From a virus (taxonomy: Duplodnaviria > Caudoviricetes): a DNA stretch of 64,000 nt. The stretch is from IMG/VR virus record IMGVR_UViG_3300025924_000001, positions 47,865 to 111,864 of that record. One strand, 5' to 3'. The notes beneath the pieces are model-generated. The model was not told the DNA's origin and made no database searches. It saw only the letters and a list, made by a program, of their open reading frames with translations. This document shows positions 1 through 64,000 of this stretch, piece by piece; positions within the stretch are counted from its first letter, which is position 1, and each line of letters starts with the position of its first letter. Position numbers and translations under genes: made by a program.

Positions 1-33
1 CGGGGATCGCGACGTTCGTGATGACGGCCACGG

Positions 34-537
34 CTACGACGTTCCCGCGACCGTCTTCACGGTTCCCGTCGAGGCCCCGGTCACCACCGCCACGGCGGCC
101 CCGGCACGGTGGTCGTAGACCACCGCCGCGGCCAGCGTGAGGTGAGTGCTGTCCGGGATCGACGCGATGGTGCCGACCTCGCTGGTGCCACCGGTGCCGA
201 CCTGCACGAGGTTGCCGGCCGCGAAGTTCGCCGTCGTGCCGACGCTGATGTTGCTGGTCAGGCCGCCGGTTGCCGCCGCGGTCAGGTTGGTCGTCGCCGT
301 GCCGCTGACGGTGACGCCGCCCGCGGCCGCGTAGATCGCGTTGACGCCGTTCGCGAAGCTGAGCTCCGTCTGCGGCGGCAGCGCGAGGCCGCTCGAGGCG
401 GTGACGCCGGCACCGCCGACGTACACCGTCGACGGCCCGGCGTTGAAGACCACGACGTGTGGCCTGCCGACGCTCGCGGGAGTGTAGACCTGGACCGGCG
501 CCGCTCCCACGGGCGTGTAGATGGAACGGCTGGCCAC
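34..537 (-). CDS. Virion structural protein (head decoration-like), hypothetical
   Basis: Ala/Gly/Thr/Val-rich beta-type sequence; downstream of the major capsid; N-terminal part resembles the 539-892 protein (N.GP.T.Y.G..G.TA..G..L.P...L). Confidence 0.55.
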   Translation of the reverse strand: MASRSIYTPVGAAPVQVYTPASVGRPHVVVFNAGPSTVYVGGAGVTASSGLALPPQTELSFANGVNAIYAAAGGVTVSGTATTNLTAAATGGLTSNISVGTTANFAAGNLVQVGTGGTSEVGTIASIPDSTHLTLAAAVVYDHRAGAAVAVVTGASTGTVKTVAGTS

Positions 538-538
538 G

Positions 539-892
539 TCACACCACCGACGGGTTGGACGCCAGCGCGGCGAGGATGGTCGCGGACTGCCCGTTGGCGA
601 CCGCGGCGTACAGGTTGTTGACGAGGCCCTGAACGGTCAGCTGCTCGCCCGGGTTGAGCTGAATGCCCGCGGCCGTGGCGGTGATGCCGGAGGCACCCAG
701 GTAGGCGGTGTTCGGCCCCGTGTTGATCACGGTGTAGGCCTGCTGGGCCGGCGTGGACGTCTGGAAGTTCCAGGTGTAGCTCTTGCCGCCGTGGCTGACG
801 TTGCCGCCGGTGACGGCGAAGACCTGGGTGGCACCCGACACGCTGACCGTGGTGTTCTGAAGCTGGGGGTAGTCCCCCTCGAAGATTGCCAC
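539..892 (-). CDS. Putative capsid decoration protein
   Basis: First gene after the major capsid, AAAGGAA SD-like sequence, small beta-rich protein. Confidence 0.55.
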   Translation of the reverse strand: MAIFEGDYPQLQNTTVSVSGATQVFAVTGGNVSHGGKSYTWNFQTSTPAQQAYTVINTGPNTAYLGASGITATAAGIQLNPGEQLTVQGLVNNLYAAVANGQSATILAALASNPSVV

Positions 893-959
893 TTTCGTTC
901 CTTTCGAGGACGAAGGTCGAGGAAGGCGCGACGGCTCGTGAGAGCCGTCGCGCGACCGA

Positions 960-2765
960 TCACGTGTAGGGAGTGGTGCTGGTCTTCTGCAGGCCGGCCA
1001 GGTGCGCGGAGTACTGCGGCGCGTGAGCCACCATCGCCCCGTACAGGAAGATGCTGTAGCGGAAGGTGGCGTCGATGACCGGCCACGCGATGGACACGTA
1101 GTCCTGGACCGTGGTCATCTCCCAGGCGTTCGCGACGTTCGTCCACGTCTGCGGGAGCTGGTAGGTCATGAGGTCGGCGTTGCCCTGCTTGTACCAGGGG
1201 TGAACGACCATCTTCATGATCGAGCGGGTGAACGGGTTGCGGAACTCGTCGACCGCGGCACCGGTCTGGATGCCACCGGTCTCCGACTGCTGGATGAACA
1301 GACGGTAGTTGGTGGCGGAGCCCTGCGCGATGACGTCGTCGGACAGGTTCGCGATGTCGGTCGCCGAGCTGAGCAGCTCGGCCGGGTCGGCCTTGAACGC
1401 GCCGGGGTTGTTGGACGAGCTGTCCCACAGCGCCTTCAGGGTCGTGTTGATGACGTTGTAGTTCAGCGTCGAGCCGACCGCGTTGTTGACGTAGCCGCCC
1501 TGCCAGCCGGACGGGTAGATGCCAGCGTTGGCCGACACGCCGGCGAGCGTCGGGATGACGCCCTCCATGCGGGTGCCCTTGCCGGTGCCGGTGTCGGCGG
1601 CCGGGACGGCGACCGTGGTCGCGGCGGTGCCCTGCAGGGTGAAGCGGGTGCCGCCGACCTGAGCCTGCTGCAGGAAGTAGCCGGCGCTCGCGTTGTTGGT
1701 GTAGATGTTCGTGAACAGCGCGCCCGCGACCGTGGGGATGGTCACGTCCACGACCTGGCCGGCGCCGACGGTGACGCTGTTGCTCGCCACGGACGGGGCG
1801 GTCTCACCCCAGTAGTTGCCGGCGGTGATCTCGACGGTCAGGGTGCCGGTGGTGAACGCGGTCTCGTTGCTGCCCGCGGTCCGGAGCGTGATGGTCGGCG
1901 CGGCCGGCGCGGCCAGGTTGATCGAGGTGCCCGCGATCATCTGGTACTCCTCGCCGAGCATCATCTCCTGGAGGAGGATGAGGTTCGCGAGGGCCGAAAC
2001 GTCCTCGAATCCCTGGCCACTGAACTGGGCCAGCCAGGACAGCTGCTCGGTGATGCCGAAGAACCGGTAGGGCACGTTGAGGGTGACCTCGGTCTGGCTA
2101 CCCGACGGCGGCAGGTTCAGCGGCCAGGAGCTGAACGAGCCCCCGGACGTGACCAGCTCGTCGATCGAGATGTCGAGGACGCCCTGCCCGCCGGTCTGGG
2201 AGCCGCTGATGCCAGTGAAGACGCGCTCGATGCGGCTGAGACCCTGACCCGCAGGACGGGGGAACTTGTTGCGGTACAGGGTGTAGACGGGGTAGATCAG
2301 TCGGGACGGCGCGAGCAGGTCGAACGGCACGAGGCCGTAGATGCTGCCGATGCCGAGGTTGCCGGCGGTGAAGCTCTTGTCCGCGCCGGGGATGCCCTGC
2401 AGCAGCTGGCCGATCTGCTCCCCGATGGACGGCGCGGTCAGCGCCGTCTTCAGGTTGCCGAACTGGTTGAGGAAGCCCTGGTTCATGGACTTCACGACCG
2501 AGCTACGGTTCTGGTAGCCCTGCATCGTCGCGGTGCGCAGGTCCAGGGCGGCCTGGTGCGCGCGGTAGGTGATGTCGGCCTGGTCCTCCAGCGGCTTGTT
2601 GGAGCCGATGGTCGCGAGGCCGGCGCCCTTCACCAGGTTCGGCAGCTGCGCCTTGATCGCGTCGCCGGTGGTGTTGCAGCGCGAGACGGTGTCCTGCAGG
2701 CCCGCCTTGAGCTCGTTCATGTCCGTGGGCGTCTGGGTGTCGGCGCCCTCGAGGAGTGCAGCCAC
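960..2765 (-). CDS. Major capsid protein with Ig/FN3-like insertion
   Basis: Directly downstream of the protease/scaffold; 601 aa; strong GC3 codon bias; capsid-like N- and C-terminal regions around a Thr/Ala-rich insertion (LAAPAAPTITL...). Confidence 0.8.
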   Translation of the reverse strand: MAALLEGADTQTPTDMNELKAGLQDTVSRCNTTGDAIKAQLPNLVKGAGLATIGSNKPLEDQADITYRAHQAALDLRTATMQGYQNRSSVVKSMNQGFLNQFGNLKTALTAPSIGEQIGQLLQGIPGADKSFTAGNLGIGSIYGLVPFDLLAPSRLIYPVYTLYRNKFPRPAGQGLSRIERVFTGISGSQTGGQGVLDISIDELVTSGGSFSSWPLNLPPSGSQTEVTLNVPYRFFGITEQLSWLAQFSGQGFEDVSALANLILLQEMMLGEEYQMIAGTSINLAAPAAPTITLRTAGSNETAFTTGTLTVEITAGNYWGETAPSVASNSVTVGAGQVVDVTIPTVAGALFTNIYTNNASAGYFLQQAQVGGTRFTLQGTAATTVAVPAADTGTGKGTRMEGVIPTLAGVSANAGIYPSGWQGGYVNNAVGSTLNYNVINTTLKALWDSSSNNPGAFKADPAELLSSATDIANLSDDVIAQGSATNYRLFIQQSETGGIQTGAAVDEFRNPFTRSIMKMVVHPWYKQGNADLMTYQLPQTWTNVANAWEMTTVQDYVSIAWPVIDATFRYSIFLYGAMVAHAPQYSAHLAGLQKTSTTPYT

Positions 2766-2805
2766 GGTGGTTCCCTTCCGGAAAGCAGCGGTTAGCGGTT
2801 GTGAT

Positions 2806-5706
2806 CTACTTGAAACCGGTCATCTTCTTCAGCTCCCGCCACGCAACTTCCCGCTGCATCGGGTCGGGGTCGTTCCGCCACTGGTGGTGCAGTGCCTGGA
2901 ACACGGACTCCTGAGCGCGCTCCGCGCGGCTCACGGACGGCAGCACCTCCGGTGCCACCGCCTTGTTGATCTGGTCGAACGCGACGCCGCGGTAGGGACC
3001 CACCGGGTCCGGCTGCTCGGCGAGCGCCTCCAGCTTCTTGCGGGTCTTCTTGAGGTCCTTCCGAAGGTCGGCGACCTCGGCGTCTCGGGCCGCGTTGACG
3101 TCGGCGACGGCCTTCGTGATCATCTCCTGGACGGTCACGAGGTCGAGGGTGACGGCCTTGGTGACCTCGGTCGTGACGGTCTTCTCGGCCTCAACGACCT
3201 CGGTCGCCGCGGCCTCGACCCTCACCTTCTTGGGCTTGGCGGCCTTGGCCGCACCGGCACCGTGCGGTGCTGGGCCGCCGACCCCCACCGGCACCGGACG
3301 AGAGCCCGGCAGCGAGCCGCCGTAGGGGCTGCCGCTGGGCGCGGTTGGGCAGAGGTCGGGGAAGGTCTGCGCGATGTGGTCGTGCATGGCCAGCATGGCC
3401 TGCCGCGCGTTGTCCTTCATCGCGTTGGTGTAGTAGGTGCGGGTGGGGACGCCGGTCACCGACGGTGGGCTCACCGGTCGCATCGGGTTGCTGCCGCTCG
3501 CGGGTGTCTCGGAGGCGCGACCCGCGGTGAGGTAGCCGTGGTTGAACTGCGCCGCGGAGATCGACCCGAACGGGTTGGGCGCGGTGTTGGGGCCGCCGTG
3601 GCCCGGCGACGCGGCCTCGTGACCGGCCGTGACGAGCGGACGGTTGTAGGAGCGGCCGTTCATCGAGCCCGGGGCGGGGAAGGTGCCGGGACCGGGGTTC
3701 GCGTCGCGGAACTCCTTGTACAGCTCCGACTTCGCCTCGAGCAGGTAGCGCGGGTCGGTTCCCTTGAGGGTGACCACGTGCTGCCACAGGTCGTTCGCCT
3801 TGCGGGCCTGGTCGAGCGGCGCGGACGCGGCCATCTCGAAGGCCTTGCGCTGCCAGTGGTTCGGGTCGAGGCTGGACAGGTCGTAGCTGGGGTAGCTCTT
3901 CGCGACGTCGTCTGGGTGGAAGCACGGGCAGGTCAGGTCGTGCAGCACGCCGTAGTCCGCGGGAACGTTGAGCATCTTCAGCCGCATCGACGCCGAGCCC
4001 TCGTGGTCGCCGGGGAAGATGAGGTCCGCGGTCTTCACGCTCGAGTCGGGAACGGTGGGCAGCTTCGCGTCGTGCTCGAGGGCCTCGATCGCGGGGCCGT
4101 CCGGCTCGCGGTGCGCCGGCACCGGGTCGGCGTCCTCGGTCTCCTCGACGCCGTCGGTGGGCGTCGCCTTCTTCTCGGCCTTCACCTTCTTGCCCTTGTG
4201 GCTCGCCCGGATCTTGCCGCCGGTGGCCTCGTCGTCATCCCCACCGTCGCCGTTCTCACCGCCGGCGGCCTTGACCTTGCTGTCCGCCTCCGGCAGGTAG
4301 CCGGGGTGGGCCTTGCCGCAGGACGGGCAGAACTTCTCGCCCTTGTCGAGCTGGTAGCCGCAGCCGAGGCACGTGAAGTCGTGGTTCTTCTTGACCGCGA
4401 GCGCGCCCTTGAGCTTGCCGCCGCACTCGGGGCAGAAGTTGTGCTCGGCGTGCAGGTTCGCCCCACAGCCGGGGCACATGACCTTGTCCTTCTTCTCGAC
4501 GGTGACGACCTTCTCGACGGTCGGCTCGACGGCCTTCTCGCCGTCGTCGCACTTCTCCGTCTCGTTCTCGTCCTCGTCGTCGGCCTTGGCGCTGCCGGCG
4601 CCGCCGGTCCCGGCACCGGCGGTGCCGCCGCCGGCCTCACCCGCGCCGGCGCTGCCGCCGCTCGTGCCGCTGCCGCCACCGGTGGAGCCGGCCTTCGCCT
4701 CGTCGGGCTCCTCGTCCTTCGTGGCGTCCGGCTCGTCCATGGTCTTCGCCTCGGTGACGTCGTCCTCGACGGTGTCGACGTCGATCACCTTCTCGCTGTC
4801 GCTCATGCCGAGCTCCTTCTTCCAGCTCTCGGGGAGCCGGGCCACGAAGGCGGCACCCTTGCGTCGGGCGATGCGAATGATGCTGCTCTTCAGGTCCTCG
4901 GGCGACTTGTTGTCGTCGCCGGCGCGGCCGATCGAGGTCGCGGCGTCGTGCACGTCCTGAGGGGTGACGATGGGGAAGGAGCGGTCGGTGCCCGCGAAGT
5001 CACCGGCGGGGATCGCGTCGCGATCGGTGCCGCCACCCACGTTGGGGTCCACGTCGCGCTTCACGACGCCCTCGTGACCGGTGAGTGCCTTAGCGACGTC
5101 GGCCGGGGTGACGCGCTCACCCTCGTACGTGACGCCGCGCTTCACGACGATCTCGGTGACGTCGCCCAGCATCTTGCCCACGAACTCGGGGTCACCGTCG
5201 GCGCCGGCGGCCTTCACGAGCTGGAACTTCGAGTTGAAGTTGCTGCCGCGGTCGACGAGGCTGATCTCACTGATCTTGGTGAGGCCGTCGCGGCGGCCGC
5301 GGATGATGCCGTTCATGGCCTTGCCGGTGGGGTCCGGCACGATGTCCGGGTGCGTGATGCCCACCGAGTAGCAGGTCAGGACGCCCTTGCGAACGAGCTC
5401 CTTGGCCACGGGCTCCACGACGAGGGACTTGACCCAGTGCCCGTCGGGGGTCGCCTCCACCTCGAGGCCCCTGCCGGCCGGGTCCCGGCGAGCCTGGTGC
5501 TGCACCCGCACGTTGCCGCCGGTCTCGAGCCACTCGTGGATCGCCTTCGCGGACCAGTCCTGGTCGACGATCTGCAGGTCGCTGTCGACGGTGCCGTCGG
5601 TGGCCTTGCCGTAGACGATGAGGTCGCCGTCGGCCGTCTCCTCGGTCTTCTCGATGGGGAACGAGAAGTAGGTCAGCTCGCCGTCGGGGGTGAGGGTTGC
5701 GGCCAC
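2806..5706 (-). CDS. Prohead maturation protease/scaffold fusion with double zinc ribbon
   Basis: N-terminal HK97-like protease motifs (YGKAT...DSDLQIVD, NVRVQH, YSVG, EISLVDR); CPGCG/CPECG/CLGCG/CPSCG ribbons; acidic linker; C-terminal coiled coil; lies between portal and capsid. Confidence 0.8.
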   Translation of the reverse strand: MAATLTPDGELTYFSFPIEKTEETADGDLIVYGKATDGTVDSDLQIVDQDWSAKAIHEWLETGGNVRVQHQARRDPAGRGLEVEATPDGHWVKSLVVEPVAKELVRKGVLTCYSVGITHPDIVPDPTGKAMNGIIRGRRDGLTKISEISLVDRGSNFNSKFQLVKAAGADGDPEFVGKMLGDVTEIVVKRGVTYEGERVTPADVAKALTGHEGVVKRDVDPNVGGGTDRDAIPAGDFAGTDRSFPIVTPQDVHDAATSIGRAGDDNKSPEDLKSSIIRIARRKGAAFVARLPESWKKELGMSDSEKVIDVDTVEDDVTEAKTMDEPDATKDEEPDEAKAGSTGGGSGTSGGSAGAGEAGGGTAGAGTGGAGSAKADDEDENETEKCDDGEKAVEPTVEKVVTVEKKDKVMCPGCGANLHAEHNFCPECGGKLKGALAVKKNHDFTCLGCGYQLDKGEKFCPSCGKAHPGYLPEADSKVKAAGGENGDGGDDDEATGGKIRASHKGKKVKAEKKATPTDGVEETEDADPVPAHREPDGPAIEALEHDAKLPTVPDSSVKTADLIFPGDHEGSASMRLKMLNVPADYGVLHDLTCPCFHPDDVAKSYPSYDLSSLDPNHWQRKAFEMAASAPLDQARKANDLWQHVVTLKGTDPRYLLEAKSELYKEFRDANPGPGTFPAPGSMNGRSYNRPLVTAGHEAASPGHGGPNTAPNPFGSISAAQFNHGYLTAGRASETPASGSNPMRPVSPPSVTGVPTRTYYTNAMKDNARQAMLAMHDHIAQTFPDLCPTAPSGSPYGGSLPGSRPVPVGVGGPAPHGAGAAKAAKPKKVRVEAAATEVVEAEKTVTTEVTKAVTLDLVTVQEMITKAVADVNAARDAEVADLRKDLKKTRKKLEALAEQPDPVGPYRGVAFDQINKAVAPEVLPSVSRAERAQESVFQALHHQWRNDPDPMQREVAWRELKKMTGFK

Positions 5707-5721
5707 ACGGCTTCCTTTCCG

Positions 5722-8700
5722 TCAGTCCGTCGTCTTGTTGAGGTGATCGCTGCCGTGGTGAATCTGGAACGAGTGCGCCTCGTCCCACGGCCCGACCACG
5801 GAGTGGACGGTGCCGACGTACGCGTTGAGGGGCTTGCCGAGGCGCTGGGCGGCCAGGGCGCGGTGGTGACCGTCGATCACCTTGAGCTTGGGGTCACCGG
5901 GGGTGTCGACGAGGATCGCGGGGTGCAGGGTTTCGCCGGCCCTCAGTCGCTCCACGAAGCGGTCGACGGCGGCGGCCTCGTGGTGAGCCGCCCACCGAGC
6001 CTCGTTGCTGAAGTCGAGCAGGCTCGTGGGGACGTCGGTGGGGCCAACCCACCTCGCGTCGTCAACCCACGCGTAGCCCTCAGCGCTGAAGTTCCGGCTC
6101 ATCAAGGCCGCGACCTCGTCGGCGGTCGCCGATCGCGTCCCATCCAGGTAGGTGTCTCGACCCAGCGCGCTGAGCACGAGCTGCAGGTCGTCACGGAGCT
6201 CGGCGCGAACCGAGGGGTTGTCGACCAGGTGAGCCGGGTCCCACCACGCGAGCGCCTCAACCTGGTCCCCGTCGGGGTCGTCGGGGTTGGTGACGCGGTC
6301 GCGGCCGTCGAAGATCGGCACGTCGGCCTCGGACGCAACCTCGTAGACGAAGCCCAGCCAGCGACCGCTCTCCGTTCCCCAACCGGGAACGAACCGCCCG
6401 ACGGGGAGGACGCAGCCGGTCTCCTCCTGCCACTCCCGAACCGCGGCGCTGCGCGGCTGCTCACCGGGTTCCAGGCAGCCGCCGGGAAACTCCCACGTGC
6501 CGGCGGCCCGGTCGGGCGGCTCAGTTCCGACGAGGTCGGACACGCTCTGGTCACCGTAGGGCACGTCGTGGCTGATGGAGCCGTCGGCGTGGGACCACCA
6601 GTCACCGCTGTCCAGCCCCCACGCGAGCGGCAGACCGCAGGGGCAGTGCGTGGGACCAACCGCGCGCTGCAGCATGAGCACGCGACCGGTGTCGGCGGCG
6701 CGCACCGCGAGCCCGGCGGCGACGCAGGCGCCCTTGGTCGCGGTGCGACCCTCCCACCGGTCGCACACGTCGATCAGGTCGATCGAGCCCCACACGAGGT
6801 CGCACTCGTGGGTGTCGAGGTGGAACATCACGCAGGTGCCGCAGGATCGAGCGCGGCTCTCAGCCGGCCGGTAGTGAACCGACTCCTTGGACACCTTGAC
6901 GCGCTTGCCGAGATCGCTCACGCTCGGCGCGCGGCCCCGGTCGTTCACGTCACCGGGAACGTCGCTGATCGCGGCCTGGCCGGCGCCGTGGCCACCCTGC
7001 GGCCAGTAGCCAGTGGGTCGCGCGTCGACGTCGGTTTGGTGGCCCTGGGTCAGGGGTACCCGGTCGTCGCGACCGCCGGAGGGGTGATGCGCTTGAGATC
7101 GGTCGGAACCATCGTAGAAGCCACCCATGTAGCCGTTGGGCGGCTGTGAGGTCCACCGTGGGGGCTCACCCCCGGCCGTGCCTCCCGGGACCCCACCGGG
7201 CACCTCGGTGCCGTCTCCCAGGTGCCGGACCGGGGATCGACCGCCGCCGCCGGCCGCGTTGAGCGGCACGGCCGAGTCGATCCAGCTCTCCTGACCGTTG
7301 AGGCTGACCACGCGGCGGGTCGCCTTGACCACGCGGATCGCGTCGTCGATCTCCAGGCCCTCAGCCAGGTGCTGAGCGATGCGAGCGAGCGCCGCCTGGT
7401 TGACGTTCCGCGGCACCCACGTGCTGACCTGCCGGCCCTTCTTGACGTGACGGCTCAAGGCCTCGAGCTCGCTGCTCACGGCCTTCGCGAGGGACGCCGC
7501 GTCCGCCTTCTTTGCGGGCGCGGCGGCCTGCGGCTTGGCCGCGGAGCGCGGCGGCGTCTTCTGGTCGCCGGTCGCCGAGGCGTGACCCGGCGTCTCGGGG
7601 TGCTGCGGTGCCGCTGCCTGGGTCGGAACGTCGGCCTGGCCGGTGCTCTGGGTCTGGGCGGTGCCGGTCGCGGTGACCGGCAGCTCCGGCTTCAGGCCCG
7701 ACAGGGAGAGCTGGCCGGGGTCGCCGACACCGGGCTCGTCGGTCGTGCCAGCGGTGACCGCACCGAACGGCACGGGACCGTTCTTGCTGAGGAAGACGGG
7801 GCCGCTCGTCTCCGGTAGGCCCCACGGTTGCAGGTTGAGCTTGTCGCGGGCCTCGTCGACGCTGCGCAGCCCGTTCTCGACCTGCTTGATGAGCAGGTCG
7901 GTGATGAGGGCCTCGTCCTCCTCCGCCTCGAGGCCCTCGAAGACGAACTGCATGTCGTCCTGGCCACAGACGTACTCGAGGATGTTGTTGATGATGTCCG
8001 CGATGAACATGAGCGTCGGCTTGGTTGCCTTGCGCTCGCCCACGTTCTCGGCCATCTTCGCCATCTGGTGGGACGCGCCGGGCGACATCGACGTGCTGAC
8101 CTTGGGGGCGATGCCCAGCTCCATGGGCATGATGTCGAACGCCATGCAGACCTGGGTCATGACGATCTCGTCGAACGCGTCGGCGAGCTGGACGCCGCGC
8201 TGCGGCTCCACCTTCGTCCCCGGCGGCAGAACAATGATCTTATGGTGCCAGGCGGGGTCGCCGGCGAACGCGTTGAGCGCGTCCTGCAGCTCCCGAATCT
8301 GGTTCGGCGTCATGTTCTCGTCGCCGGGCGACATGTAGACGGCCGGGACGGTGCCCTCACGGAAGTAGTCGAGCTGGTAGCCCTGCTTCTGCAGCCCGGA
8401 CAGAACGGGGATCATCGCGCGTTCGATGGGCGGGAAGCCGTACGGCGTCCACCGGCGAGGAACCATCGGCACATACAGCAGCTGGTCGCCCCGGAACTGA
8501 CCGACCTCGCTGCCGCGGAGGCCGCCATCCTGGATGTCCATGTCCGTCAGCATTTTGATGAAATCGCTGCGGGGGACGCCGTAGAGGTACTGCTGGTAGG
8601 CCGGCGCCGGCGGAGCCGGGTAGCCGCCGTGCATGTCGTAGAGCGGGCGGATGGTCGGGCCGCTGATCAGGTTCAGGCTGTCGAGGTCGCTGCCGAGCAG

Positions 8701-9348
8701 GCCCTTCCGCATGCCACGGCCGCGCTTCGGCCGGAGGAACAGGGACAGGGCGTCGAACACGAACACCTCCTCGAGGAAGGCGTCGATGAACGTGCTCCAG
8801 CTGTAGTAGTCCGGGTCGGGCCGCTTGAAGAACTTCTTGGCCTTGGCGCGGCGCTCACCGAAATCCTTGAACCACGCCTTGTCGCCGCGGTTTGCCTTGG
8901 CGGCCTCCTGCGTGGGCAGGATGTCCCACTCGAGGCCGCGGATCTCCGACTTGCGAAGCTGAATGCAGGCCCGGGCCACGGAGTAGAGATCGGCGAGGGT
9001 CCGCAGGGTACTGAAGCTAGCGAGCTTGAGGCCCTCCGAGCCGGGCGTGCCGACGGGGAGGTTCCACCCGACGCGGTACTCCTCGCGGCGAGGGTCGGCG
9101 CGGCCGGACGCGGGATCCGGCTCGTCGACCGGCACCGGCAGGATCGGGCTGAACGGCCCGAACGCGCCCTGCGTGAAGGTCGCGGTTGGCCGTGGCAGGA
9201 AGCCGGCGTAGGCGTTGGCGTAGCCGTGCTGGTCAGCCAGCTGCATCGCGAGCGGTGAGATCGCGCCGGTGCCCTGCGGCGGTGGCGTGGGTCGGGCGCC
9301 GCCGGGTGAGTACCGCGCGGCGCGCAGGATGGACCTAGTTGACGCCAC
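5722..9348 (-). CDS. Portal protein fused to HiPIP-like, NUDIX and ParB-like domains
   Basis: First ~530 aa portal-like (PYGFPPIE, YFREGTVP, CMAFDIMPMELG, G..SVDEAR..L.L.P); CGTC-x8-C-x12-CDRW; Nudix box GGCLEPGEQPRSAAVREWQEETG; C-terminal PAILV...VIDGHHR. Confidence 0.8.
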   Translation of the reverse strand: MASTRSILRAARYSPGGARPTPPPQGTGAISPLAMQLADQHGYANAYAGFLPRPTATFTQGAFGPFSPILPVPVDEPDPASGRADPRREEYRVGWNLPVGTPGSEGLKLASFSTLRTLADLYSVARACIQLRKSEIRGLEWDILPTQEAAKANRGDKAWFKDFGERRAKAKKFFKRPDPDYYSWSTFIDAFLEEVFVFDALSLFLRPKRGRGMRKGLLGSDLDSLNLISGPTIRPLYDMHGGYPAPPAPAYQQYLYGVPRSDFIKMLTDMDIQDGGLRGSEVGQFRGDQLLYVPMVPRRWTPYGFPPIERAMIPVLSGLQKQGYQLDYFREGTVPAVYMSPGDENMTPNQIRELQDALNAFAGDPAWHHKIIVLPPGTKVEPQRGVQLADAFDEIVMTQVCMAFDIMPMELGIAPKVSTSMSPGASHQMAKMAENVGERKATKPTLMFIADIINNILEYVCGQDDMQFVFEGLEAEEDEALITDLLIKQVENGLRSVDEARDKLNLQPWGLPETSGPVFLSKNGPVPFGAVTAGTTDEPGVGDPGQLSLSGLKPELPVTATGTAQTQSTGQADVPTQAAAPQHPETPGHASATGDQKTPPRSAAKPQAAAPAKKADAASLAKAVSSELEALSRHVKKGRQVSTWVPRNVNQAALARIAQHLAEGLEIDDAIRVVKATRRVVSLNGQESWIDSAVPLNAAGGGGRSPVRHLGDGTEVPGGVPGGTAGGEPPRWTSQPPNGYMGGFYDGSDRSQAHHPSGGRDDRVPLTQGHQTDVDARPTGYWPQGGHGAGQAAISDVPGDVNDRGRAPSVSDLGKRVKVSKESVHYRPAESRARSCGTCVMFHLDTHECDLVWGSIDLIDVCDRWEGRTATKGACVAAGLAVRAADTGRVLMLQRAVGPTHCPCGLPLAWGLDSGDWWSHADGSISHDVPYGDQSVSDLVGTEPPDRAAGTWEFPGGCLEPGEQPRSAAVREWQEETGCVLPVGRFVPGWGTESGRWLGFVYEVASEADVPIFDGRDRVTNPDDPDGDQVEALAWWDPAHLVDNPSVRAELRDDLQLVLSALGRDTYLDGTRSATADEVAALMSRNFSAEGYAWVDDARWVGPTDVPTSLLDFSNEARWAAHHEAAAVDRFVERLRAGETLHPAILVDTPGDPKLKVIDGHHRALAAQRLGKPLNAYVGTVHSVVGPWDEAHSFQIHHGSDHLNKTTD

Positions 9349-9538
9349 CGGTGACCCCCGTCTCAGCCTCGGCCCAGAGCTCGCGCTGCAGCCGTCGCGC
9401 CGTGACCTTGACCTCGTTCTTGAGCGCCTTCGCGCTCGCGTACCCCAGCGCCCTCGCGATCTCGGCCCACGTGGCGCCCCGCTCCTGCGCGTCGTTGATC
9501 AGGCGCAGCTTGAGCATGAGCTCGTCACGTGGGGTCAC
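9335..9538 (-). CDS. Small HTH protein
   Basis: GATWAEIARALG helix-turn-helix signature. Confidence 0.6.
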   Translation of the reverse strand: MTPRDELMLKLRLINDAQERGATWAEIARALGYASAKALKNEVKVTARRLQRELWAEAETGVTGGVN

Positions 9539-9548
9539 GGGGCTCCTC

Positions 9549-10319
9549 TCACGAGCAGTAGGCGTAGAACGTGGGGCCGATCGCGGTGGGCGCGATGTAG
9601 GTGGTCGTTCCCACGGTTCCGGGCGTGCTCAACCCGGTGCTGCTGGTGCCGCCGAGCAGCGGCGTCGGCACGTTGGCGCCGGTGATGAACTGAGCTGAGG
9701 GGCTGAACGTGGGCGCGAGGACGCTCGGCCTCGTCCCGGAGAAGTTGAACATGAGCCCGATGTAGTGCTGACCCGTCGTGCGAGACTGGTATTGGCTGGC
9801 GAGTGCGAGCTTGTACCACGTGTTCGCGGCGACCGGCGTCGTCAGCTGGTCCGCGGTCACGGCCCGCAGCTGATAGGACGAGTTGAGGATGCAGGCCCAC
9901 CAGTTGAGGGGACCGACGCCGGAGGTTGAGCCGGTGCAGAACCCGATGTTGCTCAGGGTCATGCCGGCGGTGAGGGTGATCGACATGAGGTACAGGGTGG
10001 CGTTGTTGGGGGTGCTCGGCACGCCGACCGTGTAGCGGTGGCAGGTCTCGGTGATCGCACCCGGCGTCGGCGCGGACTGATCGAGCGAGGGTGACTGCAT
10101 CGTGTAGACGGCGCCGGTGCTGTCCTTGACGAACAGGCCGCCGCCGTACGCGAAGACCACGCTTCCATCCGGCGTGCCAGGCTGGGTCGGCAGGTTCGGC
10201 AGGTAGTGCTGCTGCGAGGTGAAAGCGGTGCCCGGTCGCACCTGAACGTCGTTGTCGAACCAGGTTCCCGACTTGATGAGCTGCGTGCCGGGAGGCGCGC
10301 TGCTGTCGGCTCCGCTCAC
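9549..10319 (-). CDS. Virion fibre/structural-like protein
   Basis: Thr/Gly/Ser-rich beta-type sequence; start overlaps the upstream stop (GTGA). Confidence 0.5.
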   Translation of the reverse strand: MSGADSSAPPGTQLIKSGTWFDNDVQVRPGTAFTSQQHYLPNLPTQPGTPDGSVVFAYGGGLFVKDSTGAVYTMQSPSLDQSAPTPGAITETCHRYTVGVPSTPNNATLYLMSITLTAGMTLSNIGFCTGSTSGVGPLNWWACILNSSYQLRAVTADQLTTPVAANTWYKLALASQYQSRTTGQHYIGLMFNFSGTRPSVLAPTFSPSAQFITGANVPTPLLGGTSSTGLSTPGTVGTTTYIAPTAIGPTFYAYCS

Positions 10320-10660
10320 GGTTCCTCGGTCTCCTCGCTGGGATCGTCGACGTCCTCGGGATAGACCACGCGGCTCGCGTCCCAGGTCGGCCAGTACGTG
10401 AACTCGGTGACGTCACCGTCGCCGTTGAGCTTGCCGCTCGCGAGCCTGGGGCACGCGGGGGTTGAGGAGCCGGCGTGGATGCCGGCGCAGAAGCGGCAGA
10501 GGCCGCCGTCGGCGGCGACCTTCTCGAGCTCCTCGCGCTCAGCCCGGCTGATCGGCAGGCGAGGTTGGCTGCCGAGCAGGCGCTGTGCGCTGCTGACCGC
10601 GGCGAGCGCGGCGAGGTCGAGCTGCGAGTGCGGTGAGGGGCTCGCGCCGGGCATCGTCAT
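10316..10660 (-). CDS. Hypothetical Cys/His (Zn-binding?) protein
   Basis: ATG at 10660 overlaps the upstream TGA; CRFC...H...CPR motif. Confidence 0.55.
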   Translation of the reverse strand: MTMPGASPSPHSQLDLAALAAVSSAQRLLGSQPRLPISRAEREELEKVAADGGLCRFCAGIHAGSSTPACPRLASGKLNGDGDVTEFTYWPTWDASRVVYPEDVDDPSEETEEP

Positions 10661-12060
10661 CAGTACGCTCCCACGAGGGGAATGAAGCCGGTGTTGGTGC
10701 CGACGCTGGTTGGGTTGAATGACGCCGGTAAACCAGACTGGCCGTTGAGATAGAACGAGCGACGGTTGCCGGCGTTGCTGACGCCGAGGCCGAGCCACGG
10801 GGCGTTGAGGTCGTTGGCGCCGAGCGCGTACGGGACGTTGACGCCCGTGAAGCCACCGAGGATGTAGAGGATGTAGACGAAGCGGCCGGTTCCCTGCGCG
10901 GCGACCGTGGTGATGCCGCCGCTGGTCCAGCCCGCGAGGTTCCACAGGTTGTTGTCGTTGGGCGACACCTGCAGCTGCGTGCCGCTGTCGTTGTAGATGC
11001 CGAGCTGGTTGGGCACCGCGGAGGAAGAGTAGGTGCCACCGGTCCGCACGGCCGCGACGAGCGTTGACAGCGCGGTGTTGGCCGGCACGTAACACCGCGC
11101 ACCGAAGACGGTGCCGCTGGCGAGACCGGAGATGTTCTGGAACAGCATCGGGTCATCGCTCGCGGTCAGCAGGCCATAGCCGCTGAGGGGGTAGACGGGT
11201 CCACCGGCCGCGGCTGGTGCGGCCCACTTGACGCCGACGGTCTGAGCGGCGTCCGCGGTGAGGACGAAGGTGTCGGTGCCGACCGGGAGGTGGACGGGCG
11301 CGCCGCCACTGATCGCGACGATCAGGTCACCCTTGGCGGTGAGGAGCGTGTTCTCGATGGCGTTGACGATGCGGCTGTCGTTGCCGGCCGCCACGGTTCC
11401 ACCCGTGGTTCCCACGTTCAGGGTTGCGGCCCCACCGAGCCCCAGGCTGCCTCGGGCCCCGGTGACGCTGACGACGTCCGACAAGTTGTTGGCTGCCTGC
11501 AGGGACCCAGTGATGCGAGAGTCGTTCCCGGCTGCGACCGTCCCAGCGGTCGTACCGACGCTCAACACCGCAGCGCCGCCGAGACCGAGGTTCGCGCGAG
11601 ACCCGCTCGGACTGGCCACGTCGGACAGGTTGTTCGCGGCCTGGAGCGCGCCAGTGATGCGGCCGTCGTTGCCGGCGGCCGCAGTGCTCGAGCTCGTGCC
11701 GAGCTGGTAGAGCTGGTACCAGATCGCGGCGTTGGTCACGACGCTCTCGGCGACGAAGTACGCGGACGTGCTCGTGTTGAGCCACACCGACGTGATCGAG
11801 TAGCCCTGGGTGCCGTCGTCCGTCGCGGTGGGGTTTCGCGTCGCGGTGAAGTTGTTCTGAACGCCACTTCCGCCGCCGAACGGGGTGGGTGCCGGCCAGG
11901 CGCCGTTGGCCTTGGGACCATAGAACACGGACGTGTTGGACGTGTTGAGGTAGAAGTCGCCGTTGAAACCGAGCGAGTTGCTGGGGGCTCCCACCCCGGA
12001 CAGCCAGCCGGTGCCGCGGGGACCGGAGGTGCCAGCGGTCGTGATGGTGACGTTGACCAC
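10660..12060 (-). CDS. Fibre-like structural protein with internal repeats
   Basis: N-terminal G.GAP...G..GDFYL...YGPK..GAW motif of actinophage fibre proteins; three AAGND(S/G)RI and two NNLSDV...R..LGLGGAA repeats. Confidence 0.65.
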
Positions 12061-12072
12061 CCGTGGTCCTCC

Positions 12073-12447
12073 CTAGGGCTGCGCGACCGTGCGGCCGTAG
12101 AAGACGCCGGCGACGAGCGCCGTGGCGTCGCTCAGGTTGGGGTCCATCCAGAGCGTGTAGCTCGCGCCGTACTCCGAGAGCAGGTTGGTCGCCGTGGGGG
12201 TCAGAACGACCTGCAGGGTCGACGTGCTGCTCGTGACGGTGATCGTGCCGGCGCTCGTGGAGGCGGTGCTGTTGACGAGGAAGACGGTTGCGCCGGACTG
12301 GTTGCTGCGAACGACGAGCTCAAACGTCTTGTTGGTGATGTTCGTCAGGGAGCCGTCGTCGTTGGTGACCTGGTAGCTCTGCGCCCACTGCGAGCCGATG
12401 GGTGCGATGGCCTGGAAGAAGTTGGGCAGGGGAGCCGGCTGGGTCAC
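12073..12447 (-). CDS. Structural adaptor-like protein (BppU-N-like)
   Basis: GTG start overlaps the terminase stop; beta-sandwich pattern ending in Y.L......L..G. Confidence 0.45.
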   Translation of the reverse strand: MTQPAPLPNFFQAIAPIGSQWAQSYQVTNDDGSLTNITNKTFELVVRSNQSGATVFLVNSTASTSAGTITVTSSTSTLQVVLTPTATNLLSEYGASYTLWMDPNLSDATALVAGVFYGRTVAQP

Positions 12448-13946
12448 GCGGCCTCCTCGATGCCGGCCCCGCAGTGCGGGCACTTGTCGCGGGCGACGCC
12501 GCCGCTGGTCTTGGTGAACGGCTTCTCGCACCGGTGGCACTTGACGACGCCGTAGGCGTCGAGCCACGAGCCGCCGATGAGGTCCTTGAGGTCGTAGAAC
12601 GCCCAGACGCAGGCGTCCATTCGGTCCGGGGACTCGGGGTCACCCGGCGCCCAGGTACACATCTCGTCCTCGAGCTGGGGGAAGATCCCCACGTGGTGGA
12701 TGCGGTGCTGCTCGTAGAGGGCGGAGACGGGCTCGGCGCGGGTGTTCTTGCCGCGGCTCGCCCGCACCGATCGGAACGACACGTTGTTGTCGACGGCGCG
12801 AAGGACCGTGCCGATGTAGTCGCCGCCGTTGTTGACCTCGGCGACGATCCGGTCGGCCTCGAACTCGTGGTAGGCGTCCACGGCGCGGCGCATGCACTGC
12901 TGTGGGGTGCCGCGCATCGTGTAGTCGGCGAGGACGTAGCCGTTTCCCTCGCGGTCCGCGGCCGCGACGACGATGCCGGTGAGGTCGCTGGTCTCGCCGC
13001 TCGTGACGGAGGGGTCGACGCCGACGACGACGCGCACCAGGTCGAGGTTCTCGCGGGCCTCAACGGGTAGACGGTCGTTCTCGAGCCACTCGCGCTTCCA
13101 CAGGGCGTTGTCCCGGTTCTCGAGGATCTCGGCGTCGAGCTCCTGCAGGCCGAGCTGGGTGCCGAGCATCGGGGCGATGACGTTGGCCTTGTAGCTGTCG
13201 CTGAGGTTCTCGAGGTTGTCGACGGTGCGGCCGCGGGTGACGATGACGTTGTCGCGCTGCATGAGCCCCGGCGTCGCGAGCTTCGTGTCGGAGACACGGA
13301 GCAGGGCCACGGGGCGGGGCGTGGTGGCGACGACGATCCGGCTCACGTAGTCGAGCGGCCAGTCGGGGCGGCGGGGAAGGCGGGTCGCGATGGTCAGGTT
13401 GGACCACGTGGTGTCGGCCGCGGTGCCCTTGTGGGCGTCGGCCCAGAAGCAGGACTCGTCGCCCCACCCGAAGTGAAACTGCGGACCGCGGAGCTGCCAG
13501 GGCTTCTCCGCGGAGTACGTGAAGAACTTGCTGCCGTTCTCGAGGTAGAGCTCACCGAGGGAGCGGTTCCACGCGCCGTTGATCTTGCCGCCGCGGAGCT
13601 CGGTCTGCTTGAAGCAGTTGAGCAGCCCCGAGTCGCCCTCGATCATGGTGTCGCGGGTGTCGCCGATGGTGCGGGCGACGAGCGCGATGCGGCAGCCGGG
13701 GTACCGCCGGGCCTTCTCCGCCATGAGCTCGGCGGCGGTGCGGGACTTGCCCCAGCCACGGCCGGCGAGGATCAGCCAGACGAACCAGTTTCCCTCGGGC
13801 TCGAGCTGGTCGGGGCGGGCGGTCTCGCGCCAGGTGCGCTTGTGACCGTCACCGTTGTCGATGTCGGTCTTCTTCTGCTGCAGCTCGCGGAGGCGACGCA
13901 GCTTGTCGAGCTTGACCTCCAGGAGAGTGTCGACCACGGCGCTCAC
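12444..13946 (-). CDS. terL: Terminase large subunit
   Basis: Walker A AGRGWGKS, LRGPQF, Walker B WGDE, ATTP, RNase H-like VGVDP and SPDRMDA; extra C-terminal CHRC/CPHC zinc finger. Confidence 0.93.
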   Translation of the reverse strand: MSAVVDTLLEVKLDKLRRLRELQQKKTDIDNGDGHKRTWRETARPDQLEPEGNWFVWLILAGRGWGKSRTAAELMAEKARRYPGCRIALVARTIGDTRDTMIEGDSGLLNCFKQTELRGGKINGAWNRSLGELYLENGSKFFTYSAEKPWQLRGPQFHFGWGDESCFWADAHKGTAADTTWSNLTIATRLPRRPDWPLDYVSRIVVATTPRPVALLRVSDTKLATPGLMQRDNVIVTRGRTVDNLENLSDSYKANVIAPMLGTQLGLQELDAEILENRDNALWKREWLENDRLPVEARENLDLVRVVVGVDPSVTSGETSDLTGIVVAAADREGNGYVLADYTMRGTPQQCMRRAVDAYHEFEADRIVAEVNNGGDYIGTVLRAVDNNVSFRSVRASRGKNTRAEPVSALYEQHRIHHVGIFPQLEDEMCTWAPGDPESPDRMDACVWAFYDLKDLIGGSWLDAYGVVKCHRCEKPFTKTSGGVARDKCPHCGAGIEEAA

Positions 13947-13978
13947 CCCCGCTGTTGACCTGAAGTCAGCCTAGATCG

Positions 13979-14530
13979 TTAGGTCAGGTTGATCCGCTTG
14001 GCCTCCGCGAGCTCCGCCTCGAGCTTCGCGATCTCCGCGTCGACGCTGTCGACGGTGAGGATCTCGGCCTTGGTGGGCGCGTCGAGCCCGAGGAGCCGCG
14101 CGCGCCGTTCCTTGATCTTGAGGATGCGGTCGACGATCTCCATCAGGAGGCGCTTGTCCGGGACCGCGAACCCCTCCTCATCGACGATGATCCGACCCTG
14201 CTGCACGAGGCGGGGGTTGGCCTGCAGCTCGCGCCAGCAGATCGCCTCGAGCTCGTCGTAGCTCTGCAGCTCGAGCGCCCGGGTCTCATCCGCGGCGAAT
14301 CGCACGGCGCGGGCCATGGCTCGCTTGACCGCGGCGCCGGCGCGGTCCGGTGAGGGACCGCTCTCTCGCTTGCCGTCGACCCACAGCTCGAGCCGTACCG
14401 CGATCTGCTCGAGGGACCAACCGAGCGCCTTGAGGCGCGCGGCCTCGGAGTCACGGGCGCGGCCGTAGCTGTCGACGGGGCCGATGGGCAGGGGGACCAG
14501 GAGCTGGTCGTCACCGTTGCGGTCGCTCAC
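13979..14530 (-). CDS. Terminase small subunit (HTH)
   Basis: GAGGAGG SD plus GTG at 14530; HTH (GWSLEQIA) and ERRARLLGLDAP motif typical of actinophage TerS; directly upstream of terL. Confidence 0.75.
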   Translation of the reverse strand: MSDRNGDDQLLVPLPIGPVDSYGRARDSEAARLKALGWSLEQIAVRLELWVDGKRESGPSPDRAGAAVKRAMARAVRFAADETRALELQSYDELEAICWRELQANPRLVQQGRIIVDEEGFAVPDKRLLMEIVDRILKIKERRARLLGLDAPTKAEILTVDSVDAEIAKLEAELAEAKRINLT

Positions 14531-14562
14531 CGGGCCTCCTCGTTGGTCGTTCAGTTGACACA

Positions 14563-14603
14563 GGACAGCCCCACCTCTCGGGGGTGGAGAGGTGGGGCTG
14601 TCC
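14563..14603. terminator. 17-bp perfect stem-loop between rpf-like gene and terS
   Basis: ggacagccccacctctc / gagaggtggggctgtcc. Confidence 0.65.
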
Positions 14604-14622
14604 CGTTGAGCCGTCGCGATCC

Positions 14623-15466
<844 letters not shown>

Positions 15467-15542
15467 TCAACCGGTGCTTGCGGTCCAAAACCTACCAACC
15501 ATTGAAGATCAAGTAAACAGTTGAGGTACGATTAATATCAAA

Positions 15543-15833
15543 TCAGTCCGCGACGCCCGTGAGGGCTGCGATCTTGTCGTACGCCTCGATCAGGTTCTCA
15601 GCCAGGTAGACCCGGATGTGTCGCCGCCTCGACCCGTTGTGGCGCTTCCCCGCCGGCTCCAGACCTGCCAGGTGGATCAGGTTCCGAACCTGGCCCTCGG
15701 TGAGCCTCGGCGGCCCGAGCAGGCTGGCCGCGTCGAACACCGACCAGTACCTGGGATCGAGCAGGGGAACGACCTCGAGGTCCCTGGAGGACCAGCCGCG
15801 TCGCGGCTGGTTGGTCTTGTCTTCATCACTCAC
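15543..15833 (-). CDS. Putative DNA-binding protein (MerR/excisionase-like HTH)
   Basis: WSVFDAASLL...QVRNLI...G...R.Y pattern. Confidence 0.45.
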   Translation of the reverse strand: MSDEDKTNQPRRGWSSRDLEVVPLLDPRYWSVFDAASLLGPPRLTEGQVRNLIHLAGLEPAGKRHNGSRRRHIRVYLAENLIEAYDKIAALTGVAD

Positions 15834-16495
15834 GATGCGATCCCTACGTTGACGTCGTCGATGGTGGGCGGCGGAAGCCCCACGCTGCCGTCACGCCAGG
15901 CGAGAACCCAGCCCTGGATGACCGGCGAGTAGTCCATGCGCGCGACCGGGCGGCGGTCGTCGCCGTCGCGGCAACCCGGGTTGACGCACCGGACCTCACC
16001 GCGGCTGGACCAGAAGCGCAGGGTGAGCTGGCCGCAGTAGGGGCACCGTGCCTCCGCCTGGCCGACGTTTCGGGGAAGCCGTTGAGGCAGGTCCCGCTCG
16101 CCGAGGACGATGAGGGAGCGCGCGCACCAGCCGCCCAGCTCACGGGCCGGCTCGAAGAGCCAGTCGTCGTGGATGGCCTCGGCGAGGCTCACGATCGCTC
16201 GCAGGGCGAAGATCGTGTTCGCGTCGTCCCCACCGCGCCGCAGCCAGCTCATGCCGGCGAGGTCGCGCAGGTCGTTCTCGAGGTAACGCGCCGTCGCGTG
16301 GATCTCGAGAACGAGGTGGGCGACGGGGGCGTTCCACGGTGGCTGCGAGTGGTCGATCCGACCGGTGCGACCGCGGCCGCCGAGGCGGCTCGTGGGCGTC
16401 GCGATGATCGCGTCGAGGCGGTCGACGAGGGTGACGGCGTCGGTGACCGCGGCGCTCAGCCGCTCCCGAACGGTCGATCTTACGGGCTCCACCAT
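15830..16495 (-). CDS. Zinc-ribbon protein, putative phage transcriptional regulator
   Basis: CPYCG...CVNPGC motif. Confidence 0.5.
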   Translation of the reverse strand: MVEPVRSTVRERLSAAVTDAVTLVDRLDAIIATPTSRLGGRGRTGRIDHSQPPWNAPVAHLVLEIHATARYLENDLRDLAGMSWLRRGGDDANTIFALRAIVSLAEAIHDDWLFEPARELGGWCARSLIVLGERDLPQRLPRNVGQAEARCPYCGQLTLRFWSSRGEVRCVNPGCRDGDDRRPVARMDYSPVIQGWVLAWRDGSVGLPPPTIDDVNVGIAS

Positions 16496-16786
16496 GGTGC
16501 GATAGTATCATCGCACTGGTTTTCTCAGCTGAGATCAACGTTACCGTTCGATACCTGACCCTGGACACGACGATGGGGCCGGGTTGACCCGACCCCACCG
16601 TCTCTACGCTGAGACCATCATACCACCAGTTGAGGTTCCCCTACCAGCGGCTCGCTCGCCGCAGCAGCCAGAGCCAGAACCCCAACCGACGGTGTCGACC
16701 GCGACGGTGTCGCCGTCGCAGGGGCGGCAGGACCTGGCACTTCGGGAACGTGCAGCCACCGGCGCACCAGGTGGAGCACCGGGGGT

Positions 16787-18535
16787 TCACCCCTCCCACG
16801 GCCACCGCCCCGCCTGCCGGTCCTCCCACGGCCACCGCCCCGCCTGCCGGGCCTCGAGGGTCGGGATCAGACCGAACGTCGCGTCGGTCAGGCCGCCGAG
16901 CTCGTAGCGGTTGGTGCCCGGCTGCGTCGGCAGCGCGGACGCCGTGTAGGCGGCGACGTTGAAGGCGTAGATCGGCACGCCGCGGGGCGCCGAGGCGTCG
17001 ACGTCACCGATGTGGTAGCCGTGCATGACGTTGCCGAACGTCTGCAGGTCGGTGAGGATGATGACCCGTCGGTGGTCGTCCCGCAGGGTCTCGCTCACGG
17101 CCCGGGCGATCTCGGTGCCGCCGCCGACGCTGCCGATGCTCTTCCGGAACGTCTCCACGGCCCGCAGCAGGCTCGTGCCGCGGTCGACGCCGGTGACGTG
17201 GAACTGCCGGTTCGCGAAGCCCCACAGGTCGACGCCGGCGGGGTTCCGGATCTTCAGGGCGAGCCCAAAGATCGCGGCCGCGGTCGCGTAGTCCATCTTC
17301 GACTTGCTGGACAGCTCGCCGTAGGTCATCGAACCGGAGGTGTCGACGAGCACGAGCGTCCGCCCGTCGAGGATCGGCACGTTCGCGAGCGAGTGGCTCA
17401 GGGCCTGCTCCAGGGCGTGACCCCACCGCAGGGACTGCACCTCCCGGTAGGCGGACCAGAACCGGAACGGCAGTTGCCGGCTCCGCTTGACCTGCTCCGG
17501 GTCGGCGAGCCGCGTGATCAGCGGCCCGGCCACGGAGTCCGGGACCCCGGCCTCGTCGAGGTTGCGAAGGTTCCGCAGCAGGGCCATGTAGCCCATGGTC
17601 GGTGCGGCGAGCTGCCAGATCTCGGCGTTGGTGATCGGTTCAACCCTGGTCGGCTTCTCACCGAGCCACGGCTTGAGCCACTCCCACTGCCCGACCATCG
17701 CACCCTGGATCAGGTCCAGGGAGACCTGGTTGCCTCGCAGGGCACCCCAGGCGAGCTCGTGCCGCTCGTCGGGCGCGTAGCGCGACAGGGTGTGCCGCAG
17801 GTGGACCTTGGTCAGGGACTCCGGCGGCTCCGCGTCGTCGCGACCCTGCCGCGCTGTGATCGCCCACCGGAACAGGTCGTCCTGCCACGAGCGCTCGGCA
17901 CCGGGGACGCGGACGTTCGCGTGGGTCAGCTCGAGCACGTCACCGAACCGGACGGCCTTGGCCTCACCGTCGTAGCGCAGGAACGCGGCCTCGTCGTAGA
18001 GGCGGGTGACGGCGTCGGCGACGCCGCGCTTGACCGGCTTCGGCAGCCGGAGCTGCGCGGTGCCGTCGTCGCGGATGACGCCCCAGCGGTGCTTCCAGTA
18101 GGCGAGCAGCTCGCCGGGCTCGTCCGCGCGCTGCAGGACGGACGTGATGAGCTCGCGGTTGCCGTCACCAACCTTGCCGGCAGCGAGCCGCGCGTGCACG
18201 GCCTCCGCGGCGAGCAGCAGGGACGCGGTGCGGATGTTGCCCGGGCCGCGCAGCCAGGAGAGGAAGGCACGCACCCACGGCCACGTCTCATCGTCGGTCG
18301 CGAGGCCGCGCACGAGCTCGCGGAGCCGGTCCGTGCCCTCATCCGCGGTCTCGTAGAACGCCTTCTCGCCGGCGAACCGCGTGGTTGCGCGGAGGAACAG
18401 CTCCGATCGAGCGTCGCGCGTGTAGCCCGGGGCGCCCTCGTGGGTCACGGTGTCGGGGGTCGAGCTGACCGTCCGCAGCGGGCCGCCGGGGGCGACGCGT
18501 CGCGGCTGGGTCGCTGCCTTGTTGAATCCTGCCAC
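16787..18535 (-). CDS. rsr: TROVE/vWA domain protein (Ro60 orthologue)
   Basis: THEGAPG...SELF, QRADEPGE, PKPVKRG, MGYMALLRNLRN, SRQLPFRF, vWA MIDAS LVDTSGSM, GGT, IILTD; GAGGAG SD before GTG at 18535. Confidence 0.93.
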   Translation of the reverse strand: MAGFNKAATQPRRVAPGGPLRTVSSTPDTVTHEGAPGYTRDARSELFLRATTRFAGEKAFYETADEGTDRLRELVRGLATDDETWPWVRAFLSWLRGPGNIRTASLLLAAEAVHARLAAGKVGDGNRELITSVLQRADEPGELLAYWKHRWGVIRDDGTAQLRLPKPVKRGVADAVTRLYDEAAFLRYDGEAKAVRFGDVLELTHANVRVPGAERSWQDDLFRWAITARQGRDDAEPPESLTKVHLRHTLSRYAPDERHELAWGALRGNQVSLDLIQGAMVGQWEWLKPWLGEKPTRVEPITNAEIWQLAAPTMGYMALLRNLRNLDEAGVPDSVAGPLITRLADPEQVKRSRQLPFRFWSAYREVQSLRWGHALEQALSHSLANVPILDGRTLVLVDTSGSMTYGELSSKSKMDYATAAAIFGLALKIRNPAGVDLWGFANRQFHVTGVDRGTSLLRAVETFRKSIGSVGGGTEIARAVSETLRDDHRRVIILTDLQTFGNVMHGYHIGDVDASAPRGVPIYAFNVAAYTASALPTQPGTNRYELGGLTDATFGLIPTLEARQAGRWPWEDRQAGRWPWEG

Positions 18536-18568
18536 GTTCCTGACTCCTCTTCCTCGTTGGTCAGACAA

Positions 18569-18612
18569 CACGAGACCCTCAGCTCGACAGGGAGTGAGCT
18601 GAGGGTCTCGTG
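18569..18612 (-). terminator. 17-bp perfect hairpin between the RNA array and ro60
   Basis: cacgagaccctcagctc / gagctgagggtctcgtg, followed by TTGTCT on the minus strand. Confidence 0.6.
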
Positions 18613-18684
18613 GTGGTGTGGTTCACCCCGTCACGGGTCAACCACGGTGCTCGTCACGGCGACTGATTGGACGAGGTCACGCCG

Positions 18685-18758
18685 TTGCGGGGACGGGATT
18701 TGAACCCGCGACCTGTGGGTTATGAGCCCAACGCGCTACCGAGCTGCGCCACCCCGCT
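18685..18758 (-). tRNA. tRNA-fMet (CAU), initiator-type
   Basis: Cloverleaf; GGG-CTCATAA-CCC anticodon arm with three G-C pairs; unpaired 1:72; T loop TTCAAAT; no encoded CCA. Confidence 0.9.
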
Positions 18759-18774
18759 AGGGCTTCGTGAGCTG

Positions 18775-18860
18775 GACCGGGACGAGACCTGAGGTTGACG
18801 ATCGGCAATGAGGCGCAACCAATTTGCGAAGTAGCCGGTCGTCAGCGCACCGTCCCGGTC
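18775..18860 (-). ncRNA. Y RNA-like unit Y1 (short payload)
   Basis: Terminal stem, GGTGCG, inner stem ending CGG, CTACTTC, payload hairpin, GGTCTC; scaffold shared with Y2-Y5; adjacent to ro60. Confidence 0.7.
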
Positions 18861-18870
18861 GCTCACGAGG

Positions 18871-18959
18871 TTCACCACGAGACCGGAGGTTGGCTGACGG
18901 ACCGTCGCTACCGATTAAGAGTCGATTGAAGTATCCGTCGGCCTTCGCACCGTGGTGAA
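18871..18959 (-). ncRNA. Y RNA-like unit Y2 carrying a Lys(CUU) anticodon stem-loop
   Basis: Same scaffold; payload ATCGA-CTCTTAA-TCGGT. Confidence 0.75.
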
Positions 18960-18976
18960 GATCATGTAGTTGTGGG

Positions 18977-19121
18977 TCGTCGCGAGACCGAGGCCGCTCA
19001 CGGTTGATTCAGTAACGTGCTACCGATTACACTACAGCCCGAGGGGCCGACGGGACTCGAACCCGTACCTCAACCTTACGAGGGTTGTATTGAAGTAGCC
19101 GCTCGCTTCGCACCGCGACGA
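18977..19121 (-). ncRNA. YrlA-like Y RNA Y3 with a complete permuted tRNA-Thr(CGU) domain
   Basis: Scaffold plus anticodon arm CAACC-CTCGTAA-GGTTG, T arm ACGGG-TTCGAGT-CCCGT, looped acceptor stem, D arm. Confidence 0.8.
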
Positions 19122-19133
19122 TGAAGTTGTGGC

Positions 19134-19268
19134 TCACCTCGAGACCGAAGCGCCGATCGGGGTATGCCGCTTGGCCGCTGCGGCTAACGACCGGGGTTGA
19201 GACCGGTCGATGGGATTCGAACCCACGATTCCACCAGGAAGTACCCGCTCAGCTTCGCACCGAGGTGA
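19134..19268 (-). ncRNA. YrlA-like Y RNA Y4
   Basis: Scaffold plus T arm GTGGG-TTCGAAT-CCCAT, looped acceptor stem CGACCGG/CCGGTCG, D arm. Confidence 0.8.
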
Positions 19269-19298
19269 AGTTGTCGTGAGGGGTTGCCCTCTCACTCG

Positions 19299-19372
19299 TG
19301 GCTACCGCTGGGTTCGAACCAGCGACCTCCCCGGTTTCAACGGGGCGCTCTCCCAGCCTGAGCTAGGCAGCC
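19299..19372 (-). tRNA. tRNA-Phe (GAA)
   Basis: Cloverleaf; CCCCG-TTGAAAC-CGGGG; T loop TTCGAAC. Confidence 0.88.
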
Positions 19373-19375
19373 AGG

Positions 19376-19478
19376 TGCACGATGCGGGGTCATCCCCCGC
19401 TTGAGCTCGTCTCATGGCCGAGCCCTTTCAGCGGTACAGGAACTCGAGTACTTGTCAGCTGAAGGTTCGCCGTCGTGC
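19376..19478 (-). ncRNA. Unidentified multibranch structured RNA
   Basis: Closing stem GCACGA/TCGTGC, long internal stem CCTTCAGC/GCTGAAAGG, hairpin GCGGGG-GATGA-CCCCGC; lies between two tRNAs. Confidence 0.4.
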
Positions 19479-19488
19479 CGGCACCCCG

Positions 19489-19559
19489 TACCCCACGCCG
19501 GGATTGAACCGGCGCCAGCCGCTTGAGGGGCGGCCGTGCTACCACTACACCAGTGGGGC
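19489..19559 (-). tRNA. tRNA-Glu (CUC) with C33
   Basis: Cloverleaf; GCCGC-CCCTCAA-GCGGC; T loop TTCAATC. Confidence 0.8.
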
Positions 19560-19563
19560 GTGC

Positions 19564-19680
19564 GTTGATGTTGCTAAGCTGAATAGTACCACCAGGTGGG
19601 AATTGAACCCCGACCGCCCGTACGTTGCGGCTCCATCCAGGAGGGAATTGAACCCCGACATCAGCTAGTTCAACATCAAC
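19564..19680 (-). ncRNA. Novel RNA with two tandem T-loop modules
   Basis: 10-bp terminal stem GTTGATGTTG/CAACATCAAC enclosing two copies of GTCGGGGTTCAATTCCC(T/A)CCTGG. Confidence 0.6.
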
Positions 19681-19705
19681 TTGCGACGGCGTACGACCGT
19701 CACCG

Positions 19706-19777
19706 CGCCGGAGACGGGGATTGAACCCGCGACCTCTCCCTCGACAGGGGAGCGCTCTTCCATTGAGCTACTCTGGC
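19706..19777 (-). tRNA. tRNA-Asp (GUC)
   Basis: Cloverleaf; CTCCC-CTGTCGA-GGGAG; G73; one acceptor-stem mismatch. Confidence 0.85.
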
Positions 19778-19781
19778 TTGA

Positions 19782-19927
19782 CCTCACCGAGACCGAGTGA
19801 TCGCTCCCGGTTCCTATTGACTCATGCTCTGCCAACTGAGCTACCGACTGCCTAGGCCGAAGGACGGGATTCGAACCCGTGACCCTGAGTTCCGCTGAAG
19901 TATCCGAGTGCGTTCGCACCGGTGAGG
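19782..19927 (-). ncRNA. YrlA-like Y RNA Y5
   Basis: Scaffold plus ACTCA/TGAGT anticodon-stem equivalent, T arm ACGGG-TTCGAAT-CCCGT, D arm GCTC-AGTTGGCA-GAGC. Confidence 0.8.
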
Positions 19928-19994
19928 CTCGTGCTGATCGCTGGTTGAGCCGGCGAGCGTCGGGGGGTCTTAAACCCGCCGGTTGAACTGGCGA

Positions 19995-20092
19995 TGGTGA
20001 AACCGTACCATCCGTCGTCGAGCGCTGTCCAGGGCTATTCTCAACAACTTTTACTGTTTACAAGCGACCCTCAGCGTGGTACGGTTTCACCA
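19995..20092. promoter_or_regulatory. Divergent promoter pair
   Basis: Minus: TGGACA-18-TACGGT, driving the RNA array; plus: TTTACA-17-TACGGT; both share TGGTACGGTTTCACCA as a 16-bp inverted repeat. Confidence 0.7.
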
Positions 20093-20121
20093 GTCAAGGC
20101 GACCGAGCGAGGAGCGAGAGC

Positions 20122-20385
20122 GTGAACGAGGGCAGTGAGGTCTACCTGAGAACCGACGCGAGGCGTCGGACCATGGGCATCATCGTCAAGGACCTGGGCG
20201 GCAAGCCGGGCAAGCGTCGGTTCACGGTCGCGTGGATCGACACCGGCGGCAAGCCCACCGATCACCTGGAAGCGGACCTCGTCGAGGTTCCGAGCGCGAT
20301 CAACACCGTGACCGGCAACGTTGCCGGCAACGTCATCCAGACGAGCACCTTCAACGGCTCCATCACCTTCAACCAGCGCGGCTGA
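20122..20385 (+). CDS. Hypothetical protein
   Basis: GAGGAG SD, high GC3, follows the promoter at 20057. Confidence 0.6.
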   Translation: MNEGSEVYLRTDARRRTMGIIVKDLGGKPGKRRFTVAWIDTGGKPTDHLEADLVEVPSAINTVTGNVAGNVIQTSTFNGSITFNQRG

Positions 20386-20420
20386 ACGACGTCAACCGAG
20401 TGGAACAGGAATGAGGAACC

Positions 20421-20876
20421 ATGAGCGATGACCAACTGAGGCTCGGCACCCGCATCAGGGTCAATGACACAAACCGTCTCGAGAGCCTGCACGGTCTCAA
20501 GGGAACGATCGTCGCCACGCAGCCTGGTGGCTCGTACCTCGCGTGGATCGACGAGGAGGCTGAGGTGTTCGACTTCAACCGAGGCGAGATCGACGTCCAC
20601 GTCGAGCCGACGGTCGTGCGGATCCGGAGTCGCGATCGGCTGCTCGAGCTGAAGGCTCAGCTGGGCGTCCGGGACGACTGGCACGAGCCGAGCGAGCGGC
20701 TCGTGACCGCCGAGGTTCGAGGCAAGTGCTTCGACAACGCCGGCACTTGGGGCCGGAGCGACCTTCGTGGGAAGAGCCACGAGGAGGTGCACATCGTGCT
20801 TCGTCAGGACGGCGACGAGGTCGCGATCGTCAACCTCGCGACCCTGTTCGCGTTCGCGACGGGCTACGAGGGATGA
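20421..20876 (+). CDS. Hypothetical protein
   Basis: GAGGAACC-ATG, high GC3. Confidence 0.65.
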   Translation: MSDDQLRLGTRIRVNDTNRLESLHGLKGTIVATQPGGSYLAWIDEEAEVFDFNRGEIDVHVEPTVVRIRSRDRLLELKAQLGVRDDWHEPSERLVTAEVRGKCFDNAGTWGRSDLRGKSHEEVHIVLRQDGDEVAIVNLATLFAFATGYEG

Positions 20877-21299
20877 GGCGTGGCGTCGCGATCCTGGACT
20901 GCGGCCGGAAGGCCGTGACGGTCACGTCGACCGGCGGCGTCTACGAGGGAACCTGGTCGGGGGCCTTCTCCCGAGACAAGGCGATCAACCTGATCGCGAG
21001 CGCCGGCTGGCGCGAGGCTCCCGGTGAGGACTGGACGGTGTCACCGGCGGACAACGGGTTCAGCCTCAACGTAATCCACGACCTGGTCTTGGTCGCGGTT
21101 CGGCGAGGTCGATGAGGAAGAGGGGAGGTTGGGGCGCGCGCCCTGACCTCCCCTCTCGCCGTCGAGAAGCAGAGCGATGATCATCGTCAGGAAGACGACC
21201 AGCATCGTCAGCACCCACTCAACCGCGCCCACCCGACACGTCCCCCGCTCGTTCCAGCTTCCTCAACCGTGATCAAGCTTAGCGGGTGGCTGGGCTCAA

Positions 21300-21941
21300 T
21301 CACCACCGGGGCTTGGACCGCACCCGGTTGACCTCCTGAAGGACGGCGAGCGGCTGGGTGAGGTCCCGACTGGTGTCGAAGAGGTCCTGCCAGCAGCCGG
21401 CGCCGAACCCCACCGCGACCGCGTTCAGCAGGCTGATCCGTCGCTCCTCGTCGAGGTGGACCCACTCGACGTGCGACTTGTCGGGGTCGTAGACGACGTT
21501 CACGGCTCCCGAGTCGCCGATGGAGATCTCGACGTCGTGCCGCTCATCGACGACCGTCTCGACGTGGTACTCCTGAAGGAGCTCGTGGTCGAGGAGACCG
21601 TCGCTTACGTGGGTGATCCGGTAGGGCAGCTGCTCGGGGTCGGTCGCGCTGGCGCAGACGATGAGGAACCCCACGTCGCGCTGGTCGCTCTCGACGTTGA
21701 CCGCGACCGCGAGGTGCGGCGCGCCCACGAGGTGGCTCACCTCGGTCGCGGGAACGGTCACGACCGCGGTGAGGTCACCCGCGTCGTCGAGGCTGAGGGC
21801 GGCCTCGCCCACGAGCTCGTCCCACAGGGTCTTGACGGGAACGGACGGCTGGGGGATCGCAACGCCGCCGGCGAGGTTGGCCGTGCGGTCGGCGTGCTCA
21901 CCCCGCAGGGCGACGCCGCGAAGGGTCAGGTAGTCGGTCAC
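21300..21941 (-). CDS. Hypothetical protein
   Basis: Coupled to the upstream ORF (GTGA), high GC3. Confidence 0.6.
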   Translation of the reverse strand: MTDYLTLRGVALRGEHADRTANLAGGVAIPQPSVPVKTLWDELVGEAALSLDDAGDLTAVVTVPATEVSHLVGAPHLAVAVNVESDQRDVGFLIVCASATDPEQLPYRITHVSDGLLDHELLQEYHVETVVDERHDVEISIGDSGAVNVVYDPDKSHVEWVHLDEERRISLLNAVAVGFGAGCWQDLFDTSRDLTQPLAVLQEVNRVRSKPRW

Positions 21942-22369
21942 GAGAGCCTCACGTGGATGTCGGTGTCGGGGTCGCAGTGGTAGGCGGCGCAGATGCGGTG
22001 GTAGCCCTCGACGATGGTCGGGGGTCGGCCGCGGAGGACGAGCACGGGGCTGAGCTTGACGCCGTTAGCGATCTGACTGAGCTCGCCGGTGACGTGGGGG
22101 TCCTCGCGCTTGAGGATCGGCAGGCTCGCGGCGCGCAGCAGGTCCACCGTTTTCCACGTGCGCGTGGCGCACGGCTCGAGAAGACCGCCGAGAACGAGCG
22201 CCGCCACGTCGTCATCCATCAGAAGCGCGAGGAACTTTCGCGCCGCGAGAACCGCGTCCTTGGTCGGTTCAGCTCGCCAGCGAGGGAGCCGGGAGGTGAG
22301 GGGGTCAGGGACCCGTCGCGCGGTCCGGCTCTCGCGCTTAACCACGGTTTCGTCGCTCGCCGAGCTCAA
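21938..22369 (-). CDS. ParB/Srx-like domain protein (start uncertain)
   Basis: LSPVLVLRG...IVEGYHRI motif. Confidence 0.55.
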   Translation of the reverse strand: MSSASDETVVKRESRTARRVPDPLTSRLPRWRAEPTKDAVLAARKFLALLMDDDVAALVLGGLLEPCATRTWKTVDLLRAASLPILKREDPHVTGELSQIANGVKLSPVLVLRGRPPTIVEGYHRICAAYHCDPDTDIHVRLS

Positions 22370-22515
22370 CGAGGTAGGTGATCGCCTGTCGCTCCGTCCA
22401 GCCGCCCTTCATCAGGGCCGTGAGGATCTCGTGCATCGCGATCGCGTCCGACACCAGCTTCGACACCTCACCAGTCTCGAAGCCACTGAGGTCGTCCGGG
22501 ATCTCATCGCGGTTC

Positions 22516-23178
22516 TCAGGCACCAGCCGCCTCCCTCGCGGGTCGCCGACGGCCCTTGCCGCGGTTGGGGTAGGCGGTGAGGACGTCCGCGTTGAAGAGG
22601 TCGCGGGGCTCGACGTTGAGGAGCGCGCAGGCGCGGGTCACGAGGGACTCTGCCGGCAGGCAGCCGCCGTAGGCCCACGCGATGTAGTTCCCCTGGTTGA
22701 AGCCGTCGACGGGCAGGTTGAGCGCGTTGGCTTCCTCCGTGAAGCGGCGCGCGGTGTAGCCGCGGTCGCGCACGAGCTCGCGGATCGGCTGCCAGCCCCA
22801 CTTCGTGCGGTTCGGGTTGGGCGCGCGGTGACCGGTGCGGTGCGGTGAGAGCTCGGTCTCCACCCACGCGACGAACCGGGAACGCTCGGGGTCACCGTTG
22901 AGGCTCGCGAGCTGGCGGACGCCATCGGTGGTCAGCAACACGGAGCGCTCGAGGTTGCCGCCGTCATAGATGGCGAGCTCGACCCGCTCCTCGGTGCTGA
23001 CGGTGTCGAGCTCCTCGGTGGTCGCGCCGATCGCGAGGCAGGCGTCGATCGCGTGAACGAGAACCCGTCCCGAGCTCTCGTTCGACGGGTCGACAGCGAC
23101 GTACCGCACGGACAGCAGGTTGAGGGGGTAGTTGGCGGTGAGGCTGGTGGGCGGTGGCTGAGACATCTCGTCATTCAT
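22516..23178 (-). CDS. Bro-N-like + HTH regulator/antirepressor
   Basis: LLTTDGVRQL...P....F..WV..E (Bro-N-like) followed by a Cro/C1-like HTH; divergent from the promoter at 23237. Confidence 0.55.
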   Translation of the reverse strand: MNDEMSQPPPTSLTANYPLNLLSVRYVAVDPSNESSGRVLVHAIDACLAIGATTEELDTVSTEERVELAIYDGGNLERSVLLTTDGVRQLASLNGDPERSRFVAWVETELSPHRTGHRAPNPNRTKWGWQPIRELVRDRGYTARRFTEEANALNLPVDGFNQGNYIAWAYGGCLPAESLVTRACALLNVEPRDLFNADVLTAYPNRGKGRRRPAREAAGA

Positions 23179-23302
23179 GGTGGTACCCTACCAGTGATGC
23201 GAGGTTGATGACAACGGTGTTCATCCAAGTTTGTTGTTTACATCTCACCCCACGGGTGGTACGGTACTTCCAGGAACGAGGAACCACGGAAGGGAGCCCC
23301 AG

Positions 23303-23668
23303 GTGAGCAACAGGGCAGAGCGCACCCGCCTCCGGAAGCTGCGACGGCTCCAGGAGCAGGCCAACCGCCGCGCGAACCGCACGCACCGGCTGACTCACAG
23401 CGGCCGCCCGCAGGCGGCGCGGATCTGGCTCGAGGAGGTCGGCGTCTCCAGCGAGACCGCGAAGCGGTTCGCGTCGGCGTTCTCGCTCGGCGTTCAGCCG
23501 ACCGAGATCGGCACGACCGAGATCAAGACGCACCCTCACTCCCGCTTCACCAAGACCGTGCCGGTGAAGAGGTACGATCGCACCACGTTTCTCGCGCGGC
23601 TGCGCCAGTACCGACCCAAGGACCCGACCGCGGCGAGCGAGTTCGACCGCGCCGCAGCTGCCTACTAG
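23303..23668 (+). CDS. Hypothetical basic protein
   Basis: Follows a TTTACA-17-TACGGT promoter (23237-23265) and GGAACGAGGAAC leader. Confidence 0.6.
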   Translation: MSNRAERTRLRKLRRLQEQANRRANRTHRLTHSGRPQAARIWLEEVGVSSETAKRFASAFSLGVQPTEIGTTEIKTHPHSRFTKTVPVKRYDRTTFLARLRQYRPKDPTAASEFDRAAAAY

Positions 23669-23684
23669 ATAAGGAGCGTCGACG

Positions 23685-23810
23685 ATGCCGACCGCGCTGA
23701 GCGCCAAGCTGAAGAAGCTGAAGACCGACGGGATGTCCCGGGTGGGACGCCGCCGGGGAACGAAGAGCGTGCGCCACGGGCGCACCAAGGTCAACGCGAA
23801 GAAGCGCTGA
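23685..23810 (+). CDS. 41-aa Lys/Arg-rich peptide (below the ORF-track cutoff)
   Basis: TAAGGAG SD, ATG; MPTALSAKLKKLKTDGMSRVGRRRGTKSVRHGRTKVNAKKR; fills the gap between flanking genes. Confidence 0.6.
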   Translation: MPTALSAKLKKLKTDGMSRVGRRRGTKSVRHGRTKVNAKKR

Positions 23811-23811
23811 C

Positions 23812-24288
23812 GTGAGCCAGAACGCGAGCGCCGACCTCGTGTTCGGGGTGCCGCTCGGCGGCAGCGACGAGGGCTGGCTGCTGACCGGGCCCAAGGACCG
23901 GTGGGGTGAGGTTCGGCTCGAGGCCGAGCACCTGCCGTGGCTCACCCCCGCCGAGGCTGAGGAGTTCGACAACCTCGGCTACGGCGAGATCCTCGAGCTC
24001 GGTCTCGCGCACCTCGCGACCCTGACGAGCCCCACCTCCGGGGACCCGCTGAGCCTGGGTCTCACGGTTCACTACCACGGCTACGAGCTCAACTCGTTCG
24101 CCCTCGTGCTCCGGGAACCGCAGTACAACGTGTCGTGGGGCGGCACGACCCACGTCGACTACCAGCTGCTTCGGGACACGAGGCACCTCGGCGCCCACCA
24201 CCTGCTGTTCGCGGAGGCCTTCGCGGCCCTCAACCTCCAGCCCGAGGACCCCGAGCCGCGGTGGTTCATGACCTGCGAGTACTGCTAG
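23812..24288 (+). CDS. Hypothetical protein
   Basis: High GC3, operon position. Confidence 0.6.
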   Translation: MSQNASADLVFGVPLGGSDEGWLLTGPKDRWGEVRLEAEHLPWLTPAEAEEFDNLGYGEILELGLAHLATLTSPTSGDPLSLGLTVHYHGYELNSFALVLREPQYNVSWGGTTHVDYQLLRDTRHLGAHHLLFAEAFAALNLQPEDPEPRWFMTCEYC

Positions 24289-24562
24289 GAGGCAGCGTGC
24301 CCCGACCCCGCCACCACGCCGTTCGCCACACCGAGCTTCCCGCCTGGTGGCGAAAGGCGAGCCGGGTGAAGACCGACTACGAGGTTCAGGTGGAGCCGCC
24401 CGACGGCCCCTGGCGCCCGGTCAAGCGCAAGCAGCACGACCGGGATCACGGGATCGTGCTGTTCACGTTCGAGGACGACACGCAGCTGCGCGTCGCCAGC
24501 GAGGACAAGATCATGGCTCGGCGCATCGCGCCCGAGACCGCACCCGAGGAAGGACCCGAGGA

Positions 24563-25165
24563 ATGAAGCTGACCCGCCGCCAGCGCACGCTGGCGATCCT
24601 GACCGCGGTGGGCGTCCTGCCCATCGCCCTGATGGCCGATTCGTGCGGCTCGAGCACCGCGCAGAACAAGTCGCAGGCCGTCATCGACCAGGCGTCCCAG
24701 GCCGCGCAGGACGCGGTGCCGTACCCGCTGGACGCGATGAAGCGCAGCGGTTGGACCGAGCGCAAGCTGCTCACCGAGAACTTGCTGCGCGAGACCGACC
24801 CGAACGCCATCCACTACGTCTACTGGTTGACCATGGACGGCCGGTTGATCGCTCAGTACACGATCAAGGGCAAGGTCTTCGACCCGAACTCGCAGCTGAC
24901 CAACACGCAGTCGATCACCTACGCGACGACCAGCTCCACGCCCGAGGTTGTGGACGCCCCCGGCGACAACGGCACGTGGGGTCCCGAGCCGTTCTGCTAC
25001 GGCTTCTTCCTGACCTCCGGCGCGGAGAAGAAGCTGCCGTGCCAGGGGCTCGTCGAGGACTCGGACACGCCGGAGACCTTCAGCACCCCGCCGATCCTGA
25101 CCTACGACGTCAACCAGAAGTCGCCGATCGACAAGGGCAACCTGGCTGGAATGGGTGGTCACTGA
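24563..25165 (+). CDS. Putative lipoprotein
   Basis: Basic N-terminus, hydrophobic stretch, lipobox-like ADSC. Confidence 0.65.
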   Translation: MKLTRRQRTLAILTAVGVLPIALMADSCGSSTAQNKSQAVIDQASQAAQDAVPYPLDAMKRSGWTERKLLTENLLRETDPNAIHYVYWLTMDGRLIAQYTIKGKVFDPNSQLTNTQSITYATTSSTPEVVDAPGDNGTWGPEPFCYGFFLTSGAEKKLPCQGLVEDSDTPETFSTPPILTYDVNQKSPIDKGNLAGMGGH

Positions 25166-25644
25166 TGAACGACGACTTCGCCGAGCGGCACCCGGTCGCG
25201 TACGTGCTGACGTGGGTGTTCAGCATCATCTTCGTCGTGTTCGTGATCGCCGCGGTGATCATGGGTATCAAGACCAGCTTCTCGTACTGGTGGGGCCAGC
25301 AGGGCGCGCAGCAGGAGAAGAACTCGTCGTCGAACTGGACGTCGGCGCAGGTCTCGTTCCACCGACAGGCGAACGACTACGACGGCTACCTCAAGAAGAT
25401 CGCGCAGGCCAGGCAGGCCCTCGCCGACTTCGACAAGCTGCACCCGAACCTCGCCGGCGAGGACGGCCTCGTGGGGATGCAGGACACGCAGGCCCGACAG
25501 TCCCTGACGGTCAACCTGACCGGCGTCCAGCAGCAGTGCGTCAACACCGTCAACGACTACAACACGGCGTCGGAGGGCTTCCTGACCGCGGACTGGAAGG
25601 ACGCCGACCTGCCGTCCCGGCTCGACGCGAGCGCCTGCGGCTGA
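25165..25644 (+). CDS. Single-pass membrane protein partnered with the lipoprotein
   Basis: TGATG coupling, N-terminal TM helix, coiled coil, YN...DLP motif. Confidence 0.65.
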   Translation: MNDDFAERHPVAYVLTWVFSIIFVVFVIAAVIMGIKTSFSYWWGQQGAQQEKNSSSNWTSAQVSFHRQANDYDGYLKKIAQARQALADFDKLHPNLAGEDGLVGMQDTQARQSLTVNLTGVQQQCVNTVNDYNTASEGFLTADWKDADLPSRLDASACG

Positions 25645-26163
25645 GGGAGGTTGACGTGCCTGATCAGCTGCGATTCGTGTCGGTGCAGCCGAACACGTGG
25701 ACGGTGGTGACGGAGGTGGGCGTCGAGGTGATGCACGACAGCTCCCAGATCGAGAACGCCCACGTGCTCTACGACTCCCTTCACCTTCCCACGACGCTGA
25801 CCCGAGAGGGGTACCGAACGCCCTCCTGGTACGTCCGGGCGGTGGGGTCGTGAGCCCCTGGAAGTGGTGCCTGCGGCGAATGAAGCGGATCGCGGCAGCT
25901 CTTCGTGACGAGCGAGCGCACAACCGGCACCTCGCGCGAACCAACGAGAAGCTGACCAGTCAGAACGATACCCTCCGGTTGAAGCTGATCGACCTGGGGA
26001 TCAACCCCAACGAGGTTGACGACCCCGACGACCGAGAGAGACCGATCTAGACACCTACCACGACGAGGGGCGGGCCCGAGCGGCCCGCCCCTCGTTGTAT
26101 CTCTGCAAGTTAATGTGATATTGTAAACTCCTATCGGAACGGAAGCGAGGAAGGAGAGAACCC

Positions 26164-27408
26164 GTGAACCTGTCCGACCTGGAGGCCATCCTGGGCGTCC
26201 TCAACCCGTGGCTGATCGGCCTCGCGTACGGCGCGCTGGGACTGCTCGCGCTGTGGTTCATCCGCTCCACGGTGAGGTCGCTCGCGGCGTGGACGCACCG
26301 TGCGCGCTCGGTCGAGACCACGGTCGCCGGCACCCGGGTGTTCTACGTCGCGGCCCTCGCCGGCATGCTCGTGTCCCTGAACACGAGCTGGAACTACTTC
26401 GGCTCGGTGCTCGGCGTGATTGACGTCGTGGAGCGCGGCGTCATGTTCTTCGTGCTCGAGCTCGCGCAGGTTGCCTGCGGCTGGGGGATGCGTTCCTCCA
26501 TCCGCGAGCACGGCAAGCCCGGCCCGGCTCGACTGATCGCGTGGTTCCTCTGCGCGATCTCCGCGTACATGGCGTGGAGCCTGAGCGGCGTCTGGGTCGG
26601 CGTCGCGCGAGTGGTGCTCGGACCCGTCCTGAGCCTCGTGATGCTTCACCTCGCCCTGGGCATCGAGATCCGCAGCCTGCGGGTCAAGACCGACTCAGTC
26701 TGGGTCCGCGTCGCTCGAGAGCTGCGGGAGCGCCTGCTCGCGTTCCTGGGGTTGAGCGACGAGGAGCGTGACGCGAGGACGATCGCTCGTCAGCGAGCCC
26801 TCCTGAAGGCGACCCGCATCCGCATGACCGGTGACGGCTCGGAGCGGTCGCAGCGACGCTTCATCGAGCAGCTCGCGCGCGCGGACGTCGCGAACGACGC
26901 CGAGGCGCTCGAGAGCTTCGTCAACTCGATGAAGCTCGCGGCGAACGCGAGTGCGGTGTTTGACCTGCGGTACCCGATGCCATTTCAGGTGACACCTGAT
27001 GGTGCCAACGAGGTGGACGTGGCACCTGACACTGACACTGACACTGACACCGAGGAAGTGACACCCACCGAGGTTGACACCGAGGAAGTGGCACCTGACA
27101 CCTGGCTATCGGGTGACACTGACACTGACACTGACACTGACACTGACACTGACACTGACACTGACACTGACACTGACACTGACACTGACACTGACACTGA
27201 CACTGACACTGGCAAAGTGCCGACGGCACCGGTGTCACTGGCACCTCGAAGTGGCAGGGCTCAGGCTGAGGTCGACACCATCCTCGAGCTGATTCGAGAC
27301 CAGGGCGTGGACGCGATCTCCATCGAGGTCGTCAAGACGAAGCTTGGTCTCAAGCACTCAACCGCGGCGCGTCGCCTTCGCGCCGCGAGGGATCAGCTGG
27401 CATCCTGA
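26164..27408 (+). CDS. SpdB/DUF2637-like membrane protein with (DT)n repeat and C-terminal HTH
   Basis: 4-5 TM helices ending GPVLSLVMLHLALGIE, low-complexity linker, HTH (VKTKLGLKHSTAARRLRAAR); architecture of actinomycete plasmid spread proteins. Confidence 0.6.
   Translation: MNLSDLEAILGVLNPWLIGLAYGALGLLALWFIRSTVRSLAAWTHRARSVETTVAGTRVFYVAALAGMLVSLNTSWNYFGSVLGVIDVVERGVMFFVLELAQVACGWGMRSSIREHGKPGPARLIAWFLCAISAYMAWSLSGVWVGVARVVLGPVLSLVMLHLALGIEIRSLRVKTDSVWVRVARELRERLLAFLGLSDEERDARTIARQRALLKATRIRMTGDGSERSQRRFIEQLARADVANDAEALESFVNSMKLAANASAVFDLRYPMPFQVTPDGANEVDVAPDTDTDTDTEEVTPTEVDTEEVAPDTWLSGDTDTDTDTDTDTDTDTDTDTDTDTDTDTDTDTGKVPTAPVSLAPRSGRAQAEVDTILELIRDQGVDAISIEVVKTKLGLKHSTAARRLRAARDQLAS
27115..27210 (+). 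repeat. (GACACT)16 perfect tandem repeat
   Basis: 16 copies counted; about 4 more at 27028-27050. Confidence 0.95.
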
Positions 27409-27413
27409 CACCG

Positions 27414-27448
27414 GGTGCCACCTGCCACGATCAGTGGCAGGTGGCACC
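27414..27448. terminator. 15-bp hairpin built from GTGCCA/TGGCAC motifs
   Basis: ggtgccacctgccac / gtggcaggtggcacc. Confidence 0.6.
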
Positions 27449-27519
27449 TCAGCGCGTGGCACCGACGACGTGACTTCCACCTTCATCAGTTGATGTGATA
27501 TGGTGGTACCACCGAGGAG

Positions 27520-29088
27520 GTGATGACGGTGAGCGAGGAGCTCGAGAACGACGAGACGAGGGTGTTCGCGACCGCGGCCCCGGTTGAGGCGTCTGACCTG
27601 GTCGAGGACTCGACCGCCTCAATCAAGGAGCCTGCGACCGCGTCCCAAGAGACCGGGATCGACAGGCCACCGGGTCCCGCGACGACCGTCAAGGCTCGGT
27701 CGAGCGCCGGTCGCCCCACGTGGCACCTGTCCCTGACGCTGGGCCTGGTGATCGCCCTGGTCGGCGGCATCCTGCTGTGGATGCAGTCACCGGAGCTGGC
27801 CCTGCTGGTCGCCGGCGGCCTGATCATCCTGGTTGGTCTCGCGCTCGCCCTGTGGTACCTCTTCGGTTCCGGTACGCTGAGCCGTCGGGGTGCCACGGCT
27901 CGGCGAGATGCCAACCGCGGTGGCACGCCGGGTGCCAACCGCGGTGGCAGTGCCAGTGACACCGGTCGAGGTAGTGCCAACCGCCGTGGCAGTGCCAACC
28001 GTGAGGATGGCACCAGCCGACGGCGACGCGGTGACACCGGTGATCGCGGTGACACCCGATCGCGGCGACCGGGACGCGGTGACACCGACCGTGGTGCCAC
28101 GGGTGCCAACCGGCGTGCCAATCGAGATGGCACTACCAACCGGGGTGCCAACGGCAATCGGAACGGTGCCAACTCAGGTGCCAACGGTAATCGGAACGGC
28201 GGTGGCAAACCGGCGGCACCGGGTGCCACGAGGCCGAGCCAGCCGGCCGGTGGCAAGCCGCCGACAGACCGGAAGCCGAACGCGAACGGCGGTCGGCAAC
28301 CCCTCGTCGGCGACCAGGCGGCGAGTCGGCCCGACCGTCTCACGGCGGCTGACCGGCGAGCTCAGCGGCGGCGAGCCGCCGGGTACCCGCAGTCCAGGGT
28401 CATCACGTGCGGCGGTCGGCCTCCGCTGGCCGCCGTGAAGACGACCAAGAAGACGGATGAGACGGCCGACGCTGATAAGAAGCGGGTAAGGTTGAAGCCT
28501 CTGCGGTGGCGCAGTCGGTCCGGTAAGCTGCCGGTCCCGAAGCCGCCGCGAGCGACGACGACGAGCGCCCCACCCAAGGCGGCACCGGTGAGACCGACGA
28601 CGACGACGAAGCCCCAGGTCAAGCCCGACGAGAGGGTTGAGTGGCCGAACGTGGACCACGACCAGGTGGCGAGCCAGCCGCCGCCGCGGATCACCGTCCC
28701 CCGTCGAGCGGTGAGGCTTGAGCCGCGGTACCACGGTCGCGCGGGTGAGCCGAACTGGCCGACGACCGACCCCGACCGACCGACACCGACACCGAGCATT
28801 CCCGACCAACGGAACAGGAGAGGTACCGTGAGCAACCCCGATCTGCTGACCCGGGCCGCCCGGGAGCAGCACTTCAGCGACTCCGCGACCGCCGCGGTGA
28901 GCGCCGCACAGGCGAAGGACACCCAGGCGAACCAGCTACTGGCCCTGGCCGGCGAGCTGGATGGCGTGGAGGGCATGGAGCGGGTTCAGGAGGAGCACTA
29001 CCGGGCCGCGGCCGCGGCCGCGCACGACGCGGAGGTTCGCCGGGGGAAGGCCGCGATCTACGGCTTCCTGAGCGAAAACCCCGCCTGA
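27520..29088 (+). CDS. Transfer-associated membrane protein, low complexity, with in-frame internal start at 28828
   Basis: 2 TM helices, G-A-N repeats, Pro/Arg-rich region; AGGAGAGG SD before GTG 28828 giving an 86-aa Ala-rich helical product. Confidence 0.55.
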   Translation: MMTVSEELENDETRVFATAAPVEASDLVEDSTASIKEPATASQETGIDRPPGPATTVKARSSAGRPTWHLSLTLGLVIALVGGILLWMQSPELALLVAGGLIILVGLALALWYLFGSGTLSRRGATARRDANRGGTPGANRGGSASDTGRGSANRRGSANREDGTSRRRRGDTGDRGDTRSRRPGRGDTDRGATGANRRANRDGTTNRGANGNRNGANSGANGNRNGGGKPAAPGATRPSQPAGGKPPTDRKPNANGGRQPLVGDQAASRPDRLTAADRRAQRRRAAGYPQSRVITCGGRPPLAAVKTTKKTDETADADKKRVRLKPLRWRSRSGKLPVPKPPRATTTSAPPKAAPVRPTTTTKPQVKPDERVEWPNVDHDQVASQPPPRITVPRRAVRLEPRYHGRAGEPNWPTTDPDRPTPTPSIPDQRNRRGTVSNPDLLTRAAREQHFSDSATAAVSAAQAKDTQANQLLALAGELDGVEGMERVQEEHYRAAAAAAHDAEVRRGKAAIYGFLSENPA

Positions 29089-29163
29089 TTTCACCCTCGC
29101 TCGACCCCCGACCAGGTAGGTCGGGGGTCGAGCCCGTTCCGGAACGAGGAAGAGGAACCGATC

Positions 29164-31350
29164 GTGGTCCCCCACAAGGTGTTCTTGCCGGTCGCGGGCT
29201 CCCTGCTGACGCTCGCCCTGAGCCTCGGCCTGCTCGTGACGCGGGTCTCGACGCCGCTCGCGGTCACGGGCACCGTGGTCGCGACCGGGCTCGCCGTGCT
29301 GCTGGGCGAGCGTCTGGTTCACGTCGCGGACTCGCTGTCGCACCTCACCCTGGACGCGAAGAGCCTCGCGTTTCGCCTGGTAGCGGTCGCGGTGGTGGGC
29401 GATGGGACCGTCGCGGTAACCCTCGAGATCGTGGGCTTGACCGAGCTGCCCCGCGCCCTGCTGTGGCAGCTCGGCCTCACCGCGGCGCAGGTTGTCGTCG
29501 CGGTGATCGCGGACGAGTACCTGTCGCGGGTACGGCCGCGGCTACGGCAGGTGTCGTGGGAGCGCCGACAGGTTCGAGAGCGCGACCAGGCGGTCGCGCG
29601 ACGGGACGCGGAGATCGAGGTGGGCGCCGGCGAGGCCCTGGTCAAGCGCGAGTCGGTGACCCCGGCTCCCACCGAGAGCCACGACATCCGGGTCATGCGC
29701 CTGGCGCTCAAGAAGGTGAAGCTCGGCTGGCTGGTGATCCTGGACCGGCGGCCCCTGAGCGACGCTCGGGGCCTCTTCGGCATCCAGTTCGACGTCCAGA
29801 TCACGGCCGAGGCGATGAGCCACAAGGGGCGGCGAACGCTGCCGACGGAGGCGGCGGAGCCGATCGCCGTGGCCCTCTCGGAGCTGCTCAACCAGGTGAT
29901 CGAGAGGAGGTGGGTGGGGATCCAGCGACTTCCCCGGGCCGGTGGGTACGCGATCACCGTGACCACGCAGGACGTGATGGCCCGGGTCTACCCCTTCGAG
30001 GACGAGCTGGAATGGGCGAGCGTTCAGGACCTGGTCCTGATCGGGTACGGCCTGGACGCTCAGCCGGTTTACCTGCTGCTGCGGCAGCACGGCCAGTTCC
30101 TGGGGAAGAGCCGGTCGGGCAAGTCCTCGCTGATCAACTGCGTGCTCGCGTACCTGACCCGTTGCCGCGACGCCGTGGTCTGGATCTGCGGCACCGAGAA
30201 GCTCTACGACATGCTGGCCGGCTGGCTGGAGATCTACCTCGACGAGGACGAGGAGATGCCCTTCGACTGGGTCATGGCCGGCCCGCAGGACACCGCGGAG
30301 TGCCTCGCGGCCCTGATGCGCGTGGCTCGGTACCGACAGTCGCTGCGGCTCAGCCAGCGGCTGAACCTGCCGGACATCATCTGCGTTCTCGACGAGGCCT
30401 CGTTCGCGCTGCGCAACACGACGATCACGGCCGAGTTCGACGGCCGTGACCTGACGATGTCGACGCTCTGCGGCATGATCACGCAGGGCGCGGGCTCGGC
30501 GGGCTGCTGGCTCGAGTACTCCACGCAGCGGGACACGAACGACCAGCTCGGTCCCGCCGGCGGCGACATCCAGGCGCAGACGGGGTTTACCGCGGCGTTC
30601 GGCAGCCAGGACAACCTGTCCCTGGGGCGGCAGCTCGGGGACTTCAAGCTGCCGCCGCCGGCGCACAAGGGTGAGTTCTACCTGAAGAACGACGCCGCGG
30701 AGGCTCCCTACCCGGTGCTGACGAAGGGCCGCTACCTGCAGGAGGATGACCCGAGCAAGCCTCGGCTGCACGACGGGTTGACGGTGAGCTCGGTGTCGTG
30801 GTCGCGTCGATCGTTCAAGGTCCACCTCGACGAGGGGTCGGCGCGCGCCGCGGGGGAGCTCTACGTGGCGCGGCCGACGCGGGTCACGGAGCGGTTCCTG
30901 GACTACCTCGCGAGCCCCACGTCCGTGGCTGCGCCGCTGGACATCGTGGGTGCCCGTCGGGCCGTGGCCCCCGCGCCGGCGCTCGACGCGGTGGACGCGG
31001 ACGCCGCTGACCTCGCGCAACGAATGGGGTTCGACTTCGCGTCCCTTCCCGGCGCGCAGAAGGAGGCCTACCGGGAGGTGGTACGAGAGCTGCAGACGGC
31101 CACGGAGCCGCGAGCGGACCCCGCTCAGGCAGCTTCCAGTGGGCCGCCGCGGTCCGGTCGGGCGGAGCAGGTGGAGTGGGTGCTGCGCGAGGCGGGGACG
31201 CCGCTCACGTCGCGGGAGATCCTCGACGAGCTCCGGTCCGTCGGCGTCGAGGTCAAGAGCGAGGGGTCGGTGCACAACCTGCTTGGTAGGCTCGTGAGTG
31301 ACGGGGTCATCGTGAAGGTGAACGGTCGCTTCCAGCTCCCGGACTGGTAA
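29164..31350 (+). CDS. TraB-like FtsK/SpoIIIE DNA translocase
   Basis: N-terminal TM helices; Walker A GKSRSGKS; Walker B ICVLDE; STQR; C-terminal winged helix (LTSREILDEL...SVHNLLGRL). Confidence 0.8.
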   Translation: MVPHKVFLPVAGSLLTLALSLGLLVTRVSTPLAVTGTVVATGLAVLLGERLVHVADSLSHLTLDAKSLAFRLVAVAVVGDGTVAVTLEIVGLTELPRALLWQLGLTAAQVVVAVIADEYLSRVRPRLRQVSWERRQVRERDQAVARRDAEIEVGAGEALVKRESVTPAPTESHDIRVMRLALKKVKLGWLVILDRRPLSDARGLFGIQFDVQITAEAMSHKGRRTLPTEAAEPIAVALSELLNQVIERRWVGIQRLPRAGGYAITVTTQDVMARVYPFEDELEWASVQDLVLIGYGLDAQPVYLLLRQHGQFLGKSRSGKSSLINCVLAYLTRCRDAVVWICGTEKLYDMLAGWLEIYLDEDEEMPFDWVMAGPQDTAECLAALMRVARYRQSLRLSQRLNLPDIICVLDEASFALRNTTITAEFDGRDLTMSTLCGMITQGAGSAGCWLEYSTQRDTNDQLGPAGGDIQAQTGFTAAFGSQDNLSLGRQLGDFKLPPPAHKGEFYLKNDAAEAPYPVLTKGRYLQEDDPSKPRLHDGLTVSSVSWSRRSFKVHLDEGSARAAGELYVARPTRVTERFLDYLASPTSVAAPLDIVGARRAVAPAPALDAVDADAADLAQRMGFDFASLPGAQKEAYREVVRELQTATEPRADPAQAASSGPPRSGRAEQVEWVLREAGTPLTSREILDELRSVGVEVKSEGSVHNLLGRLVSDGVIVKVNGRFQLPDW

Positions 31351-31360
31351 CCGTCAGTTA

Positions 31361-31468
31361 CGGCTTCATGTTTCATATGAAGCCGAGGGGTACCCCCGAG
31401 ACGGCCTTCTCGCCAGGTCGGAGGCTTCACTTCGGCTTCACCTTCACATGTGAATTCACATGTGAAGT
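31361..31468. repeat. clt-like repeat cluster downstream of the traB-like gene
   Basis: GGCTTCA x3 plus TGAAGCC; TTCATATGAA; two adjacent TTCACATGTGAA palindromes (31443-31466). Confidence 0.6.
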
Positions 31469-31503
31469 CACGCAGCGTGACAACGAGACGAGAGGAGAGG
31501 CCC

Positions 31504-32274
31504 GTGTGCCTCGGACGAACCCACGCGGTGGGTGGGGTGACGCTGGGCCTCACGGCGGCCGACCTGGTTGGGAACGTGAGCCTGGTCCAGGCGCTCGCCG
31601 GCGCGGCCGTGGCCGCCGGTGCGGCCCTGCTCAACGACCTCGACACGCCGTCGAGCACCGTGAGCCACGCGCTGGGGCGGTCCACCCAGCGCCTAGCGAG
31701 CGGTGTTCAGCGGCTGTCTCGCGTCGTTTTCGAGCTGACCGCGACGCCGGCGGACCACCGGTACGCGTCACCCACGCATCGGGCCCTGACGCACACCCTC
31801 CTCTTCGCCGTCGCACTGGGGGTTGGGACCTGGGCGACGGCGCGGTGGGTCCCCCTCGGGGCCGGCCTGGTCGCCCTCGTGGTCGCCGTGCCGGCGCTGC
31901 GCCTGGTGGACCGTCGGCTGCGCGGGGTGAGCCTGCTCCTGACGGCGCTGGGGGTCGCGGCGCTCGTGACCGCGGCCGCGCCGAGCGCGGTCACGGTGGG
32001 GGTCGCGGTGGGGGCTGGGGCGCTCAGCCACGACCTGCTCGACGGGTGCACCACGATGGGCGTCCCCCTGCTGTGGCCGCTCAAGCTGCGGGGCATGCGG
32101 TGGCGGCGGCTGGGGCTGCCGCGGTTCCTGCGGTTCCACACCGGAGGCCCGGTCGAGCCGTGGGTGCTGTGGCTGCTCGTCGTCATCACCGTGGGGCTCA
32201 CGCCCCCAGTCCTCAGCTGGCTCGAGGTTGCCGTCACACAGCTCATCAATTTAGCTGTTTACATTTGGGGCTGA
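31504..32274 (+). CDS. Membrane-bound metal-dependent hydrolase (YdjM-like)
   Basis: GRTH, LL.DLD.P, HRALTHT, SH.LLD.CT..GVPLLWP motifs; multiple TMs. Confidence 0.85.
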   Translation: MCLGRTHAVGGVTLGLTAADLVGNVSLVQALAGAAVAAGAALLNDLDTPSSTVSHALGRSTQRLASGVQRLSRVVFELTATPADHRYASPTHRALTHTLLFAVALGVGTWATARWVPLGAGLVALVVAVPALRLVDRRLRGVSLLLTALGVAALVTAAAPSAVTVGVAVGAGALSHDLLDGCTTMGVPLLWPLKLRGMRWRRLGLPRFLRFHTGGPVEPWVLWLLVVITVGLTPPVLSWLEVAVTQLINLAVYIWG

Positions 32275-32697
32275 GGATGGTATGGTTTTCTCAGCGGCTG
32301 GAAAACCGGCCAGATGAGAGGAAGACCAACCGTGGACAAGATCATCCAGAACCTGGGCCCCGTCATCAGCATCGAGATCACCTGGGGAAGCGAGGACAAG
32401 ATGCCGATGGTGGAGGGAGTTCTGATCGTCAAGACCGAGACCGAGGTGGAGAGCGGCAACGGGTGGGCCACCTACCGGGTCACCGCGCCGCTCGTGAACC
32501 TCGTGCACTGGGTCGCTGAGCACTACAACATGCTGGACAAGACGACGGCTCACAACCTGGCTGACGTCTTCATCGACGCCGAGTTCGCGAAGGTCACCAC
32601 CGCGTTCGGCGGGTGAGAGCCGGCACCTGGAGCCGCCTAAGGAGCGGCTCCAGGTGCCGAACTACCAGGAACGACCGACCGAGGGAGAGGATCAAGC

Positions 32698-33033
32698 TTG
32701 AGCAAGCACGGAGACTACGCGAGCCGGAAGCTCGACCAGTGGCAGCCGAAGGGGCTCGGCGGCAAGATCGTGAAGGGCGTCGCGCAGGGTGCCCGGGCGG
32801 TGGACCGCGTCGCGAGCCGCGACCCCCACAACGCGACCGACGGCGACCCCACGCGCTGCCACATGCGCGCCCGCAGGAACGGCAAGGAGTGCAACACCAA
32901 GCTGAACGACAAGCAGCAGCGTGAGGGGCACTGCGGGAACCACGTCTGCGCGAAGGAGTACATCGCGTACACCAGCGACCCACGCTTCAACGAGTACCGG
33001 GACTCCACCCACCGGCAGGTCAAGCGTTGGTGA
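32698..33033 (+). CDS. Hypothetical Cys/His-rich protein
   Basis: GGAGAGGA SD, TTG start, C...C...HC.NH.C. Confidence 0.55.
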   Translation: MSKHGDYASRKLDQWQPKGLGGKIVKGVAQGARAVDRVASRDPHNATDGDPTRCHMRARRNGKECNTKLNDKQQREGHCGNHVCAKEYIAYTSDPRFNEYRDSTHRQVKRW

Positions 33034-33140
33034 GGTAGAGCGAGGCGCGGCCGGGGTGGGGATGCCGGCCGCGCCTCGTTGTTTACAGCAAGATGTTGAT
33101 GAGATACGGTGAGGTCAAGGAACGAGGAAACGGAGATCCC

Positions 33141-33506
33141 ATGAGCGTCAACTACTACGCGTGCGAGAACGACACCCCATCCATCGAGGACGGCCTTCAC
33201 ATCGGCAAGAGCTCCACTGGCTGGGACTTCCTGTGGCGCGGCCACGAGAAGCTGAACCTGGTGAATCGGGAGAACTGGGAGAGCTACCTCGACCAGCTGG
33301 GGATCACCATCGTTGCGGAGCACGGCGTGACGTACACGCTCGGTGAGTTCATGCTGAAGATCGTGGACGACCGGCCAATCGACGAGGTACGGCAGCACGC
33401 GCACTACTGGCTGCGGCACGGCCGGGACTCGGTCGACAACTCGCTGCTGATCACGAACTGGGTCGACGAGGGCGGCTACCCGTTCTGCGGCGTGGAGTTC
33501 TGCTGA
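33141..33506 (+). CDS. Conserved phage hypothetical protein
   Basis: MSVNYY...LHIGKSS.GW.F motif; preceded by a TTTACA-17-TACGGT promoter (33082-33110). Confidence 0.65.
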   Translation: MSVNYYACENDTPSIEDGLHIGKSSTGWDFLWRGHEKLNLVNRENWESYLDQLGITIVAEHGVTYTLGEFMLKIVDDRPIDEVRQHAHYWLRHGRDSVDNSLLITNWVDEGGYPFCGVEFC

Positions 33507-34038
33507 TGTGGGGCGGCGGGTGGGTCGTGGTCCGTAGCTCGAGAGGCCGGTTCGTCCGACGGGTCCGGGCCTCGTCGAGCGATCACGCCGAGCACCTCAA
33601 GCGCGACCTCGAGCAGAGCTACGACCCCACGCACGTCGTGACGATCGAGATGGACGAGCGATGACCGGCGACTCACTGCTCGGCGGCCTGCAGCTCGCGT
33701 CCGTGATCTTCGCGTTCGTGGTCATCGGCCTCGTGCTGGCGGTGATCGCCGTGGTTGTCGTCTCGGTGATCGTGGCAACCGTGCGGATGCGGCGTGACCG
33801 GCGTCGCCACGAGCGGCTGCTTAACCATGGTCGCCGGCGACGGTGAGCTCCGCCGCGGCCTGAACCGGGCCGCGGCGGAGTTCCTGCGCGAGATGGCTGA
33901 CCTCGTGGAGGCGAACGACGCGTACAACCTGAGTTGGGAGCGACGAACCGACTTCCCGTGGCTGTTGGTTGGACGTCGAGCTGACGAGACGCCGCTCCGG
34001 GAAACCTGGGTCATCCAGATTGACGTGCAGCGCGAGGT

Positions 34039-35184
34039 CTAGTCGCGGTGCCAGCCGCCGAGCCGGGGGTAGATGACGGCTGGGTTCACGCGATCGAGGT
34101 GACGCCTCGCGGTCGCGAGGATCCCGTCGATGACCTCGTTCGTGAGGTAGTGAGGCTCGAGGCCGAGGGCCTCGAGCCCGGTGTGCGTGACGCGATAGTG
34201 GTGGCCCATCTCCTCGACGCGGTCACTGACGAAGTGAGCGACGGTCGCACCGGGCACGCGGCTCGCGACGGCCTCCGCGACGTCGAGGATCGAGATGGAC
34301 TGGGTGAGCTGGTTGAAGACCCGGAACTCCCCCGGCTCCGCGGGGTTGAGGCACGCCAGCTCGAGGCACCGCACCGCGTCGCGCAGGTTGATGAAGCCGC
34401 GGGTCTGCGAGCCGTCACCGTAGACGGACAGCTCCACCCCGAGCGCGGCCTGGACCGCGAAGCGGTTGAGCGCGGTGCCGAAGATCGCGTCGTAGTCGAA
34501 CCGGGTCGCGAGGTCGGGGTGACGCTGGGTCTGGTCGGTGTCGACGCCGTAGACGACGCCCTGGTTCAGGTCGGTGACGCGGAGGTTCCAGGCACGGCAC
34601 GCGAACTCGAGGTTGTGCGAGTCGTGCACCTTGCTGAGGTGGTACCACGAGCCGGGGCGCTTCGGGTACAGCACGCGGTCGGTGCGACCCTTGTGCGTGA
34701 CGTCGAGCCAGCCCTCCTCGATGTCGAGGTTGGGGGTGCCGTACTCGCCGAGGCTTCCGAGCTTGATGACGTGAATGCTGGGGTTGACCGCGTGAACGGC
34801 GTGGATCAGGTTGAGGGTGCCGATCACGTTGACGTACTGCGTGTAGGTGGCCTGCCGCGAGCCGAGCATGGAGTACGGCGCGGAGCGCTGCTCGGCGAGG
34901 TGGATCACGGCGTCTGGCCCGAACTGGACGAGGGCGCGCTCGAGGTCGCCGGCCCGCGTGGTGTCGCCGCGGTAGAGGTGCAGCCACTCGTCGTGCGCGT
35001 CGTGCCAGGCGTCGATGCGGTTCATGAGGGTCTCAATGGGCACGAGGCTACTCGTGCCCAGCTCGCGGTCGAGGTCGCGGCGCGCGAGGCTGTCGAAGAT
35101 TCCCACCTCGAAGCCGGCCGCGGCGAGGTGCAGGACGGTGGGCCAACCGAGAAAGCCGTCGCCACCGAGAACGAGGACGCGCAC
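34039..35184 (-). CDS. sqdB: UDP-sulfoquinovose synthase
   Basis: GGDGFLGWPT, AEQRSAPYSM, NVIGTLN, KLGSLGEYGTPNLDIEEG, YHLSKVHDSHN, TDLNQGVVYG, RFDYDAIFGTALNRF: SqdB/SQD1 signature; GGAGG SD before GTG 35184. Confidence 0.9.
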   Translation of the reverse strand: MRVLVLGGDGFLGWPTVLHLAAAGFEVGIFDSLARRDLDRELGTSSLVPIETLMNRIDAWHDAHDEWLHLYRGDTTRAGDLERALVQFGPDAVIHLAEQRSAPYSMLGSRQATYTQYVNVIGTLNLIHAVHAVNPSIHVIKLGSLGEYGTPNLDIEEGWLDVTHKGRTDRVLYPKRPGSWYHLSKVHDSHNLEFACRAWNLRVTDLNQGVVYGVDTDQTQRHPDLATRFDYDAIFGTALNRFAVQAALGVELSVYGDGSQTRGFINLRDAVRCLELACLNPAEPGEFRVFNQLTQSISILDVAEAVASRVPGATVAHFVSDRVEEMGHHYRVTHTGLEALGLEPHYLTNEVIDGILATARRHLDRVNPAVIYPRLGGWHRD

Positions 35185-36714
35185 GGACACCTCCGGGGGT
35201 CAAGTTGCTGTCGTGGTACAGTCTACATCACGAACAGGGTTTACATCAAGCGGTTGGTTGTGATACGGTTTCTCCAGGAACGATGGAAGGAGGAACCGTG
35301 AGCTACCTGGTCAACGAGCTGGTGCCGCTGCCGCGGCGGCTCTCCCCGGACAAGCCGAGCTGCGGCGTCATCCGTGAGGTGAACCTGAGCGGCGCCTGGG
35401 GCCACTACGCCCGGGTGGAGGTCGCGAGCGAGCTGCACCTTCTCTCCTTCGAGGAGCTCGAGGCCGCGGCCGCGAGCCACCTCCGGCAGCTGGGGGTGCT
35501 GTGATCGAGCTGACGCCACCGAACGGGTGTCGCCACTGCGGCATCGTTCGAACCGAGCACATGAACCTGTGGACCAAGGAGGCCGGGTGGCACACGTGGA
35601 CGGAACCGAGCGACCGGATGCGGAAGGAGCGGATGATCGCGCGCCGGGCGCTGCGAACGGGGACGCTGTGGCGGCGGTGGGGCAGGACGAGCTGACGATC
35701 GAGGACATCCTGATCGACGCGGCGCTGAACCACAGCGCTCGAGGGTGGGGCTACGAGAGCTGGCCGGCCTACGTTCGTGAGGAGCACGCAACCGGGAACG
35801 CCAAGCGATCATTCACCATTCACGAAGGCATCTGCGACGCCGTTCGCGGCGTCGTGCCCCTCGTGGAGGAGCAGTACGGCATCCTCGAGACCGAGAACGA
35901 CGACCTGCAGGGCGAGCTGAACGACGTGCGTCAGGTGCTCGCGGAGCTCAGCGTGCCGGTGAACCCCCTGATGTCGCTGCGACGGCAGGTCAAGTACACG
36001 ATCAAGAACCTGCGTGCTGAGCTTCAGGCGATCCGCACCAAGCTCCGCGAGGCAGGCGTCGACGGCACCCAGTACGAGGACGTGAGCACCCTGGACTGCG
36101 TCCAGCAGCTCGTGGACGCTCGCGATGCCGCGGTGGTGAACCGGAGGCGCTGCCACCAACGGCACCTGGACCTGGAGGGAAACGAGACCGTGATCGAGGG
36201 AGATGACGAGGCGTGATGACCGAGACCGACTGGATCTGGCTGACCGTGATCGTCGCCATCCTCACGATGGGAAACCTCCTGAGGGTGCTGATCGAGCGGC
36301 TGCTTCCCAAGCAGAAGAAGGACAACCGATGACCGAGGTTGAGTTCATCAAGAGGGTGCTCGCGGCGTTCAGCGACTGGTGGAAGGAGGACGTCGGTTGG
36401 CGCGTCGACGAGGACGGCGTCCATTTCTTCGCGCTGGTCAGCGACGTGTTCTGGTGGGGCAGCGCCGACGGCGAGGACATCCTCCCTGAGGACCTGCAGC
36501 TGCTGGAGAGGTGCAAGGCCGACCTCGTCGCGCTCGAGGGCTCGGAGCCGACCTGCCTTTCGGAGCTGTACGCGGCCCGGAAGCGAGGGATGCGGCCGCA
36601 GGGAGCGTGGTACGCGGGCTTGGATCCGAGCGTTTACCACCTGTTCGACGCCTGTGGCCCGGCTCGGGACGTGGGCCTGGGAAACCCCCGGCGGCACCCC
36701 GATGAGGAGGTCTA

Positions 36715-37644
36715 GTGACCGAGGAGCTTTCGCCGCGAGAGGTGATGGCCGTCATCATCGAGCGGTTCATGCGTCGAGAGATCGGTGGGGCCGTGATCGG
36801 CAGCCCCGACGTGCTCGACGCGATCCGCGACCAGGCCAAGGAGCTCACGACGTGGCTCGACGACGCCGGCCTGCTGCGCCGAGCCGCGACGGAGGAGGCC
36901 GCGCGTGGCCTGATCTACGTAGAGCTGCGGGACGAGCCCGCGACGTCGACCCGGGAGATCACGCCCGACGTGTCGGTTGACCTGAACGACGACTTCGAGG
37001 TCGTGGGCGTGGAGGTGATCCCGGCGGCGACGGTCACGGTGGACGGCGTGCCGGTGACGGTGGACCGGGTCAACCTGACCGAGCTCCCCACAGACCTCTA
37101 CGATCCCGAGCCGAGCGAGCACCCGCGCGAGGACCGCGTCGGCGCGCTGCGGGTGTTCAGCGGTGATCACCTGTACCTCAAGCTGGCGCAGCCCAAGGAC
37201 GAGCCGTGGCACTGCGTGTACGTCGCGGGGCCCCAGCGGTTCGACGGCTGGCAGAGCGACGAGGACATGGTCGGCACGAAGCTGCTCGACCACGTGCCGG
37301 TGGAGCTCGCGTTCCCGGCCAGCCCCGAGGCGGAGGTCGACGCCGTCGCGCGGGCCCTGCACCGCCACGGCATCCTGAAGAAAACCTGCACCGACAGCTG
37401 GCACTACTGGACGACGCACCGTCACCAGGCGTACCTCGCGCTGCTCGCCGCGCCGCGCCGCGAGACCATCACGCGGGCGCAGCTGAACGTGATCGTGGAC
37501 GAGTTCAGCCACGCGTGCCCGACCTGCCCCGAGGACGAGCGCGAGTGGGTGGTCAACGTGAGTGACCTTCCCGAGATCATCGCCCGGGTGTCCGGGCAGG
37601 CAGTTGAGAGCGAACCGATGAGTGAGGAGAGCAACCGTGGCTAA
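36715..37644 (+). CDS. Composite protein with a DUF2283-like domain
   Basis: LIYVELRDEP...TREITPDVSVDLNDDFEVVGVEVI. Confidence 0.55.
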   Translation: MTEELSPREVMAVIIERFMRREIGGAVIGSPDVLDAIRDQAKELTTWLDDAGLLRRAATEEAARGLIYVELRDEPATSTREITPDVSVDLNDDFEVVGVEVIPAATVTVDGVPVTVDRVNLTELPTDLYDPEPSEHPREDRVGALRVFSGDHLYLKLAQPKDEPWHCVYVAGPQRFDGWQSDEDMVGTKLLDHVPVELAFPASPEAEVDAVARALHRHGILKKTCTDSWHYWTTHRHQAYLALLAAPRRETITRAQLNVIVDEFSHACPTCPEDEREWVVNVSDLPEIIARVSGQAVESEPMSEESNRG

Positions 37645-37875
37645 GACCGGGGAATACCAGTTCGTGCCGCTGACGAAGGGTCAGCTGTACGCGTACGCGA
37701 AGGACCTGCAGCGCGCCAACAAGCGGCTGTCGTGGAAGGACGCCCTGGAGCTCGCGACCCAGCACGAGGCGGATCGAGTCCAGAACTACGCTCAGATCGA
37801 CGAGAACCTGAGCCGCAAGCGTGGACAGAAAAGGGACTGACGGCCCGATCGCGACGAGGGAAGGCAGGTCACCGA

Positions 37876-38112
37876 GTGGGTCAGAAGAAGTACGTTCGCG
37901 AGCTAAACGAGCTCGCGGCGAGGTACGGGTTCGGTGAGGCGGAGCTGACCCGGGGCGGTCACCTCGTGGTTCAGCACCTGACGAACCACCGCAAGGTCTT
38001 CGCCGGCTCAACGCAGATGGGCTTCCGGGAGATGCTGAACTTCGAGACGACGATGCGACGTGTGGCACAGCTACCGCCGCTCAAGCCGGGTGAGCCGGAC
38101 GAGGCTCGATAG
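37876..38112 (+). CDS. HicA-like protein
   Basis: REL...A...GF....TRGGH.V..H......VF..ST...R...N....RR. Confidence 0.5.
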   Translation: MGQKKYVRELNELAARYGFGEAELTRGGHLVVQHLTNHRKVFAGSTQMGFREMLNFETTMRRVAQLPPLKPGEPDEAR

Positions 38113-41100
38113 GGTTTACAACGAGGCGCTCACCTGATAGGATTGTCTCAGCAAGGAACGAGGAACGGAGGAACCGATGACCGACACACGGGACACCGCG
38201 AACGAGGCGGCCGCCCACGGCCACTTCGACGTTCGCGCCTACGGCCAGGTGTGGCTCGAGGTCTGCCCCGAGCTGGGAACCGTGAGCCTCGTCAGTCGGG
38301 TGACCGAGGACGAGATCTGCCTGGAGGTTGACCTGATCGACGAGGTCATCACCGCGTTCACCTCCGTCCGTGAGCTGCTGAACGTCGACCCGAGGGAGAA
38401 GAAGAAGTGACGGATCGTCAGATCGCGAAGCCCCTGCCGTTGGAGCTGCGGGCGGCGGTCGACGTCGCGAGCCGCGTGCCCGGCGCCGGCAGGGTGCACG
38501 TCACCGACTACGCGGTGTGGGTGGACGGCGCGGAGCGCTGGGTGTGCCCCAAGTGCCTCAGCGTCTGGGCGAACCACGAGCTGCGCGCCCACCACTACTG
38601 CCCGAACCGGCGGTGCGACCACCCGGTCGCGCCCTGAGGAAGAGATGAGGAACGAATGAGCTTCACTGAGCGAGCCGCGCGAGGCGCGGCTCGGTTCGAC
38701 CAGGTTCGACCCGGCTGGTCCAGTGGGATCAACCCGGGAACCGTGGACGTGCGCTCCTTGAACCGGTGCCCCGCCGGCCAGGTGTTCGGCTCCTTCAGCG
38801 TCGCGCTCAAGGAGCTGGGGATCAACGGTCAGGATCAGGAGACCATCGTCGAGCTGGGCCTGGACGTCCACCCGCACGAGAGCACCCGAAACGGCTACGC
38901 GGCGCTCTCCGCGGCGTGGGAGAGCGAGATCAACGAGCGGGTGAACCGCCGGTGAGCGAGGAGCTGATTCCCGTGAACCGGGAGCTGACCGCCGCGGTGC
39001 CCCTCGTCGTGAACCACCTGCGCGAGCTGAACCGAGACCCCAAGCTGCCCGTCGCCGAGTGCCTCGGCCGGGCGCGGCTGCTGACCGCGGTCGACATCCG
39101 CGTCGAGTTCAAGAGCGATCCCAAGCTGCGCGCCGCGTTCCTGGAGGTCCTGCTCGTCTCGGACGCCGAGATCAAGGAGGTGAGCCGTGGCGCGCGGTGA
39201 GCCCAAGCGTCGGCCCACCCGGGACGAGCTGACTCAGGCCGCGAGCGTCGCGTGGGCGCTGTCCGGGGCGACGAACGTGACCGTGACCGAGTTCGCGGCG
39301 TACGCTCACGGAATCGAGGCGTGGGTGTGCCCGCACTGCCTCGAGGTCACCGACGTGAGCCAGCGGATGCCGCTCGCGCCCGCGAACTGCGAGAGCTGCG
39401 GCGCGCTGCTGCAGCCGTGAGATGAGGGAGGGTGAGCCGGTGACGCTCGAAGAGGGTCCCCTGACCTACCAGGGGGTTCAGGTGGGTTTTGAGATACGGG
39501 AGGCGGACGGCTCGTGGCACCGGGTGACGGGCCACACGGTCAGCCGCGGGGGCGGCATCACGCTTCAGCTCGTCGACGCCAGGACGGGGCAACCCAGCGA
39601 GGTAAGCGGGCCACCGACCACCGTGGTGACGGCGCGGTGGCCGGCGTGGTAGCCCCGGGCGAGAACCCGAAGGTTCGAATCTCGAAGCCGACATGCCAGC
39701 ACGTGGCGAGGGGTTACGTGTGCTGGCCGGCGACGTTCGACCGCGGCCAGCCGCACGCCTCCACCCACACCTGTGACCGCGCGGCCTGCATCGAGGACGC
39801 CGCCCTGTGGGTGGCGGCTCACACGGGCCACCGCGGTGAGTTCCACCCGTTCAGCTAGGAACGACGAAACCAGACCGAGAAAGACGAGACGAGGGAGACG
39901 AGCATGGTGGCGTGGGGACCGCGTGAGGTCGAGTGGCAGCCGACGACGTCGCGCGACGTTCTGGCGAGGCAGATCAAGCCGGGTGACATCGTGCAGAACA
40001 GCACGATGTCCTCGTGGTGGAAGATCGTCAAGATCAGCCGAGCGGATGGCCTCATCGAGATGGAGGGCTACCAGGTGCTGGGGTCGAACGAGCGGGGCAA
40101 GCTGATCATCGGCTCGATTCCCGGCAACCTGACGGCGGCGAGCAACGAGTCCCGGACCATCGGCTTCGCGTGAGCGTGAGTCCCGGGCGAGCGGTTGGCT
40201 CGCCCGGGGCCCTCGAGCACGACGGAGCGAGAGGAGGACCGCGGTGGAGAGTCGGATCACCCGTCAGGACGTCACCTTCGGGATGACCGTTCCCGAGACG
40301 GGAGCGGTGATGGCGGCGTTTGAGATCACGCTGCGAACTCAGGACGGTCGCAGCCACCGGTTCTCGTACGGTGGTCGGGTGAGTGAGATGCTCGCGGGCC
40401 CGATCAGCGTCACCACGGCGACGATGCTCACGGTCGAGAGCCGACCGTCACCGCCGAGCTTGCGGCGGCAGCTGACGACGACGCTATGGGACAATCGGAA
40501 CGCGACCCTGGATGATCAGGTGGCGGCGCTGCTGGAAGCGATCAGCGAGCGACCGAGCCTGCTGGATGACCTCGAGGAGCTGACGAGCGGTGACCGTGAC
40601 TGACCACGTCGTCATCGACGGTCGAAACCCCCGGCTGATGGAGGAGGTGCGGTCGCGGCTGACCTACCTGCGTGAGCTGCACCTCGCCCAGCTCGGTGGG
40701 GCTCGTCGAGCCGGCAAGGCAACCGCGCGGCGCGTCATCTCGATGACGTACGCCCTGGAAACGGTGGCGCGGTTGCACTACCACGAGGAGGGAACCGACG
40801 CGGTTCACTGGGTCACGTGCGAGCTGTGCTACACGGAGAGCGCGTGCCCCACCCTGCGGCAGGTCGCCGCGGGCGTGGGGATCCAGGTACCGTGAGCGAG
40901 CGACGAGAGGAGACGGTGACGTGAGGGTGGTCAAGGGAGCGTTCGTGGGACTGAGCGTGACGCCGCACCAGTTCTGCAACGACTGGGTGATGGTGAAGGA
41001 GTGGCCGAAGGAGGTGTTCTCGCCGCTCATGCTGCGGCTCGAGTCGGCGGAGGAGCACGACTTCTTTCGGAACGACCCCGAGCCGGGGGTCTTCTGGGAC

Positions 41101-41934
41101 CTGTTCGACATCGCCCGGGACGGCTGCTTCGTGCGGAAGGTCACGCGGTGAGCAAGTTCAAGGTGGAGCGGTACTGCCTATGCGGTGCCGAGATGATCAT
41201 CGAGAGCGACGGCCTCAGCGTCATCCGGGACACCGACGTCGAGTTCACGCGACGGCACACCGGCGTCGGTCACGTGCCGTGCACCAAGCGGCAGGCCGCG
41301 AGGGCTCGCCGGCGGCAGCTGATCCGGGACGCGGAGGAGCTGGGACGCGATGAGTGACGACGCGAACGATTGGACCACGGCTCGGCACGACTTCTGGGGC
41401 CTGCCGAACGGTGATGTGCTGCAGAGCCACGACGTGACCGCGTGCGACGGCTTTCCGTGCCCCCTGCACGACCCGTCGGACCACCCGCTTCGGTACGCGC
41501 CGCTGAACTGGCGATCGGACCGCTACCTCATGGAGCGAATCTGCCCGTGTGGGGTCGGCCACCCCGACCCGGACCACCTGATCCACGTGAGCCGGCTCTA
41601 CAGCGAGGGCGTCGCGTGGGGTCAGAGCACCCACGGCTGCTGCCCGCGAGGGTGCTGCCGTGCCTGACGCCGACCACGAGGAGTTCGCGGCGGAGGCGAG
41701 TCGACCCGCAGGCTACACCGACCTCGGGCTGTCGGACAAGGTGGGCTGGGACGTTCACGGTCACGTCTACGTCAACGACGAGCGGTGCTGCTGCCGCTGG
41801 TGGTTGACGCGATACCTGAACCGAGCGGTGGGGTGCCACCTGTGAACCCGAGCTAACCCTGGCCAAAAGTGTTTACAACTGGTACGATTGCAGTAGTTGA
41901 TCGGAACCAGGAACCGAACGAAAGGAGCACGAGA

Positions 41935-42195
41935 ATGGCGAGCGTGGAGCAGGTACAGGGCCAGATCGGCCTGGCCAAGGAGCAGGCCGACCGCGGCCTG
42001 ACGGCGCTGCAGGAGGCTGAGACCCAGATCACCCAGGCCCAGCAGTCCTTCCAGGAGGCCGCGCAGGGCAGCAACCAGTCCGAGGCCAGCGACGTGAACA
42101 ACGCATTCACGCACGCCCTGCAGAAGATCAGCGAGGCGCGGGACACGACCATGGCCGCGGTCAGCAACGCCGAGTCCTACGCGGGTCGGCTGTGA
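41935..42195 (+). CDS. WXG100-like helical hairpin protein
   Basis: 86 aa, Ala/Gln-rich helix-turn(AQGS)-helix, C-terminal ESYAGRL; own promoter and AAAGGAG SD. Confidence 0.5.
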   Translation: MASVEQVQGQIGLAKEQADRGLTALQEAETQITQAQQSFQEAAQGSNQSEASDVNNAFTHALQKISEARDTTMAAVSNAESYAGRL

Positions 42196-42928
42196 ACGCC
42201 GGCGAGGGTGCGATCGCGACGGTCACGCGGTCGTCGGAGCGAGAGCGGGTCGAGCGCGGCGCGGCGCTGCTGAGCGAGCGCCGCCCCGACTGGTACTGGA
42301 ACGTCAACCTGAGCGACCTCGACATCCAGAGCCTCAAGCGGTGCGTGCTCGGGCAGCTGTACGGCGGCTACAACGTGGGGCTCAGCGAGCTCAACCTGCG
42401 AGCCTACAACGAGGACCGTCACCACGGCTTCGACGCGTACGCCGAGAACTACTCGAGGGAGGCCCTCCTGGTTCTCACCGACGAGTGGTGTCGAGTGATC
42501 ACCGAGCTGCGGGCCGCGAACCCGTGAGCGCTCAGGGTGCGGCGGACGGCCTGCCAACGTGCGACACCTGTGGATCACTCGCGGTCTGGAACGAGACGCT
42601 GGGCTGGGTTCACAGCACCGAGCGGTGGCCCCACGGCGTGCCGCCGCACCTGAACCGTTTCGGCCACGAGGCGACCGCGGTCGCGTGGGTGAGGGGCGAG
42701 AGCCGTGGCTAAGATGAAGGCCCGCGTGCGCTGCCCGTTCTGCAACAAGCCAAACGTCGTCGTGACGATCAGCGCCCGTGAGCGCGGCACCGCCGTCGTC
42801 ACGAGCCTGCACACGCACACCGGGTTCTACGTCGATGAGCGCACCGGCGAGCCGCTGCGCTGCACGGGCGTCGGCAAGTCAATCAGGAATCAGGACCTGC
42901 CCCCGATGAACGAGTGGGAGGAGTGGTG

Positions 42929-43156
42929 ATGAGCGATCTGCGAGGATCCGACGAGGCGTTCCACGTCAGCAGCTACTGTCAGGATGGTGGCTGCGTGGCC
43001 GCGACCCGGGTCGTGACCCTCGACGGTGAGGAGCGCGTTCACCTGTTCAGCACCGTCGACGGCGGCAACACGTTCACGCGAAACGAGTGGGACGCGTTCG
43101 TCGCCGGCGTCGTGAACGGTGAGTTCGACTGGCACCGCCTGGGCGTGACGCCGTGA
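42929..43156 (+). CDS. DUF397 family protein
   Basis: F..SSYC..GGCV.......F...EW.AFVAGV..GEFD. Confidence 0.75.
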   Translation: MSDLRGSDEAFHVSSYCQDGGCVAATRVVTLDGEERVHLFSTVDGGNTFTRNEWDAFVAGVVNGEFDWHRLGVTP

Positions 43157-43503
43157 CGCAGGACGAGGCGTTGCTGGCGTGGCTGCGGGTCGCGCTGACC
43201 GCGGCGCGTGAGCTGACTGAGCAGCTCAGCGCGAACGGTCGACCCGACCCGCTGTACCGGTTCGAGGACGGTCGGTCGGGTCCAAGCCTCGGTCCCCGGG
43301 CGTTCCTCGACGGGGTCAAGGTCGACGAGGCGCTCGTCGCGGAGCACACCACCGGCGGCAAGCCGTGGTGCTCCCGCTGCGTTCCCGACCGCGACGCGCT
43401 CGGTGAGCCCCCGGCCGCGGTGGGACCGTGCCGGACGCTCGTGTTCGTGGCCGCCCGGTACCGCAGCGTGATCCCCGGCTGGCGTGGGGAGTGGGCGACG
43501 TGA
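43153..43503 (+). CDS. DUF6221-like protein
   Basis: L.AWL at the N-terminus; C..C...PCRTL..A..Y...PGWR.EW at the C-terminus. Confidence 0.55.
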   Translation: MTQDEALLAWLRVALTAARELTEQLSANGRPDPLYRFEDGRSGPSLGPRAFLDGVKVDEALVAEHTTGGKPWCSRCVPDRDALGEPPAAVGPCRTLVFVAARYRSVIPGWRGEWAT

Positions 43504-46500
43504 CCCGGGAGGACGGTGGCTCAACGGGCGACGCGTGCCTCGCCCACGGCGTTCACGAGCCGCTCGGCTCGGACGGGGTGCGCTGCCCGAGCTGCCGTCA
43601 CGGCTACGCGACCGAGTCGGAGCTGGTCGACGCGTACAACCGGGACGTCGTGTGGCTGCTGAACCGGGTTCGAGAGCCCGGCAAGCCGCCCCTGCGAACC
43701 GCGCCGAGCGCCCTCTACGTGTCGATCTGCCCGGTCTGCGGGTCCGAGCTGACCCCGCCCCGGCGGCTGCCGTGATCCTGGTGTGGGCGTACGTCGCCGG
43801 TGCGATCGGCTACCTCGCGTCGCGGGTCGTCTACGTGGCGCAGGAGCCTGGCCAGCTCGCGAACCTGCTGAACACGGTCGACGCCCTGCCGCTGCCGCGG
43901 TGGGTCGGCCGCACCATCGTGGTGGGGATGCTGGTCCTGATGAGCGCCGGTTGGCCGGTGAGCGTCGCGTTCCAGTTCCTGGGACGCGGCAAGCGGAACG
44001 GAACGAGGGGAGAGAACGAGTGAGCGTGGAGACCGCGATCCTCAGCCAGCTGCTGCGGGGCATGGCGCGCCGCAGCACGTACTGGCGACGCCAGCGGAAC
44101 CACGCGCTCGGCAAGCGCGACCAGGCGTTGCGCGACACCCGCAGTGCGCTCGCCGCGACCGGGAACGCGCTCGGCCTGCGCGTGGTGGCGCACCCCAGTG
44201 ACCTTCGTCGTGCGGCCCTGGAGCTGCGCGCGAACCTGCTTGAGCGGGACGAGCGGCTTCGGCAGTGCTACGACGCGATCACGACACTTCTCGGGGACGG
44301 CGGGGACGGACCGGCCGCGCGTCGCGAGGCCGAGCTGCTCGAGGTCGGGGTTGAGGACCTCAGTCACGAGGAGCTGCGCGGCCTGGTTGCGGAGCTTCGG
44401 GAGGCGCTCGACACGTGCCGCGAGCTGAACCGGGGCTGGGCGCGGTACGGCGAGCGAGTCCGCGAGGAGCGGCGCAGCCACGCGGAGCTGACCCGGGAGC
44501 TGCGCGAGCTTAAGGCGGAGCGAGAGGGTGAGGCACGATGACCGACGCTCAGTTGGAGCGCGCGACCGAGGCGGTGCGGCGCTGCCACGGACCCAACGCC
44601 GAGGTGGAACCGACCGCATCCACCGAGTTCTACCGCTACGTGGCGGCTGAGGCGCTTCGGGCGGCGCGGCCGACGAGCGTGCACGACCGTGCCGTCGCGG
44701 CGCTCGCCGCGTGGCTGAACGGCTCCGACCACGAGGTGGAGAACCACCTGTACCACGCCGCGGAGGCCGCGCTGCGGCTGCTGAACCGCGAGGAGCTCGG
44801 CTGGCTCGGGGTTCACCTCGAGGCACGAGCCGAGACGTCCCTGCACGAGGATGAGGAGACACCGTGACGAGGCACCACCGGGCCCGGATCGAGACGGCCT
44901 CCCGGAACCTGCGTAGCGCGCGGTGCGTGGGCGGCCCGCACCACGGTGAGCGCCGCCTGCTCGCGGCGGGCGAGACGTCCCTCGTGGTTCCCGGGTGGAC
45001 GACGTTCCGGTACGAGCTGCGCGAGACGACCCGCGGTGAGGCGGTCCTGGAGTGGTCCTTCGTGCACCAGCCGAGCGAGGACGAGGGGCGGCGCTGAGCG
45101 TGCGGATCAGGCACACGGCCGCGGTCGCGCGGCACCCCTGGCCCGAGGGCACGTTCCTGCAGGGCGGCGAGCGCGGCCTCGTGCTCACGGTGGAGGGCTC
45201 CTACCGCACCGCATTCGTGGAAGGGTCCCCGCCGGATGGCCCAGGGCCGGGGACGTTTCTGCGCGGCGAGGGCGCGACGCTCAGCGAGGCGGAGGACGCC
45301 TGCTGGGCGAGGTACCAGGCAATCGTCACCTGTCCAGCGCACCCGAGCCACGGGCCGTTCGAGCGCCGACACTACCGCAACGGCGCGGGGTTCTGCGAGC
45401 GGTGTGGCAGCTGGTTCTCGAGGGTGCTACCGCCGCTGGGTGAGAGCCAGGCTTACGGGCTGAGCGCCTTGGAGCGCGCCCTGACCGACGTGACCGGGGA
45501 GGCCGCCGTCGAGCTGCTGCGGCGGTACGCCGCCCCGGATGATGAGGAGCCGACCGGTGACCCTGGAGCGGTGTGAGGTCTGCGGCGGCGCGAACGTCAC
45601 CTACGCGGCGTTCAGCGGCGGCCGCGAGTACTGGTGCGGAACCTGCGAGAGCAACCACCCGTGGCCCGAGGAGCAGCTGCCGCCGCGGCTCAAGCTGCTG
45701 CGGGCGGGCCGCCACGCGGAGCTGCGCGAGCTGATGCACCGCGAGCTGCACGACGCGCCCCAGGGCGTGAACGCGATCCGCACCTACTACCAGTGGCTGC
45801 GGTCCAGCGACGAGATCGAAACCAACGAGACGAGGGAGACGACGTGACGAAGCAAGCGAGCGAGGGCCAGGGCAACGAGCGGGGCGACGAGGGCGCCCCC
45901 GGCAGCGGCAAGGTCGGCGCGATCCGGGGCACGACCCGCGTGGTCGTGCACAACGCCAAGCACCTGGCCGGCAAGGCCAAGGGCAAGCTCGGTGGGACCG
46001 GCAAGTGAGCGAGAACCGGCACGGCTCGGCGACCGTCGAGCTGCACGACTGCCACGGTGACCCGGGTTGCTGCGGGTCGCCGGGCGACGCAACCGAGGGG
46101 GACGAGTGAGCGAGAAAACGATGCGACAGCCAGCAGCTGAGACCGCTCGGGAGGTACTGGATGAGGTACGGGAGAGCCTGCGCTACCGTGACAGTTGGGT
46201 AAGCCGGGACCGCGAGACCGAGCTGAAGCTGAGGCTCGCGGGCGAGCTGACGCGCCTCGCTCTCCTGGAGCTCGAGGTGGCCCGCGACGCACGAGCCGCG
46301 ACGTGGCCGGGTCCGACCGCGTTCCTTGGGACGGGGCTGCCGACGTGAGCGGCGCCTGGGACGGGACCCGAATCCTGCGCTGCCAGGACGGGCCGTGGCA
46401 CGGTGAGGAGCGCGTGTGGTCCGGGGAGGACCTCGAGGTGGAGGGCCGCACGGACGGGCTCTACGTGGCGTGGCCGAGCCGGGACCCGAACCGCCTGATC

Positions 46501-46955
46501 TGGTCGATCGAGCGGCGGCCGGGGTGGAACCGGTGAGCGCCGTCGACGCCCGTCCCGAGACGGAGCTGGCGGACGCCCTGTGGCGAGCCGCCGCAACCGC
46601 GATGTACGGAGCGGCGCACGGTCCCGCGACGAGCCGCAAGGCACGGCTCGCCACGGCTGCAGTCCTGCGTGAGCTCGCCACGGAGTCACGGCGGGCTGAG
46701 TCGAACGCGCACGAGTGGCTGAGCGGGCTCGCGACGGCCGTGACGACGGGGGAGGACCGGTGAGCGCGCCTGACGCGCCGTACCTGACCGTCGGTCGGCT
46801 CCGGGCGCGGCTCGCGGAGCTCGAGGCGGCGTTCCCGGAGCAGGACGTGAACGAGTGGGCGGTGGGCGCGGGAACGCCGACGTCGTTTCAGCTCGGCAGC
46901 GGTGACGTCGTCCACGTCAACCTGCCGCACCTGCGCTGCGTGGAGGTGCGGCTTC

Positions 46956-47384
46956 TTGAGCTCTAGCGGTGAGACCGAGTGCGCCCGCTGCGGGGACTGC
47001 TGCGACCCCGTGACCGTGAGCTTCCACGTGGAGACGTACGCGCCGCGTCGGCTCGCCGAGCCGGACCTGAGCCCCGAGGCCCGCGAGAACTGCGAGTTCA
47101 TGCTCGCGCACTGGACGACCACGGCCAGCCTCGTCCGGGAGGGCGAGGCTGGCGAGGTGACGGTCGGGTACGAGGTGCGGTGCGACGCGTTCGACCCGGC
47201 GGCGCGGCTCTGCGGGGCGCACGAGGCGCGGCCCCCGGTGTGCCGGGACTTCCCGTGGTACGGCCGCGCCGTGGACGACGTCGAGGGCCGCGCGGTCGTG
47301 GCGGACGGCCTGTCGCCGCGGTGCTCGTTCAACCGGGACGTGCCCGGCCGCACGTTCCTTCCCCTGACGGTGGTGACCCGGTGA
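46956..47384 (+). CDS. YkgJ-family cysteine-cluster protein
   Basis: CARCGDCC...C.AFD....C..H..RP.VCR.FP; GGAGG SD before TTG. Confidence 0.75.
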   Translation: MSSSGETECARCGDCCDPVTVSFHVETYAPRRLAEPDLSPEARENCEFMLAHWTTTASLVREGEAGEVTVGYEVRCDAFDPAARLCGAHEARPPVCRDFPWYGRAVDDVEGRAVVADGLSPRCSFNRDVPGRTFLPLTVVTR

Positions 47385-50034
47385 CGGAGACGAAGGTGGA
47401 GGCGGAAGTGGAAGCGGAATCGAAGACGGAAGTGGAGCCGACGGTGACGCCGACCGAGGACGAGCGTGAGCTGGCCCGGCGGGTCCTCGCCGCGCCCCTC
47501 GACGAGCGCGCGGCCGGGATCGGCGGCGCGACGACGGTGCGCGGGTACCTGGTGGCGCTGCTGTGGACGCTGTGGGACGAGAACGAGGGCTTCTCCCCGA
47601 AGCGCCCGTTCGGGGACAGCAACTGGGAGCTCGACCTTCACGGGTCGCTGTGGGCGGCCGGCCTCGTCCGCGGCGAGACCGACGAGGACGGTGACCTGGC
47701 GGACGTCGACGAGGACGAGGCGGACCGCCTGGTGCGGCTCGCGATCCGGGAGCTGGGTGAGCCGACGTGACCGTCTACCGCCGCGTGGTGAACCAGAACG
47801 TGGGCAACCAGACCGTCGTGGAGACCCTCGAGTGCGGGCACGACCTGACCCTGTACCGCCAGGTCCGGGGCGGCCGCGTGACCTGGGCCACGACGCGCGG
47901 CCAGGCGACGGGCCTGAGCACGAAGAGCCGGGAGTGCGAGCCGTGCACCGCCGAGGCGGCGCGCGCCGACGAGGAGCGGACGCGGGGGTGGCGCGAGTGA
48001 GCGACGGGAGGCACCCCTACACGTGCGCGCGGTGCGGGGCGCGGGGCGTGCGGATCTTCCGCCCCGGCGGGACCTTCTTCCGGCCGGCGGACCTGCGGTG
48101 CGCGGAGTGCGTGGTCCTGGGGTCGGGCGCGGACCCGCGGAGCGAGGTGGCGGCGCACCGTCGGACCCCGGTGCAGCTGTGCGGGTACGTGGCGGCGGTG
48201 CCGTCACCGGACGGGCTGCCGTGGGGGATCACGTCGATCCCGCCGGCGGACCTCGCCGCGTGGCTGGCGCTGCCGGTGCTGCCGTGAACGGCCCGACCTG
48301 GAACGGGGCCGCGGCGCGCGTCCTCACGTGGTGGCTCGAGGACGCGCGCGAGGCGCGCCGCGCCGGCTCGCTGCGAGCGCCGCCGTGGGGCCACGGCGCG
48401 GGCAAGCCGACGGGGCCAGCACCGACCACGGGGGCGCGCGGGCCGAGCTGGGACCGCGCCCTGGTGGATGAGCTCGCGCCGCTCGTGGACCTGGTTGAGG
48501 CGGCGCGGCTCCTGACGCGGCCCCGGGACCTCGTGGACGAGTGCGTGGCCGTGACCCTGCGGGAGCCGACGTGGCTCGGTGAGGCCGGGTGAGCGACCCG
48601 CGGTGGCCGTGGCTCGACGGGTTCCACGAGGCCGAGACGCACCCCCAGCTGCCCTGGACCGAGGGGTTCGAGCCGGGGCCGATGGACCCCGACGACGTCG
48701 TCGAGGTGAAGCCGCGAACGAGGAACGAGGGAGAGGAGCCGAGATGAGGTACCGCTACACGCTGAGCCTCGTGGTGAACGAGAGGCTCAGCCACGGCGCG
48801 CGGGACGGCCTGTGCGACGCCGTGACCGACGCCGTGGAGAGCGACGAGGACGTGGAGGTCCTGGAGGCGGTCCGGTTCGAGACGGGGCCGGAGGTCCTGC
48901 CGTGACCGACCCGGTGGCCGCGGCGCGCGAGCTGCTGGCCACGGTGACGGACCGCCTGCGCCGCGGCTACGTGGTCAGTGACCCCGACGCGCGGCTGAAC
49001 GAGCTGCGCGTGGCGACCGCGACGGCGTGGCTGGCGCTGGCGCGCGAGGCGCGGCTGGCGACCAGCCAAGGTGGCGACTGAGGAGGGCGATGAGGTGACG
49101 AGCGGCGACCCCAAGGACGAGTGCGCGTGCGGGCACCTCCGGCAGGCGCACCGCCACCCGATCAGCGGGAACGAGGTGGCGTGCCGGGCGACGGTGAAGC
49201 GGGTCCGTGATCCCAGGCGGTCGCTGGGCGTCGTGGTGCCGTGCCCGTGCGAGCGGTTCACGCCGTGGGGCCCAACCGAGAGGAAGGAGAGCTGATGGGC
49301 AACTGGGAGAGCCAGGTGCTGCCGCCGTCCCTGAGCGAGCGCCTGGACGTGCGCGCCGAGGTCGTGAACGGGGACGACGAGGTGCTGCTGGACCTGCTCG
49401 GTGGGGCCACGGAGCGCGTGACGCTGACGAGCCTGCAGGCCAGGCAGCTGGGTGAGGCGCTGTACCTGGCGAGCGCGGCCGCGGGCTGGGCGCGGTTCCG
49501 ACGCGAGACGGAGGGCGAGTGAGCACGTACAGCAGCGACCCCGAGCTGCGGGCGACGAGCGACGGCCGGGACCTCGACGTCGCGAGCAGCCCGATGGACC
49601 GGCTGATCCGCGTCCTGGCGTTCGACCTGCCCCAGGCCGGGGCCGACACCGAGCTGTACCTGACCGCGGCCGACGGCGAGGCGCTGGCCGAGGCGATCCT
49701 GCGGCAGGTGGCGCGGCTGCGCTGGTGGGAGGAGCGGTGATGGCGCGGGCGAGCGCGGTGTGGGTGGTCCTGGACGGCGGGCGGGGCGCGCCGGTGGCGG
49801 GGTTCACGGTGAAGCACGAGCTCGTGCTGTGGCTGAGCCGGCGGGCGAGCCTGGAGGACCTGGAGGTGTGGCGCTGCGACGACGGGCCGTGGCAGGGCGA
49901 GCCGGTGCGCGTGGACCCCGGGGACCTGCGGTCGCGGGTGACGCGGGTGGTGGAGCCGTAGGGGCGACGCGGTGGCGGCCGGGTGGGCGCCACGGTACGC
50001 TGGCCGTGGCCGACGAGCGAGAGGGGACCGACCC

Positions 50035-50547
50035 GTGACCTTCGTCGACGCGACGCCGTCGCGCCGCCTCGCCCTGGCCGCCGCGGTGGATCTGCTGAGC
50101 CCGCTGGGCGAGGCGGACGCCGCGCGCGTGACCGCCACGGCTCAGGCCCTGTTCGCGTGGCTCGTGGGCCCCGCGTTCCTGGTCGTGACGCCGGGGACGG
50201 TCGTGAGCCAGGCGACCGGTCAGCCAACCGGAACGCCCACCCCCACCGGAGGAACGATGCAGCTGCACGACAACGAGCAGGTCACCCTCACCGTCGCGGA
50301 GGCGGACGCCAAGGGCGTCGCGCTCCAGGACACCCTGACGTGGACCGTCGACCAGGCGACGGTGGCGACGCTCCAGGTGAGCGCGGACACGCAGTCGGCG
50401 CTCCTGGTGGCCGGCCTGCCGGGCTCCGCGGTCGTCACCGTCACCGATGGCGCGCTGAGCGCCACCCTGGCGGTGGACGTGGTGCCGGGCGGCGTGGCCA
50501 CGATCACGGTCACGCCGGGCACGCCGGAGCCGCAGCCGACCGCCTGA
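50035..50547 (+). CDS. Ig-like domain protein with in-frame internal start at 50257
   Basis: Ig-fold pattern (LTWT..D..VATL...A...G...VTVT); GGAGG SD before ATG 50257. Confidence 0.55.
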   Translation: MTFVDATPSRRLALAAAVDLLSPLGEADAARVTATAQALFAWLVGPAFLVVTPGTVVSQATGQPTGTPTPTGGTMQLHDNEQVTLTVAEADAKGVALQDTLTWTVDQATVATLQVSADTQSALLVAGLPGSAVVTVTDGALSATLAVDVVPGGVATITVTPGTPEPQPTA

Positions 50548-50560
50548 GGCGCGACGCGGG

Positions 50561-50596
50561 AGCGCCCCACCCCGGCTCGGGGTGGGGCGCTTCTTT
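50561..50596 (+). terminator. Intrinsic terminator ending the plus-strand block
   Basis: 13-bp stem agcgccccacccc/ggggtggggcgct followed by TCTTT. Confidence 0.8.
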
Positions 50597-50760
50597 AATT
50601 GATGAGAATTTTCAAGGGGTGGTCTTCGCTCGCGGATGTGAGGGGGTAGTGTGCGCGAGCGCGCGGCCCTATATAGTTGAGTCACACCCGCCATCGTTAG
50701 CGAGCGTGGCTCTCAAGCTGAGGCAGCGGGGCGCCCCTGGTGGGCGCCCCGCTTCTCACG

Positions 50761-53700
50761 TCACGCTCGCTTCACGCTCACACGCGCGCCCTCGATGTCA
50801 CGCACGTAGCTCTGAGTGAGGCGGAGCATGGACGGGTACCCCTCCAGGTGAGCGACGTACTCATCCCCCTCCTGGGTGAGCGAGCGGACGGCGTGGCACG
50901 TCCTCGCCAGGCGAATGGCGACGAACACCAGGGACTGCACGTCTCCCTCGATGGTGATCCTCGCCGTGCCTCGGCCCTGCTCCAGGGAGGCGACCACGAC
51001 GTCCAGGTCCTCGACCAGCTCGGCCACCCGGTCGGTCAGGGCCTCGCCCCGCTCGGCGAGCTGTGCGATGATCTTCATCTGAGACTCCGTTCCTCGTTCC
51101 TTGATGATACTACCTTACCACGCAGCGCTGCTCTTGTAAACCCCTGGCCCCAGAATCCTGGCCCAGTTCCTGGGCCTGGCTGAGCGCGGGGCCCAGCCAG
51201 TTCCGCGCCCTAGAGCCCCAGGATCCGCGTGCCCCGCGGGTCGAGGCCCAGCGCCTCGATCACGTGCTGCACGCTGCGGCACGCGACGGGGTGGCTCTCA
51301 CCCGCGACGAGCAGCGAGAACGAGGTGCGCCCGGTGCGGCGCAGGGTGCCCTCGAAGCGGTCCCCCAGCCACAGCTCGTGGCCCTGGCCAACGGCGCGCG
51401 TGGTCACGTCCAGCGCGTCGTAGGCGCGCTCGAAGCTGGCCGCGCTGACGTGGCTGCGACGGCCGGCCACGTCCCTGAGCTCGACCCGGTCGCCCTCCAC
51501 GCCCTCGAGGAAGAACAGCTCGCCGGTGTAGTGGTCGGCGTAGCGGGGGTGCTGGCTGGCGTCCATCGTGGCCTCCTGCGGTTCCTGGTTCCTGCTGATG
51601 GGTTAATCATACACCAGCGGTGGGGGTTTGTAAACCCCCACCGCCAAGATCTTTAGCGCGTCCCGTCCAGCCACGCCTGGCCGGCCTGGCGCGCCCAGGC
51701 CACGAAGTCGTCGCCGTCCATCCTGGAGCCCGTCACGAGCTCCGCGAGCGCGTCCATCTCGTTGGCGCCCCAGCGGCGCTCACCCTCCGCGTTGAGGGCC
51801 GTCGACCACGCCTCCGCGTCGGACGCCGGCGCGTCCTCGCCGAGCTCCGCGTTGACCTCGGCGATCGCGATCAGCAGCTGGTGGTCGGTGAGGTTCTTGA
51901 CGTTCATCTCGAGCTCCGTTCCTGGTTCCGTCTGGTAGGACCAGCTTACCACGAGCTGGGAGCGTTGTAAACCCCCAGCTCGTGGGCCGCTCAGCTGGCG
52001 AGCCGCGCGATGGCCTCACGGGCGCTCAGCAGCTCCGCCACGGCACGCTTGCGGGTCTCCCACGTGATGCGGGGGCTGGCGATCCGGCGGGCGCGCTGGC
52101 GCAGCTCCACGGTGCCCAGGGCGGCCTGATCGGTCGTGCTCAGCTTGAGCTCGCAGCGCCAGCCGTGGCGCTTGGTGACGCGCACCAGGACGTTGTTCAC
52201 GCTGTGGTTCACGTTCTCGGTGTAGCGGACCACCTCACCCACCAGCACGCCGTCCACGACCACGTCGTAGCGCGGCTGACCGTCGTACGTGTCCTTGGCG
52301 TTGCGGTTGAGCTCGACCGTCTCGCTCATGACGTCCTCCATCGTTCCGGGGTTCCTGGCTTGCTAGGTCCTACCTTACCAGAGCGAGGGGGCTTTGTAAA
52401 CCCCCTCGCTCGAGTTCCCTCAGCTGGCGTCGACGAACGGGCCCACCGCGCCGGCCCACTCGAAGCCGACGTTGTGGCCGTCCGTGCCGACCACCACGCC
52501 GCTGTTGAGGGCCCCGTTGCCCACGCCGTAGACGTGGACCAGGCCGGTGGCCAGCCCCACGGTGAGCGCGGCGCAGAGGACGATGACGGCGACGCTGACG
52601 GTGGCGATGGCCTGGGCGGCGAGCTTCATGACGGTCTCCTCGGGTTCCGGGTTCCTGGCTTGCTGGTACCTATCGTACCACGTCGGTGCGAGGATGTAAA
52701 CAGCCTCGCACCAACGCGGTGCGCCGGGCTCAGCGCTTGTCGGCGTCCGGGCGGACGTGCAGCAGGTGCCGCCCGTGGATCTCCCAGTCGTGATCGGCCT
52801 GCGTCAGGTTCATGCGGGCGGGGTTGGAGGCCAGCACGACCTCGTCGCGGCGCTCCAGGTCCGCCAGCACCGTAGCCAGCGTGGCCTTGCTCACGCCCGG
52901 CAGCTCCGCGGCGATCAGCCGCAGCGCCACCCAGTCGGTGCCCGGCTTGGCCCACTTGGCGTACGCCTCGCGGATCGCCCGGTCGAACCTGGCCATGACC
53001 CTCGCGTCCATCGGTTCCTCCTCGTTCGTTCCTGGCCTGCTGGAACCATCGTACCACGGCTCGGCGAGGTTGTAAACCCCTGGGCTCGCAACCTCGCCCG
53101 CCGCGACGTCACTCGCCGTGCCGGTGCAGCGAGAACCGCAGCCCGTCGCGCTCGAGGGCCACCCAGCGGCCCTCGTTCAGGTCGAGCACGGTCAGCTGGC
53201 TCGCGGCCTGCGCGAGGTGGGCGAGCCGCACCACGGTCTCGTCCGAGAGCGCGAGCCGGCTCTCGACCCACTCCCGCAGCTCGCCGAGGATGAAGTCGAC
53301 GAGGGCGCGGCGCGCGTCCTCGAGGCTACCCTGCGCGAGGGCGGTGCGGCTCGCCATCGCGGCGTCCTCCTCGGTGCGGGCGTTGGCGGCGGTGCGGCGG
53401 AGCGTCCAGGTGGTCATGCTTCCTCGTTTCCTAGTTCCCGTCTGGCTGGTAGAACCATCCTACACCAGGTGAGGGGGTTTGTAAACCCCCTCACCCAGGA
53501 TCCTCTCAGGCGACGTGCGACGGCACCGCACCGAGCCGGGTGCGCGGCCCGTCCACGATCCCGCAGGCCTCCTCGAACGTGTCGAGGTCGCTCGTGTGCC
53601 GGCGGGCCTCGCCGAGGGCCAGCAGCAGCCGCAGGCTGTCCTCGTCGCCCGTGAACTCGTAGCGGTTCTCGTCACTCAGGCTCATCGTGAGCTCGGGGCG

Positions 53701-55960
53701 GCTCGGCAGCAGCCGCATCGTGGCGCACACGAGGGCGTAGGCGCGGTTCTCGGCCTCCTCGGCGTCGCGGCCGATGATCTCGATGACCATGGTGAGCGCG
53801 TTCACGGGGTTCCTCCTGCGGTTCCTGGTTCCTGACTGGCTGATAGACCTATCCTACACCGAGCGAGGGGGTTTGTAAACCCCCTCGCTCAAGATCTTCT
53901 ACCGCACGTACGCCCAGAGGAGGCCGGCCTCACCGCTCGCGTCGCGCCAGCGGGTCACGCGCTCGAAGGCGACGGCCCAGATCAGGTCGTCGGCCACGTA
54001 CAGGTCCGACGCGTGTCCCAGCTCAACCCTCGCGGGCGGCTCGACCAGCGAGGTGGTGCGGTCGACGATGCTGACCCGACCGGTCAGGTCGTCGAACCAG
54101 GCGATCTGGTGGTCGCTCACGGTGTCCTCCGGTTCCTCGTTCCTGCGTTCTGGTACCAGTCTACACCGTGAGCGCGACTTTGTAAACCCCTCTACGCGAC
54201 CCGCTCGAACATGATCTTGGCGACGTCCGCGTCCCGGTACGCGACGGGCGGCGCGGTGTGCGTCAACAGCAGCCACGCCGCGCGCAGCCGCAGCAGGGTG
54301 GCGTTGGCCGTGAACGCCACGCACGTCGCGTCGCGCCACCGCTCCGGGTCGTCGAGCCAGCGGACGACGAACCGGCTCCCGTTCACCTGGCGTACCTCGC
54401 ACGGCCGCACGCACAGCCAGGTGAAGCCCTCGCTCACAGGTTGACCTCGTGGCCGTCGCGGAGCACGCGCACGTCGCTGACGAGGTTGAGGTACGATCCC
54501 GAGTCGACCGAGCGCGCCGTCTTCCGCGCGTTCGTCTCCACGGTGGTCTGGTGAACGGTCAGCCAGCCGGCGTACGCGTTCATCGACGTCACCTTGATCT
54601 TGATCTGAACCTCGTACATCATCCGCTCCGTTTCCTGGTTCCTGCTTGACTGAGTCCAGTCTACCACGTCCGAGGACGTTTGTAAACCCCTACTCGGCGA
54701 CGAGCCCGACGGGCCGCCCCACCGCCTGCGCGAGCGCGGCGCTCAGCTTGCCGCGACGGTTGACGACGGGCCCGCCCGTCCACGTCGCGCCCGCGTACAC
54801 CAGCCACGCCCCGCCCAGCTTCACGAACGACCACTCCCGTCCCGTCGCCTCGCTCAGCTGCCGCGCGATCGCGTCGTGCACCCGCGACGGCGGGTTCTCG
54901 CTGAAGTCCCGACCCCTGAGGGTGATCGGCTCGCTCATCGTCCGCTCCGTTCCGTTCCGTCTTCCTGGCCTGCGACCAGCCTACCACGAACGGCGTGAGA
55001 TGTAAACCCCTGGCTCACGCCGAACGCGGTGAGCCCTCGTCAGCGCCCCGTCGCCGCGCGCAGGTACAGCTCCTGCGTCCCGTCCGGTCGCACCACGCGC
55101 ACCGCCCGCCGGCGACGCGCGGCGCGGTACACCGCGTTGGCCTCACCCAGCGCGACCGCCAGGCTCGCCGCCTCCCCCACCGCGCGCCACGTCCCGCCCC
55201 GTCGAACCTGCAGCTTCAGCATGACCGCCTCCTATTATCTCTTCCGGTTCCGCGTTCCTGGTCCTACCTTACCACGCCGTGGCGTGGATGTAAACACCTT
55301 CAGCGAAGCAGCTCCCGCGCCACGTGCAGCAGCGCGTGCGCGAGCGCCCCGACCGCGCCGTGGCGGTGGTGCCGTCGGTGGCGCGAGCGCCGCGCTCGCG
55401 GCGCGGGCCGAGCCACCGGCGCGCTCACGAACGGCACCCACACCCAGCCGAGCTGGGGGTGCCACGCCCAGCCGGCGGGTGGCACCTGGCGTGGCACCCG
55501 TGACACCTGACGTGGCACCCGTGGCACCGCGGGCCTCACGCCCGCGTCCAGACGGTGATCCCGATGGTCGAGAGCTCGCGCCAGCCGGCCTCGGTCTGGA
55601 GGCGCAGCACGCGCGTGCCCCACGCCAGCAGGTGGCCCGCGGCCACGGGCGCGTCGTCGCGGTCGGCCACGACGACCGCCTGGCCGAGGTACGCGGTGCG
55701 ACGGGTGAGGCGCTTGACGGGGGTGGTGGGCTCGCTCACGGCTTCCTCGTTTCCTGGTTCCTGCGTTCTGTACCTATCCTACCACGCGCGAGGGGGTTTG
55801 TAAACCCCCTCACCCGCGCCGATCAGCGCGCGAGCCAGTCGCGCTCGTCCTGGCTCAGGTCCGAGAGCCGCACGGCCCAGCCCCAGCGCCACTCGAAGGC
55901 CACGGCGTCGATCCCCAGCTCGTCGACCTCGTCCTGCGTGAGCTCACGGTCCGCGTCCAT
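50761..55960 (-). other. Array of 16 small ORFs (45-118 aa), most with their own promoter
   Basis: 50761-51078, 51210-51566, 51653-51907, 51991-52329, 52420-52629, 52730-53011, 53109-53417, 53506-53805, 53899-54120, 54192-54437, 54434-54622, 54690-54938, 55040-55222, 55300-55539, 55536-55739, 55823-55960. Confidence 0.8.
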
Positions 55961-56031
55961 CCCGTCCTCCGGTTCCTCGTTCCTGCCTGACTGAGACCAG
56001 CCTACCCCACGAGCGGCCGAATGTAAACCCC
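51079..56031 (-). promoter_or_regulatory. 14 copies of a promoter/leader element: TTTACA-N17-TAnnnT, then GGAAC-repeat leader and SD
   Basis: -35 (tgtaaa on plus) at 51135, 51629, 51966, 52395, 52695, 53071, 53480, 53874, 54181, 54681, 55001, 55289, 55799, 56022; every spacer is 17 bp. Confidence 0.9.
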
Positions 56032-56251
56032 TGTTTGGGGGTGTCTTTCTGCGAGCTCGCACGGTATAATCCCGCGCCCACTCGCGTCGCGTTCCTTAGA
56101 CCTGAGGGCCGAGCGCGACCGCACTCCACCCCCACCGCGACCCACCCACCCCCACCCCCGTGCGGGAAGCCCTCACGCAAAAATTTTTTTACGGGTGATT
56201 GACGACGAGCAGCAAGCGATGAGCGGTGCGCGCCGCACCGGCCCGGCGCCC

Positions 56252-57055
56252 TCACGCCTCGAGGCTCCCCCTCAGCGCGTCCGCCAGCGCCTCCAGGTCC
56301 AGGGCCGTCGCCTCACCGGCCCCGACCACCTCAGCCACGGCACCCGCCACGGACGACCGCGTCACCGGCACCCGGCGCTCCGCGACGGCCAGCAGCTCCC
56401 GCGGGTCCGCCCCAACGCTCAGCAGCCACCGGACCGCCGCCAGCTCCCGCCGCCGGACCCGTCGCCGGTCACCCTCGCACCCCTTGCAGGTCCCGCGCCG
56501 GCCGTCCGCCTTGTTCCCGTCCCGGTAGAACTCGGCCAGCGGGCGCCGCTCCCCGCACCGCCCGCAGGCCTTCACCGGGACCGCCTCGACCCCCGTCGAG
56601 GGGTCGGTGGACACGGGCGCTCGCGCGATCTGACAGCTAACCCCCTCCGTGTCAGAAAGCCTCCCGGAACCGGTTCCAGGACCCGTCCCGGGCCCGCTCC
56701 CAGCCTGCTTCCCAGCCAGTTCCGCAGCCGGTTCCGGCCCAGGTTCCAGCTCGGTTCCACCCCTCGCGGATCCGCCCGGCCGAGGTTCCGCCTCAACCCG
56801 TGCTCCCACCACCCAGCTCAGCCGCTCGCCGCCTCTCGCCCCGTTCCCGGCCTGGCCCAGCCGAGCCCCCAGCTCAACCGCCTCGCGCCGCGTCGCGGCC
56901 ACGAGTCCCGCCACGAGCGCCAGCACCTCGTCCACGCCCGCCGCGTCCAGGCCCCGCCGCCAGAGCGTCGCCTCCACCTCGTCCAGGCCCAGCGCGCCGT
57001 CGCGCTCCCGAGCCTCCCGAACCTCCCGCTCCCTCGTCGCCACCCCTCGCCTCAT
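56252..57055 (-). CDS. Zinc-finger protein
   Basis: KACGRCGERRPLAEFY...DG....CKGC treble-clef motif. Confidence 0.55.
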   Translation of the reverse strand: MRRGVATREREVREARERDGALGLDEVEATLWRRGLDAAGVDEVLALVAGLVAATRREAVELGARLGQAGNGARGGERLSWVVGARVEAEPRPGGSARGGTELEPGPEPAAELAGKQAGSGPGTGPGTGSGRLSDTEGVSCQIARAPVSTDPSTGVEAVPVKACGRCGERRPLAEFYRDGNKADGRRGTCKGCEGDRRRVRRRELAAVRWLLSVGADPRELLAVAERRVPVTRSSVAGAVAEVVGAGEATALDLEALADALRGSLEA

Positions 57056-57539
57056 CTCGCCCTCACCACCCGTTCCGACCCCCTACCTCAGCCGCTCGCC
57101 GCCTCAACCGGCCTCACCAGTAAAACCTATCAGCGAGGCCCGTCGTGAGCCTCTGCGGTGACCTCACGTCACCTAGCGTCTCGTCCACTCCATGATGAAC
57201 GCGCCGTCCTCGAGCAGCCACGCTCGACGGTCGCCGCGCTGCGGCTGCCAGCGGTGAAACGCCTCGACCGCGACGTCGCGGTCGTAGCCCTGGTACACCG
57301 TTCGCTCGGTGCGGTCGTTGGCGACCGTGATCTCGTACAGGGACCCGTCCCGGGGGTCCCGACGCTCCAGCCTCGTGGGTTCCTGCCCCGGCTTGTAGCT
57401 TGCCTCCCCCGCGGCACGGTGGAGGTCATCCCAGTTGATGGGCACGTTGTGGTTCCTCTCAGTAATCAATCGACCGGCCGCCATTGCTCCCCTGCTCCCC
57501 TGATTTGCCTATTACGCTCTCTACTAGGTGGAGAAGCCC

Positions 57540-57815
57540 ACCTAGTAGGCCGTTTGGTCTAACCTCTTCCTACCTATCCTTCCTTATACTCTACTTTTCC
57601 TCTAGAGGGGGAGTAAGTAGAGTAATAGGTATAAAGGTAATGGTAGAGGATAAGTTGATCTTGTTCTCAAGGGGTGAAATCAGGGGTGCACTAGGGGGTG
57701 CACCCCCGCGACCAGGGGGTGCAGCCCCGTCACCACGCTGGTGCTGATCCGGCGTGCACCCCCACCGGTGCACCCCTCTTGCTCCCCCGGTGCACCCCGT
57801 GACCACCCCCTCACT
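57540..57815. other. Putative replication origin (AT-rich element plus iterons)
   Basis: AT-rich imperfect palindrome centred near 57603 and six GTGCA(C) iterons at 57686-57795, just downstream of the primase-helicase. Confidence 0.7.
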
Positions 57816-57824
57816 TGGTCACGC

Positions 57825-60257
57825 TCAGTGACCACCGCTCGCCGCGGCCCACGACGGCAGGGGGTGCGTCAACGCGATGCCCTCGTAGTAGTACGAGCGG
57901 TGCCCACCCACCATCCGCTGCCGCTTCTTGACCTCGTCCGCCGCGCCCTTCAGCAGCCGACCGAACCGCATCTTCTGCGCCGCCTCATCCTTGAACCCGC
58001 CGTGCCGCGTCGCCCACGCCTGGAACAGGTCATCCACCGGCACCGTCTCGTCCGGGCCGAGCCGGCACTCCTCGCGGAGGAACGGCAGGATCGGGTTCGC
58101 GAGATCCCCGAGCTCCTCCACCGCCTCCGCGGCCGCGCCCGGCACGGTCCAGCCCCGCTCGTTGAGCCGGTCCAGCCCCTCGAGCGCCCAGCTCAGGATC
58201 CCGGGCAGCTCCGGCTCGAACCGCCGCCACAGGTCCGGCTCCTCCTTGTTCACGTAGCTGCGAGTGTACTGCGCCACGAGCGTGCGGTACGGCAGCGCGC
58301 CCGCGGCGTCCGGCAGCTGGGGCACCTCGTTCGCCATCAGCATCAGCCGCGTCGACAGCCGGCCGGTCCACGGCGCGCGGTTCTTCCGGTCCACGTCCAG
58401 CGTCCCCTCGCCCACGATCGACAGCAGGCGTTCCACCGCGACCTCGAGGTCCACGCGCCGCGGGTCCGGCACGCGCACGTCGTCGAACACCGCCAGGGAC
58501 CGGTTGATGAACGACGCCATGCCGAACTGCGTCGTGAACCCGTTCAGGGTCGGTCCAACCACGTTCTCCTCGCCCAGCAGCCGCGTCAGCACCCACGCGA
58601 ACGTGCCCTTGCCGGACCGCTTCGGGCCGACGAGGAACAGCATCTTCTGCCGGTCCGTCCGACCCGACACGCAGTACCCGGCCCACTCCTGCAGCAGCGC
58701 GGGCGTGTCGGGGTCCCCGTCGAACACCTCGGCGAGGTACGCCTCCCACGCGGGGCAGCGCGCCGTCGGGTCGTGCTCGAACGGCAGCGCCGACAGGTTG
58801 AAGAGCCGCGGCGTCGGCGGCCGCAGCTCGCGCGTCGCCACGTCCAGCAGGCCGTTCGCAACCGCCACGAGCCGCCCCGGTCCCGCCTCCGCCGCACCGG
58901 CGTCCCCGAGCCAGTCCCCGGCCGCGACCGTCTCCGGCAGGTACGTCACCGCCTCCAGCGCGTCCACCACGTTCGCGATGCGGTGCCGGTTCGGCGACCA
59001 CTCCGTCGCCACCAGGGTCTGGTTCTCGCCACGGCCCACCGCCCGGAGGTAGGTCGCCTCCCCGAACCGGGCGTAGAGGGCGCTCTTCAGCCGCGCCGGG
59101 GTCACCTCGCCCCAGTGGGTGCCGGTCCAGGCCCGCCACTCCCCGCGCCACCAGTGCAGGCCCCGCGCCCCGTTACCGGCCACCCGCCACTCCCGGTCCA
59201 GCGTCTCCGCGGCGCGCAGGAAGTCGTTCTCGCCACCGTAGTGATCGGGCGCGGTCCCGTCCGGCGGCGGGCCGCTCAGCGCCCGCGGCTCAACGGCGAC
59301 GGCGCTGGGCTCACCCGCCGCAGCCGGCTCCGTGACCTCGACCTCGACCGACGGCGCGGTCGTCAGCACCGCGAACCCCGAGGGCGCGGCCGACGAGCTC
59401 GCGGTGGGCAGCGTCACCTCGAACGGGGCGTGGTTCACCTCGTGCTGCTTGACGCAGTACTCCCAGTGGTGCTCGAACCGGTCCCGGTTCGCCTCGGTCC
59501 ACGGCCACGAGGGGTCCGAGAGCGGCAGCGTCTGCGCGTACGCCAGCCACCTCACCCACGCGCGCTCCTTGTCCGTCTCCCCCGCCGCGACCAGCGCGCC
59601 GGTGAAGCTGAACAGGTCCGCGTCGTTGCCGTTCCCCGCGCCGCTTCCACCGCCACTCGGCAGCCCCACCCGGGCCTCGGCGTGGTCCGCCAGCAGCGCC
59701 TGGTGCAGGTCGTCGCCGGGCCACAGCTCGATCAGGGTCAGCTCGCCGCGCGCCCCCAGCACCGGCTCGTACAGGTCACCGCTGGGGTGCACCGACTCGG
59801 GAACCGGCACGAAGCCGTTCGCCTTGATGTCCCAGCCCCCGAGGTTGACCTGCCGGGGCCACTGGTCCCGCGGCACCCGCCGCGCGTCCACCCAGTAGTG
59901 GCGGTTCCCCGCCGTGCCCCGCCGCGTGAACGGGCGGTGGCCGTGGCTCTCGAGGACGTCGGCGGTGTTCGAGGTGCGGAACCGCTCCTCGTCGTCGACG
60001 TCGATCACGAGCAGGCCGGCCTCGGGGGAGCAGACCTGGCCCACCTGGTGGTCGGGGCTCTCGCAGTACGTGGTCGTGCCGTACAGGTACGACTCAACCG
60101 GCCGCGACAGCGCGAAGATCTTCTCCCAGCGCACCACCGCGTCGTGGACGCCGTCGCCGTCGACCGCGGTTCCACGCCGCCGCGGAACCGCGCGCCACGG
60201 GATGAGGGTGAACCTGAACGGCTCCGCGACCTCGACCCACTCCAGCACGTCCGGCAT
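57825..60257 (-). CDS. Primase-polymerase / D5-like SF3 helicase
   Basis: Prim-Pol motifs LLVIDVD, H.YW, DIKANGFV..PES.H; D5_N (VANGLLD); Walker A GPKRSGKGT; LAVFDD; LMANE. Confidence 0.88.
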   Translation of the reverse strand: MPDVLEWVEVAEPFRFTLIPWRAVPRRRGTAVDGDGVHDAVVRWEKIFALSRPVESYLYGTTTYCESPDHQVGQVCSPEAGLLVIDVDDEERFRTSNTADVLESHGHRPFTRRGTAGNRHYWVDARRVPRDQWPRQVNLGGWDIKANGFVPVPESVHPSGDLYEPVLGARGELTLIELWPGDDLHQALLADHAEARVGLPSGGGSGAGNGNDADLFSFTGALVAAGETDKERAWVRWLAYAQTLPLSDPSWPWTEANRDRFEHHWEYCVKQHEVNHAPFEVTLPTASSSAAPSGFAVLTTAPSVEVEVTEPAAAGEPSAVAVEPRALSGPPPDGTAPDHYGGENDFLRAAETLDREWRVAGNGARGLHWWRGEWRAWTGTHWGEVTPARLKSALYARFGEATYLRAVGRGENQTLVATEWSPNRHRIANVVDALEAVTYLPETVAAGDWLGDAGAAEAGPGRLVAVANGLLDVATRELRPPTPRLFNLSALPFEHDPTARCPAWEAYLAEVFDGDPDTPALLQEWAGYCVSGRTDRQKMLFLVGPKRSGKGTFAWVLTRLLGEENVVGPTLNGFTTQFGMASFINRSLAVFDDVRVPDPRRVDLEVAVERLLSIVGEGTLDVDRKNRAPWTGRLSTRLMLMANEVPQLPDAAGALPYRTLVAQYTRSYVNKEEPDLWRRFEPELPGILSWALEGLDRLNERGWTVPGAAAEAVEELGDLANPILPFLREECRLGPDETVPVDDLFQAWATRHGGFKDEAAQKMRFGRLLKGAADEVKKRQRMVGGHRSYYYEGIALTHPLPSWAAASGGH

Positions 60258-60517
60258 GGTAAGGTTCTCCTAGCTCAGTTGTGTTCAGCGTGGTCCCACC
60301 CGGCGAGGCGTTCGTCGCGTGGGGGGTGTTCGGGGAGACGAGAGGCGGCACCAGGCCAAGAGCCTGGTGCCGCCTCTTCTCGTCTACCGGCTCAGGTCAC
60401 CGGCCACCGTTCCTCTCACTCGTTCCATCCCCGCTCGCTCAGTCCGTCGGTTGATCCTACCCCCGGCCCCGGTCCGCGGAACCGGCTCCCGGGGACGAGC
60501 TCGAGGGCGCGAACGTC

Positions 60518-63500
60518 CTACGGCTCAACCAAAAGCGTGCCGGCGACGTCGTCACCGTGCCGGTCCCAGTCGTAGCCGTGGACCCGGAACGAGCGGACCT
60601 GGCCCTCGACGTCGAGGGTCACCCACGCCTGGCTCGCCAGCCGCTGCAGGGCCGCCACCGACTCGACCTCGACCGTCCCCAGCGACCGCCGCGAGCGGTG
60701 GTGCAGCAGCTTCACCCTCACGTCCTCACCTCCCGCACGTTCAGGGTCGCCACCGGCTCGCCGCCCACGATGGTCGTGAACTGGCCGGTCACCTCGTACC
60801 GGGTGCCGAGGTAGTCCACCTCCGTCAGCCGCCGCAGGTTCGACGGCAGCAGGTCCACCTCGCCCACCACCTCGTACGTCTTCCTCAACCGCAGGATGAC
60901 CCTCACCTCGCCTCTCCCCTCAGCTGCTCGATCCGCTCGTCCAGCGCGGTCAGGGCGTTCCCCAGCTCCGTCCGGGCGATCATCACCCGGAGCGTCTCGT
61001 GCCCGCTCTTGCCGAGCACCTGCGTCAGCAGCTCCACCGCGTCGCTCGCGATCCGCTGCGCGTTCCCCAGCTGCCGGCGCGCGTCGGTCAGCGCGTTCAG
61101 CTCCCGCCGCGGGTTCACCGGCGCGCCGCCAGGACCCGCGCCTTGGCGGCCGCCTCGCGGACCTGACCCAGCGTCACCGTGAGCTGGTCCGTCGCCGGCA
61201 GCAGGTCCGCGGCCAGGACGTGCACCGCCCGGGCGCTCTCCTCCATCGTCGCCACCAGGGACCGCAGCTGCGTGAGCTGCCTCGTCGACGGCGGCCGCTT
61301 CTCGGACGGGGTCCCGCCCGTCCCGGTCAGGTTTCCCATTCCATCGTTCCTCTCGCTCGTTTCCAACCTCAGCGGCGGCGACGCCGCCACCCACCGTCCC
61401 CGTCGGGGACCCAGGCCCGCGGCCGGGCTCACGGCCGCCGCGTCCGCGGGTCCCGGAGGCGCTCGCTGACGCTGTCCCAGGCCCGACCCAGGGACCCGGT
61501 CGCGGCCGTCAGCTCCAGCGTCGTCTCGTCCCCGGCCCCCAGCCGCTGCCAGCTCTCGCGGTGCGCGGAGTCCAGGGCGCGGTACGCCACCCGCAGCGCC
61601 TCCACGACCGCCAGCCCGGCCGCCACCTCGCCCGGCCCCTCGAGCGGGACCCGTCTCGGCTTCCTCACGTTCCTACCGTCCTCTCTTCCGGTTCCGTCGC
61701 CTCCGGCGCTCACCCGACCACGGCAGCAGGTCGAGCAGGCCGTCCAGCAGGTCCAGCGCCAGCTCCAGCCAGTCCACGTCGCGCCACCGCCTCAGGTCAG
61801 GGGCCGCGGCAGCGGCGCCAGCTTGAACTCCGGCCGGGTCAGCCACCTCGCCAGCTCGCCGCCCCGCTCGGGCTGAACGAGCCAGCGCGCGGGGTAACAC
61901 CGCTCCGCGGGCTGGTGGTCGATGATGGTCCCGAGCTGGCCGGGCAGCTTGGCCGATCGCACCCGGTCCTCCAGCTGGGGCTCGCTGTCTCGCGGCACCT
62001 CGTCACATCCTCTCGGTCTCGTCGGGTCCCACCCACGGCCGCGCCTCCAGCGCGAACGTGAACTCCTCGCGGGTCAGCCAGCGCGGCAGCTCACCCGGCT
62101 TCTCCGGCTCCACCAGCCAGCGCTCCGGCTTCGCCGGCGACGCGGCCTGCCAGTCCCGGATCCGGCCGAGCCGGCCCGGCAGGCTCCGCGAGTCCACGCG
62201 GTCGCCCCGGTTGGGCCGGCGGTTCCCGCGGGGCACGTCAGCCCCGTCCTCGGTTCAGCTCGCGCGCCGCGGCATCCGCGCGTTGACGCGCCGCGTCCGT
62301 CGCCTTCCTCGCGGCGTTGACCAGCCGTCCCAGCTCGTGGTGCCCAGGCTCGCCAATCAGCAGCGTGATGACCGCGCTCAACCGGTCCGTCGCCTCCTGC
62401 AGGAGCTCGCGCGCGTCCTGCACGAGCGCCCGGTCGTGCTCGGTTCGCCAGTCCTCAGCCACGTCCTACCTCACCCCTCGTCACGTCAGGTTCACCAGCC
62501 ACCGCACCGGCGTCTCAACCTCGGCGGCGTCGTCCCAGTACAGCCAGATGTCCTGGATCACGGTCCGTGCGCCGCGGTCGTCCTCGAGGGCCACGGGCAG
62601 GTCGCCGTGGCCCTCCGCGGCGCGCAGCTGGGTCAGCCGCTCGATCAGCTCGTCGAGGGTCAGCTCGGCCCAGGTTCCGCTCGCTCGTTCCACGTCAGTC
62701 CTCCCTCAGGATCCCGAGCAGCAGCTCCGTGAAGGTGCCCTCCCACCGGACCCGCACCCCGCGCAGGTGACCGCAGCGGCACGTGATCGAGCCGTCGAGG
62801 CCGTGCCGGGTGTGATCCTCCGCGAACGTGCCCATGAACTGACCCCAGGTCACGTCCTCCGGCATCGGGGACTCGTCGACGTTCACCTCACACTCCCGCA
62901 GGTGCTCGTGGATGAGCCCCGTGGTGCCGTAGTCGAACGGGCCGCCGTAGTAGCGGTCGCCGTCGTCGGTCCGCAGCGCGTACGCCGACCGCCCGAACTC
63001 GTTCAGCAGGGCCTTCTTGTATCCGGCCTTCCAGTCCTCAACCACGGCGACGCTCCGTTCCCTCAACGTACAGCTGCGAGTACTCACCGAAGAACGTTCG
63101 CACGTAGAGGTCGTCGTTCTCGATGGCATCGACGAACCTCTTCAGCTCCTGCTCCGACTCGAACTCCACGATCAGCTTGGGGTTCTCAGCCACGGCGGCG
63201 CCCCGTTTCCTCGACGACTCGCTCGCGGGTGCGGCGCACCTCGCGCCGCGTCCATTGCACCGCGTGAGTCACGGGCGTGGTCGTCGCGTGGTTGGCCTCG
63301 TAGCGCCGAAGCAGGTCCCCCAGCTCGGCCAGCTCGTTGGCGGTCAACGGTGGATCACTCGGTCTCTCACTCACGCCGTCACCTCCTCGAGCATGGTCAG
63401 GATCGAGACCAACGCCCACGTGGTGTCGCCGGCGTCCCACGCCACCTCGGCCCGCCACTGAGCCGTCATCGGACCGTGGCTACGCAGGCTGACCTCACCG

Positions 63501-63864
63501 GTGCAGGTTCCGTTGCGTCGACGGATGCCGTCGACCCGCAGGCCCGGCTTGACGTCGTTCAGGTTCACGGTTCCTCCTCGTTCCTCGTTCCTGGTCTGAG
63601 GCTCAGCCTACCAGCTGCGACCCCAAATGTAAACCCTTATTCGTCGTCCGACGGCTTCGTGACGACGGTGCTCAGGCAGACCAGGCAGGTCACCGACGCG
63701 ACGTTGTCGGTGAGGCGGGTGCCCCGCTTCACGCCCTGACCTCGGGCCCTCACCCGAAGGTCCTGACCGCAGGCTGGTCCCGGGAACGCCGTGGTCGCGC
63801 CGACCCGGAGGTGAACCGCGTCACCCGCGGTCCGTCGCCGCCGTCGATCGGTCGCCACGGTCAC
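60518..63864 (-). other. Block of small coupled hypothetical ORFs upstream of the primase
   Basis: GTGA overlaps, G-rich coding strand; another promoter-element copy at 63569-63636. Confidence 0.65.
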
Positions 63865-64000
63865 CGTCCCTCTCGCTCGAGCCGCCAGTCAACCGCGTCC
63901 AGGGCGACGTCCGCCGCGGCCACCGTCCGGCCAGCCTCGGTCTCCACGTCGCTCCTCGACCCCAGCAACCGCGCGGCGGCGAGCTGCACCTCCAGGGCCA

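What the first reader, a model, noticed from the sequence alone, without database searches (positions are those of the whole stretch)
16787..19927. Phage Ro60 gene with a modular array of five Y RNAs, each carrying a different tRNA-derived payload
Seen: five units on the minus strand share one scaffold: terminal stem, GGTGCG, inner stem ending CGG, nTACTTC, PAYLOAD, inner stem, GGTCTC, terminal stem. Stem sequences differ between units while pairing is kept (covariation). Payloads: short hairpin (Y1), anticodon arm only (Y2), whole permuted tRNA (Y3), T-acceptor-D elbow (Y4, Y5). The units are interleaved with 4 tRNAs under one promoter, upstream of a TROVE/vWA gene. Established: bacterial Ro60 (Rsr) binds Y RNAs encoded nearby; YrlA RNAs mimic the tRNA elbow; some phages encode Ro60 and YrlA. 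Inference: one protein plus interchangeable RNA adaptors forms a programmable RNP toolkit that presents varied tRNA mimics to host nucleases, toxins or decay enzymes.
Basis: partly seen in the sequence, partly recalled or inferred. Interest (0 to 1): 0.92.

Follow-up and report, generated by a model that had tools for sequence, protein, structure and literature searches.

The report
Phage Ro60 with five Y RNAs
A high-GC phage carries a Ro60 RNA-binding ring gene preceded by five small RNAs with one shared Ro60-type handle and different tRNA-like inserts; this is real, but the same multi-RNA arrays sit in front of Ro60 genes in many actinobacteria and their phages, so it is a new member of the known Ro60/Y RNA system.

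Summary
Five minus-strand units (18776-19928) share a terminal stem, GGUGCG, an inner stem, nUACUUC, a variable insert, and GGUCUC. Shuffles expect 0 such motifs. A covariance model matches all five full length (31.7-47 bits).

The inserts are as described:
- a 5-bp hairpin;
- an anticodon-like arm (CUCUUAA);
- all four tRNA arms in permuted order (called tRNA-Thr CGU once un-permuted in silico);
- two T-acceptor-D elbows.

The gene behind them is a true Ro60 (E 7e-25 to phage phiLo Ro60).

The array is not special to this phage. The same scaffold occurs in 2-7 copies directly upstream of Ro60 in about 24 IMG/VR contigs and in cultured phages (VanLee, Quantum, Neville, BRock, Atuin). It also occurs, by a looser motif count, in at least 2 copies in 72 of 80 actinobacterial chromosomal Ro60 loci. 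All the same insert classes recur there.

This is the actinobacterial YrlA/YrlB family (Chen 2014). A phage-specific decoy role is weakened, and no function was tested.

One point seems undescribed in the papers I could search. The hairpin before the T arm keeps an anticodon-loop frame (C32 U33 ... A37 A38) while its triplet is highly variable.

This scan had already noted similar handle-plus-cargo arrays beside Ro60-like genes on other DNA.

The parts
19781..19928 (-).
   Evidence: R1 gives 31.7 bits full length. Rfam YrlA gives a partial match of 29.1 bits over T-AS-D at 19822-19888, below its gathering score of 69. An ortholog lies in L125:2293-2443.
19705..19777 (-). tRNA-Asp(GUC)
   Evidence: ARAGORN; Rfam tRNA 63.5 bits.
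19564..19680 (-). Extra structured RNA without the Ro handle: a long terminal stem enclosing two T-loop-like hairpins
Evidence: MFE z-score is -3.9 here and in the L125 ortholog, and the terminal stem covaries between the two.
19488..19559 (-). tRNA-Glu(CUC)
19373..19487 (-). Conserved element after tRNA-Glu, with an exact GNCGAA motif (GGCGAAC) next to a 6-bp closing stem; possibly a divergent sixth Y RNA
   Evidence: Its 5' and 3' ends are conserved in L125:2607-2720. The fold is only weakly better than shuffles (z -2.1 here, -0.9 in L125).
19298..19372 (-). tRNA-Phe(GAA)
19133..19269 (-).
   Evidence: R1 gives 36.5 bits. The L125 ortholog (3313-3445) is nearly identical; the acceptor-hairpin stem is kept while its loop changes from 8 to 4 nt.
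18976..19122 (-).
   Evidence: R1 gives 40.2 bits with filters off. Rfam YrlA gives 32.9 bits (partial) and Rfam tRNA 24.3 bits, below its cut-off of 29. ARAGORN calls tRNA-Thr(CGU) after in-silico un-permutation. The L125 ortholog has compensatory changes in the T and acceptor stems and the loop CUCGCAA.
18871..18959 (-).
   Evidence: R1 gives 47.0 bits. The L125 ortholog (3623-3710) changes only loop position 34 within the hairpin (CUGUUAA) and has compensatory inner-stem changes.
18776..18859 (-).
   Evidence: R1 gives 46.7 bits. In L125:3721-3801 the insert is replaced by a different hairpin while the handle is kept.
18684..18758 (-). tRNA-Met(CAU) with initiator-like features (1:72 mismatch, GGG/CCC at the base of the anticodon stem)
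   Evidence: alignment
18562..18610 (-). Terminator-like hairpin (15-bp stem, 10-nt loop, tail UGUUGUCUG) between the array and the Ro60 gene
   Evidence: Read from the sequence. It lies at the same place, with a different stem sequence, in L125. The tool's scan did not list it. Quantum and VanLee have clear hairpin-plus-U-run terminators at the same place.
16787..18535 (-). Ro60 (TROVE + vWA) gene, 582 aa, GTG start with GGAAGAGGAG upstream
   Evidence: Pfam TROVE 4.9e-12 and weak vWA matches; phrog_850 5.9e-38; phmmer to phiLo Ro60 9KOP/9L5Y 7e-25 and to D. radiodurans Rsr 2NVO 3e-11. The start is set by the ATG of the L125 ortholog at the same position.
20031..20064 (-). Conserved upstream block (TTGTAAACAGTAAAAGTTGTTGAGAAT...), a putative promoter
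   Evidence: Conserved between the window and L125, whose Ro60 is 79% identical. There is no sigma-70 consensus match, so function is inferred only.

Best explanation
This is the Ro60/Y RNA locus of an actinobacteriophage.

A run of five Y RNAs, four tRNAs and at least one further structured RNA appears to be made as a precursor. It is probably cut at the tRNAs by host RNase P and RNase Z.

Each Y RNA pairs its two ends into a stem. That stem holds a conserved bulged helix (5' GGUGCG, 3' GGUCUC with a bulged U), and the phage Ro60 ring binds there.

The far end of each RNA is a different tRNA-derived module: a T/D elbow, an elbow plus anticodon-like arm, an anticodon-like arm alone, or a plain hairpin. 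As in the published Ro60-Y RNA-PNPase machines, these modules most likely dock the ring onto different host RNA-decay or tRNA-recognising proteins, and gate access to its cavity. The infected cell's handling of structured or damaged RNA would be reshaped as a result.

Shown here: the units, their shared folded scaffold, their exclusive linkage to Ro60 genes, and their membership in one family with the arrays at actinobacterial Ro60 loci. Inferred: co-transcription, processing, Ro60 binding, and every step of function.
For: - Five full-length scaffold matches against 0 expected.
- The scaffold pairs are supported on an unbiased MAFFT alignment of 16 units: 84% paired against 37-43% slid, covariation 0.68 against 0.10-0.14. 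They are also supported on 84 units: 89% against 31-52%, covariation 0.57 against less than 0.1.
- Of about 120 contigs fetched by the bare motif, 24 have model hits. All but three of those (two of them short or with the array at the locus end, plus L055) have a Ro60 gene directly downstream on the same strand. None of the roughly 95 contigs without model hits has a Ro60 gene.
- Eighty actinobacterial Ro60 loci give 188 model hits, all just upstream of the gene and on the same strand.
- Ro60 identity is established.
- The handle resembles the published contact motifs, and nUAC matches YrlA's conserved YUAY (PMC4201824).
- Published precedent: Y RNAs are co-transcribed with tRNA-Asp in D. radiodurans; M. 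smegmatis YrlA and YrlB come from one precursor and bind Rsr; the phage phiLo Ro60 binds two upstream Y-like RNAs and forms complexes with host PNPase (PMC4201824; PMC12135203).
- A relative whose Ro60 is 79% identical keeps the same five units, with compensatory stem changes.
Against:
- No promoter consensus was found.
- Rfam's YrlA model scores the units far below its gathering score: 33 bits or less against 69.
- The phage has no adjacent PNPase or RNA-repair gene; the genes beside the locus have no family match except a terminase further downstream.
- Which partner, if any, each module recruits is unknown, even for the published bacterial YrlA.
Confidence: 0.55

Rival explanations
1. Decoy reading. 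The anticodon-like and elbow modules, held and protected by Ro60, act as baits. They soak up or mis-direct anticodon nucleases and other tRNA-targeting toxins or defences, sparing the real tRNA pool.
For: - U4 and U3 show canonical anticodon-loop frames (C32 U33 NNN A37 A38).
- Without any filter on loop sequence, 7-nt loops ahead of T arms are U33 in 15/16 phage and 18/24 bacterial cases, and purine-37 in 15/16 and 23/24.
- The triplet is the most variable part of otherwise conserved orthologs: 1.47 against 0.25 bits in Lentzea; CUU to GUU and CGU to CGC between this phage and L125. This would fit an arms race.
- The arrays sit with tRNA genes in phages and beside long tRNA arrays in some bacteria.
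Against: - The same modules are standard at chromosomal Ro60 loci of many actinobacterial genera, so they are not a phage-specific counter-defence.
- A variable triplet is equally what absence of constraint would give.
- No tRNA-targeting system was identified in any host.
- Nothing shows that these RNAs are cleaved or bound by such enzymes.
Confidence: 0.15
2. Stability and processing reading. The RNAs are mainly lids or regulators of the Ro60 cavity. The tRNA-like folds serve only to make them nuclease-resistant and to let RNase P, RNase Z and CCA-adding enzymes cut and finish them. They have no module-specific partner, and the number of copies simply sets dosage.
For: - Chen 2014 proposes exactly this protective role as one possibility. 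[quoted passage not shown]
- Inserts are swapped freely between relatives: the U5 insert is replaced in L125.
- The triplets drift.
- Un-permuted U3 is no closer to any one tRNA than to the rest: best 73%, median 61%.
Against: - Distinct insert classes recur across distant loci rather than decaying.
- The anticodon-loop frame and the T and D arms are held under clear constraint with compensatory changes.
- Published work notes conserved D and T stem bases that tRNA folding alone does not require (10.1101/312249).
Confidence: 0.2
3. Not Ro60 partners at all. The units are decayed or rearranged tRNA genes, or cis-acting leader and processing elements of the tRNA/Ro60 transcript, and the shared motif is a processing signal.
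For: - They sit among tRNA genes.
- ARAGORN and GenBank annotators call some of them tRNAs: VanLee tRNA-Arg, Frankenweenie tRNA-Pro.
- No binding data exist for this family's handle in these phages.
Against: - The motif family is absent from tRNA clusters that lack Ro60. It is present at Ro60 loci that have no tRNA genes: ARAGORN makes no tRNA call in 49 of 80 bacterial loci, and most of the single calls in the others fall inside Y RNA units.
- Two of the five units have no T or D arm.
- The closed end-to-end stem with a bulged helix is the defining Y RNA shape.
- M. smegmatis RNAs at such a locus co-precipitate with Rsr.
Confidence: 0.05

Closest known systems
Actinobacterial and mycobacteriophage YrlA/YrlB Y RNAs with Rsr (Chen et al. 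2014, RNA 20:1715, PMC4201824)
   Same: - Encoded just upstream of Ro60 on the same strand, several per locus, and made from one precursor.
- A 5' motif of the GNCGAA/GGUCCGA type followed by YUAY.
- One class carries T arm, closed acceptor hairpin, D arm and a further hairpin ahead of the T arm (their 'V'). Another class is a plain hairpin (YrlB-like).
- U3 is 147-148 nt. A cut at the acceptor loop would give about 82 + 66 nt, close to the 82 + 65 nt halves reported for M. smegmatis YrlA (size match only; sequences not compared).
- My model finds the same scaffold in Streptosporangium, Rhodococcus, Nocardia, Streptomyces and other genera.
   Different: - Five handle-bearing units instead of the two characterised.
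- Both strands of the handle helix are conserved, whereas the paper reports only the 5' strand as recognisable in M. smegmatis.
- The hairpin ahead of the T arm has an anticodon-loop frame and a canonical AGGU variable loop. The paper reads that hairpin as a variable arm.
- One unit carries that hairpin alone.
- The tRNAs interleaved with the units are the phage's only tRNAs.
Salmonella Typhimurium YrlA (Rfam RF02553; crystal structure 6CU1, bioRxiv 10.1101/312249)
   Same: The T arm, acceptor-like hairpin and D arm are enclosed by a stem that leads to the Ro60-binding module. The conserved UA follows that stem.
   Different: - Rfam's model gives only partial matches of 29-33 bits against a gathering score of 69. 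It reaches its gathering score in none of 16 actinobacterial and phage loci tested.
- Salmonella YrlA is stated to lack an anticodon loop, whereas U3 and U4 have one.
- There is no rtcBA repair operon here.
Thermus phage phiLo Ro60 with Yrl1 and Yrl2 (NAR 2025, PMC12135203; PDB 9KOP, 9L5Y)
   Same: A phage-encoded Ro60 (best solved relative, E 7e-25) with Y-like RNAs directly upstream that contain a CGAA motif. It has been shown to bind them and to form complexes with host PNPase.
   Different: Two RNAs instead of five. No tRNA-like modules are reported in the passages I read. The host phylum differs, and the proteins share only distant similarity.
Deinococcus radiodurans Rsr with Yrn1, Yrn2 and RNAs a, b, d (RYPER machine)
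   Same: - Up to five small RNAs upstream of rsr.
- Yrn2, tRNA-Asp and Yrn1 are co-transcribed.
- Both strands of the Ro-binding helix are retained.
- T-arm-like hairpins are present, and Yrn1 has a possible anticodon-like arm.
   Different: A separate lineage of Y RNAs with a different order of arms. The Yrn1 loop has 6 nt. RNAs a, b and d lack the handle, whereas here all five units share it.

Membership tests
Y RNA (Ro60-bound ncRNA) | Encoded close to the Ro60 gene, on the same strand | tested here: met
   All five units lie 240-1390 nt upstream of the Ro60 start, on the same strand. The same holds for 188 model hits in 80 bacterial loci and for about 24 phage contigs.
Y RNA (Ro60-bound ncRNA) | An RNA of 70-150 nt whose 5' and 3' ends pair into a long stem carrying a conserved bulged helix with the Ro60 contact motif (GGUCCGA / GNCGAA type) | tested here: met
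   Units are 84-148 nt. The terminal helix is 98% paired and covaries. GGUGCGA matches 6 of the 7 bases of GGUCCGA as quoted in PMC4201824. G9-C, G10-C and C13-G are invariant, with a bulged U, in 16 of 16 units. The CGAA core is present in U1-U4; U5 has CGCU.
Y RNA (Ro60-bound ncRNA) | Physically bound and stabilised by Ro60 | not testable with these tools
   There is no RNA-protein tool, and no reads were available.
YrlA (Rfam RF02553) | Reaches the family's curated gathering score | tested here: not met
   The best matches are 32.9 bits (U3) and 29.1 bits (U1) against 69, covering model positions 23-85 only. The family is also absent at gathering score from 16 related loci.
YrlA (as defined in Chen et al. 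2014) | tRNA-like domain with the order T arm, closed acceptor-like hairpin, D arm, after a conserved YUAY | tested here: met
   U1, U2 and U3 have this order. The nUAC of the handle matches YUAY. U4 and U5 lack T and D arms and resemble the hairpin-type YrlB instead.
YrlA (as defined in Chen et al. 2014) | [quoted passage not shown] | not testable with these tools
   This needs RNA from infected cells. U3's acceptor hairpin has 6 bp and a 3-nt loop. Several relatives have 7-bp stems, the length the paper links to RNase P cleavage.
Functional tRNA | Standard arm order with free acceptor ends, detected by tRNA models | tested here: not met
   ARAGORN calls only the four ordinary tRNAs. Rfam tRNA on U3 scores 24.3 bits, below its cut-off of 29. 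U3 is recognised only after artificial un-permutation.
Ro60 / Rsr protein | TROVE (HEAT-repeat ring) followed by a vWA domain, with homology to solved Ro60 structures | tested here: met
   TROVE is over its cut-off (46.2 against 23 bits). The vWA families are weak and below their cut-offs. phmmer gives 7e-25 to 9KOP/9L5Y and 3e-11 to 2NVO over residues 266-566. The protein is 43-50% identical to 80 actinobacterial Ro60 proteins.

The most novel reading that the evidence does not exclude
The hairpin ahead of the T arm (alone in U4) may be a deliberately displayed anticodon mimic. Its frame (C32 U33 ... A37 A38) is fixed while its triplet diversifies. If so, Ro60 particles in actinobacteria and their phages would carry a changeable three-base 'address'. 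That address could bait anticodon-specific nucleases, or it could pair with or compete for particular tRNAs or codons. The arrays would then be sets of such addresses.
Probability: 0.12. Interest if true: 0.8.

Novelty: new member of a known kind. Interest (0 to 1): 0.4.

Why it matters
What the tRNA-like part of bacterial Y RNAs does is still open.

This work shows three things:
- One handle family with a small set of recurring tRNA-derived modules is standard at Ro60 loci of actinobacteria and their phages.
- Rfam's YrlA model does not detect it at its gathering score.
- Annotators often file its members as tRNAs or small proteins.

Because cultured, genetically tractable phages (Gordonia phage VanLee, Streptomyces phages Quantum and BRock) carry 2-4 such units, deletion, pull-down and small-RNA experiments on Y RNA function are practical.

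For this window itself the result is mostly clarifying. The array is real and well formed, but it is not an exceptional phage invention.

Tried and rejected
- Megablast of the locus against cultured phages found nothing. tblastn with the protein was needed.
- Rfam at gathering score found only the four tRNAs. At relaxed E-value it gave only partial YrlA matches.
- My first guesses at large ORFs for PHROGs were mostly wrong frames and gave little.
- The first regex for the 3' motif was too strict. The 3' consensus is G-N-U-C-U-C.
- With default filters, R1 missed full-length U3. With filters off it scores 40.2 bits.
- The supplement of Chen 2014 and the 2020 Annual Review on bacterial Ro60 are not held. 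I therefore could not see which phage loci, or how many units per locus, were already tabulated.
- I could not fetch M. smegmatis or mycobacteriophage ET08 sequences to compare the validated YrlA directly. tblastn with a Rhodococcus Ro60 listed no Mycobacterium phage among the rows shown.
- U3 was tested as a recent capture of a particular tRNA and that idea was rejected: best identity 73% against a median of 61% in a set of 91 tRNAs.
- Neighbouring genes gave no RNA-repair or PNPase link.

Full report
**What is there**

The window is the right-hand 64 kb of a complete 111,864-bp virus record with terminal repeats and 68.5% G+C.

On the minus strand between 19928 and 18776 lie five units with one plan. 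Each has a terminal stem of 7-9 bp, then GGUGCG, an inner stem ending in CGG, nUACUUC, a variable insert, the inner stem's return strand, a short linker, GGUCUC, and the terminal stem's return strand.

- The combined 5' motif occurs five times in the window, against none in 100 shuffles.
- The canonical GGTGCG...TACTTC form occurs nowhere else in the genome.
- The phage's only four tRNA genes (Asp, Glu, Phe, Met) are interleaved with the units.
- Downstream comes a 15-bp terminator-like hairpin, and then a 582-aa gene (18535-16787).
- That gene has a TROVE domain over Pfam's cut-off and weak vWA matches. It matches PHROG 850. It is related to the solved phage phiLo Ro60 (E 7e-25) and to D. radiodurans Rsr (E 3e-11).

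**Is the scaffold a folded RNA?**

I fetched loci with the bare motif from IMG/VR and aligned 16 short units, 14 of them from other contigs, with MAFFT (A1).

- RNAalifold recovered the terminal helix by itself. Eight of its pairs show compensatory changes. G9-C, G10-C (with a bulged U between) and C13-G are invariant.
- For the full 19-pair scaffold, 84% of cells pair against 37-43% when partners are slid. The covariation score is 0.68 against 0.10-0.14.
- A covariance model from this alignment (R1) matches all five window units end to end at 31.7-47 bits.
- On the five units alone, 82% of cells pair against 32-44% slid, and the terminal helix is 98% paired.
- On 84 units from 28 sources the figures are 89% against 31-52%, and 0.57 against less than 0.1. 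That alignment is fitted to the model.

**The inserts**

- U5 carries a 5-bp hairpin with a 5-nt loop.
- U4 carries a 5-bp stem with the 7-nt loop C-U-CUU-A-A.
- U3 carries, in order, such an arm (C-U-CGU-A-A), the classic variable loop AGGU, a T arm, a closed 6-bp acceptor-like hairpin, and a D arm.
- U1 and U2 carry a small hairpin, a T arm, an acceptor-like hairpin (irregular in U1) and a D arm. Rfam's YrlA model aligns to this core only partially and far below its threshold.

I tested U3 by cutting it in the acceptor loop and removing the scaffold in silico. ARAGORN then calls tRNA-Thr(CGU) in 40 of 54 join variants. The U2 control gives none.

Topologically, a hairpin ahead of the T arm can be read in two ways. 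It can be an anticodon arm with the scaffold as an extra helix. Or, as in Chen et al. 2014, it can be a long variable arm with the scaffold standing in for the anticodon stem. The 7-nt loop frame and the AGGU linker favour homology to an anticodon arm, but the element itself is probably their 'V' stem-loop.

**Link to Ro60**

Of about 120 contigs fetched by the motif alone, 24 have R1 hits at E below 1e-3, nearly always two or more. tblastn finds a Ro60 gene directly downstream on the same strand in all but three of them: L029 (array at the locus end), L081 (a 1.9-kb locus) and L055. None of the roughly 95 contigs without R1 hits has a Ro60 gene.

A close relative (L125, Ro60 79% identical) keeps the same five units in the same order, with six tRNAs. 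Differences between the two are informative:
- There are compensatory changes in T, acceptor and inner stems.
- The loop of U2's acceptor hairpin is resized.
- The U5 insert is replaced.
- Within the two anticodon-like hairpins only the triplet changes (CUU to GUU, CGU to CGC).

**How common is it?**

Cultured phages have the same family.
- Gordonia phage VanLee has four units upstream of its 'Ro-like RNA binding protein' (three found by R1 plus one read by eye). One of them is annotated as tRNA-Arg(tct).
- Streptomyces phage Quantum has three (one full R1 match plus two read by eye).
- Neville, BRock and Atuin have two each.
- Frankenweenie has weak hits and a 91-nt 'tRNA-Pro'.

An alignment of 16 phage Ro60 proteins retrieved 80 actinobacterial chromosomal loci, 43-50% identical to the window's protein. 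They include Streptosporangium, Actinomadura, Micromonospora, Lentzea, Streptomyces, Amycolatopsis, Nocardia and Rhodococcus.

- R1 finds 188 units there, all just upstream of Ro60 and on the same strand.
- A looser handle-motif (regex) scan of whole loci, which is not restricted to the stretch upstream of Ro60 and so can include a few chance matches, gives 2 units in 23 loci, 3 in 26, 4 in 17, 5 in 5 and 6 in 1.
- All the insert classes are present, including 30 units with anticodon-like arm, T arm and D arm.
- A quick tree places phage and bacterial Ro60 proteins among each other at many nodes (FastTree, midpoint root, descriptive only).

Multi-unit, variable-insert arrays are therefore the rule at Ro60 loci of this clade. 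The phage locus looks like a mobile copy of a bacterial arrangement.

**Relation to the literature**

Chen et al. 2014 (PMC4201824) reported the following:
- YrlA-like RNAs near Ro60 in 254 bacteria and 22 phages: 355 RNAs in all, with several per locus reported when significant.
- A 5' GNCGAA motif resembling GGUCCGA, and a conserved YUAY.
- T, acceptor-like, D and 'V' stem-loops.
- At least two Y RNAs per studied species, one of them a plain hairpin.
- Co-transcription with tRNA-Asp in D. radiodurans.
The YrlA structure paper states that Salmonella YrlA lacks an anticodon loop. Phage phiLo Ro60 binds two upstream Y-like RNAs and host PNPase.

I found no paper in the held library describing the 3-7-unit arrays or the anticodon-like frame. 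However, the 2014 supplement and the 2020 review are not held. Rfam's YrlA model reaches its gathering score in none of 16 related loci.

This scan's earlier notes record similar handle-plus-tRNA-like-cargo arrays next to Ro60-like genes in other, unrelated phages. They also hold first-stage notes on this same stretch.

**An added observation**

I took every T-arm-bearing unit and folded the stretch between handle and T arm, with no filter on loop sequence. The hairpins fall mainly into 4-nt and 7-nt loop classes.

Within the 7-nt class:

| Loop position | Phage units | Bacterial units |
|---|---|---|
| 32 is C | 11/16 | 14/24 |
| 33 is U | 15/16 | 18/24 |
| 37 is a purine | 15/16 | 23/24 |
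| 38 is A | 12/16 | 14/24 |

Positions 34-36 vary freely.

In nine orthologous copies from Lentzea and a related genome, the three middle positions have a mean entropy of 1.47 bits against 0.25 for all other columns. Only 8 of 137 other columns are as variable. In core Streptomyces the first unit alternates between CUGAUAA and CUCAUAA.

This fits either no constraint on the triplet or diversifying selection. I cannot tell which.

**Mechanism**

The best-supported reading is that these are Ro60-bound Y RNAs of the actinobacterial YrlA/YrlB family. They would be released from a tRNA-punctuated precursor, with distal modules that act as adaptors and gates for the ring.

Three rivals remain:
- The decoy reading is weakened by the chromosomal distribution.
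- The purely protective or processing reading remains possible.
- The 'not Ro60 partners' reading is unlikely given the exclusive linkage.

All functional steps are inferred.

**Verdict**

This is a new member of a known kind, of moderate interest. Its value lies mainly in the family-wide picture and in pointing to cultured phages where Y RNA function can be tested.

Noticed in passing
window 19564-19680 (-): A further structured RNA lies between tRNA-Asp and tRNA-Glu. It has a long terminal stem around two T-loop-like hairpins (GGGGUUCAAUUCCC twice) and no Ro handle. Its MFE z-score is -3.9 here and in the L125 ortholog, and the terminal stem covaries between them.
   Followed up: partly
window 19373-19487 (-): An element after tRNA-Glu has conserved ends in L125. 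It carries an exact bacterial-type GNCGAA motif (GGCGAAC) next to a 6-bp closing stem. It may be a sixth, divergent Y RNA; the fold signal is weak (z -2.1).
   Followed up: partly
window 20077-20092 and 19995-20010: A 16-bp inverted repeat (TGGTGAAACCGTACCA / TGGTACGGTTTCACCA) brackets the conserved putative promoter block of the array and is kept in L125. It looks like a pair of operator sites.
   Followed up: no
window ~16790-16880 (-): The Ro60 gene ends in a tandem 30-nt duplication, giving the C-terminal peptide RQAGRWPWE twice. Related Ro60 proteins end with a single ...WPWE.
   Followed up: no
L002:2638-2709 (Gordonia phage VanLee); L129:2245-2335 (Streptomyces phage Frankenweenie); L127:2004-2286 (Gordonia phage Neville): Public annotations seem to misread Y RNA units. 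VanLee's only tRNA, Arg(tct), is the anticodon-like arm plus T arm of a unit. Frankenweenie's 91-nt tRNA-Pro(tgg) lies in the array. A Neville covariance-model hit falls inside the small hypothetical gene gp89, and a second hit overlaps the annotated start of its Ro60 gene. ARAGORN makes similar calls inside about 20 bacterial arrays.
   Followed up: partly
L133, L145, L157, L143 (Micromonosporaceae and relatives): In these bacterial loci a run of 6-28 tRNA genes lies directly upstream of the Y RNA array and Ro60 gene. Ro60/Y RNA modules thus travel with tRNA arrays in bacteria as well as in phages.
   Followed up: no
window 18684-18758 (-): The phage tRNA-Met(CAU) has initiator-like marks: a mismatched first acceptor pair and three G-C pairs at the base of the anticodon stem.
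   Followed up: no
L144-L160 (Lentzea and a related MAG), about 2810-2955: In orthologous copies of one long unit the three middle bases of the anticodon-like loop differ in most genomes (GUU, GUA, UUU, GCA, CCU ...), while almost every other base of the 140-nt RNA is fixed.
   Followed up: yes

Follow-up and report, generated by a model that had tools for sequence, protein, structure and literature searches.

Anticodon-arm mimics on Y RNAs beside a phage rsr gene and their recurrence in related phages and actinobacterial chromosomes

The rsr locus and its Y RNA and tRNA array

The window, that is, the whole 64-kb stretch of DNA that was analysed, is rich in G+C and was taken from a virus record of 111,864 bp, which has terminal repeats. 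Its minus strand carries rsr, the gene of a Ro60 orthologue, and an array in which five Y RNAs (Y1–Y5) are interleaved with four tRNAs, all co-oriented with rsr (table 1). Read 5′ to 3′ along this strand, the order is Y5, tRNA-Asp, an element with twin T-loops, tRNA-Glu, a structured spacer, tRNA-Phe, Y4, Y3, Y2, Y1, tRNA-Met, a strong hairpin and finally rsr. All five Y RNAs share the strand of rsr and are found 240–1400 nt upstream of it, the proximity that is typical of YrlA-type RNAs. The four tRNAs are the only true tRNAs recognized by ARAGORN in the 111.9-kb genome.

The rsr reading frame is likely to start at position 18535 with the residues GVAGFNK. Its product shows 38–40% identity to proteins annotated as "Ro-like RNA binding protein" in Streptomyces, Gordonia and Arthrobacter phages, and ~44% identity to the chromosomal Rsr of Streptomyces. 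The structural genes of the phage are located downstream and encode a terminase, a portal protein fused to a NUDIX domain and a tail fibre. The portal fusion (1208 aa) has its NUDIX domain at the C-terminus and also includes a weak ParB-like segment. Between the terminase gene and the rsr module, a protein with LysM and Rpf-type transglycosylase domains is encoded, which fits an actinobacterial host. Genes for RtcB, an RNA ligase or a CCA-adding enzyme were not found in the phage genome, and the array had no close DNA relative in the phage collection searched. A simple scan detected neither a sigma-70-like promoter nor an intrinsic terminator in the array.

Table 1. Positions of the rsr gene, the RNA units and other elements in the window
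Feature	Position	Strand	Basis
rsr, Ro60 orthologue with TROVE and VWA/MIDAS domains	16787..18535	-	Pfam TROVE E 5e-12 and weak VWA matches
tRNA-Met(CAU)	18684..18758	-	ARAGORN; Rfam RF00005 60.8 bits
tRNA-Phe(GAA)	19298..19372	-	ARAGORN and Rfam RF00005
tRNA-Glu(CUC)	19488..19559	-	ARAGORN and Rfam RF00005
tRNA-Asp(GUC)	19705..19777	-	ARAGORN and Rfam RF00005
Y1, short Y RNA	18778..18857	-	unit finder; fold; conserved in L006 and L126
Y2, short rod Y RNA, Ro-site internal loop, apparent anticodon-arm mimic at apex	18873..18957	-	unit finder; fold
Y2 putative anticodon-arm mimic: stem AUCGA/UCGGU, 5 pairs including one G-U; loop CUCUUAA; triplet CUU	18910..18926	-	sequence
Y3, YrlA-like, predicted circularly permuted tRNA body on Ro-binding stalk	18978..19120	-	Rfam; covariation
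Y3 putative anticodon-arm mimic: stem CAACC/GGUUG, 5 bp; loop CUCGUAA; triplet CGU	19071..19087	-	sequence
Y3 rest of tRNA-like core	19017..19070	-	alignment to RF02553 positions 30-81; Levitt pair
Y3 variable loop AGGU	19070-19067	-	
Y3 T arm	19066-19050	-	
Y3 acceptor hairpin, 6 bp, 3-nt loop	19049-19035	-	
Y3 D arm, preceded by U8-A9	19032-19017	-	
Y4, YrlA-like with T, 7-bp acceptor and D arms	19135..19267	-	fold z -2.85; RF02553 weak full-length match, 12.5 bits
Y5, canonical YrlA-type Y RNA	19783..19926	-	RF02553 29.1 bits, positions 23-85; sequence
Twin T-arm element	19565-19690	-	
Structured spacer	19377-19478	-	
ACAACU(U/A)CA spacers ahead of Y4, Y3 and Y2, respectively	19275-19283, 19127-19135, 18965-18973	-	
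Hairpin ahead of rsr	18568-18613	-	
Portal-NUDIX protein	5722-9348	-	
LysM/Rpf-type transglycosylase protein	14623-15327	-	

Several smaller elements lie between the RNA genes. The element between tRNA-Asp and tRNA-Glu has a 10-bp closing stem (GUUGAUGUUG/CAACAUCAAC) and contains two near-identical T-arm-like hairpins (GGGG-UUCAAUU-CCC). A cloverleaf and a Ro handle are both absent from it, and the related locus L006 has a copy in synteny (~3070-3195). The spacer between tRNA-Glu and tRNA-Phe is composed of a closing stem and GC-rich hairpins, has no Y handle and is related to a sequence which follows tRNA-Glu in L006 (~2607-2715). A conserved spacer, ACAACU(U/A)CA, precedes Y4, Y3 and Y2, and similar spacers are also placed ahead of Y units in the distant loci L129, L131 and L140; it possibly serves for processing or forms a 3′ tail. 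Finally, a perfect 14-bp hairpin, which the simple terminator scan did not call, separates tRNA-Met from the ribosome-binding site of rsr, and the matching site of L006 is occupied by a hairpin of other sequence. It may act as an attenuator or as a processing site parting the RNA array from the rsr mRNA.

The Y units share a terminal stem of 7–10 bp, an internal loop with GUGC(GAAG) opposite GGUCU and a conserved YUAY-UUC motif, and their closing stems covary. The internal loop is the Ro site of the CGAA type known from Chen et al. 2014 (PMC4201824) and from the work on phiLo (PMC12135203). In Y2–Y4, the strand opposite GGUCU is GUGCGAAG, in which the CGAA core is kept and the upstream G is shifted by one base. 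The terminal stem, the GUGCGAAG/GGUCU internal loop and the YUAY-UUC motif make up the Ro-binding handle of the family, which Y2 and Y3 carry. Since these two RNAs adjoin rsr on the same strand, and since the handle is common to all five local units and to ~330 others, Y2 and Y3 are predicted to be partner RNAs of the phage Rsr.

Y1 combines the closing stem and the YUAY-UUC motif with a GUGC/GGUCU internal loop devoid of the CGAA core, and its apex is a 5-bp hairpin with a 5-nt loop, which is not anticodon-like. Y2 is a short unit of the YrlB type, without acceptor, T or D arm. Y3 begins its tRNA-like part with the anticodon arm and the variable loop, to which the T arm, the closed acceptor hairpin and, last, the D arm are added. 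In Y4, the respective slot is filled by a hairpin of 4 bp with a tetraloop, along with a linker of 2 nt, and resembles a V arm and not an anticodon arm, and in Y5 the equivalent of the anticodon stem continues into the stalk, so that a free anticodon arm is absent.

The closest known RNA is YrlA, a Y RNA of tRNA-like make-up to which bacterial Ro60/Rsr binds (Rfam RF02553; Chen et al. 2014, PMC4201824; Wang et al. 2018, bioRxiv 10.1101/312249). Shared with it are the location upstream of rsr on the same strand, the CGAA-type Ro site in the 5′/3′ stem, the conserved YUAY motif, and the permuted T arm, closed acceptor hairpin and D arm with the Levitt pair kept. On the contrary, the matches of the window units to the Rfam model are partial and below its gathering threshold of 69 bits (Y3, 32.9 bits over the T, acceptor and D arms; Y5, 29.1; Y4, 12.5), and the Ro motif is GUGCGAAG instead of GNCGAAG.

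Anticodon-arm hairpins and their place in the tRNA frame

The earlier note on this DNA had described, in Y2 and Y3, hairpins of 5 bp and 7 nt with a loop of the form C32-U33-NNN-A37-A38. Both are present on the minus strand where it had placed them, and they are the sole matches to a 5-pair stem with a CU-NNN-AA loop on both strands of the whole window. As ~1.4 such hairpins are expected by chance per 64 kb, it is their placement that is non-random and not their count: both are on the rsr strand, and each follows directly 3′ of the YUAY-UUC motif of a Y unit. Neither RNA is called a tRNA by ARAGORN or by the Rfam tRNA model, which reaches 24.3 bits in Y3, from the anticodon arm to the T arm, against a threshold of 29. 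As encoded, both lack a free acceptor end, and the sequence bears out the description of Y RNAs, here beside rsr, which display faithful copies of anticodon arms and have no usable acceptor end.

The further claim that the loops fold as 7-nt loops stands for Y2, whose hairpin is part of both the MFE and the centroid fold with pair probabilities of 0.89–0.97. For the Y3 of the window, local MFE folding speaks against it: a competing stem, in which the YUAY-UUC region pairs with the variable loop, is favoured by 2.3 kcal/mol, and the hairpin is left with a probability of ~0.05. The Y3-type hairpin is, however, the favoured one in the homologues L006 and L126 (0.4–0.84). Its formation in Y3 is suggested by these homologues and by covariation, thermodynamic folding alone not settling the matter. 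The absence of the Y3 hairpin from its MFE fold, along with the ~1.4 matches expected per 64 kb, is what one would also meet if the two hairpins had arisen by chance and had no common significance. Yet they occupy the homologous slot of two adjacent Y RNAs, and slot hairpin and frame recur in relatives (P ~1e-45). A chance origin is next to impossible to believe, and the comparative data have already ruled it out.

Topologically, the slot of the hairpin is that of the "V" stem-loop of Chen et al. 2014 (PMC4201824), who had already noted, ahead of the T arm of YrlA, a "less conserved V stem-loop". By its dimensions and its loop, the slot hairpin has every appearance of an anticodon arm. In Y3, it conforms to the tRNA format in having 5 bp, a 7-nt loop, U33, a purine at 37, a variable loop of 4–5 nt and a T arm. 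The base that precedes the T stem was compared with base 15 of the D-loop in 77 units, and the two were U:A in 31, C:G in 40 and other combinations in 6 (Fisher 1e-19); in Y3, the pair is A15:U48, the Levitt pair. From this covariation, the linker corresponds to a class I variable loop and the hairpin to tRNA positions 27–43, with the Ro stalk leaving between positions 26 and 27. Judged from its sequence, Y3, which holds the permuted T arm, closed acceptor and D arm together with this tertiary pair, is a complete circularly permuted tRNA body set on a Ro-binding stalk. Y2 has no such body.

The earlier note had also stated that typical YrlA lacks an anticodon loop. This is correct for the crystallised YrlA of Salmonella, in which the equivalent of the anticodon stem passes into the Ro stalk and which, according to the authors, has no such loop (bioRxiv 10.1101/312249), and it does not apply to the related branch of phages and actinobacteria, about half of whose T-arm units have the hairpin. 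Y3 differs from the Salmonella RNA in that the stalk departs between 26 and 27 and leaves a free anticodon arm of 5 bp and 7 nt. The structural reference of the field is, in other words, a YrlA without anticodon loop, whereas the actinobacterial and phage branch carries one.

A member of this actinobacterial branch with the same slot and the same loop frame is the YrlA of M. smegmatis, which, like that of Salmonella, is bound by Rsr in vivo (PMC4201824). The complement of its published YrlA-5′ probe reads UUAC-CA, a CU-UCU-AA loop, UGG and a 5-nt linker (PMC4201824), and its "V arm" is apparently the same anticodon-arm mimic. The slot hairpin is already contained in a published sequence, where it was drawn as a variable arm; its reading as an anticodon mimic was not found in the accessible text of the primary YrlA literature, to which the comparison was confined (the reviews of Sim and Wolin lie outside it). 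The M. smegmatis RNA differs from Y3 in its acceptor stem, which has 7 bp and is processed, compared to the 6 bp of the window.

This processing raises the question of charging. M. smegmatis YrlA is cut by RNase P and CCA-tailed in vivo (PMC4201824), and many Streptomyces-type units combine 7-bp acceptor hairpins with natural anticodons, as would be expected of precursors of a split tRNA-like molecule with an anticodon arm and a CCA end, which may be aminoacylated or titrate a synthetase. The window offers little for such a precursor, the acceptor hairpin of Y3 having 6 pairs with a 3-nt loop and Y2 having none. Moreover, the 5′ closing strand and the strand after the T arm pair no more than permuted controls, and pairs 1:72 and 2:71 do not match the identity of ThrRS. 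A chargeable product is very improbable. In algae and archaea, circularly permuted tRNA genes have the 3′ half before the 5′ half and are matured to functional, chargeable tRNAs. Y3 has its break at 26/27, a permuted order of arms and a closed 6-bp acceptor hairpin, and processing signals were not found in it; the strand after its D arm is unpaired with the 3′ strand of the anticodon arm. Other tRNA mimics, such as tmRNA and the viral 3′ tRNA-like structures (TYMV TLS), include mimicry of the anticodon domain but have a free CCA end, are aminoacylated, lack a Ro handle and are not arrayed.

Recurrence, loop rules and triplet turnover

Relatives were collected by Rsr-based and pattern-based searches with a stricter, loop-neutral pattern, a first loose scan of viral contigs having given mostly noise. 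This resulted in 206 unique Y units from viral and metagenomic contigs, 199 of which (<=175 nt) were classified, and 128 units from bacterial genomes. The slot hairpin is present in about half of the T-arm units among these ~330 related Y units of phages and bacteria. In detail, among the 125 viral T-arm units, 69 contain a hairpin with 4 or more bp and a 7-nt loop that ends 3–6 nt ahead of the T stem, compared to 9.6 in shuffles. The CU...AA frame is found in 22 of 42 clusters (52%) versus 0.28% of 94,843 background hairpins from the same loci (P ~3e-45), and short units without a T arm show it in 7 of 24 clusters (P ~5e-13). Covariation extends to each of the five stem pairs, with 69 cells in which both sides have changed, compared to 16 after shuffling; these pair counts were made on register-exact 17-mers preselected for pairing, and it is the surplus of hairpins relative to shuffles that provides independent evidence. 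When whole units were aligned with MAFFT, RNAalifold recovered the closing stem, the stalk and the T, acceptor and D helices, and missed the anticodon arm, whose region was misaligned. The excess over shuffles, the CU...AA enrichment and the covariation of the stem argue that the hairpin is under selection; to all appearance, the anticodon-arm mimic is a selected feature across actinobacterial phages and chromosomes while its triplet changes.

The loops follow the rules of real tRNAs. Among 109 distinct slot hairpins with U33, C32 is found in 89 and A38 in 93, and position 37 is A in 82, G in 16 and a pyrimidine in ~10%. G37 is tied to G36 (14 of 17 cases versus 2 of 92 otherwise; Fisher 5e-13), U36 is enriched (50/109, P 9e-9) and A34 is rare (2/109, P 5e-9). 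For 54 of 90 loops, a genuine tRNA with that anticodon has the very same loop, compared to 43.3 +/- 2.3 for permuted frames, the genuine loops being a strictly filtered set from the same sequences. Because the loops obey real tRNA rules, it can be argued that the triplet matters. The stems, in turn, are mostly built from the Y-specific UUC motif, and GCU and GUA triplets come with short variable loops, which argues that the arms are not simple copies of tRNA genes.

These data also bear on the possibility that the arm is a functionless relic, left over from an upstream tRNA or re-copied from neighbouring tRNA genes. According to a model cited in bioRxiv 10.1101/312249, YrlA-type RNAs derive from tandem tRNA transcripts, and a dimeric tRNA would predict an anticodon arm followed by a variable loop and a T arm, as observed. 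The location of the Y RNAs among tRNA genes and the excess of loops identical to genuine tRNA loops would also agree with a relic. A relic should decay, though, and the frame is kept across Rsr proteins of 40–45% identity, with covarying stems. The stems usually come from the YUAY-UUC motif and do not copy tRNA stems, the GCU and GUA arms have a short variable loop unlike those of the class II tRNA-Ser and tRNA-Tyr, and the same hairpin is found on short Y RNAs without T or D arm. A relic is, on these grounds, quite improbable.

The triplet itself turns over fast. The arrays of the window and of L134, where Rsr is 98% identical over the 200 residues present on that contig, differ by one base in 541 nt, and this base is position 34 of Y3. 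The Y3 triplet is CGU in the window, UGU in L134, CGC in L006 and GAU in L126, on a stem that is invariant in L134, L006, L126 and L238. For Y2, CUU of the window is replaced by GUU in L006 and by GCU, with a compensated stem, in L126, and the frame is lost in L238. The identities Lys for Y2 and Thr for Y3, which had been read from the window, are consequently not conserved. Within a family of 25 members that have one and the same stem, variation is confined to positions 34 and 35 (1.4 and 1.9 bits, respectively), and U is the last letter of 10 of its 11 triplets. A large actinobacterial and phage branch of Y RNAs carries, in sum, a complete anticodon arm with natural loop rules and a hypervariable triplet.

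None of 25 Y triplets equals the anticodon of a genuine tRNA in the same phage locus, whereas permutation gives 3.9 on average (P 0.006; 15 loci, of which several are related). A strong overlap of Y triplets and tRNA anticodons within loci had been an artefact, as ARAGORN had called the Y units themselves tRNAs. ARAGORN does so for 29 related Y units, in which the implied acceptor pairing is no better than in permuted controls, and the idea that they are cryptic ordinary tRNAs was rejected on this basis. Such calls cover the 5′ 70–75 nt of the Y RNA and are reported as tRNA-Ser(GCU), Asn, Ile and others (e.g., L147:3024-3098, L131:2248-2319 and L135:1747-1819). In actinophage and metagenome annotation, censuses of phage tRNAs may be inflated in this way.

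Two divergent forms were observed. In L093:865-1003 (reverse-strand coordinates), the tRNA-like body on the Ro handle has its arms in the normal order (D, anticodon, T) and a loop AAGGUAA, with A33 instead of U33. In the Mycobacterium phage Bxz1 (L248:1440-1720, upstream of gp220 Ro), the slot reads CUC, an AUUGCAA loop and GAG, a weaker form of the mimic with a 3-bp stem and a U33...A37-A38 loop, and the handle is different (GCCGAGAG / GCCGAAGG).

Possible functions of the mimics

Each mimic RNA could be a non-chargeable copy of one natural tRNA species, held on Rsr, and would act by competition, occupying a protein which reads the anticodon loop of the copied tRNA. The likeliest targets would be tRNA-cleaving toxins or defence nucleases, with the RNA as bait or as competitive inhibitor, followed by the enzymes that modify position 37 (the machineries for t6A and m1G). 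In the phage, the array would widen the small tRNA set (Met, Phe, Glu and Asp) with mimics of other tRNAs. Competitive, non-chargeable mimicry on Rsr, with nucleases or toxins as the likeliest targets, is proposed here tentatively, as a candidate explanation that falls short of being probable. A role of YrlA's tRNA-like domain as a possible competitive inhibitor of an anticodon nuclease was already proposed by Hughes et al. 2020 (PMC7790460). The anticodon rules including the avoidance of A34, the fast change of the triplet and its non-overlap with the phage tRNAs are compatible with specific mimicry or a decoy, and fit other roles too. Either way, the search for an effector is narrowed to proteins that read anticodon loops.

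Several points weigh against a decoy. A cleavable bait would be consumed by a catalytic nuclease, and neutral drift could account for the variation at 34 and 35 in case nothing but the frame is read by the partner. The signature U36-A37-A38 fits a substrate of the t6A enzyme at least as well as the bait of a nuclease. The lack of RtcB, RNA ligase and CCA-adding enzyme in the phage gives no sign of a theme of tRNA damage, and it also counts against a decoy that the predicted local fold of Y3 in the window does not prefer the hairpin thermodynamically. As for particular nucleases, PrrC, PARIS AriB and MazF-mt9 act on tRNA-Lys(UUU); the earlier note had named them as nucleases that cut tRNA-Lys, and the CUU of Y2, which has no UUU run, does not agree with that target.

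The main rival to the decoy is a generic tRNA mimicry with modification at position 37, in which the arm completes the L-shape, the Rsr-Y RNP is handled like a tRNA and the triplet drifts. The arm would then serve folding and modification by the t6A or m1G enzymes, as YrlA is modified by TruB and DusA, and docking on an effector which recognizes the tRNA shape and the loop frame and not the triplet. Positions 32, 33, 36, 37 and 38 are indeed conserved and 34 and 35 free, and the mimic is present in chromosomal loci of a housekeeping type. The t6A enzyme depends on U36 with A37, and TrmD on G36 with G37; the coupling of U36-A37 and G36-G37 in the loops matches these determinants. Against this, drift at position 34 would not reduce A34 to 2/109 in a non-decoding RNA, and the ~10% of loops with a pyrimidine at 37 are unable to carry t6A or m1G. 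Generic mimicry seems a possible, if somewhat unlikely, explanation.

A bolder version of the decoy proposal would be that Ro60/Rsr of Actinobacteria and their phages carries panels of isoacceptor-specific, non-chargeable decoys. The letters at 34 and 35 would track the local tRNA-cleaving toxins or defence nucleases, which the RNP would trap or inhibit and possibly pass, or their products, to PNPase. This version we regard as unlikely. Among known systems, some phages encode nuclease-resistant tRNAs, for instance the tRNA-Lys of T5 against PARIS and a tRNA-Tyr against retron/PtuAB. There too, phage RNAs supply anticodon arms against a host attack on the anticodon loop; those tRNAs are, however, complete, chargeable and decoding and replace the cleaved host tRNAs, whereas Y2 and Y3 are unchargeable as encoded and sit on a Ro60 handle. 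Thermus phage phiLo, as described in the portion of its report that was accessible, encodes a Ro60 and the RNAs Yrl1 and Yrl2, which form a complex with the host PNPase for which a counter-defence role was proposed (PMC12135203). The same text is similar to the present case in describing a phage-encoded Ro60 and two upstream Y-like RNAs recognized via a CGAA bulge, and differs in that this portion mentions no tRNA-like domain or anticodon arm and in that the protein lineage is distant (PMC12135203).

Among others, Streptomyces, Amycolatopsis, Kitasatospora and Nocardia have the mimic, together with the handle, at their chromosomal rsr loci, and it is not a phage-specific invention. The hairpin is present in 45 of 85 chromosomal T-arm units, 31 of these 45 with CU...AA, and Rsr is encoded within 8 kb at 49 of the 70 bacterial loci with the handle. 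As the mimics occur in ordinary chromosomal loci, phage counter-defence cannot be their original function. The typical context in Streptomyces is PhoX, three Y RNAs, rsr and TetR, as for instance in L316:2247-2625 and L281:5159-5539, where the three Y RNAs measure 138, 72 and 138 nt. In these PhoX/rsr loci of Streptomyces, the NNU triplet shown by the first Y unit differs between species.

Follow-up and report, generated by a model that had tools for sequence, protein, structure and literature searches.

What genes resembling the DNA-transfer equipment of actinomycete plasmids might do in a large tailed phage is the question raised by one block of the window, as we call the whole 64,000-nucleotide stretch of viral DNA that was analyzed. 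The earlier note had read this block as a transfer module of actinomycete plasmid type and its carrier as a phage-plasmid. The first of these readings is sustained by the homology of genes g1 and g3 to pZL12.73c and pZL12.71c and by the plasmid neighbors of g1 and g3 relatives. We put the probability at about one half that the block is a pZL12-type DNA-transfer (Tra) module and a stable part of the phage.

The block and its genome

The architectures described earlier for g1, g2 and g3, and the repeat cluster behind them, were found at the positions given for them (Table 1). The motif AGTT(A/G)ATGTGATAT(T/G)GT, which had been noticed upstream of the first two genes, has exactly these two exact copies (26108 and 27488) in the 112-kb genome, compared with 0.02 expected, and both recur at matching places in the relative L004, with two mismatches. 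The leader of g3 does belong to the phage, as had been proposed, since GGAACGAGGAA is phage-wide, with 24 matches in the window at ≤1 mismatch versus 1.0 expected.

Table 1. Features of the transfer block, with positions in the window
Feature	Position	Strand	Evidence
GC-rich hairpin ahead of module, terminator-like	26060..26098	+	inverted repeat I18: 17-bp arms, 5-nt loop, 94% complementary
Module-specific promoter- or operator-like motif AGTTAATGTGATATTGT before g1	26108..26124	+	exact-copy count; kept in L004
g1, 414 aa: polytopic membrane protein, helical domain, acidic (DT)n linker, C-terminal HTH	26164..27408	+	AF2, hhalign, hmmsearch
Second motif copy AGTTGATGTGATATGGT before g2	27488..27504	+	exact-copy count; kept in L004
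g2, 522 aa: two TM segments, long polybasic Arg/Gly-rich disordered region, conserved C-terminal domain	27520..29088	+	alignment A3
GC-rich hairpin after g2, 14-bp stem	29100..29132	+	read from sequence
Phage-wide leader/RBS motif GGAACGAGGAA before g3	29141..29151	+	match count
g3, 728 aa: membrane-anchored FtsK-fold dsDNA-translocase-like ATPase, C-terminal winged helix	29164..31350	+	AF2, Foldseek, hhalign, profiles, tree
Unique AT-richer repeat/palindrome cluster directly 3' of g3 stop codon	31361..31468	.	repeats, fold, GC
YdjM-type membrane metal-dependent hydrolase	31504..32274	+	PF04307 3e-18, phrog_20744 3e-32

The block is carried by the complete genome of a tailed phage, 111.9 kb in length, which has terminal repeats and encodes a replisome of its own, with Pol I, primase and helicases. 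Searches of the complete genome with PF13614 and PF01656 for ParA, and with PF00589 and PF07508, returned 0 matches, and the absence of a tyrosine or serine integrase, which had been stated for the window, extends to the whole genome. Because neither ParA nor an integrase was found, the label of phage-plasmid is unsupported for this genome, and the terminal repeats and replication genes also speak against it. The phage looks virulent from its gene content, and its hosts are probably mycelial sporulating Pseudonocardiales.

Relatives of the block occur on plasmids, as would be expected if a piece of plasmid had recently been acquired, or chimeric assembly had joined it to the phage contig, and the block played no part in the phage. 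However, the order and position of the module are the same in three phage genomes at 56–62% protein identity, its GC content of 66–71% is like that of the rest of the genome, its leader is of the phage type and all its reading frames are intact. In addition, the contig closes on itself through a 128-bp overlap of its ends and is rated 100% complete. Capture or chimerism is already largely refuted by these observations, and we regard it as highly improbable. The module is native to the phage lineage, as the earlier note had argued from the leader motif, and the conservation in related phages that it had proposed as a check is seen in the synteny with relatives of 104–111 kb.

Kinship with plasmid transfer proteins

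In its AF2 model, g1 has four N-terminal TM helices followed by a helical domain, a disordered (Asp-Thr)n linker (residues 280–361) and a C-terminal three-helix HTH (residues 364–413, pLDDT about 96). It thereby combines the SpdB2-type traits of four TM helices and a putative DNA-binding HTH in a protein encoded beside a translocase. Its family alignment (A2) matches pZL12.73c (hhalign 97.7%, E 2.5e-12; hmmsearch 79 bits, full length), and on plasmids of non-phage type g1 relatives adjoin a conjugative coupling protein ATPase of the TrwB/TraG type. No match to DUF2637 (PF10935) was found in g1, in 35 family members or in the genome, nor in pZL12 and four plasmids. The nearest named Atlas clusters are DUF2637 (0.93) and HTH_SpdB_C (0.85), and BFVD returns phiC31 gp25 and phage DUF2637 proteins with a probability of 0.97, all of these being leads and not proof of homology. 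The description of the module as Spd-like does not hold by homology, as its proteins have no similarity to SpdA, SpdB and KilB of pIJ101; it stands for g1 only as a resemblance to DUF2637/SpdB-type proteins at the level of language model or fold.

The TM segments of g2 lie at about residues 67–116 and are followed by the Arg/Gly-rich part (pI 12). Four homologues at 46–71% identity show it to be a real gene, despite its failing the GC3 filter. No homology was detectable between g2 and the middle genes of pZL12 (pZL12.72c), the S. anulatus plasmid and pSQ10. Nonetheless, g2 and these three middle genes all encode TM-anchored proteins with a pI of 10–11.7, and g2 is the analogue of pZL12.72c by position and composition, with a TM anchor and a long basic region.

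For g3, the AF2 model (pLDDT 84.7) places TM helices at residues 4–122, the motor at 173–590 and the wHTH at 665–728, which is the TraB layout of an N-terminal TM domain, an FtsK-fold motor and a C-terminal wHTH in one polypeptide. There is a single Walker A motif (GKSRSGKS; Walker B, VLDEAS) and a single P-loop motor domain. FtsK motor domains head the Foldseek matches in the PDB, with an E of about 1e-14 (3e-14), followed by the TcpA coupling protein and EccC. Alignment with pZL12.71c (hhalign 95.6%, E about 1e-8 (1.1e-8), 417 columns) is colinear over motor and wHTH. The name TraB, given to g3 earlier, suits this architecture but not the strict sense of the term: PF01580 (FtsK_SpoIIIE) has no match at E ≤ 0.1 in g3, in 36 family members or in a six-frame translation of the genome; pIJ101 Tra, by comparison, reaches 38.8 bits against it and only 1.9 bits against the g3 family profile. 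Among more distant relatives, 11 of 25 carry PF01580.

Searched with hmmsearch, the family profile assigns 173 bits to pGBA129-24a, 91 to PIS 136 gp41, 35 to pSQ10 Tra and 33 to pZL12.71c, with chromosomal FtsK of Amycolatopsis and Kutzneria at 8–9 bits and EccC at about 0. The tree likewise sets the g3 family apart from the FtsK and EccC clades, with a support of 100 for its separation from cellular FtsK; it gives no settled order among the g3 family, pZL12/pSQ10 Tra and pIJ101 TraB, and pIJ101 Tra forms a long branch. Phylogeny, which the earlier note had named as a way to check its reading, groups the ATPase with neither chromosomal FtsK nor EccC. Judged by sequence, g3 is a divergent Tra-type protein related to pZL12.71c. 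A Streptomyces (S. anulatus) phage-plasmid carries a g3 homologue beside a GntR regulator, NUDIX and kilB and near terminase and capsid genes; pZL12 yields a single match to this homologue.

At the level of profiles, g1 and g3 are homologues of pZL12.73c and pZL12.71c, and pZL12 (phage ZL12, GQ919031) carries pZL12.73c-72c-71c in the same order and orientation as g1-g2-g3. Both sets comprise a polytopic membrane protein of ~400 aa, a large TM-anchored basic protein and an FtsK-like ATPase of ~725 aa that ends in a wHTH, and in both cases a virion-encoding genome carries the module. Conjugal transfer of this Streptomyces plasmid-phage is said to have been proven by Zhong and co-workers in the Journal of Bacteriology in 2010 (192:3747), and we infer that pZL12.71c-73c are the traA-C genes. 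In contrast to the phage genome described above, pZL12 is a circular plasmid of 90 kb that carries repA and parAB; the two also differ in their middle genes and in that no repeat element follows the ATPase gene of pZL12.

The TraB/Tra, clt and Spd systems of pSVH1, pIJ101 and pWTY27 likewise combine a TM domain, an FtsK-type motor and a wHTH in a single protein, with small partner genes for membrane proteins and a cluster of repeats or inverted repeats at the 3' end of tra (PMC4447253, PMC3583192). Apart from the divergence of the proteins, the phage module differs from these plasmids in having no GntR (TraR/KorA) gene beside it. Chromosomal FtsK/SpoIIIE shares the motor fold, and in FtsK the motor is likewise combined with N-terminal TM segments and a C-terminal wHTH, but it falls in a separate, well-supported clade. 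The same is true of EccC of type VII secretion, which shares the motor fold but has three P-loop domains to the one of g3.

Phage-borne FtsK-like ATPases are also known from cultured actinophages (Saccharomonospora phage PIS 136 gp41 and gp39; Streptomyces phages Jay2Jay and Hiyaa; Thermobifida P1312). Among viral proteins, PIS 136 gp41 gives the best structural match, and matches to the S. anulatus relative of g3 are present in 92 Streptomyces phage records. The cultured-phage proteins are, however, no more than 29% identical to g3, in an alignment that spans a quarter of the protein. Roles in replication or in host development have been suggested for them in the literature, and in the papers searched we found no description of such an ATPase gene linked to a g1-type gene plus a repeat element. 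Many lytic Streptomyces phages also carry FtsK-like genes, with no known transfer phenotype. The module is a variant of a known sort, with precedents in pZL12, in the FtsK-like genes of Streptomyces phages and in the SpdB2 homologues of phiC31.

The repeat cluster behind the ATPase gene

The repeat cluster that had been reported after the ATPase gene contains GGCTTCA four times, a hairpin with a 10-bp stem and (TTCACATGTGAA)x2. Its GC content of 54% falls in the lowest 0.9% of the genome's 120-bp intervals, and its DNA fold has a z-score of −5.5. TCACATGTGA is found only here; the candidate recognition site is single-copy, whereas the KOPS of FtsK are dispersed. A repeat element of the same architecture follows the ATPase gene in eight of ten family loci (this locus and seven others), and six of the eight elements folded have z-scores of −4 to −7.7. 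No such element follows the ATPase gene in L016, and in pZL12 and the S. anulatus plasmid the corresponding position holds nothing but plain terminators.

The YdjM-type gene behind the cluster lies within the block noted earlier, whose end it reaches, and was not mentioned then. Its reading frame opens at 31450, and GTG 31504 is the likely start, judged from GTGTGCCTCGGG, which is conserved in L004. A YdjM-type gene is present within about 8 kb of the ATPase gene in seven related loci; its membership of the module is uncertain.

The cluster is a candidate for a clt-like loading site or for a terminator plus operator. It is possible, though below even odds, that it is no loading site at all and combines a structured terminator of g3 with the promoter or operator of the YdjM-type gene. 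Its palindromes lie 40–60 bp 5' of the likely ydjM start, and a tandem 12-bp palindrome is typical of the operators of dimeric repressors. The GC-rich hairpins inside the element are terminator-like, in L006 the element is flanked by the ATPase gene and an oppositely oriented gene, and the plain terminators of the two plasmids are also in keeping with a terminator. However, the element keeps to the 3' end of the ATPase gene while the next gene varies (YdjM, a conserved 2-TM gene or an opposite-strand gene), and arms of tandem 4-bp units, 22–27 bp long, are odd for terminators. The repeat type also shifts with the recognition helix of the wHTH, AVYNLL occurring with (CACT)n repeats and SV(H/R)NLL with TCA..TGA palindromes, a co-change that amounts to about one evolutionary event. 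Moreover, known clt loci are made up of direct and inverted repeats and sit at the 3' ends of tra genes (PMC3583192).

Proposed role of the module

The most likely role of the module, at about even odds, is to pump phage dsDNA across hyphal septa or envelopes independently of virions. According to this proposal, g3 would form a hexameric membrane pore and its winged helix would dock on replicated phage DNA at the repeat cluster next to the g3 gene; powered by ATP hydrolysis, the pore would then pump the double-stranded DNA through the hyphal cross-wall or into a touching hypha, with g1 and g2 forming or anchoring the channel and holding the DNA. Spd proteins play this part for plasmids. Because the genome has no integration or partition genes, the phage would gain not plasmid-like carriage but a way for an infection already under way to spread through the compartmented mycelium without capsids.

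The module could instead handle DNA at the envelope for infection, either pulling in the rest of the 112-kb genome after first-step injection or blocking competing phage or plasmid DNA (superinfection exclusion). Such a function would suit three membrane proteins whose genes each have promoter or leader signals of their own, in a virulent-looking genome with neither ParA nor integrase, and FtsK-like genes are common among lytic Streptomyces phages. Nonetheless, we consider it improbable: the module shares homology with a plasmid transfer locus, and a putatively sequence-specific wHTH beside a repeat site present in one copy suggests that the protein loads on DNA of the phage itself. Known defense or exclusion families gave no match for the module, and we know of no precedent for FtsK-driven genome entry.

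It is similarly unlikely that the ATPase mimics FtsK/SffA at sporulation or vegetative septa, steering phage DNA into spores for carriage or disturbing host chromosome segregation and development. The motor fold of g3, the probable sporulating hosts and the link drawn between phage FtsK-like and WhiB-like genes and host development (PMC13587820) are consistent with such mimicry. The low profile scores of chromosomal FtsK and the separation in the tree argue against it, as do the partners g1 and g2, which are genes of the plasmid-transfer type. Mimicry overlaps mechanistically with the transfer module, because both amount to cross-septal pumping.

With the module read as a transfer apparatus, phage DNA may in addition pass from one hyphal compartment to another with no virus particle involved. 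More tentatively, a large, virulent-looking phage might use a conjugation-derived membrane pump and a docking site of its own to push replicating genomes through cross-walls or into neighboring hyphae, with the repeat element and the winged helix as a fast-evolving lock and key that keeps the pump specific for the phage's own DNA. If this is true, infection would spread through the mycelium without virions.

Gene order and relatives of the membrane protein genes

All elements listed in the earlier note, namely the membrane protein genes g1 and g2, the FtsK-fold ATPase gene g3, the upstream motifs, the leader and the repeat cluster, were found in the window. Three related phage contigs carry g1–g3 in conserved order, with protein identities of 45–62%. 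More distant loci follow the same plan: a gene for a polytopic membrane protein comes first, in many cases joined by one for a tiny two-TM protein, and a low-complexity gene precedes that of the TM-ATPase. A 17-bp motif precedes both g1 and g2, is present in exactly two copies in the genome versus 0.02 expected, and is retained at the equivalent places of one relative with two mismatches. The sequence GGAACGAGGAA, which precedes g3, is a phage-wide leader (24 matches versus 1.0 expected). The motifs of the module went undetected in a consensus promoter and terminator scan, and an Rfam scan of positions 25800–32600 returned nothing. A rival reading, very improbable, would make the block an inert passenger or a chimera. 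Megablast of the block against cultured phages gave no match; its source is a single contig of 111,864 bp (the window being bases 47865–111864) whose end repeats its first 128 bases, and which IMG/VR records as a virus with direct terminal repeats and CheckV rates as 100% complete.

Judged by sequence profiles, the decisive link between the module and plasmid transfer loci is pZL12, a proven Streptomyces plasmid-phage that has a transfer locus. Downstream of a gene for a GntR regulator, pZL12 carries in order pZL12.73c (a membrane protein of 398 aa), 72c (766 aa) and 71c (FtsK/SpoIIIE-like, 725 aa). The g1 family profile is colinear with pZL12.73c (hhalign probability 97.7%, E = 2.5e-12, 79 bits over the full length), and the g3 family profile matches the motor and winged helix of pZL12.71c (95.6%, E = 1.1e-8). 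The middle genes agree in position and build, with a membrane anchor near residues 50–100, a long basic region and a pI of 10–11.7, but have no detectable homology; hhalign found no relation of the g2 family to pZL12.72c or to a 680-aa protein of S. anulatus. The same build recurs in the S. anulatus plasmid and in pSQ10. We infer that pZL12.71c–73c is the transfer locus of pZL12, whose published abstract reportedly names a traA–traC locus. The S. anulatus phage-plasmid, which carries the ATPase homologue with GntR, NUDIX and kilB genes beside terminase and capsid genes, and the plasmids bearing relatives of g1 point the same way.

Those relatives, at 43–57% identity to g1, belong to Prauserella, Pseudonocardia and Mycobacterium plasmids that are not phages. 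The 14.9-kb Prauserella plasmid pPcorDSM45821a (L052) combines a g1-family protein and a TrwB/TraG-type coupling protein on one small replicon. The transfer ATPase there is not FtsK-like, and the g1 family therefore pairs with translocases of more than one kind. A tblastn search of g1 against phages gave no match, and hhalign detected no relation of its family to pIJ101 SpdB. By language-model features, g1 resembles DUF2637/SpdB-type proteins (0.93) and a cluster carrying HTH_SpdB_C (PF27079; 0.85). Its fold matches phage DUF2637 proteins and phiC31 gp25 (probability 0.97), the latter being presumably the putative SpdB2 homologue noted in phiC31. The DUF2637 HMM found no match in g1, this genome, pZL12 or four plasmids, and the possible kinship of g1 to DUF2637/SpdB-type proteins is offered as a lead only. 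The three-helix HTH at positions 364–413 of g1 is modelled confidently. Scans of g1–g4 against Pfam, NCBIfam and PADLOC left g1–g3 without matches, the NCBIfam hits of g1 to MSCRAMM or staphylococcal SD-repeat adhesins (Clf/Sdr) being spurious and due solely to the (DT)n repeat. No tandem repeat in the window is stronger than the (GACACT)n run that encodes this linker. Because homologues at 46–71% identity exist, g2 is a real gene.

Coordinates of module features in the window and in related loci (L-numbers)
Feature	Locus	Coordinates	Remarks
g1	window	26164-27408	four N-terminal TM helices, cytoplasmic helical domain, disordered acidic (Asp-Thr)n linker, HTH (predicted fold)
(GACACT)n run	window	27003-27233	
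g2	window	27520-29088	two hydrophobic segments (~67-116), ~200-residue Arg/Gly-rich stretch, pI 12, conserved C-terminal domain
g3	window	29164-31350	membrane helices 4-122, P-loop motor 173-590, winged helix 665-728 (model pLDDT 84.7)
Repeat cluster	window	31361-31468	GGCTTCA x4, hairpin with 10-bp stem, tandem pair of palindrome TTCACATGTGAA
Inverted-repeat element	L019	12368-12485	
Inverted-repeat element	L007	11912-12027	
Inverted-repeat element	L006	12145-12245	
Inverted-repeat element	L015	11793-11888	
Inverted-repeat element	L014	12205-12310	
Inverted-repeat element	L004	12180-12275	
YdjM-type gene (PF04307)	window	31504-32274	membrane hydrolase; likely start GTG 31504 (inferred)
YdjM-type gene	L004	12307-13038	
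YdjM-type gene	L015	12885-13592	
YdjM-type gene	L020	2540-3307	
~200-aa two-TM protein	L016	12331-12993	
~200-aa two-TM protein	L019	12479-13111	
~200-aa two-TM protein	L007	12018-12665	
~200-aa two-TM protein	L014	12289-12897	
~200-aa two-TM protein	L015	11908-12465	
Plasmid features	L052	12521-13741; 5233-7083	
Tandem ATPase genes	L021 (PIS 136)	8155-11863	
Second match to g3 residues 319-368	L016	13113-13229	short
Second match to g3 residues 319-368	L017	13053-13214	short

The ATPase and its family

Foldseek ranks FtsK motor domains highest for g3 (E ~1e-14), followed by the pCW3 coupling protein TcpA, EccC and HerA. Its sequence is distant from those of all named proteins: PHROGs matches 'FtsK/SpoIIIE-like' families weakly, and PDB sequence searches with g3 and its family profile gave nothing significant (FtsK at E = 0.67). 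The 45 close relatives have no Pfam domains and lie on contigs of 60–128 kb. When the family profile was searched against 1.84 billion representatives, 854 clusters (50% identity) were retrieved at E≤1e-3. Because PF01580 is present in 11 of 25 distant members, the family is a divergent branch of FtsK/SpoIIIE, consistent with the fold.

Profile scores are highest for the Actinoalloteichus phage-plasmid pGBA129-24a (173 bits), Saccharomonospora phage PIS 136 gp41 (91 bits) and the Streptomyces anulatus phage-plasmid protein (68 bits), and fall through Nocardiopsis plasmid pSQ10 Tra (35 bits) and pZL12.71c (33 bits) to chromosomal FtsK of Amycolatopsis and Kutzneria (8–9 bits), pIJ101 Tra (2 bits) and EccC (~0). 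In a quick maximum-likelihood tree of motor domains with SH-aLRT support, the g3 family forms a clade (support 100) whose sister is pGBA129-24a (96), followed by the PIS 136 clade (94). A rival explanation would make g3 an FtsK mimic with a role in development or in carriage by spores. Each in a supported clade of its own, FtsK and EccC stand apart from the family, however, and this together with the low scores means that g3 does not group with non-conjugative FtsK families, the outcome that the earlier note had set against its own proposal. pZL12.71c and pSQ10 Tra group together (99), and the tree leaves this pair and pIJ101 TraB without resolution at its base. Strict membership of g3 in TraB is likewise not established.

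Some relatives have two ATPase genes in succession. In PIS 136, a second, shorter FtsK-like ATPase gene lies a short way downstream, its product gp39 being 46% identical to the gp41 motor, and two Amycolatopsis loci (L016, L017) have a short second match to g3. Four proteins of ~700–1000 aa (P0258, P0261, P0263 and P0294) match the g3 winged helix 9–12 times in tandem, as wHTH arrays.

The repeat element behind the ATPase gene

The repeat cluster directly 3′ of g3 is among the most AT-rich 0.9% of the genome's 120-bp windows and folds much more stably than shuffled controls (z = −5.5). Its repeat words are concentrated at this one site, ruling out a dispersed, strand-skewed motif like KOPS. 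In 8 of the 10 family loci, the stop codon of the ATPase gene is immediately followed by an element whose architecture, but not sequence, is conserved: a short-tandem-repeat arm, a GC-rich inner hairpin and an inverted arm. The arms are (TCACTCAC)n in L006, L007 and L019 and (CAAAC)n in L014, L015 and L008, the last with just its first arm seen; TCA-CATG/CATATG-TGA palindromes occur in the window and L004; pGBA129-24a, outside the ten loci, has a related CGGTAG array. In related phages and plasmids this long inverted repeat has arms of 22–27 bp, in which 4-bp units, (CACT)n or (CAAA)n, follow one another in tandem on either side of the GC-rich hairpin. Six of the eight elements folded (L008 left out) have z-scores of −4.1 to −7.7, and those of L014 and pGBA129-24a fold weakly. 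No other 7-mer repeat cluster in the whole ~20-kb locus is as dense as this element in L006, L007, L015 and L019.

The downstream gene varies (YdjM, a conserved two-TM gene or an opposite-strand gene) while the element stays with the ATPase gene. In distant loci the gene after the ATPase gene encodes a conserved ~200-aa protein with two TM segments near residues 100–125; the window and L004 have YdjM in its place. The stretch to which the earlier note refers (26164–32274) takes in the YdjM-type gene of the window as well. In seven related loci a YdjM-type membrane metal-dependent hydrolase gene lies ~8 kb or less from the ATPase gene, on one strand or the other and without a fixed position, and it may belong loosely to the module.

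Known clt loci likewise lie at the 3′ end of tra genes and consist of variable direct and inverted repeats, which are bound by the winged helix of TraB/TraA (PMC3583192, PMC4447253). The presumed recognition helix of the ATPase reads AVYNLL in three (CACT)n loci, including L006, otherwise the closest to the window, and SV(H/R)NLL in the two palindrome loci. This joint change of helix and repeats, which amounts to about one evolutionary event, fits a co-varying protein–site pair. It counts against a clt that after the ATPase gene only plain terminators occur in pZL12 and the S. anulatus plasmid, and nothing in L016. The repeats might instead be a terminator or operator; the window palindromes lie 40–60 bp ahead of the next gene, a position expected of an operator.

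The carrier genome and a proposed role in DNA transfer

The genome is that of a tailed phage of high GC content (66–76%), with genes for a large terminase, a portal fused to Nudix and ParB-like domains, a tail fibre, a tape measure and an endolysin. DNA polymerase I, helicases, primase, exonuclease, a Sak4-type annealing protein and thymidylate synthase are all phage-encoded. When all six frames of the complete genome were searched with HMMs, no tyrosine integrase (PF00589), serine recombinase (PF07508) or ParA-type ATPase (PF13614, PF01656) came up. On these grounds the genome looks like that of a self-replicating, non-temperate phage. Its relatives point to a host among the Pseudonocardiales. 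Two complete large relatives, G004 (105 kb) and G005 (128 kb), likewise have neither ParA nor integrase, and smaller relatives and plasmids have both. Members of the g3 family are found among phage-plasmids as well as in large genomes that lack lysogeny genes. The module thus serves temperate phage-plasmids and apparently non-temperate phages alike.

We propose, with a probability of roughly one half, that g3 would form a hexameric pore in the membrane, load at the repeat cluster onto DNA of the phage itself and pump double-stranded DNA through hyphal septa or envelopes; g1 and g2 would be its partners, serving as the channel, as an anchor or to hold the DNA. The analysis establishes the folds, homologies, order of the genes, their conservation and the uniqueness of the site, whereas hexamer assembly, binding to the site, what is pumped and in which direction, and the benefit to the phage belong to the proposal. 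Alternatively, the same proteins might act in genome entry or exclusion. For non-temperate phages, the simplest use of a DNA-pumping module would be to let an active infection spread without capsids.

The proposal has precedents, among them pZL12 and the annotation of FtsK-like translocases in 92 Streptomyces phage records, PIS 136 and Thermobifida P1312; the functional suggestions made for these translocases in the literature are vague. The presence of the full module in a genome of 112 kb that has no lysogeny or partition genes is new, as are the profile-level tie of both g1 and g3 to pZL12 genes and the structured element with its apparently paired change of recognition helix. Because cultured relatives exist (PIS 136, pZL12-like plasmids and Streptomyces phages with FtsK-like genes), these ideas are directly testable. 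The paired change gives EMSA and mobilisation assays a tangible starting point, and suggests portable pairs of loading site and pump for DNA delivery into hard-to-transform actinomycetes.

To our knowledge, phages have been assumed to travel between cells solely as particles. Filamentous actinomycetes are divided by cross-walls, which confine infection, and plasmids use such pumps to spread double-stranded DNA through hyphae. The family is sizeable, and a phage-owned pump would open a second, capsid-free route of spread, one that would evade receptor-based resistance and blur the boundary between phages and conjugative elements.

Follow-up and report, generated by a model that had tools for sequence, protein, structure and literature searches.

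Units that place a promoter between small genes have been described in T4-type phages, where the promoter-early stem-loop (PeSL) cassettes of RB49/phi1, T4/PST and KVP40/nt-1 (Arbiol et al. 2010, PMC2839356; Comeau et al. 2014, PMC4122927) exchange genes through crossovers that fall between the -10 and the start codon (PMC2839356; PMC4122927). A second point of comparison is SPO1's host-takeover module, summarized in one account as a cluster of small genes whose promoters and ribosome sites are typical of highly expressed early genes (PMC6873191). Among actinophages, Cluster K mycobacteriophages carry the SAS, a 13-bp GGGATAGGAGCCC box without a promoter (Pope et al. 2011, PMC3203893), and the ESAS, whose arms are conserved in sequence and vary in a way that does not support base-pairing (PMC3203893).

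The locus described here lies at 50761-56031 of the window, by which we mean the whole 64,000-nucleotide stretch of DNA that was analysed; judged by sequence pattern and ORFs, it holds 14 elements and 16 ORFs on the minus strand (about 5.3 kb). We consider it probable that these are 14 autonomous expression cassettes, which form the hyperplastic early region of a lytic-type, high-GC phage with an actinomycete host and are the actinophage counterpart of the T4-type PeSL cassettes, a term used here for an architectural class and not for a homology family. The PeSL analogy drawn in the earlier note fits the repeated promoter, Shine-Dalgarno and start codon units, the small orphan genes and the cassette turnover. 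Both systems combine a sigma-70-type promoter, a Shine-Dalgarno site and a start codon with a stem-loop, a strong one here in 9 of the 14 elements, in a composite unit between small orphan genes of a hyperplastic region; both have stems of G-runs and C-runs; the T4/PST -35 is likewise TTTACW with N17; and in both, single ORFs are inserted, deleted or replaced from one relative to another, the crossovers lying within or next to the units. Whereas the PeSL stem-loop lies upstream of the promoter, the hairpin here encloses the -35 and uses the spacer as its 3' arm; an AT-rich upstream region is lacking, a conserved GGAAC-repeat leader is added, and the lineage is one of 65-72% GC actinomycete phages unrelated to T4. 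For PeSL cassettes, active promoters, termination and mini-circles have been demonstrated, whereas the present array is known from its sequence.

The array shares with the SPO1 module a cluster of small genes with early-type promoters and ribosome sites. The SPO1 genes are in operons, whereas almost every gene here has its own promoter, and the SPO1 module sits in the terminal redundancy, whereas the 127-bp exact overlap between the ends of the present genome record looks like a circular-assembly overlap. No homology of the SPO1 gp37-60 type was found, the array ORFs having no PHROG or Pfam matches, and the host shut-off demonstrated for SPO1 contrasts with an array known through its genes. 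Like SAS/ESAS, the unit is an actinophage repeat over the ribosome site of non-structural genes, in a single orientation and not in virion genes; unlike them, it has arms that co-vary and a full promoter. Within two mismatches, the SAS box has no match in the array and five elsewhere in the window (1.6 expected). The cassettes and neighbouring features are the following.

50549..50760, no strand assigned: convergence zone between the plus-strand block, which ends at 50547, and the array, with GC hairpins for both directions
55823..56031, minus: cassette 1; -35 at 56022-56027, -10 at 55999-56004; GGAACgaGGAAC leader; ORF 55823-55960 (45 aa)
55300..55804, minus: cassette 2; element 55776-55804; ORFs 55536-55739 (67 aa) and 55300-55527 (75 aa); hairpin of -30.7 kcal/mol, z -3.9
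55040..55294, minus: cassette 3; element 55266-55294; ORF 55040-55222 (60 aa, family L); its only hairpin is small and confined to the spacer
54690..55006, minus: cassette 4; element 54978-55006; ORF 54690-54938 (82 aa, family M); hairpin of -25.6 kcal/mol, z -4.1
54192..54686, minus: cassette 5; element 54658-54686; ORFs 54434-54622 (62 aa, family H) and 54192-54437 (81 aa, family I), overlapping by GTGA
53899..54186, minus: cassette 6, from pattern and ORF; element 54158-54186; ORF 53899-54120 (73 aa)
53506..53879, minus: cassette 7; element 53851-53879; ORF 53506-53805 (99 aa, family G); 15-bp hairpin of -27.9 kcal/mol, z -5.2
53109..53485, minus: cassette 8; element 53457-53485; ORF 53109-53417 (102 aa, family B); with hairpin
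52730..53076, minus: cassette 9; element 53048-53076; ORF 52730-53011 (93 aa, family N); hairpin of -34.7 kcal/mol
52420..52700, minus: cassette 10; element 52672-52700; ORF 52420-52629 (69 aa, family O); hairpin of -32.6 kcal/mol
51991..52400, minus: cassette 11; element 52372-52400; ORF 51991-52341 (116 aa, family E), or 112 aa from an alternative ATG start at 52329; hairpin of -30.4 kcal/mol
51653..51971, minus: cassette 12; element 51943-51971; ORF 51653-51907 (84 aa, family C); hairpin of -33.3 kcal/mol
51210..51634, minus: cassette 13; element 51606-51634; ORF 51210-51566 (118 aa, family F); with hairpin
50761..51140, minus: cassette 14; element 51112-51140; ORF 50761-51078 (105 aa, family D), with which the leftward block ends
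56252..57055, minus: upstream neighbour outside the array, a protein of 267 aa whose motif resembles HNH/endonuclease VII
63567..63633, minus: promoter and GGAAC leader outside the array, found by pattern match, one example of the 14 other copies

All 14 elements have an invariant TTTACA, a 17-bp spacer and a TAnnnT -10, mostly with TG before it, followed by a leader with at least two GGAAC repeats and a Shine-Dalgarno site. The pattern TTTACA-N16-18-TAnnnT matches 21 times in the 64-kb window against an expectation of 0.01, and the 14 consecutive minus-strand matches at 51112-56027 all have the 17-bp spacer, so the elements listed in the earlier note were found as claimed. An independent consensus scan was passed by 8 of the 14 (0.1 expected). 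Across the 111,864-bp genome, 28 of 31 TTTACA hexamers are promoter-configured, against one site in total (TTTACT) for the 19 other -35-like hexamers tested. Each of the four bases 5' of TTTACA is G in 74-100% of elements, and GGAACNNGGAAC occurs 13 times (0.13 expected), nine of these inside the array. A Shine-Dalgarno site and start codon follow 24-47 nt 3' of every element. Since the gaps from stop codon to next TTTACA are 3-33 nt, with a single exception of 69 nt, upstream stops do abut the next element. The assignment of one or two tiny genes to each element holds for the 14 elements and their 16 ORFs (45-118 aa, GC3 0.86-1.0). The earlier reading needs correcting here: it is the minus strand that carries both genes and elements, and copies of the element also occur outside the array.

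The leaders are 67% purine and 7% T, and 58 of 59 contain two to four GGAA motifs, with a spacing of 7 nt in 49 cases and 8 nt in 17. Their folding energy is -0.12 kcal/mol per nt; start regions inside operons fold at -0.28 and windows drawn at random from the genome at -0.31. The GGAAC repeats are kept across divergent phages. The distance from the -10 to the first GGAA varies slightly less (SD, 3.3 nt) than that from the last GGAA to the start codon (SD, 5.3 nt), so a role of the motif at the DNA level or at the RNA 5' end is possible.

A strong hairpin with the -35 in its loop (UACA or larger) was found in 9 of the 14 elements, at -26 to -35 kcal/mol and z -3.9 to -5.7; the enclosing hairpin is absent from five, including the element of cassette 1, for which folding returned none. 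In most cassettes this GC-rich hairpin lies 3' of the upstream stop codon, and the spacer of the next promoter is taken up by its 3' arm. For 61 elements from seven arrays, a 5' arm and its own spacer pair over a mean of 9.8 bp, compared with 6.7 bp for mismatched arms and spacers; 0 of 10,000 permutations reached the observed 9.8 bp. Stem sequences vary among elements while complementarity is kept, and it is thus structure rather than sequence that is conserved. The earlier reading had overlooked both the hairpin that encloses the -35 and the occurrence of the unit throughout the genome.

The promoter-leader unit has 28 copies in the genome, each 5' of a gene or operon and half of them within the 5.3-kb array; none was found in the approximately 43-kb virion block (portal, large terminase and tail fibre), and one copy heads a DNA-modification/replication cluster that starts at G000 21524. 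Plus-strand terminator-like sites occur at 50570-50593 in the convergence zone. The 267-aa neighbour, which has PHROG endonuclease VII/HNH matches (E 2.5e-9), is kept in the relative G001. RecT, ERF and RecA homologues were not detected in the phage.

No array ORF pair is related at E<0.01 within the window, in line with the description of these genes as mutually unrelated. Because none of the 16 ORFs matches a Pfam, PHROGs, NCBIfam or PADLOC family, any anti-host or anti-defence role is something we infer and do not observe, and the label early has the same standing. The protein of cassette 6 has only two protein clusters among 5.8 billion proteins searched. The cassette 8 protein is predicted by AlphaFold2 with a pLDDT of 87 and has no solved-structure match above Z 4.7; that of cassette 13 (pLDDT 85) is predicted to combine an SH3/Tudor-like barrel with a beta domain (best Z, 5.8). 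The cassette 10 protein has a hydrophobic N-terminal segment. As a lead, the cassette 9 protein is a possible helix-turn-helix candidate, its ESM Atlas neighbours being named HTH (score 0.92).

Cassette-family maps were drawn for the window, G001 and its strain variants, L135, L136, L137, L083 and L069. Gene content is not fixed: metagenomic relatives have like arrays with a conserved backbone order in which single cassettes are gained, lost or replaced, and all replacements respect cassette boundaries. Cassette 14 occurs in every related array that includes that end (L130/L131/L133/L134, L135, L136, L137 and L083), and family B also occurs in the distant array L078. G001 has homologues of both ORFs of cassette 2 and keeps the H and I pair of cassette 5, as do L138 and L139; it lacks cassettes 9 and 10, cassette 4 (also missing in L135) and cassette 3 (found in L135 and L069), and has an unrelated cassette (R) in the slot of cassette 6. 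Its first cassette ORF is a fusion of domains found in cassettes 2 and 1 of the window, the cassette 1 ORF matching its C-terminal part. Cassette 13 is wholly missing in L083, where the indel ends at stop codons and not in the promoter core. L130 and L131, contigs that are 99.4% identical, are set apart by exactly one cassette; at the deletion junction the two flanking promoter cores are joined as a hybrid, within a stretch common to both elements, and this one mapped crossover supports the proposal of recombination at the repeats. The S cassette occupies two slots, the C/F interval in L135 and the B/C interval in L136, and its homology covers leader, ORF and downstream hairpin, stopping at both sides in the -10-to-leader zone and excluding the -10 and start-site-proximal parts. 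Exact repeats between elements of the window have a median of 11 nt and a maximum of 26 nt, and high divergence marks the entire right arm, including the primase. The idea of a shufflable array thus stands as regards cassette turnover and the two slots of S; since shared cassettes have the same order in almost all relatives, it has to be restated: cassettes turn over at fixed slots and are not freely shuffled.

According to the cassette reading that we favour, each gene or gene pair would be served by a predicted host-type (sigma-70 family) promoter, GGGG-TTTACA, 17 bp and a TGnTAnnnT extended -10, and host RNA polymerase would fire all units early in infection. The purine-rich, weakly structured leader, whose GGAA(C) repeats recur every 7-8 nt and run into the Shine-Dalgarno site, would provide all genes alike with an open site for efficient ribosome entry. 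The hairpin, which would form the 3'-terminal part of the upstream message, may end or stabilise that message and insulate neighbours; because the hairpins lack a U-tract and the array strand showed no canonical intrinsic terminator, termination may be weak or absent. Recombination between units, possible because they have identical stretches of 20-30 nt in common, would delete, insert or replace whole cassettes, the moving unit being leader, ORF and downstream hairpin. The cassette proteins are probably accessory host-interaction factors.

The invariance of TTTACA is unusual for housekeeping-sigma promoters and could point to a more specific factor. The units might then be middle-class or factor-dependent promoters at which a phage factor or an alternative host sigma reads GGGG-TTTACA and possibly the GGAAC repeats. 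The 28 invariant sites, set against the one TTTACT, the conserved G-run and the placement of the DNA-modification/replication cluster under a like unit would suit this idea, which we nevertheless regard as unlikely: spacing, TG extension and TAnnnT are textbook primary-sigma features, no sigma domain (sigma-70 region 2 or region 4_2) was detectable in the phage genome, and the T4/PST early promoters, which host sigma-70 reads, share the TTTACW -35 (PMC4122927). We are more doubtful still that a phage regulator uses the GGAAC repeats, the inverted repeats or both as DNA operators, comparable to Cluster A mycobacteriophage stoperators or Cluster K ESAS, to shut the class off together. The repeats do lie directly 3' of where transcription is predicted to start, their distance from the -10 is fairly regular, they persist across divergent phages, and the family N protein may be of the helix-turn-helix type; against this, with a period of 7-8 bp, consecutive repeats do not fall on the same face of the helix, the leader is selectively unstructured and continues into the Shine-Dalgarno site, and the hairpin arms keep complementarity and not sequence, which indicates a folded single strand rather than a duplex recognised by a protein. 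We give similarly little weight to a two-part reading in which a dedicated phage control system governs the 28 units and, separately, TTTACA is an adaptation to modified DNA. Here the GGGG-TTTACA loop and the GGAAC leader could be the handles by which all 28 units are switched off or on together, with a RegA/RegB-like factor that binds or cleaves RNA, or one that directs the polymerase, as candidates, and the change from TTGACA to TTTACA could let the host sigma read hydroxymethylcytosine-type DNA, independently in T4 and the present lineage.

The turnover itself could be read in other ways. Hairpins of variable sequence and conserved structure between cassettes that are gained or lost whole are reminiscent of integrons, in which such hairpins would be the sites where a site-specific recombinase excises or inserts cassettes. 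We rejected an integron cassette array as a model and judge this origin very improbable: a search of the genome for tyrosine and serine recombinases (Phage_integrase and Resolvase domains) detected none, a promoter of its own precedes the gene or genes of every cassette whereas integron cassettes are mostly promoterless and end in attC, five elements have no hairpin, and the mapped crossover lies in a stretch common to both elements, as for homologous exchange. An ordinary multi-promoter region, whose repeats play no part in genome change and whose differences reflect the usual illegitimate-recombination mosaicism of actinophages, would account for the conserved order of the common cassettes, the stop-codon ends of the F-cassette indel, the shortness of the exact repeats and the divergence of the entire right arm. 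It seems improbable to us in view of the hybrid promoter at the L130/L131 junction, the ends of S homology and the cassette boundaries that all replacements respect.

The autonomous-cassette reading would extend the PeSL principle, in which each accessory gene has its own promoter and insulator and can therefore be added or removed without disturbing its neighbours, from AT-rich T4-type phages of Gram-negatives to unrelated, uncultured 65-72% GC soil actinophages, and it suggests convergent evolution of the cassette design. The strain-level deletion in L130/L131 supplies a natural cassette loss with a mapped crossover. The compact, apparently strong promoter with its 5' leader is a candidate expression part for Streptomyces-type hosts, and the arrays contribute about 30 small orphan protein families, two of them with confident predicted folds and no clear structural relative, as candidates for host-takeover or anti-defence screens.

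The array on the minus strand at window 50761-56031 is built from a composite promoter-leader element. Scanning the window for TTTACA-N16-18-TAnnnT gave 21 matches where 0.01 would be expected, and 14 consecutive minus-strand matches lie at 51112-56027, every one of them with a 17-bp spacer. Aligned on the -35, the elements show a G-run, TTTACA, 17 bp whose end is mostly TGG or GTG, and TAnnnT; a conserved C-A-G follows about 6 to 8 nt past the -10, and then come at least two GGAAC/GGAAA repeats, GGAG(G), and a start codon 5 to 9 nt further on. An independent consensus scan recovered 8 of the 14 elements (0.1 expected), and GGAACNNGGAAC occurs 13 times against an expectation of 0.13. Each element precedes one open reading frame (ORF), or two in cassettes 2 and 5, giving 16 ORFs of 45 to 118 aa with a GC3 of 0.86 to 1.0, which in this genome is strong evidence that they are coding. 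The earlier note had described 14 such elements, stop codons abutting the next element, and mutually unrelated ORFs, and all of this is borne out: a stop codon and the TTTACA after it are separated by 3 to 33 nt, with a single gap of 69 nt, and no pair among the window's array ORFs shows relatedness at E<0.01.

The record is 111,864 bp long with about 69% GC, and the window is its right 64 kb. A crude GC3-based gene call combined with PHROG scans placed the portal, large terminase, and tail-fibre proteins in a minus-strand block of roughly 43 kb, with blocks of mostly small genes on both sides. A block transcribed leftward has the array at its far end and converges on a rightward block ending at 50547. 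An exact 127-bp match joins window 63874-64000 to positions 1-127 of the whole genome (G000); we rejected the label of direct terminal repeat, as such an exact overlap is typical of circular assembly and is most likely just that.

Features of the genome outside the array
57825-60257, leftward: D5-type primase-helicase, in the same block as the array
window 56252-57055, minus strand: HNH/endonuclease VII-like gene, 267 aa (PHROG E 2.5e-9), immediately upstream of the array and kept in G001, a related genome
window 20057, 23237, 32258, 33082, 35240, 38115, 63633: TTTACA -35 sites
G000 21524, plus strand: unit at the start of a plus-strand mini-array

The unit is not confined to the array, a point that the earlier note had missed: the genome holds 28 copies, 28 of the 31 TTTACA hexamers on both strands stand in promoter configuration, and a double-GGAAC leader is present in about 23 of the 28. 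Only one comparable site, with TTTACT, was found for 19 other -35-like hexamers, and TTGACA, TTGACG, and TTGACC have no site with TAnnnT at 16 to 18 nt anywhere in the genome. Since no copy falls within the virion gene block and no sigma-70 region 2 or region 4_2 domain was detected in the phage, the units are consistent with a promoter class that host polymerase reads and that serves non-structural genes which, we infer, are probably early. The second mini-array, outside the window (G000 21524-24300, plus strand), has three units and its counterpart in G001 (21162-24801) has five, so that cassette number varies there too. A degenerate unit lies at window 41872-41935 (plus strand), where TTTACA and a GGAACCAGGAAC leader precede a start codon without a correctly spaced TAnnnT.

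Relatives of the array were reached only via a DNA-pattern scan for promoter plus leader and via exact-protein look-ups. Megablast against 50,697 deposited phage records found no close relatives of the array, the primase has a best identity of just 33 to 37%, to Streptomyces phages, and a primase-based scan of IMG/VR returned no relatives. The pattern scan identified G001, an IMG/VR genome of 111,341 bp with 12 elements at the same position, as well as array fragments L083 and L069, the distant contig L078, and further short contigs of like design; the look-ups added contigs L130 to L140. Small DUF397 genes occur in the block adjoining the array of relatives; together with base composition, they suggest an actinomycete host. 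Family maps were drawn from clustering of the cassette proteins.

Cassette maps of the window and its relatives (letters, protein families; a slash marks an element)
Window: /A45/A67+u75/L/M/H+I/u73/G/B/N/O/E/C/F/D
G001 (L130): /A93(+84-aa ORF)/Q/H+I/R/G/J/A68/B/E/C/F/D
L131: as L130, minus R
L135: /A/L/H/G/B/E/C/S/F/D
L136: /B/S/C/F/D
L083: G/B/N/O/E/C/D

These maps bear on the proposal in the earlier note that the array is shuffled by recombination at its repeats. Gain, loss, and replacement are seen, with single cassettes gained, lost, or swapped at the joints between cassettes, but free reordering is not: the backbone order is conserved among relatives, and close strains retain the order of the window. 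One case is the R cassette, the sole cassette difference between L130 and L131, which are 99.4% identical; the promoter core at the L131 junction has its upstream half from one element and its downstream half from the following one, placing a crossover inside the shared core of about 40 bp. The F cassette is absent from L083, the gap running from stop codon to stop codon. The S cassette occupies different slots, between C and F in L135 and between B and C in L136, and the homologous stretch takes in the GGAAC leader, the ORF, and a downstream hairpin, excluding the -10 and start-site-proximal segments on both sides; the moving unit is thus leader, ORF, and hairpin, with exchange between the -10 and the leader. 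That zone is also where mini-circle junctions were mapped for the promoter-early stem-loop (PeSL) cassettes of T4-type phages (PMC2839356). In the first cassette protein of G001 (93 aa; L130 3010-3288), residues 3-58 align with the cassette-2 protein (window 55539-55739) and residues 62-90 with the cassette-1 protein (window 55826-55960), which indicates a fusion, a split, or an order change between lineages. Because cassettes 1 and 2 match different halves of one protein, we rejected the view that they are paralogues.

Window elements share only short exact repeats (median length 11 nt, longest 26 nt), and no tyrosine or serine recombinase, RecT, ERF, or RecA was detected in the phage, although here, as for the sigma-70 domains and CsrA, a missing hit is no proof that the function is missing; recombination is therefore probably rare and host dependent, or proceeds via an unrecognised function. 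The distant contig L078 (1155-5591; 65% GC) has 10 plus-strand and 4 minus-strand divergent units and includes window families B and E. Its neighbouring units share identical stretches of 58 to 66 nt, which would be far better recombination substrates than those of the window. A codon-position selection test was uninformative, as G and C occupy nearly every third position and divergence is high throughout the right arm. Between G000 and G001, array proteins differ by 0.39/0.35/0.39 at codon positions 1/2/3, and left-arm core genes by about 0.07-0.21/0.06-0.16/0.22-0.27. With an amino-acid identity of 45%, the primase has diverged to the same degree as the array, so that the whole right arm looks more diverged or mosaic.

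A second feature missed by the earlier note is a strong hairpin that holds the -35 within its loop in 9 of the 14 elements. Its 5' arm comes directly after the stop codon upstream, and the promoter spacer forms its 3' arm; the typical stem has 11 to 15 bp with a closing loop UACA, and predicted folding is -25.6 to -34.7 kcal/mol (z of -3.9 to -5.7 against shuffles). The outer stems vary in sequence between elements and keep their complementarity. Across 61 elements from seven arrays, the longest helix between an element's own 5' arm and its own spacer averages 9.8 bp, compared with a mean of 6.7 bp when arms and spacers are swapped between elements; the observed mean was reached in 0 of 10,000 permutations. 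The structure of the hairpin, not its sequence, is therefore conserved, which argues for action as a single strand that folds, rather than as a duplex bound by protein. No U-tract follows the hairpins, and no canonical terminator was found on the array strand. The enclosing hairpin is absent from elements 1, 3, 5, 6, and 14; in elements 3, 5, and 6 the upstream stop lies just 3 to 5 nt before TTTACA (for element 3, the stop of the second cassette-2 ORF), leaving no space for a 5' arm outside coding sequence.

The leader downstream can be read as a standard open ribosome-entry leader. Two to four GGAA motifs are present in 58 of 59 leaders, with a spacing of 7 nt in 49 cases and of 8 nt in 17, and the last usually adjoins the Shine-Dalgarno site, giving a GGA series with a 7-nt period that finishes in GGAGG. 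Leaders consist of 33% A, 34% G, 26% C, and 7% T, where the genome has 69% GC, and their predicted folding is -0.12 kcal/mol per nt; operon-internal start regions have -0.28 and windows taken at random from the genome -0.31. As the position of the first repeat relative to the -10 is slightly more regular (standard deviation, 3.3 nt) than that of the last repeat relative to the start codon (5.3 nt), the repeats may also act at the RNA 5' end or as a regulator target. No CsrA homologue was found in the phage, and a search of the region with Rfam turned up nothing credible.

None of the 16 ORFs matched a family in Pfam, PHROGs, NCBIfam, or PADLOC. Among 5.8 billion proteins, family F (cassette 13) has only four 90%-identity clusters and the cassette-6 protein two. 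AlphaFold2 models were confident for families F (pLDDT 85) and B (cassette 8; pLDDT 87), and Foldseek and VIA-align found no convincing solved relative of either (Z of at most 5.8 and 4.7, respectively); the F model shows a generic SH3/Tudor-like barrel. In the ESM Atlas, neighbours of family N (cassette 9) are named helix-turn-helix, which serves as a lead only, and nothing usable was returned for family D, the last cassette protein. Family O (cassette 10) starts with a hydrophobic segment. In the second cassette-2 ORF (window 55440-55530, minus strand), tandem GTGCCACG-like DNA repeats encode VPR/QV peptide repeats, and a WAWHPQLGW motif downstream of them is kept in G001. An anti-host or anti-defence role of the array proteins, by analogy with known systems, would be a reasonable guess.

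The G-to-T change that distinguishes TTTACA from TTGACA takes a template-strand cytosine out of the -35. T4 DNA contains glucosylated hydroxymethylcytosine; that of RB49 carries no modification. Because the change removes this cytosine, we speculate that it might have arisen as a way of adapting to modified DNA. PeSL promoters of T4 and PST use TTTACW, while those of RB49 and phi1 use TTGACA (PMC4122927).

The closest known system is PeSL (PMC2839356, PMC4122927). Like the array, PeSL combines promoter and stem-loop with G-run/C-run stems, has in T4 and PST the same TTTACW-N17 -35 (PMC4122927), sits in hyperplastic regions of orphan genes, and shows indel crossovers between the -10 and the start codon. 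The array differs in that its hairpin wraps the -35, in its GGAAC leader, in lacking an AT-rich upstream region, and in its location in an unrelated high-GC phage lineage. SPO1's host-takeover module resembles it in general design only (PMC6873191). An integron was rejected, since no integrase was detected in the phage and each cassette is equipped with a promoter, and a motif test likewise rejected the start-associated sequence (SAS/ESAS) system of Cluster K mycobacteriophages (PMC3203893). The array is thus of a kind already known, in a host group that is new for it.
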